Positions 1-28,875 of a stretch of 28,875 nt of DNA are shown here, piece by piece. Source of the DNA: a virus. Taxonomy: Duplodnaviria > Caudoviricetes. The position numbers and the translations under genes were made by a program. Position 1 is the stretch's first letter. Each line of letters begins with the position of its first letter. The stretch spans positions 1-28,875 of IMG/VR virus record IMGVR_UViG_3300010376_000673; one strand, given 5' to 3'. The notes beneath the pieces are model-generated. The model had not been told where the DNA came from, searched no databases, and worked only from the letters and a program-made list of their open reading frames with translations.

Positions 1-6
1 CAAAAA

Positions 7-327
7 TCAGCCATGGCGTTGGTTCCTCCGGTATCCGCTCTTGATTTCCCACAGCAATTGCTCGCGATCGGCGGCCGACATGCCCTCGGGCCGCCTGTGC
101 TCCAGCATTTGTTCGTAGGTCCACGGGCTCTCCGGTTCAATGACCGTCTTGGTTTCCGGCGTCCGTTGAGTGGGCTCCAGCGGCGGCGCCTGGTACTTGT
201 TGGCGCCGGTGATCCAGGCCAGCAGCTCGCAGGCCCCAATCAGGATGCCGCCAACCACCATCCCCCCTGCCGGGGCAATCAGAAAGACCGCCAACAGAAA
301 CATCACGGCGAAAGTCAAACTATGCAT
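7..327 (-). CDS. hypothetical membrane protein (106 aa)
   Basis: ATG preceded by GAGGA SD; N-terminal ~40 aa hydrophobic (about two TM helices), then a charged tail. Confidence 0.7.
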   Translation of the reverse strand: MHSLTFAVMFLLAVFLIAPAGGMVVGGILIGACELLAWITGANKYQAPPLEPTQRTPETKTVIEPESPWTYEQMLEHRRPEGMSAADREQLLWEIKSGYRRNQRHG

Positions 328-631
328 TTTTTAGTTCCTCAACTTTAGGGATTTCTGCGCATCAATGACCAGTTGCTGCATATGGCTAATCTGATTTCTC
401 ATTTCTGCTATTTCGTCATCTCTGGCAATGCGCAATTCCAGCAGCTCAGTGAAAACCAGAACTGAAGCGCAATAGACACAAATGGTCAGATCGCCAGAAT
501 TGGGACAGCTAGTTTTTCTTCCATCCTCGGGCGACCCCTCCCTGATTCCATCCAAAATGTGGCCACAGACCGGACAATGGTCCTCCCAGATTTTCAAGGG
601 CGGGCGCAGATTAAGCATTTTTTAGTTCCTC
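324..631. repeat. 17-bp perfect direct repeat GCATTTTTTAGTTCCTC at 324-340 and 615-631
   Basis: Read directly. On the minus strand it is GAGGAACTAAAAAATGC, the SD plus ATG of two consecutive genes. Confidence 0.9.
331..618 (-). CDS. hypothetical Cys-rich, probably Zn-binding protein (95 aa)
   Basis: CPVC and CVYC pairs plus one extra Cys; GGAGG SD; start overlaps the end of the upstream gene. Confidence 0.7.
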   Translation of the reverse strand: MLNLRPPLKIWEDHCPVCGHILDGIREGSPEDGRKTSCPNSGDLTICVYCASVLVFTELLELRIARDDEIAEMRNQISHMQQLVIDAQKSLKLRN

Positions 632-994
632 CGCCAGCACAATGCAGTGTTCCTTTTCGCTGCGGTCCAGGATCCAGCTGGGGGGAAACTGGCCGGCCGC
701 GGTCTGGGTATTGACGCCGGCGCCGGTAAATTCAAACAGCTCCGCAATGGCGGCAATGGCGGCCGGCGAAGGATATTTCGGACCCGTGACCGATACCGAC
801 AGGTGGCGATAGAGCCCGCCTGGTACCGCCGTGTAGGTAAACACACAGCGAAAGCCATGCTCGATGTGCATCACGAAGTTGGGGTCATCGCCGGGCACCT
901 TGCCGCTTCCCGGCCGGTAGATGTTGCGCCGCGCATGCTGCATCAACTGCGCGGCGTGCATCCTGGTCACATCGTCAATCACTAACGGCCGCAT
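611..994 (-). CDS. phage hypothetical protein (127 aa, HLSVS..YPS motif)
   Basis: Start moved to ATG at 994 (MRPLVIDD) behind AAGGAGG. HLSVSV-TGPKYPS resembles a small phage protein family of unknown function. Confidence 0.65.
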   Translation of the reverse strand: MRPLVIDDVTRMHAAQLMQHARRNIYRPGSGKVPGDDPNFVMHIEHGFRCVFTYTAVPGGLYRHLSVSVTGPKYPSPAAIAAIAELFEFTGAGVNTQTAAGQFPPSWILDRSEKEHCIVLAEELKNA

Positions 995-1280
995 CACTCG
1001 CCCCCTCCTTTTTCTTGTCCAGACCATTGGCCGCGCGGATCCGCGCGGCGGCGTCGGGCAGGATCTTTTCAAGCACATCCTTGGCGTGGGTGCCCAAGGC
1101 GTTGCAGATTCTATAAAAAACTATGACGGGAACATCGGCGCCGGCTTCATAGCGCGCCAGGCTGTTGCGGTGGATCCCGATTTCCCCGGCCAGCTGTTCC
1201 TGGGTCTTGTTCTGCTTGAGGCGCAGGCGGCAAATCTCGCGGCCCAGCTTGCGCTGAAACTTTTCTTGCGTGATGGTCAC
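975..1280 (-). CDS. XRE/Cro-C1-type HTH transcriptional regulator
   Basis: LGREICRLRLKQNKTQEQLAGEIGIHRNSLARYEAG fits the HTH_3 pattern; start overlaps the stop of the loader gene by 4 nt. Confidence 0.9.
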   Translation of the reverse strand: MTITQEKFQRKLGREICRLRLKQNKTQEQLAGEIGIHRNSLARYEAGADVPVIVFYRICNALGTHAKDVLEKILPDAAARIRAANGLDKKKEGASDAAVSD

Positions 1281-1987
1281 TTGCTCACTCTCCAGTCCGG
1301 TCCATTCATTTCCACGCCCACGGTCATTTCCTGCAGGCGGCTGAACATGCGCGCGCCGATGCGGTCGCCCAGGGTTTCCGGGCGCGCGGCGCGCTCGTAC
1401 ACCGTGCCCCCCGCGCCGTTGCCCTGGTTGGGCAGGTTGGTGGTCACAATCAGGGGCACGCGCCGGTTATAGAGCCCGCCGATCACCAGCTCGATGGTTT
1501 CAAAGGCCCAATCCGTGGGCCGGCTGGCGCCCAGGTCATCGACTACCACCAGGTCTGCCCAATACAGCGGCCGCAATATCTGCTCCTGGCTCTCGCGGGC
1601 GTCGTCGTTGTAGCTCGATCGCAACCGCTCCAGCATTTCGCGTATGTCCACAAAGCACCCCTCGATGCCCTTCTGCTCAATCAGCCGGCGAAGGATGCCC
1701 ACGGCCAGGTGGGTTTTCCCCGTGCCCGTGGTCCCCGAGAGCAGCAGGCCGGTTGCGCTCTTGCTGCCGGGTAAAAATTCCTCGCAAAAACGCCGCGCCA
1801 TGTGCCACGCCGCCGCAGTGTGCGGCCGGCATTCGAAGTTATCCAGGCCGGCCGCCTGGTAGCCGGCCGGGATCCCGGCTTTCTGGATCCGCGCCCGCGC
1901 CTGCGCTTCGAACTGGCAGCTGCAGGCGCGGCTGGCGTTGCCCACCCGGATCAGACCCAGCCCGTGACACTGGCTACAGGTGGCCAT
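1277..1987 (-). CDS. DnaC/IstB-like AAA+ ATPase (helicase loader) with N-terminal Zn finger
   Basis: Start at ATG 1987 (MATCSQCHG..CSC) behind GGAGG; Walker A GTTGTGKT, Walker B LVVVDDLG, TTN sensor, RMFSRL, C-terminal GPDWR. Confidence 0.9.
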   Translation of the reverse strand: MATCSQCHGLGLIRVGNASRACSCQFEAQARARIQKAGIPAGYQAAGLDNFECRPHTAAAWHMARRFCEEFLPGSKSATGLLLSGTTGTGKTHLAVGILRRLIEQKGIEGCFVDIREMLERLRSSYNDDARESQEQILRPLYWADLVVVDDLGASRPTDWAFETIELVIGGLYNRRVPLIVTTNLPNQGNGAGGTVYERAARPETLGDRIGARMFSRLQEMTVGVEMNGPDWRVSK

Positions 1988-2261
1988 TCCCGCCCCTCCG
2001 CGGCCCCTTAGAGGCGTCGCCGGCCTTTTTTGGCCTCCTACCCTTAGCGGAACCCTCGCGCGCTGTCTCGGGGCTATAGGGCACGATCCTGGCCATGTGC
2101 AGCGCCGTACCGCCGCGGTTGCAGGCCTCCAGCGCCGCCCAGCGGTTCGCGTAGCGCTCCGCCTTCTCCACTCCCGGCCCCACCCGCAATTCCGCGGGCA
2201 CGCCCACAAAGCCGCGCACATAGAAGCCGTCGCGCGTCTCGATCACGAATTCCTTGGTCAT
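1974..2261 (-). CDS. hypothetical protein (95 aa)
   Basis: Start at ATG 2261 (MTKEFVIE) with GAGGA SD and ATGA overlap with the upstream stop. Confidence 0.6.
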   Translation of the reverse strand: MTKEFVIETRDGFYVRGFVGVPAELRVGPGVEKAERYANRWAALEACNRGGTALHMARIVPYSPETAREGSAKGRRPKKAGDASKGPRRGGNGHL

Positions 2262-2524
2262 TGTTCGTCCTCGGGGAAATGGCCTGGAGGTTCGACACTG
2301 TGCGGATTGCCGCCCCACCAATGGCCCGAATCTGCAGCCGATTTGTGTATTTTCGCCTTTTCTTCTCCTTCGGGGGAAAGGCCGAGTTTGCGCTGGAGAA
2401 GCATTTCCGCCATAATTCGCGTTTCCTCGGTATGGCGAAAAATGCGGCGCGCCAGCAGCAGGTTGGTGATGCCATCGAACAGCGCCGCGACCGCCAGAAC
2501 TAAAAGCGTCCAGCCTACGGTCAT
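2258..2524 (-). CDS. small single-TM membrane protein (88 aa)
   Basis: Hydrophobic N-terminus MTVGWTLLVLAVAALFDGITNLLLA; ATGA overlaps at both ends. Confidence 0.65.
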   Translation of the reverse strand: MTVGWTLLVLAVAALFDGITNLLLARRIFRHTEETRIMAEMLLQRKLGLSPEGEEKAKIHKSAADSGHWWGGNPHSVEPPGHFPEDEQ

Positions 2525-2979
2525 GGCTGCCTCGCCGCGGTCGCCGCCTGCGCGCCGGCGTCGTCTACCTCTTCACAGCACAGCGCCACCTGGTCGGCCC
2601 AATCGCTCAGGTCCTCGCGCATCATGGCGAGCGCGGCCAGCTCATTGGGTGCCTCGATCACCGCGCCGCTGGGGGAAGCGGCGCTGTCTACAGTGACATG
2701 GGTTTCGGGCGGCATTGGTTCCACCTCGCGGCATTTCGCGTCATTTGTGCCCAGGCGCAAAGACCCGTTTTTCCCGACCACCCCGATCGCGGCGAGCTCG
2801 CAAGTTTCCTGCCCGACAATCAAATCGATCAACTCGTTGGGGTCGGCGTCTAAGTCGTCGATTGGGGTATGGGCATCGGGGTCGAATTCTTGCCCGTCGA
2901 GAATCATGCGCGGGGGCAAGTTGGTTTCCATATCGCGGGTGCGCTCGTCGATATAGTCTTTTAGTTCTTCGTTGGTCAC
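2521..2979 (-). CDS. acidic hypothetical protein (152 aa)
   Basis: GTG at 2979 overlaps the TGA of the ATPase gene (GTGA) with a GGAGG SD; strongly D/E-rich. Confidence 0.65.
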   Translation of the reverse strand: MTNEELKDYIDERTRDMETNLPPRMILDGQEFDPDAHTPIDDLDADPNELIDLIVGQETCELAAIGVVGKNGSLRLGTNDAKCREVEPMPPETHVTVDSAASPSGAVIEAPNELAALAMMREDLSDWADQVALCCEEVDDAGAQAATAARQP

Positions 2980-4328
2980 GCCGATACCTCCGCCTCGTTG
3001 CGAGCCACAATCATGCCGTCCTCTAGCACCAGGCCCACCTTGCCCGACGAATCCACGCGCGCCATCCACACCTGGTAGTCGTGCTGCTCGGCCAGCGAAG
3101 CTATAACTTTTAGTCCGTCCTCATCGAGCGCTTCCCCGTGGCGAATGCAGATCACCCGCAGCTTGGGGTTGCCGGCCATGGCAATCAGCGTGGAAATGCG
3201 AATCTGCTCGCCTTCGCCCAGGTTCCCCAGCGCGCGGCCGTTGTACTTCACTTCCGTCTCATCGAAGGTCAGCCCTTCTACCGGGATCCTGGCCTTGCCT
3301 ACCGCGGTGCGCTTCTTCTCTTCGCGCGCTTCCATCTGCCGGGTCAGGTCCTCGGCCTGGCGCTGCTTGGCGTCCAGCTTCTTCTGCAGCTGGTCATACT
3401 GCGCGCGCACGTCAATAGCGCGGTTGGTGCGCTGCACGCTCTGCAGCTCCGCAGTGAGCGCCGCCACGTCCACGGGCTCGCCGGCCGGCGCCGCCTGGAA
3501 TGCCGCCTCTGCCTGCTTGCGCTGTTCCTCCAGGCCTTCGTATTCCTTGGTCAAGGCATCCAGCTTCTTGCGCGCCGCCTTCAGCTGTTCCTCGATCATG
3601 GCAATGGCCTTGGTCTGGGTTTCGATTTCGTCCAGCTTGCGCACCTTGTCCACTCCCAGGCGCGCGGCTTTGGCGCCCAGCTCCTGCCGGGCCTGAAAGA
3701 TTTCCTGCGCCTTGCGGTTGGCTTCCCCGGCCTGCTCCAGCTTGCCCAGGATGGCGGCTTCGTCCAGCTTTTCCTTGGGCAGCCCCTGCAGCACATGCAA
3801 GCCCTTCATCTGCGCTTCCACTTCGTCGGCCTCCAGCTTGACGCGGCGGCGGGCGTCGTAATCCTCCTTGTTGGCGGCGGCGACGGCGTCAAAGTCCAGA
3901 TCAATCTTGGCGGTCTTGCGCAGCTCCGCAACCTGCTCCTTGGCGTCCATGTGGATGAAGGCCAGCGGATCAAAAGTAAGCGAAGTAAAAAGATCGTCGA
4001 GAAAATCCTGCGGCGTGGCGGCGCGCTTGCCGTTGACCATCTCCAGCTTCAGGGTGGGCGGGTTCCCTTCCCGGCCCAGCGAGCGAGTCACAATGCAGTC
4101 GCCCAGGTTGAGCCGTACCTTCATGCGCTCGGCGCCGTCGCGCACAATGCTGCCCTTGTTGGCGGGCAGCGCCTTCTGTCCCTTGAGCGCAAACCACAGC
4201 GCGTCGAGCACGCTGGTTTTGCCCTGCCCGTTCTTGCCGGTCAGCATCACCACGCGGCCGCTGGGATGGATCGCCACTACGCGGATCCGCTTATAGTTCT
4301 CCACGTTCAATTCCACAATGTGCTTCAT
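2976..4328 (-). CDS. SMC/Rad50/RecF-like ABC-type ATPase with central coiled coil
   Basis: N-terminal VENYKRI, Walker A GKNGQGKTS, long coiled coil, signature-like LGEGEQ, degenerate Walker B/D-loop ICIRHGEALD. Confidence 0.85.
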   Translation of the reverse strand: MKHIVELNVENYKRIRVVAIHPSGRVVMLTGKNGQGKTSVLDALWFALKGQKALPANKGSIVRDGAERMKVRLNLGDCIVTRSLGREGNPPTLKLEMVNGKRAATPQDFLDDLFTSLTFDPLAFIHMDAKEQVAELRKTAKIDLDFDAVAAANKEDYDARRRVKLEADEVEAQMKGLHVLQGLPKEKLDEAAILGKLEQAGEANRKAQEIFQARQELGAKAARLGVDKVRKLDEIETQTKAIAMIEEQLKAARKKLDALTKEYEGLEEQRKQAEAAFQAAPAGEPVDVAALTAELQSVQRTNRAIDVRAQYDQLQKKLDAKQRQAEDLTRQMEAREEKKRTAVGKARIPVEGLTFDETEVKYNGRALGNLGEGEQIRISTLIAMAGNPKLRVICIRHGEALDEDGLKVIASLAEQHDYQVWMARVDSSGKVGLVLEDGMIVARNEAEVSA

Positions 4329-4331
4329 TTG

Positions 4332-4619
4332 TTACTTTCCTTCCATGCGGTTCAATCTGCGCTCATGACTCTCTACCAAGGTTTGCAAGCGCTGGCCTTC
4401 AGCGGCCATGATTTCCACGCTTTGCGCCAGCCCTTCGTGGCGTTCACCTATCCGTTTCAGAATTTGGTTCGTCTCGGCCAGGGTTTGAATGGTTTCCTGC
4501 AATAACGCTTCCATGCGATCGAGGCGGTTAGGCTGAGCAAAGCCCTTGGCTATCTTCAGCGTTTCCTCTATCCGTGCAAAGCGTTGCTCACTGCTCATTC
4601 CAGCAATTTCATCGGTCAT
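4332..4619 (-). CDS. small coiled-coil hypothetical protein, first gene of the early operon
   Basis: Heptad-like sequence (RLDRMEALLQETIQTLAE..HERRLNRMEG). ATG 4619 lies 7 nt below a -10 box; alternative start at 4628. Confidence 0.65.
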   Translation of the reverse strand: MTDEIAGMSSEQRFARIEETLKIAKGFAQPNRLDRMEALLQETIQTLAETNQILKRIGERHEGLAQSVEIMAAEGQRLQTLVESHERRLNRMEGK

Positions 4620-4626
4620 GCCATGC

Positions 4627-4659
4627 ATAATATCTTGTGCATCGCTCCATGCACAAGAT
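4627..4659 (-). promoter_or_regulatory. sigma70-like promoter (TTGTGC-N18-TATTAT) overlapped by an 11-bp inverted repeat (putative operator)
   Basis: -35 at 4651-4656 and -10 at 4627-4632 on the minus strand; ATCTTGTGCAT (4632-4642), 6-nt spacer, ATGCACAAGAT (4649-4659). Confidence 0.7.
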
Positions 4660-4707
4660 GTTGTGAAAAAATATCGGGAGAATATAGCTGGGATATAGTT
4701 TCCCTAT

Positions 4708-4748
4708 AAAAAAAGGCCCGGCCGCGGAACCCAAATGCAAGCCAGGCC
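4708..4748 (-). terminator. intrinsic terminator closing the late operon
   Basis: Minus-strand GGCCTGGC...GCCGGGCC stem (8 bp, one G-U) followed by T7, downstream of the last late gene. Confidence 0.75.
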
Positions 4749-4798
4749 AAATGTGAGTTGTTGGTTAGTTTATCTGAGGTTTTTACTCAGACTCGCGA

Positions 4799-4945
4799 TT
4801 AGGACTCCTCCTTTCCTTGGGATTGACGAACATCTTTCCGCCTGTCGTTATGGTCATCCCGGCCGGCCCGACATAGGCCCAGGAGCAGTAATCCAAACAT
4901 CGTTCCCACACTCAAGCAGAGAATCGTCCAGGGCAAATCCGTCAC
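4799..4945 (-). CDS. small single-TM protein (48 aa)
   Basis: GTG 4945 overlaps the upstream TGA (GTGA); WTILCLSVGTMFGLLLLGLC followed by a charged tail. Confidence 0.55.
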   Translation of the reverse strand: MTDLPWTILCLSVGTMFGLLLLGLCRAGRDDHNDRRKDVRQSQGKEES

Positions 4946-6906
4946 GGCCGGCGCCTCCGGTGCCACCATAGCCAGGCGCCGCTCGCCATCAAAATGGGCA
5001 ACCAGATCACTAAGCCCACAAGAATCACAATCTTCCATGTCCAGCCGTCCACGGCACGCTGCACGCATGGGCAGGGCTCAGGCTGCGGCGGGATGGGGAT
5101 CGCTTCTCCCAGCCGCGTCCAGAATGCGAACGTGGCGCCGTTCGAACCGGGGTCCACATTCCAGGTCGAGCCCCACACCAGCTGGGTGAAGTCGCGATTT
5201 ACCGCGGTGTGCGGCTCGGCGTTATAGTCCCCGTCACGAATCGCCATGGTACGCCCGATGCGCCAGAATTTTATATCGCTGTTATCGACGTCGCGCGCGT
5301 CAATCCGCACGGCGAAATTTTCCATGGCCCCAAAACCGGTATCGCCGCAGCTCAGGCAGCGCACATCGGCCGCGCTGGAATGCGCCGCCGCAAAGGTGGC
5401 CGTGGCCATCGAGCCTGTGGCCGCCGTCCAGGTCACCGATTCCATGGCGGGCTTGGCGTCCACCGTCGAAACTACGCCGGCCGCGATCTGCGCCATGCTC
5501 GCCGGCGTCACCGTGGCCTCGCCTGGCTGCACCGCCGTACCCAGCGCCGTACCGGGCGGATACTGCGGCGCCGTCCCATAGGCAGGCCCGGCCATAATCA
5601 TGGTGCTTACCAGGCCGTAGCCGGGCAGGTTCCAGGCGGTCATGGAGATGTGCGAGGCGCCATGCTTGCCGGTCAAGCTGGTGCCGCTGCAGCTGGGCTG
5701 GCGCGCGTAGCTGCAGGGCATCAGGTACCGCTTGTAGGTCTGGTGATCGGGCGCTACCTTGGTCAGATCCACTACCGAGATGGCGCGCTCGTCGTTGAGG
5801 TCGTTGCGATAGGACGCAATGCCCACGAATACCGGCACGCCGTTTATGTCATAGCCGTTGTCCTGGTGGCCGGGATAAGGCAGCGCCACGCCCAGATAGT
5901 TATAGTTCGGATCGAAGGCTTCCACGCCCAGGCCGCGGGTCCAGTTTGCATCCCGCGCGCCGCCCTGCCAGATGACGGTAATGAAGCGCGCGTCAGGATG
6001 CTGGTTCATCCTGAATAAATTGCGGCGCAGGCCGGTGGTCGCCCAGGTCCCGCAACCCGTGGGAACCTGCCCAGGACATACCTTGTACCACTTGTCCTGG
6101 TGCGTCACCTGGTCGCTCTGCCGGTCGTAGCGGATAAAGTCAATCTCATGCCGGCCGGTCCCATCCACCGCGTCGCAACTAAAACTAAAATAGCGGTCGG
6201 TCGCGTCGAACATGCCGCCCTGCGCGCCGGATCCCGTCTCGATCTGGTTGCCCGGCACGCCCGCGGGAATGTCGCCGCCCGTCGCATCGGACATACACGA
6301 AAAGGTATGAACTAAAGTCGAAACTAAACCGCAGGCCTGCGCCGTGCATGCGCTCACGTCCACAGAGCGCAGCTCCAGCCCGTGCCCGCTCGATCGGTTG
6401 GGCACATAAAAAATCTTGTGCGGGTCCGTATTCGACCACAGCACATCGAGCGATACCGGCAGCATCAGGCCCACATCGGGAGTAATGCGGTTGATGTATT
6501 TGGGCGGCGTCTGCGAGCTGTCGTAAAGAATTGCGTAGCCGGCATAGTCGGTTAAAAACATGCGGCTGCCATCTGTGTTCCAGGCCTGCACGCGCGAATA
6601 GGTGCTCATGGCTTCCTGATTGGTGAGCGGTGCCGCCAGGCGCCAGGTCGTCGTCCCAAACGTGGCATCGCTCCAGCTGGCGCCCACGGCCGGCAATGGC
6701 GGCATGGGCCAGGTGGCGCAGGGTACCGTGCCCCCACAGGTATAGTCATCCGGCGTAGTGTGCAACTTCTCAAACTGCGGCGGCACGGTCTGCGCCTGCA
6801 CCCAGAGGGGAACCGCTACCAGCAGGAGCAGGACTTTGTGCTGGTAGATCCAGTAGGATGTGCGCTCCAGCAGATCGTACAGCCAATACCACAATCGCCT
6901 TTTCAT
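4942..6906 (-). CDS. exported beta-propeller-like protein with C-terminal TM anchor (654 aa)
   Basis: N-terminal hydrophobic stretch ending VQA/Q; blade-like motifs YSRVQAWNTDGSRMFL and AEPHTAVNRDFTQLVWGSTW; many Cys pairs; Pro linker, TM helix and HRRRRP at the C-terminus. Confidence 0.7.
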   Translation of the reverse strand: MKRRLWYWLYDLLERTSYWIYQHKVLLLLVAVPLWVQAQTVPPQFEKLHTTPDDYTCGGTVPCATWPMPPLPAVGASWSDATFGTTTWRLAAPLTNQEAMSTYSRVQAWNTDGSRMFLTDYAGYAILYDSSQTPPKYINRITPDVGLMLPVSLDVLWSNTDPHKIFYVPNRSSGHGLELRSVDVSACTAQACGLVSTLVHTFSCMSDATGGDIPAGVPGNQIETGSGAQGGMFDATDRYFSFSCDAVDGTGRHEIDFIRYDRQSDQVTHQDKWYKVCPGQVPTGCGTWATTGLRRNLFRMNQHPDARFITVIWQGGARDANWTRGLGVEAFDPNYNYLGVALPYPGHQDNGYDINGVPVFVGIASYRNDLNDERAISVVDLTKVAPDHQTYKRYLMPCSYARQPSCSGTSLTGKHGASHISMTAWNLPGYGLVSTMIMAGPAYGTAPQYPPGTALGTAVQPGEATVTPASMAQIAAGVVSTVDAKPAMESVTWTAATGSMATATFAAAHSSAADVRCLSCGDTGFGAMENFAVRIDARDVDNSDIKFWRIGRTMAIRDGDYNAEPHTAVNRDFTQLVWGSTWNVDPGSNGATFAFWTRLGEAIPIPPQPEPCPCVQRAVDGWTWKIVILVGLVIWLPILMASGAWLWWHRRRRP

Positions 6907-7157
6907 TTCTTCTCCGCGACCTTGGGCTGCAGTTTTTCCAGTTCCGCATCGGCGGCGGCCTTGTCCTTCTGCGCCTGCTCGAAAGCCTGTTGCATGAGTT
7001 GGCCTTGCGATTGCAGAAATTGCAACTTCAGCGCGGCATTTTCGGCGCGCAGTTTGGCGTTTTCGAGCTTCATGGCCGCGCAGGGATCAGGGCCGGCGTG
7101 ATCCTCGGCCCACAGCACGGCGCCCAACAATAATGAAGCTATCCACACTTTCCGCAT
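6903..7157 (-). CDS. small exported or membrane-anchored coiled-coil protein (84 aa)
   Basis: ATG 7157 behind GGAGG; MRKVWIASLLLGAVLWA signal-like sequence, then a continuous coiled coil. Confidence 0.7.
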   Translation of the reverse strand: MRKVWIASLLLGAVLWAEDHAGPDPCAAMKLENAKLRAENAALKLQFLQSQGQLMQQAFEQAQKDKAAADAELEKLQPKVAEKK

Positions 7158-7168
7158 GATTCCTCCAC

Positions 7169-9505
7169 TCAGTGATTCACCCAATTTGTTCCATTGCAAA
7201 ATACCGGCGTTACAGTGGATCCGCCGCCTGCCATCGTCGCCATATAAACCGGGGATGCCGCCCCGTCTGTGATAAAGGAATATGCCCCTCTGTTCGTCGC
7301 GTTGCAGGTAAGCGCCGATGTGAGAGTCGAAGCCGTGAATGCTGTGCCTTGCGGATTCTGTTGTATGACGCCATTTGCCGCGTTGATGCTCAGACTGTTT
7401 GTCGATGTGTTGCCGCTCTTGGTGTAAAACATGCTGCTGTTGTTAATGCTGCATTGTGCCGGCGATACGCCGCTATCACAGTAAAACGTGGGTATGCCCC
7501 CACTGGTGTCCACATCGAATCGCGCGTGGGTCGCGTCGAGTCCCTGAAAACGGAAAAAGCCAGCACCTAAGAAACGTCGCAAATCTGTGGATGGATCATA
7601 AGTTTCCGTATAGGTGCCGCCACTCACTGGTCTGTTGAGAGACAGTATCGTGAAAATTTGATTGGTAAGCGCTGAAAAGGTAGCAAAGACATTCGCCGCC
7701 CCCTGATCGGAAAAGACAGTGTAAGCAGAGAGCGTGGAGACCGCATGTTGGAACAGGATGCTAGCATTACCGGAAATAGCGATGGCCTGATTCCAAGGTC
7801 TGGAACCGCTTAACTGCGCAATCTGAAAACCCACATTCGTGCCGCCAGGAATGAAATGAGAGGTCACAGCTTTCCCACCCGTGGTAGAAAGAGCATTTCC
7901 TAACGGCATACGCATGGCATCGCCATTGTGAAACTGGGTTCCATCCGCGACCGTGACAGCTCCCGTTTTAGCGACTGCCGTAACCGTCGAACATTTGAAA
8001 AGTTTGTAGGTTCCGGTCGTCGCATCTCCGGCCCATGCTAAATTACCGTTCGAATTGCTGTTCAAGAGAGTGATCGAAGTATCGGAAACGATGCTGTTAA
8101 CCTTCAATACATATAAAAGCGAATTCGTGCCGTTACCGCTGTCCAATGAAAAGCACAGGTTCGATACGGACCCGCTTCCCAGTGAGGTCCACGTGGTCCC
8201 GCTTCCTGTGATAGTCGGCGGGGTTCCCGATATGGCTGTGATGGTGCCAGTGCTGTATACACCCGTGGTCTGATCAATAACTAATCTGCCCTCACCGCGC
8301 GCATACGGTTCGCTCGCGGATCCGCCCGTGTAATTGAGCACGTTGCCGGCGACGGTGCTTATGGTCGCGGAGAATTCCGAATCCGCGAGTGTGCCCTGAC
8401 CATTCCCCTGGTAGGCATATCCGGCGATGCCTATGTGTCCCTCGTCCCCTGCGGCATTGGTGTTGCCGAATCCGTATGAGTACCCGGCAATTCCGAATGT
8501 GTCTCCATCGCTGCCGTTGGTATCGAATCCGCAAATGCCGCAATGCTGGCCGGGAGTCCAACTGCGCACGCCCCATATAAAAGCATCAAAATTGGATTTG
8601 TGACTGGCTGTGTTCACTCCGCCTGTCACCGCATTTAATTGCACCTGGGAACCGTAATAAGTATCCTGATTCACTCCCACGGTGGGGTTAGAAATGACCA
8701 CTAAAGTAAACGGTCCCATATATCCCAGCCCGGTCGGGCCGCAAACAGGGTCCACCGCAAAAGCATTTTGAAAGCAGGAATTCCAGTAAACATTCCCGGT
8801 GTTGGTGGGAGGTTGCGTCATGCCAGCAGCGGATCCAGAAGCCGCGAAGCTCACCTTGGACGCGCCGATGCTTCCCGGAAAGGCTACCACCTGGCTGCTG
8901 CCCGATCCCGTATAGGTAATGCCATTCAGGTTAGATACTGCAATGCTCCCCGGAAACGCAACCGCCTGGCCACTCCCTGATCCGGTATAGGAAACACCAT
9001 TCACGCTAGGCACGGAAACCGCGCCCGAAGCTGTGAGATTCACCACGTTGCCGCTGCCGTCAAAGGTCAGCGACGGGGACGCGGCAAAGCCGCCCAGCCG
9101 GTTATATTGCATCTGCCCATTCGAGCCTGCCGGGTTTGCAGCCGTGCCGTTGGTCACGCACGCATTGAGCGCAGGACTATAAACCTGCGAGCCAGTGTTA
9201 CAAGTCACTGGCCAATTCAGCTGGGTACCAGGGGAAATGCTGGTCATCGAATACATGCAATTGTTGATGGAAGCATCGTAGACCATGCCCGCCGTGCAGC
9301 TGGCCGGCCAGCCCAGTTGGGTGCCGGGATTGATATTATTCAGATCCTGACACTGGTTGGTGGTCCAGTTATAAATTTTGCCGTCGCCAGTTCTGCAGTT
9401 CGCCGGCCAGCGGATCTGAGTGTGAGGGTTCACCTGGCCATGCGCGATCGCGCCGGCCGCCGCGACGAAAAGCAAAATTAAAACTTTAGAGAACGCAGAA
9501 CGCAT
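7169..9505 (-). CDS. tail fibre/receptor-binding-like protein with an N-terminal signal peptide (778 aa)
   Basis: G/S/T/N-rich; fibre-type motif PAGSNGQMQYN..GGFAASPSLTFD; fibre-tip-like C-terminus FITDG..AGGGSTVTPVFCNGTNW; located in the tail region; AT-richer distal part. Confidence 0.7.
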   Translation of the reverse strand: MRSAFSKVLILLFVAAAGAIAHGQVNPHTQIRWPANCRTGDGKIYNWTTNQCQDLNNINPGTQLGWPASCTAGMVYDASINNCMYSMTSISPGTQLNWPVTCNTGSQVYSPALNACVTNGTAANPAGSNGQMQYNRLGGFAASPSLTFDGSGNVVNLTASGAVSVPSVNGVSYTGSGSGQAVAFPGSIAVSNLNGITYTGSGSSQVVAFPGSIGASKVSFAASGSAAGMTQPPTNTGNVYWNSCFQNAFAVDPVCGPTGLGYMGPFTLVVISNPTVGVNQDTYYGSQVQLNAVTGGVNTASHKSNFDAFIWGVRSWTPGQHCGICGFDTNGSDGDTFGIAGYSYGFGNTNAAGDEGHIGIAGYAYQGNGQGTLADSEFSATISTVAGNVLNYTGGSASEPYARGEGRLVIDQTTGVYSTGTITAISGTPPTITGSGTTWTSLGSGSVSNLCFSLDSGNGTNSLLYVLKVNSIVSDTSITLLNSNSNGNLAWAGDATTGTYKLFKCSTVTAVAKTGAVTVADGTQFHNGDAMRMPLGNALSTTGGKAVTSHFIPGGTNVGFQIAQLSGSRPWNQAIAISGNASILFQHAVSTLSAYTVFSDQGAANVFATFSALTNQIFTILSLNRPVSGGTYTETYDPSTDLRRFLGAGFFRFQGLDATHARFDVDTSGGIPTFYCDSGVSPAQCSINNSSMFYTKSGNTSTNSLSINAANGVIQQNPQGTAFTASTLTSALTCNATNRGAYSFITDGAASPVYMATMAGGGSTVTPVFCNGTNWVNH
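8852..9001 (-). repeat. two 25-aa tandem repeats NG(V/I)(S/T)YTGSGS(G/S)Q(A/V)VAFPGSI
   Basis: aa 169-193 and 194-218 of the fibre-like protein. Confidence 0.85.
9155..9433 (-). repeat. three 32-33 aa repeats (V/I)(N/S)PxTQ(I/L)xWPxxC...Y.....NxC
   Basis: Visible in translation at aa 25, 58 and 90; two Cys per repeat. Confidence 0.85.
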
Positions 9506-10073
9506 AGATGAAGTCCCCCGCCTCTGGATCGAAGTTTAAGGTCGCCACGTTGCCCGATACCGTTGCGGCCAGCGCAAGCGGCGGCGCGCTCGCGGCATCG
9601 GGAAGAATGGATCCGTTATAGACGGCGGCCACGATGGTGCCCGGCGCCGTAAAGTTCCGGTTGCCGCCTACCAGGGACCCCTCGCAGGCCATGAAGCGCA
9701 ACCCGCCAATAGGAAATCCATAGGGCGGCACGATGGGCGCCAGGGTGCTTAGATCCTGGGTGCCGCTGCCGGCTAAGTTATAGTTATTGGCCTGCACAAC
9801 GTTCCGGTTTTGATCGAGCACCGCCACTGAGTAAAACGTCCCGCTGGGCACAATTATGTCATTGCCATAGAGCGCGATCGACAGCGGCGTGCTCCCCACT
9901 TGCGGCCCGAGGCGCTGTGGCACGCCGCCATCGGCCAGCAAACAGGTGCCCGGTACCGCAGGGATCTGTGAGCCATAACCGCATAGGGTTATTTCCAGAA
10001 ACCCGCCTGTCTCGGCGCCGGCCAGAATGGTTTCCAGGTTCGCCGTTAAAGTGATTTGCGGAGTCGTTGGCAC
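9486..10073 (-). CDS. putative tail-fibre attachment/adaptor protein (195 aa)
   Basis: GTG start behind GGAGG; beta-strand-rich; GNDIIVPSGTFYSVAVLD resembles N-terminal attachment domains of phage fibres; overlaps the start of the fibre-like gene. Confidence 0.55.
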   Translation of the reverse strand: MPTTPQITLTANLETILAGAETGGFLEITLCGYGSQIPAVPGTCLLADGGVPQRLGPQVGSTPLSIALYGNDIIVPSGTFYSVAVLDQNRNVVQANNYNLAGSGTQDLSTLAPIVPPYGFPIGGLRFMACEGSLVGGNRNFTAPGTIVAAVYNGSILPDAASAPPLALAATVSGNVATLNFDPEAGDFIYAFCVL

Positions 10074-10082
10074 AGGCGCCTC

Positions 10083-10487
10083 CTACTTGTAAAACCACAC
10101 CGGCCCCACATGCGCCACGCGGGGATGATCTTCCGGCCGCAATAAAATCTCCTGCTTGAACCACTCCCCCAGCGGGCGGTTGGGCTCGCAGTAAAACAGG
10201 GCGCCCCCGGTCAGGTCGTTGGTATCGGCGCGGGTGTAAATCTCGTCAATGCGATTCAAGAGTACGCGCACATTGTTAGTGCGCAGGTCCGGCCGGGGAA
10301 GTGGATCCACGTTGGCCCGCTTGTCGCCGGCGCGCGTCACCACTTCCAGCCAGTCGCCCCAGCCGGCGAACACACGGTTGCGCAGCACATGCACCACGGC
10401 CAGCATATTGTTCACGCCGCCGTAGCCGGCGCCTTCCTCGATCGCGAAGCGCGCCATCTGTGCCCGTGTATAGGTTTCAATGGTCAT
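10083..10487 (-). CDS. SleB/CwlJ-like (Hydrolase_2) cell wall hydrolase, putative endolysin
   Basis: MARFAIEEG..MLAVVHVLRNRV helix with a candidate catalytic Glu, DLTGGALFY, and C-terminal VAHVGPVWFYK. Confidence 0.8.
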   Translation of the reverse strand: MTIETYTRAQMARFAIEEGAGYGGVNNMLAVVHVLRNRVFAGWGDWLEVVTRAGDKRANVDPLPRPDLRTNNVRVLLNRIDEIYTRADTNDLTGGALFYCEPNRPLGEWFKQEILLRPEDHPRVAHVGPVWFYK

Positions 10488-11326
10488 AGAGCTTTTCCCA
10501 CCCGTATCTGCCGGAAGGCCTGCAGCTGCTGGCGGTACCAGGCCGCGGGCTCGCCCTCGGCCGGCCCGAAGGCTTTGTCTACTTCCTCTTCGGTCAGAAT
10601 CTCGGCCACAATCAGCACCAGCATGGCGGTGCGCCAGCCGCGAAATTTCTCTTTGGTGGCCACGCCGCGGCCGTCAAAGCGCATGATCGACCATTCCGGC
10701 CCGTAGGGATCCTGCAGGCTGGTTAAGGTGCGCTGCACCTTGCGCCCCTCGCGCGCCGCCAGAAAGTTAGCGGTGAGCAGTTCTTTCTGGGCCTGGCTGG
10801 TCGCCTGGCTCAAGCTCATCAGGTAGCCTTCGTCGTCCATCTCCTGCGGCTTTACCCAGGCGTTTACTCCGACGAGGCCTGCGCGCGTCCAGTCATTCAG
10901 CCAGAGGCGCGCATGCGGGCTCTCCTGGTCGCGCGCGTCCACGCCGGCCGCCCGCAGCTTGCGCATGATGGCCGAGGGATGAAGGATGTTGACCAGGCGC
11001 GCCCGCTCGTTGTCCTTCCCTTCCCAGCGCGCTTGTCCCGGCAACTGCTGGGCGTGCGCCTTCATGCAATTCAACTCGTAGAGTTCCAGGCCTTCCTCTA
11101 CCCACTCGGCCGGCTGCAGCTCCATCTTTTCGATGTAGGCGCGCTGTTCGAGCAGTTCGAGCGCGGGATCGTGATGCTCGGGCGAATCAAACTCGGCATC
11201 GAAATCCTGGTTGCGCATTTGCCGGCGATTTTTAGTTTTTAGTTCCTCCACCTCGCGCGCCAGCACGGGATCAAATTCACACTTGGGCGCGCTCTGGTGC
11301 TGCAGGGGAATAATCACGTTGGGCAT
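10484..11326 (-). CDS. phage hypothetical protein (280 aa)
   Basis: Tightly packed ORF with GGAG SD and ATGA coupling to the hydrolase; no motif recognised. Confidence 0.75.
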   Translation of the reverse strand: MPNVIIPLQHQSAPKCEFDPVLAREVEELKTKNRRQMRNQDFDAEFDSPEHHDPALELLEQRAYIEKMELQPAEWVEEGLELYELNCMKAHAQQLPGQARWEGKDNERARLVNILHPSAIMRKLRAAGVDARDQESPHARLWLNDWTRAGLVGVNAWVKPQEMDDEGYLMSLSQATSQAQKELLTANFLAAREGRKVQRTLTSLQDPYGPEWSIMRFDGRGVATKEKFRGWRTAMLVLIVAEILTEEEVDKAFGPAEGEPAAWYRQQLQAFRQIRVGKAL

Positions 11327-11327
11327 T

Positions 11328-13784
11328 TCATTTCTCCTGCTCTGCCGGTTCTTCTTCTTTGGGCGGCTGCATCAGGCCGCTCTGCTCGGCAATCACGCGC
11401 GAGATAAGCGGCATATAAATCTTGGGCGGAATTCCCTTTCCCACTACGGTTCTGAGCATGTTGCCCACGGTGGGATTGGTGGCCGCATAGCGGAGGAAGA
11501 AGCGAGTCCCTTCCACACCCAGCGCCGCGGCACTGGCCGCCACAGCTTCACGTCCCATAACCGCGCCCAAACCCAGCCCTCCGGTGAGGTACCCCAGTTT
11601 GGTCAACAAGCCGCGGTGCCACATGTAATCCACCACGTTATTGCCTACTTCTCTCGCGGCGCGGTTGTTGGGTGCGCTGTGAAACAGGTCGGTAATATCT
11701 TTGAGATTGGAAACTCCATCTCTGCCGATCAGTTCTTCAATCTGCTTGCGGTTGGTGTCGTCTCTCAGATATTCGTCCAGCGCTTCAGTGCTGCCCGCCT
11801 TCATCATGCGGGTTTTGCCAAACTCGGTTACTTCCTCCGGGGTAATGCCGTTCATCATGCGCTCAATGCGTGCGTGCAGCTCGCCCAGCCGCGAGGCCTG
11901 GCGCCAGGTATTTTTCGCCGCGATGTAATCGTCCATGCCCACCTGGTCGCGGTGGCGGTCGATCAGGTCCAGAATCTTGGCATTGCCCTCGGCTTCGCGT
12001 TGCATGGCTGTATCCACGGCTTCGGGGCTCGAAGAGGTTTGAATGATCCTCTGCGCCGCCTTGATGCGATCGCGCCAGTGGGAGAATTCGCCGCCCGGAT
12101 ATTGCTCGGATGCGCTGGCCGCGTCCATGCGTTGAAATACGGGCTCGGCCACATGCTCCAGCTGCGCCTGGGCGTCGGCAAAATCGTGAACATTGCTGAG
12201 GATGTTGGGCACATTCTCGGCGCCAAAGCGCCGCGTATAGGGCGAGTCGTAATACATCTTTAGTTGCTGTGATAGATTCTCGCGGCGAGCTTTGATTGTG
12301 TTCTGTTCGGCCTCTGGGCGCTGGCTGAAATCGGGACTCTCTATCTGCTTGTCCAGATTGCGCAACCGCTGCACGGCTTCGTGCGGATCCTTAGTTTGCG
12401 CGACGCCGGCCGTGGTCACATCGGCCTTAGCGCCGGGCGTCGTCGCGCTGCGAATATCAGCGCCCATCTGCCCTTCATCCGCCGTGGGACTCACACCTCT
12501 TTCGACCGGGCCTTCCATGCCCGGCGTGCCATAGATCGGCTGCCTGAGAGTTTCGCGGGTGGGCGCGCTGCTGGTCGTATATTGCGGCTCTTTGAACGCG
12601 GCGCGGCCGGGGACCTTGGCGGCTGATTGCGCCATGGTGCCGGTTTGCGCTTCCTCTCCTGGCGTCTCCAAACTAAAAATAAAGTCCTGCGCGCCTTCGG
12701 GCGCCGCGAGCAGCCGGCTGGCATCTTCGACCGGACTAATGGCCATGCGGCTTTGATTCACAATTCCCAGCGCATTGGCCGTCGCCCGCCGCGCTACGTT
12801 GCGCATCATCCCCGGCAAAGCCGCCTGCTGCTTTTCCGCCAGCGCCGGGGCAATGTTGGTGACGTTGCCCTGCTCGATCGCGCCCTTTGCATTCAACTGC
12901 TGCCGCATTACCGGGAAGCTTTCACCCAGGCGGGTTACATCAACCGGCGATATGTTCATCAGGTACCGGCCGCCCGCTTCGAGCGAGCCCGCGCCCGCCC
13001 CAAACACGCCGCCCAGCGCCGCGGCCTTAGCTGCCTCGCCGGTGTCCTCGGTATGCGCATAGCTCTGCGCGCCCATCACGCTTGCGTCCTGAACCGCTTT
13101 GAGCCCTATCCCGGTAAGGCCGGCGATGATCTTGTTATTTTTTAGAGTCGCTATAGTTTGTTGCGTGTTCTTCAGGCTTTCGACGGCGCGGGTCGCCCGG
13201 TCGCCAACCTCGGCCGCTTCGGTGCCGGCTCTTACCGCTTCGGTGCCCCTGCCCAGCTTGAGCAGTTCGGCCGGCCCCAGCAATTCCAGCAATTGCTCGC
13301 CAATGGCGCCCACCTTTTCCCACGGGGTTGAAACGTCCACATCGGTGCGCAGCCATTTGGCCGCGTCTGCCAGGTGCTTGCCCCATTTCCCGGTAGTAGT
13401 GTTTAGATCCTCCTGCATCATCGCCTGTTTCGCCTGCTCGTCGTCGGTCACTTCCGGGTGTTGTTGCTTATAGACGGCGATGGCGGCGGGATCCGGCCGG
13501 AAGCGGCCGGCAAGATCAAGCAGCGTTGCAACCGGCTGCGCCGCGCTGCCAATCAAGCCTCTGGCCGTCTCCCATGCCGGCCGGTCTGCCGGCGCCGCGG
13601 GGTTGCTGAAGTGCTGTTGCAGCCAGCCGCCCAGCCCGTGCAGTTGCATGTCGGGCGCGCTCGCCGGCGTGTTGAGCGTGGCACCTTCCGGCAATGGAGG
13701 CAGCCCGCTGCTTCCGGCTGGTGATGTATCGAGCGTGGCCCCTTCCGGTAAAGGTGGCAAACCTACGGTTGCGCTATTACCCAT
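11328..13784 (-). CDS. large internal virion (ejection) protein (818 aa)
   Basis: Third of three helical A/G-rich ORFs after nozzle and GNAT; N-terminal GLPPLPEGATL(D/N)T duplication; GxxxG hydrophobic segments. Confidence 0.65.
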   Translation of the reverse strand: MGNSATVGLPPLPEGATLDTSPAGSSGLPPLPEGATLNTPASAPDMQLHGLGGWLQQHFSNPAAPADRPAWETARGLIGSAAQPVATLLDLAGRFRPDPAAIAVYKQQHPEVTDDEQAKQAMMQEDLNTTTGKWGKHLADAAKWLRTDVDVSTPWEKVGAIGEQLLELLGPAELLKLGRGTEAVRAGTEAAEVGDRATRAVESLKNTQQTIATLKNNKIIAGLTGIGLKAVQDASVMGAQSYAHTEDTGEAAKAAALGGVFGAGAGSLEAGGRYLMNISPVDVTRLGESFPVMRQQLNAKGAIEQGNVTNIAPALAEKQQAALPGMMRNVARRATANALGIVNQSRMAISPVEDASRLLAAPEGAQDFIFSLETPGEEAQTGTMAQSAAKVPGRAAFKEPQYTTSSAPTRETLRQPIYGTPGMEGPVERGVSPTADEGQMGADIRSATTPGAKADVTTAGVAQTKDPHEAVQRLRNLDKQIESPDFSQRPEAEQNTIKARRENLSQQLKMYYDSPYTRRFGAENVPNILSNVHDFADAQAQLEHVAEPVFQRMDAASASEQYPGGEFSHWRDRIKAAQRIIQTSSSPEAVDTAMQREAEGNAKILDLIDRHRDQVGMDDYIAAKNTWRQASRLGELHARIERMMNGITPEEVTEFGKTRMMKAGSTEALDEYLRDDTNRKQIEELIGRDGVSNLKDITDLFHSAPNNRAAREVGNNVVDYMWHRGLLTKLGYLTGGLGLGAVMGREAVAASAAALGVEGTRFFLRYAATNPTVGNMLRTVVGKGIPPKIYMPLISRVIAEQSGLMQPPKEEEPAEQEK

Positions 13785-15673
13785 TTCCCGTTCCTCACAA
13801 CAAGGGTGTTTCCGTCTTTGTCTTTGGCGGTCTGTTCATTCGGTTGCACTTTTATTGGCGGCGTCACCGCGCTGCTGGGCACATTGCCGCGTACCGTAAC
13901 CGGCACGCCGCCCACGTTGGTCTGTCCCTGCGGCATAGGACGCGCCGGCGCCAGCGGCTGCTCAATCCCCGGCGTGGCCGGCTGCTGCTGGGCCGGCCAT
14001 GCCCGCTCCGCGGGCAGGCCCCAGCGCTGGCGAAGGTCTGCCGGGAAAGCAATCCGATCCAACGGCATCCCCAATGGCTTGGCGTCATTGAGCACCGCGC
14101 GCCAGGTTTCATCGCGGGTCTGTCCGATCATCTGGAAGAATGCATCCCACTGCCCCGACGAGAGCACGCCGCCGCCATACAGTTTTTGAATGGCTACCTG
14201 CAGATCGTCGGAAACATCCCGCGCGCCGAGATGCTTTTGAATAATGTCTTTGGTGACGCGCCCGCCCTTCACCGCGCCGATGGTGCCCTGGATGTGATTG
14301 GCCAGCATCTGCACGCTCTGCGCGCCGGTGGGGAAATCCTTTCCCTGTTTGCGCAGCGCCTGATACTCGTTGTAGACATTCGAGGAAAGCTGATAGGTGG
14401 TTTCCTTCTGCAGCGCCGGCGTCACGTTCTCTTTGTGCCAATCCATGAACGCTTTTTGCCCGGCCGGTCCCCACTCGGCAGCCTCTTCCTTGGCATGCGT
14501 GCCGGGTTTCTGTACGCCGGCCGCGGTTATCGTTTCGCGAGTTTTACTGTTGAACAAAATCGGCTTGCCGTTCTCATCCTCCATCTGCTGCCAGGTGCCC
14601 TCATTGCCGCCGCCCGAGGCCTTCAGATCAGCCAGCTGCTGCTTTATGTCGGCCAGCTGCGACCGTGTGTCGGCATTTTCCTGGTCGATCAGCTTTTTGT
14701 TGCGCGCCGCATTCATGCCGGAAATAAACGGCATCAGCACGCTGTTCTTTTCCCCGGCCGGGATCTGTATCGTTTCGTCATGCAGCTGGCCGTCTTCGCC
14801 CGGCTGCTCGATCGTGAAACTATACGGCTCAGTCGTCTTGCTGTTGAGCCAGTCATTGGTCACAAAGGCCGCGCGCACCCCGATGCGGTTGCCGTCCTTG
14901 TCATAGTCGCCATGCATGAACACGCGCCCCTCAGCATGGATGTTGTGAGCTTCTTTGTACTGCGCCGCAAATTTATAAATCTCGCCGGGATTCTTGAAGG
15001 AGCCTAAATCGACCGTGCCCGGCCCGCCGTCGCTAATCACCTGGTTGTAAGTATTCAGGCTGTCCATATCCGCCTGGTCTGCCTGTTTCTTCATGTTCAT
15101 CAGCCGAAATTCCGACTCCGCAATCTGGTGCGCCTGCATGGAGCGGTTCGCGTTGTCGGTCGCGGCCTGCTGCTGGGCCTTGAAATCTTCATTGGCCTCA
15201 TTGCGCGCCTGGTTATAGTTCTGCTGTGCCCGCTGGGTGCCGGCCTGGATCCCGCCCGCGAGCCCGCGCATGGTGCCGCCCGGCCCTTGCGTGCCCGCCG
15301 CCTGCGCGCCCGCAAACCCGGTCAGCGCGCCCGAGATAATGCGCTTCCACTGCTCGCCCGGCTGGGCGGTATGCTGGGTCGCAATCATCGCGCCGGTCAC
15401 GGGATCGCGCGAAAGCACGGTATCGTGCGAGCCACCCAGCGCCGCCAGAATGCCGTGGTAGGTCTTGCTGGCAAAACTTTGCGGCGGCGCGCTGGGCAAA
15501 TTATTCAATGTCTCGTCGGTGCGCGCAGGTGCTATGGTGGGCGCCGTCGCCGGCGCCGTTGATACCGTCTCGGGCGCCGGGCGACCGGCTTCGGGCGCGG
15601 GTTGAGTCGTCGCCGGGCTTTCCTCCGCGCCTGAATCTGTATATGGTCCGTATGTGCTCGCTGTATCGGGCAT
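13763..15673 (-). CDS. internal virion (ejection) protein (636 aa)
   Basis: Disordered N-terminus, Gly/Ala-rich segment (ISGALTGFAGAQAAG), Q-rich coil; typical position in podoviruses. Confidence 0.65.
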   Translation of the reverse strand: MPDTASTYGPYTDSGAEESPATTQPAPEAGRPAPETVSTAPATAPTIAPARTDETLNNLPSAPPQSFASKTYHGILAALGGSHDTVLSRDPVTGAMIATQHTAQPGEQWKRIISGALTGFAGAQAAGTQGPGGTMRGLAGGIQAGTQRAQQNYNQARNEANEDFKAQQQAATDNANRSMQAHQIAESEFRLMNMKKQADQADMDSLNTYNQVISDGGPGTVDLGSFKNPGEIYKFAAQYKEAHNIHAEGRVFMHGDYDKDGNRIGVRAAFVTNDWLNSKTTEPYSFTIEQPGEDGQLHDETIQIPAGEKNSVLMPFISGMNAARNKKLIDQENADTRSQLADIKQQLADLKASGGGNEGTWQQMEDENGKPILFNSKTRETITAAGVQKPGTHAKEEAAEWGPAGQKAFMDWHKENVTPALQKETTYQLSSNVYNEYQALRKQGKDFPTGAQSVQMLANHIQGTIGAVKGGRVTKDIIQKHLGARDVSDDLQVAIQKLYGGGVLSSGQWDAFFQMIGQTRDETWRAVLNDAKPLGMPLDRIAFPADLRQRWGLPAERAWPAQQQPATPGIEQPLAPARPMPQGQTNVGGVPVTVRGNVPSSAVTPPIKVQPNEQTAKDKDGNTLVVRNGKWVIAQP

Positions 15674-15689
15674 ATATACCCTGCCTCTC

Positions 15690-16331
15690 TTATCCGCTCT
15701 TGAACGGCCCCACGTTGAGATTGCCGGCCGCCTGGCCTGCCACCCCGCCCAGCGCGCCTAGAATCGAGCCCCACATGGAATTCTGCTGCGCCGCGATGGT
15801 GTTTGCTTCGCTGGCCGCGGCGTTGCCGGCGCTCACCGTCGAGCCGGAAAAGGTGTTAGGGTTCCAGCCCGCCGCCAGGCCCTCTTCGCCGGTGATGGCC
15901 GTGCCCCACATCTGCCGGCCCAGGTCATAGCCGCTGGTAGTAATGCCCAGGTTTTCGCGCGCCGATTCCGCGGCCGTTTCGCTGGCCAATTGCTCTTGAA
16001 TGGCGGTGGATCCGCCGCTGGTCAGATTCACGCTGCCGGCGCCGGCGCCGCCCTGCGCGGCGATGCGCTGCTGCAAAGCCCGCTGGGCCGCGGTAAAGCC
16101 CTGCGTGGTACCCTCGCCGGCCTGTGTGCGCAGCGCCGTATCTTCGGCCGATGTGTAGCCATATTGCCCCGGCCCTTTGGCCAGGATGGGCGCGAACTGC
16201 GCATTCAACACCCCTTGAATCTCGGAAAAATTCTTGTAAGCGGTGTTGTAGGCGTTGATCTGGTTGCGGTAAAAATCTGCCTCTTCCGTCTGCAGCTCTC
16301 GCTGGGTATCCGATGGCCCGCCGCACATCAC
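15690..16331 (-). CDS. small internal virion (ejection/pilot) protein (213 aa)
   Basis: Starts M(M)CGG, A/Q/G-rich, C-terminal MWGSILGALGGVAG; position of T7 gp14/P22 gp7. Confidence 0.7.
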   Translation of the reverse strand: MMCGGPSDTQRELQTEEADFYRNQINAYNTAYKNFSEIQGVLNAQFAPILAKGPGQYGYTSAEDTALRTQAGEGTTQGFTAAQRALQQRIAAQGGAGAGSVNLTSGGSTAIQEQLASETAAESARENLGITTSGYDLGRQMWGTAITGEEGLAAGWNPNTFSGSTVSAGNAAASEANTIAAQQNSMWGSILGALGGVAGQAAGNLNVGPFKSG

Positions 16332-16801
16332 GCCACCTCCGTTTTCTTGGCCGGATCCGCGATGGCGCGCACCAGCTCGTGCGCGCTCTCCGTAAATCCC
16401 AGGCCTTTGATGGCTAAATGTTTTAGTTCTGGCGACACGGTATCAAAAATCCATTCTTCGCAACCGGCTTGAGACAGCGCGCTTTCCAAAAATGCCATCC
16501 CATGAAATAAGCCGCGCATGACGCGCCGGCGCTGTTCGTGCTCTGCCGCCTCGGGCGCGAACTGGATGCGCACGCGCGCCGCGCGGCTCAGGCGGATATA
16601 AAACACCACGCCCTTTTCGTCCTCTAATGCGTAGCAGCTCGGCCGCGAATCCCCGCCCAGCTTGTGACTCATAAAGAACTGCGGAGGGAAAATGCCGCGG
16701 TGCGCGTCGTCGGCCTCGATCCACTCACACAGCCGCTCCAGGTCGGCCAGCGTATCCACGCTGCGCAGTTTGAATCCATCGAATTCGCCAAAAATGCTCA
16801 T
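16328..16801 (-). CDS. GNAT-fold-like virion assembly protein (157 aa)
   Basis: Size, beta/alpha pattern and C-terminal HLAIKGLGF; sits between nozzle and ejection genes like T7 gp13/P22 gp14. Confidence 0.55.
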   Translation of the reverse strand: MSIFGEFDGFKLRSVDTLADLERLCEWIEADDAHRGIFPPQFFMSHKLGGDSRPSCYALEDEKGVVFYIRLSRAARVRIQFAPEAAEHEQRRRVMRGLFHGMAFLESALSQAGCEEWIFDTVSPELKHLAIKGLGFTESAHELVRAIADPAKKTEVA

Positions 16802-17016
16802 ACGCCTCGCAGGGGCAAATAGCGGCGCTGGGGCAACTTGGGGCCGCGGTAAAACTGCCGCATGTACACATCCGCGCCGCTCATGATCGGCGGCAGGCTC
16901 GCGACCATGAGGCTATCGACGCCGATCACCGCATGTTCCTCGATGGGCGGCGTGGGCAGCTCCCGCGGCTGCTCCAGGTTGCTCACCGGCTCAGGCACTT
17001 TCAGTCTCGCCATCAC
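16798..17016 (-). CDS. hypothetical Pro-rich protein (72 aa)
   Basis: Fills the gap with 4-nt overlaps on both sides. Confidence 0.6.
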   Translation of the reverse strand: MMARLKVPEPVSNLEQPRELPTPPIEEHAVIGVDSLMVASLPPIMSGADVYMRQFYRGPKLPQRRYLPLRGV

Positions 17017-20000
17017 TTCCGCGCTTTCTCGGGCAGCCGCCCGTAAATCGTGTTGGTGTACAGCTCATTGGGAAAGTTCTCCGCGGCCCACACCAGCTGC
17101 TGCTGGTAGTGCCGGCATTTAATCACCGTGTTGGCGTCCTGCGCCGCCCAATGTCTTTGCGTGCGCACGCTTTTTTGCGGGGGCAGGTTGGGCGGGTCGG
17201 GGGTCACATTGCGCAGCTGGCGGAAATCAGCCAGGGTAATATCCGGCGAGCCGAACAGGATTTCATCGAACAGGATCTTGCACACGATCGGGGTTGCGCC
17301 CGCGATCATTTTTTCTTCCGTCACCACAAACTGCAGGCCGGCCGTGCCGCCCGGCTGCGCCAGCACCACACTGCTTACTACCCCATAGGCGTCATAGTTC
17401 ACGCCGGCATCAGCGTTGGTGCTGTTGTCGCGCATGAGGATGGGATTGCCGTCCACCGATGGACCCAGGACCAGGATTTTGTTGCCGGGGCTGGTTTCGA
17501 TCGAAGCTATAGCTTTTAGTTTTCCCGGCGAAGCGATGATGGCCTGCGGGCTCCAGACGTTGCCGCTCTCGGGCGCGGCCACGGCCGCCATGCGGTACCA
17601 GCCGGCGCTGCCATCGGCCACGTACAGCGCCGAATCCTTGCTCAATCCCTGGTGCCATGCCAGATATACCTGACCGGGGTCGTAGTCATCATCAAAGAGA
17701 TTGCCCAGCGGGAAGCCCACTTCCACTTCGCCGGCGCCGGGATCCATAGAGAGGACCTGGTGCGAGGAAATCATCGCGTAAGCGGTCGAGCCGTTCACCG
17801 CGAACGCATCCTGGCTGGCCATGCCGATGCCCTGCTGAAACTGGATTATGTAAAACGGCGAGTTGGGCGTGCCCTGGCCGAGCACCGCCCAAATATCGGA
17901 AGTCGTGAAAACCAGCAACCCGACGCTCGTAGGCCAGCACAGCACGCCGGCCGCGGTGAGCGTGAACCGGTTCTTGGTGGGCATGGTGGAGTTGCCCGCA
18001 CCCGTCACCGTGTCGGGGCCTCCGGTCCAAAGCAGCTTGTTGTTTTCAAATCCCCAAATGCGCCCCAGGTAGTAGCACTTGGGCACAAAGTCCTGCGGCG
18101 GCGGGTCGTTGCCGTTCAAGCCTGGTACCGGAGCAGGGAATTGCTGATTCAGCGCGCTGTCGGCGTTGGTGTCGGTATAGATCCACGTCGCGCCGGCGCC
18201 GGGATTGGGAAACTGATCCTCATAAAGCAAAGTGGATCCGCCCTGCTGGGTACGCCACAAAATAAGTTGGTCCCACGGCGGATTCCCGAGGCCCTGCCCT
18301 TGCAGCACGGGATGCATGCCCGCGGAAGTAATCAGCGGCTGGCTTAACGGGCTGGGGTTGGTGATTTCCCCGGTGATGGTATTAAAACCGGAATAGGCCC
18401 AGATCCACGCACCCGTGTTGGCCGCCGAATAGGGGCCATTGTTGAGCCAGTTAATTTGATGGTCGGTGGTAGTGGCGCCCGGCGCGCTCTGCCAGGTGGG
18501 AGCGGTCGCGCCCGACTCGCCCAGGTTCTGCACCATCTGCGCATTGCCCAGCGAATCGAGAATGGTAGTCGCCAGCGAAAGCAGTTGATTGCCTCCCGGC
18601 CAGCCGGGGGCGGTGCCGCCATTCTGCCAGGTCACGGATCCATCCTGCGTCGTGGTCAGGATGCCGTTGTTCCACGCCGGCACGGTCGCGCCGCTCACCC
18701 CCGCAACCGTGCAAGTGAAAACAGAAGTGGTCGTGATCGCCGTGGTAGTGGTGATCCACTGCTTGACGCTGTGGTCAAAGTAAGTGCTGGTCACGTAGTA
18801 GGTGTAGGTGGCCACAATCAAATCGCCCACCGCATGCGTAGCGCTCGCCGTCCATGTCCCCGGCCCTTTGCAAGTCCACTGCGCGTTACTGCCGCCGCCG
18901 CCGCCTTCTGTGGTGATGGCGCCGGGAGTAGTTGCCCAGACGGGGGCAGCATTGCCGGTTTTGATGGGCGGCGCCGGCCCGGTCAATTGTTGAAGGTTGT
19001 TGTTCGAGTCCAAAATGATGAACAGCGGCGCGTACCAGGTATTCGCGGCCCATGCGGGATACAAAGTTGCCGCCGCCGCCTGCGTTACCGTGGGCGCATT
19101 TGCCGGCCCTGCACCGCCCCACGGCTGCACCGATGGCCCGATGTTGACCCATTGCATCCAATACGTCCCGCCGTCGCCTGTAACCTGCCCTGGCGTCGTT
19201 TGCCATGCGGGGGGTGTGGGACCGCTATTATTGGTGCCCGTGCCCGCGGTGCCGGTTTCGGTCGAATAAGCAACTGCGGGTCCCGAAGAGGAAAGCCAGT
19301 GTACTTGTACCGGAGAATCTACCTGCACGGGGATGGATTGCCCGTTGATGGAGGGAACCGTAGTCAACCCGTTAAAGCCCAGGCGCACGTTATTGCGAAG
19401 AGTCAACGGCGCGGCCAGCCATACGGTGTATTGCCATTGCGAGCCCGAAGCCGTCACCTGAATGTTGATGATCTGGCCCAGCTGACTGCCTACCGCCATC
19501 TGCAGGTTGCCGTTCGGATCCACGATGAAATCGCCGGTGTTGTAATAACTGTTCGGCTGCCAGCTCAGGGCGGCCGTAACCCACTTGTGGGTGCTTACGC
19601 CGTCGCCGGCATAGAGGGTGTTGCCATCGCTCACAAAGCTGGTGCGGCCCGCGGCGTGGTCCCACAAAATGTTATTGGTGCTCGGCTGCGTTACCTCGCG
19701 CACGCTGGCCGTAGCCGATCCGGTTCCCGCCTCGCAGTCAGCGATGATGTGTATCTTCTCGCCCGCCGTGGTGAAACTGCGAAATTCATAGAAGCGGCTG
19801 ATGACCGGAAACGGCCCGGCATTGTAGACACTCGATCCCGGCCGGCGAATAGGCGTCAACTGCGTCGAAATCTCGATATTCAGGCCGGCGATAAAACGGT
19901 CATAGCGCGCCGCCGAATAAAAGCGCTGATAGAGAAAGGGCACGGCGCCCGGTCCCAGCGGGTTGCCGTGCGTCCACAGGCCGGTAAAAAACTCGTTGGT

Positions 20001-20066
20001 ATGGAGCGGCGCCGCGCTGGTCGGCTGAATCTGCGCGCCCGCGGTTTCGAGCGGAGAAATGGGCAT
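17013..20066 (-). CDS. tail nozzle/tail tubular B-like protein with inserted Trp-rich repeat domains (1017 aa)
   Basis: Follows the adaptors; N-terminal GLNIEISTQLTPIRRPG; propeller motifs YYLGRIWGF and GLLVFTTSDIW; four internal repeats. Confidence 0.75.
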   Translation of the reverse strand: MPISPLETAGAQIQPTSAAPLHTNEFFTGLWTHGNPLGPGAVPFLYQRFYSAARYDRFIAGLNIEISTQLTPIRRPGSSVYNAGPFPVISRFYEFRSFTTAGEKIHIIADCEAGTGSATASVREVTQPSTNNILWDHAAGRTSFVSDGNTLYAGDGVSTHKWVTAALSWQPNSYYNTGDFIVDPNGNLQMAVGSQLGQIINIQVTASGSQWQYTVWLAAPLTLRNNVRLGFNGLTTVPSINGQSIPVQVDSPVQVHWLSSSGPAVAYSTETGTAGTGTNNSGPTPPAWQTTPGQVTGDGGTYWMQWVNIGPSVQPWGGAGPANAPTVTQAAAATLYPAWAANTWYAPLFIILDSNNNLQQLTGPAPPIKTGNAAPVWATTPGAITTEGGGGGSNAQWTCKGPGTWTASATHAVGDLIVATYTYYVTSTYFDHSVKQWITTTTAITTTSVFTCTVAGVSGATVPAWNNGILTTTQDGSVTWQNGGTAPGWPGGNQLLSLATTILDSLGNAQMVQNLGESGATAPTWQSAPGATTTDHQINWLNNGPYSAANTGAWIWAYSGFNTITGEITNPSPLSQPLITSAGMHPVLQGQGLGNPPWDQLILWRTQQGGSTLLYEDQFPNPGAGATWIYTDTNADSALNQQFPAPVPGLNGNDPPPQDFVPKCYYLGRIWGFENNKLLWTGGPDTVTGAGNSTMPTKNRFTLTAAGVLCWPTSVGLLVFTTSDIWAVLGQGTPNSPFYIIQFQQGIGMASQDAFAVNGSTAYAMISSHQVLSMDPGAGEVEVGFPLGNLFDDDYDPGQVYLAWHQGLSKDSALYVADGSAGWYRMAAVAAPESGNVWSPQAIIASPGKLKAIASIETSPGNKILVLGPSVDGNPILMRDNSTNADAGVNYDAYGVVSSVVLAQPGGTAGLQFVVTEEKMIAGATPIVCKILFDEILFGSPDITLADFRQLRNVTPDPPNLPPQKSVRTQRHWAAQDANTVIKCRHYQQQLVWAAENFPNELYTNTIYGRLPEKARK
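18432..19562 (-). repeat. four degenerate repeats W..N..Y..G..I.D.NGN.Q...G.SG...P.W...G..T.DG...W...G
   Basis: Visible in translation; the first copy is split by a ~90-aa insertion. Confidence 0.75.
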
Positions 20067-20069
20067 GGC

Positions 20070-20774
20070 TCAAATCTCCCTCGCCCGGTGGCGTTCGGCA
20101 GTGGCCAGCTGCGAGGCCTGCAGCTGCGACATGACGCGCGTCCAGTTGGCCAGAAAAATGTTGCGCTCCAGATCGCTGAGCCCGCCCTGCGCCGCGAGCA
20201 GCGAAGTGATGAATTTCTGGTTGTATTCGTTGAATCGGGCATCATTGCCGATCAAGCTCATCAGCGCCAGAAATCCCCACTGCGCGATGTAGTTCTTGTC
20301 ATCGGGCAAAGGGAACCAGGTATAGGCCAGGCTCATCAAAAGCGGCGCGCGCTTCTGATAGGGCAGGGTGACGATGTAAGACTGGTCGGGTGCCGGCAGC
20401 AATCTAAAAGTTATAGTTCCGGTGCCGTCATCGAGCCACGGCGAGCACCATTGCGGGCGCGCCTGGCTGGTGTCAACGTGGAGCACATTCTTGACCGCAA
20501 TCTCGAAGGGCTTGCCGCCCGCGGCCGCCTGCACGGTGCCGCCTTCGAGAAAGCCGAAATTCGATAGCCCGCTCTGCGCATTGTCCTGGGCAGCGCTGGT
20601 GTAGGAGATGATGCCGCGATTGAACGGCCAGGCAAAGGGCGGCCCGAAGATGGTTTGCAGCACCAGATTGGCAGAGCCCAGCGCCGGCTCCATGCCACAG
20701 ATGGTTACTGGTTGCATTTCGATGAAGGCTTTAGCCCAATTTATTGTGCTTTGCAGTGATATAGTGCTAGGCAT
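20070..20774 (-). CDS. head-tail adaptor/tail tubular A-like protein (234 aa)
   Basis: Start at ATG 20774 (MPSTISLQS); motifs FAWPFNR, FRLLPAPDQSY, PLPDD; directly upstream of the nozzle gene. Confidence 0.7.
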   Translation of the reverse strand: MPSTISLQSTINWAKAFIEMQPVTICGMEPALGSANLVLQTIFGPPFAWPFNRGIISYTSAAQDNAQSGLSNFGFLEGGTVQAAAGGKPFEIAVKNVLHVDTSQARPQWCSPWLDDGTGTITFRLLPAPDQSYIVTLPYQKRAPLLMSLAYTWFPLPDDKNYIAQWGFLALMSLIGNDARFNEYNQKFITSLLAAQGGLSDLERNIFLANWTRVMSQLQASQLATAERHRAREI

Positions 20775-20788
20775 TCCCCCACACTCCA

Positions 20789-20974
20789 CTACCGTCGTGT
20801 TTTCTTCTTCGCCGCGCTCTTGCGCTTCGTACTCAGCGCGATGGCAACCGCTTGTTTATTGGCTTTCTTCGCGCCGAACTTGCGCCGCGTGCGTGCATAG
20901 GTCTTGCCCTGATGAAGCTCGCGAATGTTGGAACTGACTGTTTTTCTACTCTTGCCCTTTTTAAGAGGACTCAT
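20789..20974 (-). CDS. small, highly basic phage protein (61 aa)
   Basis: MSPLKKGKSRKTVSSNIREL..KQAVAIAL resembles a widespread basic phage protein family; GAAGGAG SD and ATGA overlap. Confidence 0.75.
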   Translation of the reverse strand: MSPLKKGKSRKTVSSNIRELHQGKTYARTRRKFGAKKANKQAVAIALSTKRKSAAKKKTRR

Positions 20975-21267
20975 AGCATCTCCTTCTCTAGTCGGCAAGC
21001 CATGTAGTGCAACACTTCCGGCTGACTCGTTCCCAACCACATGGAACCAATTTTGATCTGGCTTCCTTTAACTTTTCGAATGGCTAAAACCACGTCCGTA
21101 ACCTTGCCATGCTGGCCAGATTCGATTTGATGAATCAACCTGCGCAGTTTGCCGGTAATGTCGTAGTTACTGCCTTTATCAATCACCCGCAACTTGGATC
21201 TGCGGAGCAGTTTCGCCTTTCTCTCCGCTTCCGTATCGCATAGTCGAGTTGTAGGAATGGTTGTCAT
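20971..21267 (-). CDS. hypothetical basic protein (98 aa), AT-richer than its neighbours
   Basis: Fills the gap and is coupled to the downstream gene by ATGA. Confidence 0.6.
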   Translation of the reverse strand: MTTIPTTRLCDTEAERKAKLLRRSKLRVIDKGSNYDITGKLRRLIHQIESGQHGKVTDVVLAIRKVKGSQIKIGSMWLGTSQPEVLHYMACRLEKEML

Positions 21268-21271
21268 CGAA

Positions 21272-22276
21272 TCACCGACCTGGCCACACGTTGTAGAGGT
21301 ATGGATTCGCGGGGCCTATGTCGATTCCGCCCTGCGCGGCCACGCAGGATCTGTCAGGAATAAAGCCGGCGTTGTCGGTTTCGCGGTCATTTTGTTTCAG
21401 GTCGCCCATGATCGCCGCCAGCCACATATCTTTCATCTTGGGGAATAGCGCGCGCATCTGCGGGTTGGGGCTCATCTCGTAGCAGTGGGCTTTCATGCCG
21501 TCGCGAAACCACTTCGCCTGGTCATCGGGTACCGGGTTGATCTGCTGCTGCATCGAAGTGAACGGCGGAGGCGCCTTCATTTGCGCAACCACGTTGACCT
21601 GGTACACCACCGCCTGTTGCGGAGGCAGAGGCAAAAGACGGAAGCCCTGCGAGTTGGGATCGGCCACGGTCCACACACACGAACCATCGTTCACCGTGGT
21701 CATTTCCGCGCTGGTGGCCGGTGCCGCGGGAGCCGTCAACCCCGTGGTTCCATAGGTGGTCAAAACTAAAATATTGCCGTTCGCGTCCACTATGTTCACG
21801 GGCGGGTTGGTGGGCGTAATCACCGCGCCCAGCGGCTGTGTGTACGCTTTGCCCGCTCCCGGCCACGTTCCGTAAATCAGTTCTTCATTGGGGTACCAGG
21901 CGATTTTCGCGGGCGGGTTGCCGGAGATGGACGAAGGCACCAGATCGCGCACTACTTCGACTGGATAGGTGGGCTTGGGCAGTGCAGTGTTGTTTATGTC
22001 GATCCAGTACGCGCCTTCCATCCATCCGATCGGCGCCCGCCAGGTGGAACTAAAACCGGCATAGTCCTGCTGCCAGGAATTCGTATAGAACGGCGGAATC
22101 TTTTCCCGGTTCCACTTGAAGTTGAAGCGCTGCGAGATTAACTCCGACATTACATCGGTGGCCATGGTCAGCAAGGTTTGCACCGCATAGCCGCCCACCG
22201 GCAGCACGGGCGTAAGTTCGCCCATGCTGGCGAGGTAGTCAGAAATGCTCTGCAGTGTCGTAGTGCTTGATCCCAC
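21272..22276 (-). CDS. head-tail adaptor-like protein, paralogue of 20070-20774 with an inserted domain (334 aa)
   Basis: GTG behind GAGGA; motifs TLQS, FNFKWNR, FRLLPLPPQQ, PVPDD shared with the second adaptor. Confidence 0.7.
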   Translation of the reverse strand: MGSSTTTLQSISDYLASMGELTPVLPVGGYAVQTLLTMATDVMSELISQRFNFKWNREKIPPFYTNSWQQDYAGFSSTWRAPIGWMEGAYWIDINNTALPKPTYPVEVVRDLVPSSISGNPPAKIAWYPNEELIYGTWPGAGKAYTQPLGAVITPTNPPVNIVDANGNILVLTTYGTTGLTAPAAPATSAEMTTVNDGSCVWTVADPNSQGFRLLPLPPQQAVVYQVNVVAQMKAPPPFTSMQQQINPVPDDQAKWFRDGMKAHCYEMSPNPQMRALFPKMKDMWLAAIMGDLKQNDRETDNAGFIPDRSCVAAQGGIDIGPANPYLYNVWPGR

Positions 22277-22286
22277 GGCGTTCCTC

Positions 22287-22457
22287 TCAGTACTGGACCG
22301 ATCGCAGGCCCTTGTGCGATGCCAGCGTGACCGACTGGTTAGGTGTCAGGCCGGCCGGTACAGCCGGCTGGCCGATAGGCTGCTTTCTCGGCTCAGCCGT
22401 AACCGGCTTTTGCTCGGGCTGCTGCTCGGGCTCAGGTTTGGTCGTCGTCGTTGTCAT
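22287..22457 (-). CDS. small protein not in the ORF track (56 aa, MTTTTTKPEPEQQ...PAGLTPNQSVTLASHKGLRSVQY)
   Basis: Translated by hand: ATG 22457 behind GAGGA, TGA at 22287-22289; fills the gap; C-terminus resembles the upstream ORF. Confidence 0.7.
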   Translation of the reverse strand: MTTTTTKPEPEQQPEQKPVTAEPRKQPIGQPAVPAGLTPNQSVTLASHKGLRSVQY

Positions 22458-22839
22458 GTTCGTTGTCCTCTGCGGTTACCGGCGCATAGGTCACGCCATG
22501 CTGCCCGCTGCCGGTGGCCATCTGGATTTTCTGGTTAGGGCTCAGGCCTGCCGGCAGCTCGGGCACAGTAAAAGGCGCCTTGGTTTCGCGCGCGATGCGC
22601 GCATTTAGCTCATCCTGCTTTTTCGCTTCGGCGGCGGGATCCACTTCGACCGGGGTTAGTTTGCTGGTTTCGCGGCCGGCCGGATATGCCAGTTCTTCCG
22701 GCATGGCGCCCCCAGGGGCCGGCGTGTGCTGCTGCGGTCTGTTCTCAGTCATGGCTTGGCTCCTGTGGGGCTGCTCTGCGTCGCGCAGCTTGCGGCCCGG
22801 TTTGGCGGCGGGTTTTGGTTTCTTCTTAGGCGGCGGCAT
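22432..22839 (-). CDS. hypothetical low-complexity protein (~135 aa)
   Basis: Start MPPPKKKP behind GAGG (alternative MTENRP at 22752); contains PAGLSPNQKIQMA. Confidence 0.6.
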   Translation of the reverse strand: MPPPKKKPKPAAKPGRKLRDAEQPHRSQAMTENRPQQHTPAPGGAMPEELAYPAGRETSKLTPVEVDPAAEAKKQDELNARIARETKAPFTVPELPAGLSPNQKIQMATGSGQHGVTYAPVTAEDNEHDNDDDQT

Positions 22840-23290
22840 GGGCAACCTCAAACATCTTGCTGCCGCTGGGCGTGTTGTCGGAGGGGAAGCGGCTCCATTC
22901 GTTCCATTCCGCGGCCATCTTCGCGTACAGCTCGGGATCGGTCTTGCGCAGCGCCGCGGCCGGCCGCTCCACTTCCTTAAAGCAGCGGGTACACATGATG
23001 ACCTCGCGCCCTAGAGGGTAGGTGTTGCGGTTCACGCTATAGTTGGCGTCGTTGCCATCGCTGAAGCGATTGTTCTTTCCGCCCTTGCGGTGCTTGCACA
23101 CCCGCTGCCGGCGCAGCATTTCCGCCTGACCCTTTTTGTAGTCCTCCAGCTGCCGCGCGCGCGTGGCTTCCATGCGCTCGCGCCGATCCTTGCGGTCGGC
23201 CAGGCGTTCTTCAATTTCCGCGATCTGCACTTCTTTCCAACGCAGCTCAATAGCGTCGGCTTCGCTTTGCGAGTACTTCTCTTTGGGCAT
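22826..23290 (-). CDS. hypothetical coiled-coil plus CxH/CxxC Zn-binding protein (154 aa)
   Basis: GAGGA SD; charged helix, then CKH...CTRC; directly after the capsid gene. Confidence 0.75.
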   Translation of the reverse strand: MPKEKYSQSEADAIELRWKEVQIAEIEERLADRKDRRERMEATRARQLEDYKKGQAEMLRRQRVCKHRKGGKNNRFSDGNDANYSVNRNTYPLGREVIMCTRCFKEVERPAAALRKTDPELYAKMAAEWNEWSRFPSDNTPSGSKMFEVAHAAA

Positions 23291-23308
23291 GGCATTCCTC
23301 TCGCGCGT

Positions 23309-23337
23309 GCGGGGACCGGCCCCATTCCGGCCCCCGC
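23309..23337 (-). promoter_or_regulatory. GC-rich stem-loop after the capsid stop codon, without a U-tract
   Basis: GCGGGGGCCGG-N7-CCGGTCCCCGC, 11 bp with one G-U. Confidence 0.55.
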
Positions 23338-23345
23338 GTCATCGG

Positions 23346-24515
23346 TTAGGTGATGAGCGTAGGCGCGTCAATCATGCGCACGCGCGCCGTGGTGTCGGGC
23401 ACTACGCCGGTGGCGAAGTTGTAGTTATAGGCCGTCGAGCCCCCAATCATCATGGCCGGATCGGAAACGCTGGCATCGTCGTAGCGCTTGGTTATAGTTT
23501 TTAAGTTTCTCCAGTCGCCATCGCCTATCGCCGTGTTTTCCTTGGCGCCCATCGAAATGGTGATGAGCCCATCCTTGCCGTAGATGTAGGTTCGGAAGGC
23601 CGTGACGCCGCTGTGGGTCAGATAGTTGGGCGTCTGGGTCACGATCGAGGTTTCATACCAGCGCACCCCGGCCCACTCCATTACCTGCACATATTCGCCT
23701 TCGCCGCCCGGCAGCTCCTTGAGCAGCGCCGTGCCTTCCACACTGCGCTTCAGAACATCGGTCAGCGAATTGTTGGTGTTGTCGTTGAGCGCGTCGCCCC
23801 AGCAGAACGGGCAAATGAGCCCGCAGAACAGGCCTTCTTCCATAGGCCGCACATTGCGCTGCCGCAGGCTGGCCACGGCGGTGGTGATGTTGTTCTTGGC
23901 AAAGGGCACGTTGTAGGCATTCTGCTGCAGGGCGCTGGAATCCACGGTGGGAATGCCATCGGTCGTATTTTTAATCAAGTACGCGATGGTCAAAGCCGCC
24001 TGATATGCCAGCTCCTTGCTGCCGTTCTCTACGGCCGGATCAATCGCCAATTGCATGGAAAAGCGCGAATAATTCAGGTAATCCGCGTAGTTTCCGATGA
24101 CGATTTTATCGGTCAGCACAGAGATGGTTTCGCCGCTCTGCACCGTGCCCTCGGGCGCTTGTGAAAGGTCAGGCCCAAACGGGACATATTCAAACAGGTT
24201 GAGGATGTTGCCGCTGTTCTCGGGCAGCGGCCGGCGCTCCACACAGCGATAGTGCGGAGTTTCCGCTTTAAGGTTTTCGACGAAATTTTTGTCGTAGTAA
24301 TTGACCTGGGCTTGAATGAGGTTACTGGTCTGGTTGCTGGCCGGCGAGTAGCCGGCGCCAAGCCTGGCCTCGGTCGCAAGGGCATGGCCCTCGTTGCGAA
24401 TCAATAACCAGATGGCAGAGCCCAGCAAAGCCAGCGCATAGAGAAGAGGCTGCAACACATGGATGACCAGCCAGATTCTCCGCCGCGCAAACGTGGCGTC
24501 CCGCTCGATTTTCAT
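23346..24515 (-). CDS. major capsid protein (N4 gp56-like, HK97 fold) with a hydrophobic N-terminal leader
   Basis: Follows the scaffold; YYDKNFVENLK, RPLPENSGN, EGT..GETIS, NYADY, ELAYQAALT, LRQRNVRP, GVRWYETS, TYIYGKDG and SDPAMMIG fit the N4-gp56 family layout. Confidence 0.85.
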   Translation of the reverse strand: MKIERDATFARRRIWLVIHVLQPLLYALALLGSAIWLLIRNEGHALATEARLGAGYSPASNQTSNLIQAQVNYYDKNFVENLKAETPHYRCVERRPLPENSGNILNLFEYVPFGPDLSQAPEGTVQSGETISVLTDKIVIGNYADYLNYSRFSMQLAIDPAVENGSKELAYQAALTIAYLIKNTTDGIPTVDSSALQQNAYNVPFAKNNITTAVASLRQRNVRPMEEGLFCGLICPFCWGDALNDNTNNSLTDVLKRSVEGTALLKELPGGEGEYVQVMEWAGVRWYETSIVTQTPNYLTHSGVTAFRTYIYGKDGLITISMGAKENTAIGDGDWRNLKTITKRYDDASVSDPAMMIGGSTAYNYNFATGVVPDTTARVRMIDAPTLIT

Positions 24516-24518
24516 GGT

Positions 24519-24544
24519 GCCGCTCCCGTTCCCGCGGGAGGGGC
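24519..24544 (-). promoter_or_regulatory. hairpin covering the capsid Shine-Dalgarno
   Basis: 9-bp stem with one mismatch and a 6-nt loop; its 3' arm contains GGGAG upstream of ATG 24515. Confidence 0.5.
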
Positions 24545-24545
24545 T

Positions 24546-25361
24546 TTAGCTCACCTTGCGCGCTTTCGCCGCAGCATCCTGCCTGGCGTAATGATCCACG
24601 CACCGGCTCAGTTCTGGGTCGGTAGTCAGCAGGCGCTTATAGTTGGCTGCGCTCATGTTGGCAAGCTGCTCCCGCGAATACTTCAGCCGTGTGGTAGGCC
24701 TCGGCGCCGATCCGCTTATATCGCTCTGGCGGATCGAAGTCGAGAACCTGGTTGGAGTCGGCGGCGGCGTTGGCGTGGGAGCATTCCGCCCCTCATCCGC
24801 TGGCTCATCGGTAGTGGTGGTAGCTTCCGCGGGCCTGGCCTGCAGCAATTGGGCTGCGCTCAGGTCCTCGAAAGCCTGGGTATAGCTGGCCTCCCTGGTC
24901 GGGTCCAGTCCCTGCGTTTGCATGTACCGGACCAGGCGTTCCTTATTCCAGTCCGAAGGGTGCCACTCTGGAGTATGGTCCGCGAAGGCCTTCGCCGCAT
25001 CCACGGCCGCGCGGGTTTCGCGCTCGGCGCGCGATTCCTCGCGATCCTGGCGCAAATCGGCTACTGGGCCTACGACACTTTCTAAAACGCGGGTAATGCC
25101 TTTTTCAACCGTCGAAGGGTTGGCAAGATCGGCCACGGTCTGCATGCGCTGGGCGTCGGTCAGCGGCGCCGGCCGGCCGTTGCCGTGCCCGTTCACCGGG
25201 CGCAGCTCGTTGATGCGCCGGCTGGCGTGCATCTGCGAGTCGGCCATCTTGTCGGCAATCTCGTCTTTGGTGCCGCGGAAGGTAGAAATGATCATGCCGG
25301 TATCGTTGTCGGTCAGAATGAGTTTCCAGCGGCCGTTTCCCTGATCTTCCCAGCGCTTCAT
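24546..25361 (-). CDS. capsid scaffolding protein (271 aa)
   Basis: ATG 25361 behind GGAGG; helical body, Pro/Thr linker, C-terminal SREQLANMSAANYKRLL; directly upstream of the capsid gene. Confidence 0.75.
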   Translation of the reverse strand: MKRWEDQGNGRWKLILTDNDTGMIISTFRGTKDEIADKMADSQMHASRRINELRPVNGHGNGRPAPLTDAQRMQTVADLANPSTVEKGITRVLESVVGPVADLRQDREESRAERETRAAVDAAKAFADHTPEWHPSDWNKERLVRYMQTQGLDPTREASYTQAFEDLSAAQLLQARPAEATTTTDEPADEGRNAPTPTPPPTPTRFSTSIRQSDISGSAPRPTTRLKYSREQLANMSAANYKRLLTTDPELSRCVDHYARQDAAAKARKVS

Positions 25362-25429
25362 TTGCCCAGCCTCCGCGCGATACCGTCCAGTATCGCCCAC
25401 CCTAAAACTAAAAATTCTATAAACTTCAT
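25358..25429 (-). CDS. 23-aa hydrophobic micropeptide MKFIEFLVLGWAILDGIARRLGK
   Basis: GGAGG SD; ATGA overlap with the upstream stop (25426-25428) and with the scaffold start. Confidence 0.55.
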   Translation of the reverse strand: MKFIEFLVLGWAILDGIARRLGK

Positions 25430-25794
25430 GGCGCCGTCGCCTCCTGCTCGGGGAATCCTTCGACTCCCTGCAGCATCTCGTCCAGACTCGGCGGCGACTC
25501 CGGTTCTGTTTCTACCTCGCGGCTGTTGTAAGCATTTAACACCATGCGTTGAACATATTGGAAGAAAAGCCAGCTGCTTTTGGCCAGGATGTGACCACCC
25601 AGCACGGTTTCCACGTCGCCCACGGGGGTGTTGAAGTGCGCGGTTTCGAGTTCGATGCACACCCGCTCCATCACGTTGAGCAGCGCCGTGTAGCGCTCGT
25701 CCTGGTAGAGCTGCGCCAGTTGCCGCTTCTCTTCCTCCGAGATGACCAGCTCAGTGACTTTGAGCTTCCGGGTTGTGCGATGGCGAATTTCCAT
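25426..25794 (-). CDS. hypothetical helical protein between portal and scaffold (122 aa)
   Basis: Helical core with an acidic tail; position typical of small head-assembly proteins. Confidence 0.7.
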   Translation of the reverse strand: MEIRHRTTRKLKVTELVISEEEKRQLAQLYQDERYTALLNVMERVCIELETAHFNTPVGDVETVLGGHILAKSSWLFFQYVQRMVLNAYNSREVETEPESPPSLDEMLQGVEGFPEQEATAP

Positions 25795-25999
25795 AATCGG
25801 GCTCGATCACTGGGATTTCATAGGGCGTCCAGTGCGGGTTATCCCGGTTGAGTTCGTTGGCTGCCCGCATAAAGCCGTAAGCAATCTTGTTGTCGCCCCT
25901 GGCAAAAGCGGCGCCGGTTGCAAACCCCAGCGAAAAAGTTAAAGTCTGCCTTAGTTCCTCACTGATTTGCACGCGGTTTCCATTCCGAGGACCATTCAT
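25751..25999 (-). CDS. hypothetical protein (82 aa)
   Basis: Fills the gap but overlaps both neighbours by about 40 nt; weak SD. Confidence 0.45.
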   Translation of the reverse strand: MNGPRNGNRVQISEELRQTLTFSLGFATGAAFARGDNKIAYGFMRAANELNRDNPHWTPYEIPVIEPDYGNSPSHNPEAQSH

Positions 26000-26240
26000 G
26001 CTGTCGAGCCTGCTCGTCCTTCTCGATGGCCACTCTTCCTAAAAAGATCGCATCGCGCACCAGCCGCAAAGCCTGTTGCTGTTCCTCCGATACCGGTACC
26101 TGGGCCAGAATCGCATTCACGAAGGTGTACGCCGCGCGGCGCAATTCCCGGTAATTCAAAAACTGCACGCTGGCCAGGCCGGGTTCTCTGAAAAGCTCGT
26201 GCAGATTGTCTTTATGAATCAGGCCGGCGTCGGCGCCCAC
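25959..26240 (-). CDS. divergent Acb2/Tad1-like helical hairpin protein (~93 aa)
   Basis: LF..P....Q...Y.ELRRAA..F...I....P.S.EQ..ALR.VRDA.....AI spacing; start uncertain, GTG 26240 assumed. Confidence 0.55.
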   Translation of the reverse strand: MGADAGLIHKDNLHELFREPGLASVQFLNYRELRRAAYTFVNAILAQVPVSEEQQQALRLVRDAIFLGRVAIEKDEQARQHEWSSEWKPRANQ

Positions 26241-28366
26241 TCGCTTTGCTCGATCGCCGCCCGCTCCCACTTCCTCTCGTCCCACGCCGCCGCTTCGTCC
26301 GAGGCCTTGCCCAGCAAATCCTGGGCCAGCTTCGCCTCGTTGCTTTGGTCGATTTCCGCCGACTTTGCCTGATGCCGCGCGCCGATCGCGGCTATTTGTC
26401 CCTGCACCTTTTGCATGCCGGGGTTGCTTGCCTGGTAGCGCTGCCGCTCCTGCGCTGTCATGGGCCGGATTAACTCTCTCGCGTTTTTCCATTCGCTCAC
26501 TTCCATGAACATTTCGAGCAGCTGGCGCACGTCTACAATCCAGCCGATCGAGTTGAGTTGTTGAACCAAGGGGGCATTCTCAAAAATCTGGATCATCAAA
26601 GGCAAGGCCTGCGCCATGGCTTTCTTGGCCGCCAGGTGCGCGCCGGCCAAGCATTCAAAGCGGTCCTCGCTGTCGTAAAAGTTCTTGGCATCGAGTTCGA
26701 ACGCCGCGCCCAGCTCGCGGCCCAGGATGGCGCGGATCTGGCTCGGCGCCATGCGGGTTTTCACAAAGAATTCCAGCAGCTCGATGGTGGGCAGCAGAAT
26801 GCCTTTTACGAAATGGCCCACAGGCCCCTGAATCTTACCGGCATTCGCCGCGATAATCCCGCCCGCGCCCGTGGCCGTGCGCGCCGCGCTCGATCCGCCG
26901 CGCGGCGGCAAACTGCCCTGCGTAAACGCTTGATCCGCGCCCGAGGTAGACTCCGCATCCTGGATGGCTCCCTGTAACAGAGTGAAGGCCTCGCCGGGGA
27001 CCTTGGGCAGCTCGATGATCCCGAAAACATCTTTCACGCTCTGGCCGGGCCTGGTGTCTACGTCGATGATGCCGCCGAGTCTTTGCCGTATCTGCTGGGT
27101 GGGCGCATTGGCGCCGCGGTCGCGAACATACATCTGATTCACGGCCATACTAAGCAGGTCCAGGCAGGCATCATAAATTCCTTTTTCGATGCGCTGCGAA
27201 GATCCACTCAAGCGGCCGATCCCCAAACCATAGCCGGCGTTGGGGATGTTCCAAAAATTTGCCGACAGGTAGGGCAGAAATGGCAGCTCGTGCTTTTCCT
27301 TACGAATCAGAACCCCGCGGTCGCCGCCCTCGGGAACTAAAACCGTATAGATCCAGGCATTGTCATGGCGCTCGAAACACTGGATCGGCCGTTCCAGCGG
27401 ATCCGCGCTGGCCGGCTCGTCGGGATTCTGGGCATGATGAATGCTCCAGTTCTGGCCGCCCAGATTCAGCTGCACCTGGCTGGGTGCGCCGGCATTGCCT
27501 TCGTGGGCAAAAAAGTAAGCCTTTAGATCCTCTTCGGGGGGAATGTCGTAGCCGCCCACCTGGTTGCCTTTGTCGTCCTGGATGATGGGCTGATTGCGCC
27601 AGCCCTCCAGGTCGGCATAGGTGGGATAGGTGATATGCACCACATACTTGGCGCCGGTATGCAAAGCGTTGGCTGTGTTCCAGGTCGGATCCACCAGCAG
27701 CGCGCCCAGCTCGCACATCTCGAAGGTCAGGCCCTCTTCCACGACTTCCGAGTCCTTGACAATCAGCTCGTCCGATTCCTTGGTGTGTACCGTCAGCTCG
27801 CCGCCCAGCGGCAGCTGCATCTTGATGGGCGCGGCTTTGGGCGCGCGCATCTTGCGGATCTTGGTATCGCGCCGCCAGCCCACTTTCACAACCACGGTTC
27901 CGAATGTGGTCATGCTTTCCAAGGCGCGTTCGCTCACGTCCTCGAATTTGCACTCGTCCAGTAAGGCCCCATAGAGCGCGGTCTTAGCGCGCGCCGTGCT
28001 CTGCGATGTGGCCGGCCGCGGGCGGACTAAAAACGGCGGCATCTCATAAAAAATGCCCGACTTCATGCCGGGCACTAAGCTGTTCACGTGTTTGGCAACG
28101 GTGAAGCGGGAGATGTTGGCCTTGGCGACGGTCGAGCCTTCGAAGGATGAATTGGTGCGCGGGGACTGGAAAAGCACGTCCGACTCGCGCCAGTGGAGGT
28201 TCCATTGTTTCTGGTCCAGGTAGGTGCGGGCGCGCTGCGCGTCTTGAATGGTCAGCTGTACCGCGGCGTCGTCGGTATATTTGGGATCCAGCAGCGGGCC
28301 GGCTGTTTGCACATCGCCGGCCTCGATCCGCTGGCTGCCTCTCACCATCCCCGGAAGCGTGGCCAT
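26219..28366 (-). CDS. portal protein (podovirus type, 715 aa)
   Basis: ATG 28366 behind GAGGT; FGTVVVKVGW, LPFLPY..IPNAGYGLGIGRL, RTATGA motif and Q-rich helical C-terminus; upstream of scaffold and capsid. Confidence 0.9.
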   Translation of the reverse strand: MATLPGMVRGSQRIEAGDVQTAGPLLDPKYTDDAAVQLTIQDAQRARTYLDQKQWNLHWRESDVLFQSPRTNSSFEGSTVAKANISRFTVAKHVNSLVPGMKSGIFYEMPPFLVRPRPATSQSTARAKTALYGALLDECKFEDVSERALESMTTFGTVVVKVGWRRDTKIRKMRAPKAAPIKMQLPLGGELTVHTKESDELIVKDSEVVEEGLTFEMCELGALLVDPTWNTANALHTGAKYVVHITYPTYADLEGWRNQPIIQDDKGNQVGGYDIPPEEDLKAYFFAHEGNAGAPSQVQLNLGGQNWSIHHAQNPDEPASADPLERPIQCFERHDNAWIYTVLVPEGGDRGVLIRKEKHELPFLPYLSANFWNIPNAGYGLGIGRLSGSSQRIEKGIYDACLDLLSMAVNQMYVRDRGANAPTQQIRQRLGGIIDVDTRPGQSVKDVFGIIELPKVPGEAFTLLQGAIQDAESTSGADQAFTQGSLPPRGGSSAARTATGAGGIIAANAGKIQGPVGHFVKGILLPTIELLEFFVKTRMAPSQIRAILGRELGAAFELDAKNFYDSEDRFECLAGAHLAAKKAMAQALPLMIQIFENAPLVQQLNSIGWIVDVRQLLEMFMEVSEWKNARELIRPMTAQERQRYQASNPGMQKVQGQIAAIGARHQAKSAEIDQSNEAKLAQDLLGKASDEAAAWDERKWERAAIEQSEWAPTPA

Positions 28367-28371
28367 AGTAT

Positions 28372-28581
28372 TTATACCTCGCCTTGCTTGAACGCCCGTT
28401 CGATCGAATCTGCCACTTGGCGCAAAATGCTGGGTAAAGCTACGGTCGCTTCGGCGGAGGCCTGCACGGAAAATCCATTCCCGAATTGTCCATGAATCAC
28501 AATGAGCATGGCGCCTTCGGCTTTCGCAGCTTCGCGGGCGATGGTGCATAGTTGGTCGTATTTGCCCGGTCCTAGTGGCAT
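28372..28581 (-). CDS. small phage hypothetical protein (69 aa, MPLGPGKYD...)
   Basis: TGATG overlap with the upstream gene; GAGGA SD. Confidence 0.7.
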   Translation of the reverse strand: MPLGPGKYDQLCTIAREAAKAEGAMLIVIHGQFGNGFSVQASAEATVALPSILRQVADSIERAFKQGEV

Positions 28582-28826
28582 CAGAGAATCATCCTCAGCG
28601 GAAACACGTTGGGTACGCTCGGCCTGGGCGCCGGCACACTGATTAATTCGCGCTCGAAGCGCGATTGATCCGCATCGGCCGGCACCGCGACGCGGGTAAT
28701 GATGGCCTGCACATAAATTCCACTCTCGGTCACGCCTTCCCAGATGCGGCCGGGCATGGCTTGCTGATCGCCTTCGCCATATTCCAGCCATACAATCTCG
28801 TCGGTGTTTTCGAGAGTGATTTTCAA
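28581..28826 (-). CDS. small phage hypothetical protein (81 aa, RIWEGVTESG motif)
   Basis: Probable TTG start (LKITLENT) behind GGTGG; beta-rich sequence. Confidence 0.65.
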   Translation of the reverse strand: MKITLENTDEIVWLEYGEGDQQAMPGRIWEGVTESGIYVQAIITRVAVPADADQSRFERELISVPAPRPSVPNVFPLRMIL

Positions 28827-28875
28827 TGCACCACCCCCATGCACGGCACGGCTACCACTTCGCCGTCAATTTCTA

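Follow-up and report, generated by a model that had tools for sequence, protein, structure and literature searches.

The major capsid gene and its neighborhood

The window analyzed here, a 28,875-nucleotide stretch of tailed phage DNA, carries on its minus strand a 389-aa ORF (23346-24515 (-), as translated from the window) composed of a 54-aa N-terminal leader (24354..24515 (-), 54 codons from ATG 24515) and a 335-aa core (23346..24353 (-)). A Shine-Dalgarno (SD)-like GGGAG (24523..24527 (-)) is located 7 nt before ATG 24515, and the stop codon of the preceding gene lies 30 nt upstream of this ATG. A preliminary description of the locus had placed a leader of about 54 aa at 24354-24515 (-), correctly in both coordinates and sequence, and had assigned the GGGAG to ATG 24515, where we also find it. 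It had further stated that no in-frame ATG separates the leader from the capsid domain, that ATG 24385 is out of frame, and that the in-frame TTG and GTG codons lack an obvious SD. No in-frame ATG was found in the leader, ATG 24385 opens another frame, and the four in-frame TTG/GTG codons, situated 17, 25, 34, and 35 codons before G55, are all without an SD.

Residues 59-225 of the protein match phrog_1357, major head protein (E 8.7e-10). The protein scores 32.9 bits, and four homologs 27-47 bits, against TIGR04387 (N4-gp56 family), which has a curated cut-off of 60; formal membership of that family was therefore rejected, and the protein is a distant relative instead. A sequence search of the PDB gave no matches. 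An AlphaFold2 model built from 104 sequences (pLDDT 77, pTM 0.68) matched 290 PDB chains at E ≤ 0.001 in Foldseek, the best of which are the capsids of Pan3, A4, GP4, and N4, with the HK97 capsid also among the matches. By the phrog_1357 match and the modeled fold, the ORF at 23346-24515 (-) is an HK97-fold major capsid protein, as had been proposed.

The capsid gene lies behind the genes for the portal protein (26219..28549 (-); PF23899, E 3.6e-12; phrog_1216), a conserved helical protein of 122 aa (25426..25794 (-)) that matches no protease family, and a scaffold-like protein (24546..25361 (-)), in that order. The scaffold-like gene matches no family and was assigned from its position and the helical C-terminal tip of its product, which is itself without a hydrophobic leader. 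The capsid gene is followed by a conserved 154-aa protein (22826..23290 (-)) that contains a 57-aa helix and a C/H/C/C motif; C65, H67, C100, and C103 (C-x-H...C-x-x-C) are invariant in 39 aligned sequences, from which this neighbor is likely to be zinc-binding. Fold searches with it returned coiled coils or nothing significant, and no protease match. The phage, an uncultured one from soil, is likely a podovirus of Acidobacteriota, a host assigned because all eight genome-collection matches sit in Acidobacteriota MAGs, where binned contigs can mislead, and because the closest isolate, Tunturi 3, whose capsid protein is 42% identical, is a podovirus that infects Tunturiibacter.

Several other genes of the window and its relatives deserve mention in their own right. 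A highly conserved 280-aa protein with invariant W/R/E/G-rich positions and no assigned family (10484-11326 (-)) is encoded in 15/15 related records, and a search for a protease identity for it gave nothing usable. At 15690-16801 (-), a gene for 157 aa precedes one for a 213-aa Ala/Gly-rich product that begins M-C-G; neither has a family match, and we take the arrangement to resemble podovirus ejection modules. Large, Cys-rich, fibre-like proteins (7169-9505 (-) and 4942-6906 (-)) have classic Sec-type signal peptides, and one such gene follows a conserved 134-aa or 195-aa gene in 12/15 related records (by eye), both leader-bearing and leaderless; such appendages of the virion may undergo export and periplasmic oxidation. 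In one relative, a 104-aa ORF between TerL and the portal gene (L028:1975-2289 (+)) encodes a textbook Tat-type signal, a short conserved motif, and a piece of the capsid N-terminal region; its front part is common to 12 relatives, and four others also end in capsid-like pieces (by eye). A leader-bearing relative encodes an Acb2/Tad1-like anti-defence protein (L219:18357-18575 (-); PF24729, E 1.2e-10).

The leader is a genuine coding sequence present in many related loci

Related loci were drawn from four collections and duplicates were collapsed; 11 loci with an uncovered N-terminus and 5 that were truncated or ambiguous were left out, and an SD rule decided the start codons, apart from a few that were assigned manually. 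This left 98 distinct loci checked at the DNA level: in 63 the capsid protein has a hydrophobic leader of 46-86 aa, and in the other 35 it begins at the junction of leader and core. The two sets have the same head module. Among well-covered loci, the scaffold-like gene is present in 43/43 leader-bearing and 18/18 leaderless ones, the 122-aa protein in 41/43 and 17/18, and TerL in 43/43 and 17/18, and no gene of the head module co-occurs with the leader. The distance of the capsid gene behind the scaffold-like gene is also similar (median 32 nt in 61 leader-bearing vs 37 nt in 32 leaderless loci), and some relatives more than 80% identical in the core are without the leader, their gene content being unchanged.

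An SD-like word precedes the ATG in 61/63 leader-bearing and 28/35 leaderless loci. It could be argued that the leader is a mis-called extension, with the true start hidden near the junction and the upstream DNA kept for an RNA role, and 25/63 leader-bearing loci do have a GTG or TTG in frame no more than five codons from the junction. None of these codons is SD-backed, however, and neither an ATG nor an SD-backed GTG/TTG occurs within ±5 codons of the junction in any of the 63 loci. The mRNA of the leader is slightly better folded than its codon-shuffled versions (mean z -1.29), but so, to an equal extent, is that of the first core segment (z -1.31), and a leader-specific RNA structure was rejected on these values. 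The codon at position -3 of the junction varies over 11 triplets, and base conservation by codon position in the leader is 0.73/0.83/0.59 (24 group-1 loci; groups are described below). We also rejected a start concealed by sequencing error, given the missing ATG or SD-backed start, the varied -3 codons, and the agreement at every base over 23300-24800 with contigs from a single public run, although the window may itself derive from that run, which is therefore not independent. We regard the mis-called extension as almost certainly wrong. The preliminary description had named homologs starting at or near GYSPAS as evidence that would count against the leader; such starts do occur, in the 35 leaderless loci, and they are natural leaderless forms, not mis-called starts.

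The 54-aa leader is thus a genuine, hydrophobic coding sequence under selection. Uncorrected pN/pS is 0.50 for the leader and 0.13 for the core (24 group-1 loci), which indicates that the leader is constrained, yet faster-evolving than the core; median identity is 45% for the leader vs 81% for the core (66 proteins).

Leader anatomy

The 134 distinct leaders form groups of 72, 26, 15, and 9, plus 12 others. The leaders were scored on hydropathy, insertion, Eisenberg, and volume scales; the best 19-aa Kyte-Doolittle (KD) mean is 1.93 in the window leader, compared with a maximum of 1.42 in 111 capsid cores; the core of the window protein has no apolar segment (KD 0.97). Hydrophobicity of the leader in homologs had been named as a check in the preliminary description, and 123/134 distinct leaders reach KD ≥1.6. 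In the window leader, residues 14-39 form an uncharged run of 26 aa.

From the alignments, the leader can be divided into three predicted helices. Helix A (residues 8-22; 24450..24494 (-)) is basic and amphipathic, with about three K/R and a conserved hydrophobic face (F in 71/72 and W in 67/72 group-1 leaders). It is followed by Pro23 (24447..24449 (-)), a likely kink, kept in 72/72 group-1, 26/26 group-5, and 9/9 group-3 leaders, although groups 1 and 5 were defined by a Pro-containing pattern and their counts are partly circular. The distance from this Pro to the junction is 32 aa in 68/72 leaders of the window's group. Helix B (residues 24-39; 24399..24446 (-)) consists of 16 apolar residues with a conserved small/polar stripe formed by Y26, A29, G32, and S33, and K/R/D/E are absent from it in 75 group-1 leaders. 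Its variable face coincides with its bulky face, at an angle of 6 degrees in the 75 group-1 and 17 degrees in 26 group-5 leaders, the pattern expected of a lipid-facing helix. Helix C (residues 40-51; 24363..24398 (-)) begins with R-x-E-G (R/K-x-E-G in the window's group) and continues as an Ala-rich amphipathic stretch, with E in 66/72 and the A49 equivalent in 69/72 group-1 leaders, and it also contains A-x-A-type sites, at background level; in the flanking helices A and C alike, it is the hydrophobic face that is conserved.

Whether helix B spans the membrane is a marginal case on sequence grounds, because the apolar stretch after the Pro is short (16-17 aa), because crude insertion sums on the Hessa scale are +0.07 for 17 aa and +1.88 for 19 aa, and because group-5 leaders have a Glu inside the apolar segment (25/26; KD <1.6 in 5/26). 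AlphaFold draws residues 7-48 as one long helix (pLDDT about 90 for residues 11-40), followed by a low-confidence linker. Pfam searches with 26 leaders gave weak matches only, and between-group leader profiles score only a few bits above shuffles; judged from these sequences, a common origin of the leader groups is plausible.

Origin and loss of the leader

When 1.84 billion representatives were searched with a profile, 870 matched; among the 150 matches listed, 110 had the N-terminus covered. Of these 110, 93 start at the junction, 13 have extensions of at least 40 aa, all hydrophobic (KD 1.41-2.56), and four have 13-39 extra residues, one of them of Prp type. Since 93/110 of these distant relatives start at the junction, the junction is the native N-terminus of the family, and the leader an add-on. 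The Prp-type leader, on the distant capsid relative P0282, shows that the wider family has acquired leaders of different kinds.

In a tree of 91 loci the leader state changes at least nine times, five of these changes being forced by strong branches, and the capsid and portal trees both nest the leaderless loci of groups 1-3 among loci that have the leader. A single origin of all seven of these leaderless loci was rejected by the AU test (p-AU 1.6e-5), and the six leaderless group-1 loci as one clade were not (p-AU 0.36). Two independent losses of the leader are therefore firm, further losses appear likely from the trees, and a claim of many losses in group 1 goes beyond the one loss that the AU test supports. 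Any deletion that left the core intact would likewise appear as an exact loss at the junction. A leader search in 201 genomes gave one strong score, the prophage copy, with 14 others at E 0.003-0.04, and the ESM Atlas gave no usable leader match.

The junction and candidate proteases

The junction (L52-G53-A54-G55; 24351..24362 (-)) emerges as a putative processing region from the profile of the 134 leaders. Position -3 is hydrophobic in 132/134, across groups that are otherwise barely alignable, position -2 is small or Asn in 129/134, and position -1 is A/V/T/D/I/S across leader groups. In leaderless forms the initiating Met lies 1-3 residues before the junction G, so that the junction is where relatives without the leader naturally begin, in keeping with removal of the leader. 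As a sequence motif the junction is loose and fits none of the proteases tested in full.

The preliminary description had recognized no prohead protease in the window, and our searches agree: none was recognized among 24 window ORFs, 149 proteins of 15 records, related near-whole records included, and 30 core proteins, a set in which several core genes are without a family and record completeness is uncertain. The only peptidase-like Pfam match was to an ArdC-type zincin, whose cluster is present in 4/15 records. Ten related records (G010-G019, from L193-L220) are 38.7-43.9 kb long and are rated about 43% complete by CheckV. They share one or both end genes (an AAA ATPase at one end, DUF1376 or its neighbor at the other) and are without terminal repeats, and some have ParA or a Rep3 initiator; they may be whole genomes, possibly linear plasmid-like prophages.

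Prp (PF04327) was found in 0/151 genomes of the presumed host phylum and in 0/5 genomes of a smaller set, with the control positive in 3/14, and the Prp motif MLxx(D/N)LQ(F/L)F'A is absent from the junction profile and from the group alignments of the 134 leaders. No phage rhomboid over the cut-off was found by the head genes in 33 records, most of which are possibly incomplete. Rhomboids are encoded in 56/61 genomes of the host phylum, a tally that includes the unpublished G045 and G070, both of which may also be in the 201- and 151-genome samples. We consider cleavage of the leader by a host protease likely.

Membrane topology and alternative explanations

By the positive-inside rule, the K/R-rich flank of a membrane helix stays cytoplasmic. 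The N-terminal flank carries more K/R than the C-terminal flank in 75/75 group-1 and 25/26 group-5 leaders. By this rule a spanning helix would be N-in/C-out and would place the capsid domain in the periplasm, and we doubt a simple spanning anchor because it would export that domain. As a rule, no N-terminal signal was found on the portal, scaffold-like, and tail proteins or the terminase, and the head should therefore be built in the cytoplasm. The charge bias and the partners without signals together lead us to prefer a kinked, one-sided anchor with both ends cytoplasmic.

Our best explanation, to which we assign a probability of roughly 45%, is that the leader is a kinked, one-sided membrane propeptide on the cytoplasmic face of the inner membrane and that a protease of the host removes it at the junction. 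Helix A would rest on the membrane surface, Pro23 would bend the chain, helix B would dip into the bilayer, and helix C would come back to the cytoplasm, so that new subunits would be held and concentrated at the membrane beside the scaffold and portal until cleavage. A cut in the phi-x-x-G stretch would yield a mature protein starting x-G-Y-S-P or G-Y-S-P. The leader step is optional at the lineage level, because close relatives build heads from leaderless protein. This explanation is supported by the leader ending where leaderless relatives begin, by the lack of any head-module gene that tracks the leader, and by a helix B that is apolar all round with a bulky variable face between amphipathic helices. 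It is weakened by the charge bias, which suits N-in/C-out spanning better than a loop, by the unbroken 7-48 helix, not a hairpin, drawn by AlphaFold, and by the loose junction motif, the Glu in helix B of group 5, and the weak homology between groups.

The single long helix would also fit a soluble helper resembling a delta domain, in which case the leaders would bundle inside the procapsid with their apolar helices buried and would steer capsomer or shell geometry before being cut or kept; HK97 and T5 use N-terminal helical domains in this way (PMC3185693), and the transmembrane score is marginal, with Glu and Gln in the group-5 segment. We nevertheless consider this unlikely, as helix B lacks a charged face in the 75 group-1 leaders, the face that varies is the bulky apolar one, contrary to what a buried soluble helix would show, and all well-covered loci have a separate scaffold-like gene. 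The charge bias itself would fit a signal anchor or true signal peptide with N-in/C-out orientation; the capsid protein would then be exported, wholly or in part, and cut on the periplasmic side by signal peptidase I or a host rhomboid. Signal peptidase I cuts at a (-3,-1) small-residue site close after the h-region. The leaders do have a basic n-region, an apolar h-region, and an Ala-rich C side; 67/75 leaders of group 1 contain an A-x-A-type site, 26/26 of group 5 have a (-3,-1) site positioned at the junction, and classic signal peptides occur on the fibre-like proteins of these phages. However, A-x-A-type/(-3,-1) sites, found in 131/134 leader ends, are also found in 95% of shuffled ones, which puts them at background level. 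A Tat signal was rejected, the twin arginine not being near-invariant: it occurs at the aligned site in 46/75 group-1 leaders, and a Tat-like pattern in 36/75 leaders of group 1, 0/15 of group 2, 0/9 of group 3, 0/26 of group 5, and 1/9 others. Rhomboid substrates have a large hydrophobic P4, a small P1, and a hydrophobic P2' (PMC2941825). A cut after the junction Gly would give a hydrophobic P4 and P1 Gly in 132/134 leaders, P1 being circular as the Gly was chosen as the anchor, and such an enzyme is available in 56/61 host-phylum genomes; P2', however, is Ser in 134/134 and hydrophobic in none, although GlpG is able to cut at a suboptimal P2' (PMC2941825). With no second start that would supply a cytoplasmic pool, and with portal, scaffold-like protein, and terminase lacking signals as a rule, export is distinctly unlikely.

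The small/polar stripe on helix B, similar to those of self-packing membrane helices, and the patchy distribution on the tree (nine changes, five forced) would suit a cut-off leader with a membrane job of its own, for instance in timing lysis, excluding superinfection, or concealing the capsid protein from a host sensor, and it would be made one-to-one with the capsid protein. No free-standing homolog exists among 658 candidates of 25-98 aa, the one match being a truncated capsid gene; leader-bearing genomes already own holin-like genes, which leaves a role as holin substitute unsupported, and leaderless genomes share no substitute, all of which makes such a job improbable. Slimmer still is the chance that the leader is never removed and, staying on all subunits, holds a lipid layer inside or against the HK97-fold head. 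The failure to find a protease, and a junction that no family motif fully fits, would be explained, but relatives more than 80% identical in the core are leaderless with the same gene content, and the isolated relative Tunturi 3 is a leaderless podovirus.

Relation to known systems and significance

HK97-fold capsid proteins are treated as soluble and cytoplasmic, and membrane-linked assembly is established mainly for T4, via the portal. The delta domains of HK97 and T5 and the propeptide of T4 gp23 are soluble and charged. The leader shares with these a helical N-terminal piece before the HK97 fold that is likely removed (PMC3185693). It differs in that all of those pieces are cut by a phage-encoded protease and the delta domain of HK97 and T5 replaces the scaffold (PMC3185693), whereas here there is a scaffold-like gene, the piece is apolar, and our searches recognized no phage protease; assignment to the delta domain class was rejected for the 26-aa uncharged run and the scaffold-like gene, itself assigned by position and helical tip. 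T4 proheads start on the inner membrane, anchored via a separate membrane protein acting on the portal, and a 2011 review describes membrane association as unproven for phages other than T4 (PMC3185693). The likeness to T4 is thus membrane-linked head assembly in a tailed phage, the difference being that here each capsid subunit, not the portal, would bear the anchor (PMC3185693). The pVIII procoat of filamentous phages is likewise the membrane precursor of a major coat protein and is cleaved by the leader peptidase of the host, but its fold is unrelated, mature pVIII spans the membrane, and the virion is extruded, whereas the HK97 core here has no apolar segment (PMC3185693, for pVIII). In the staphylococcal phage 80alpha, host Prp cuts leaders from capsid and scaffold proteins (PMC9261936). 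That system resembles the present one in its N-terminal capsid leader, the lack of a protease of its own, and the host protease invoked; it differs in that the Prp motif is short and without a membrane segment, and here the motif is absent and the scaffold-like protein leaderless (PMC9261936).

Tunturi 3 gp6 (PP885686), from an Acidobacteriota podovirus, is the 42% identical capsid protein and has the same gene order (PMC11924767). It differs in that it starts at the junction, with in-frame stops upstream, and the Tunturi 3 genome, at 97.6 kb, is larger than the longest records with the leader (about 39-45 kb). Precedents exist for capsid propeptides that are cleaved, for leaders cut by the host, for T4 heads initiated at the membrane, and for the procoat leaders of filamentous phages (PMC9261936, PMC3185693). 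A literature search by title and start of abstract, with subscription journals thinly covered, found no description of a membrane-type leader on an HK97-fold capsid protein.

A tentative and somewhat doubtful extension is a head-assembly route in which each HK97-fold subunit would be born as an inner-membrane protein and procapsids would form on the membrane from tethered subunits. A protease of the host acting on the membrane side and reading phi-x-x-G would release them or, without a cut, they would give a lipid-lined head, the whole module being toggled as the leader is gained or cleanly lost. Capsid proteins more than 80% identical occur in this clade with and without the leader among the same neighbors, which provides a natural experiment. 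If the membrane propeptide reading is true, a widespread clade of soil phages would add a membrane step and a host protease to head assembly.
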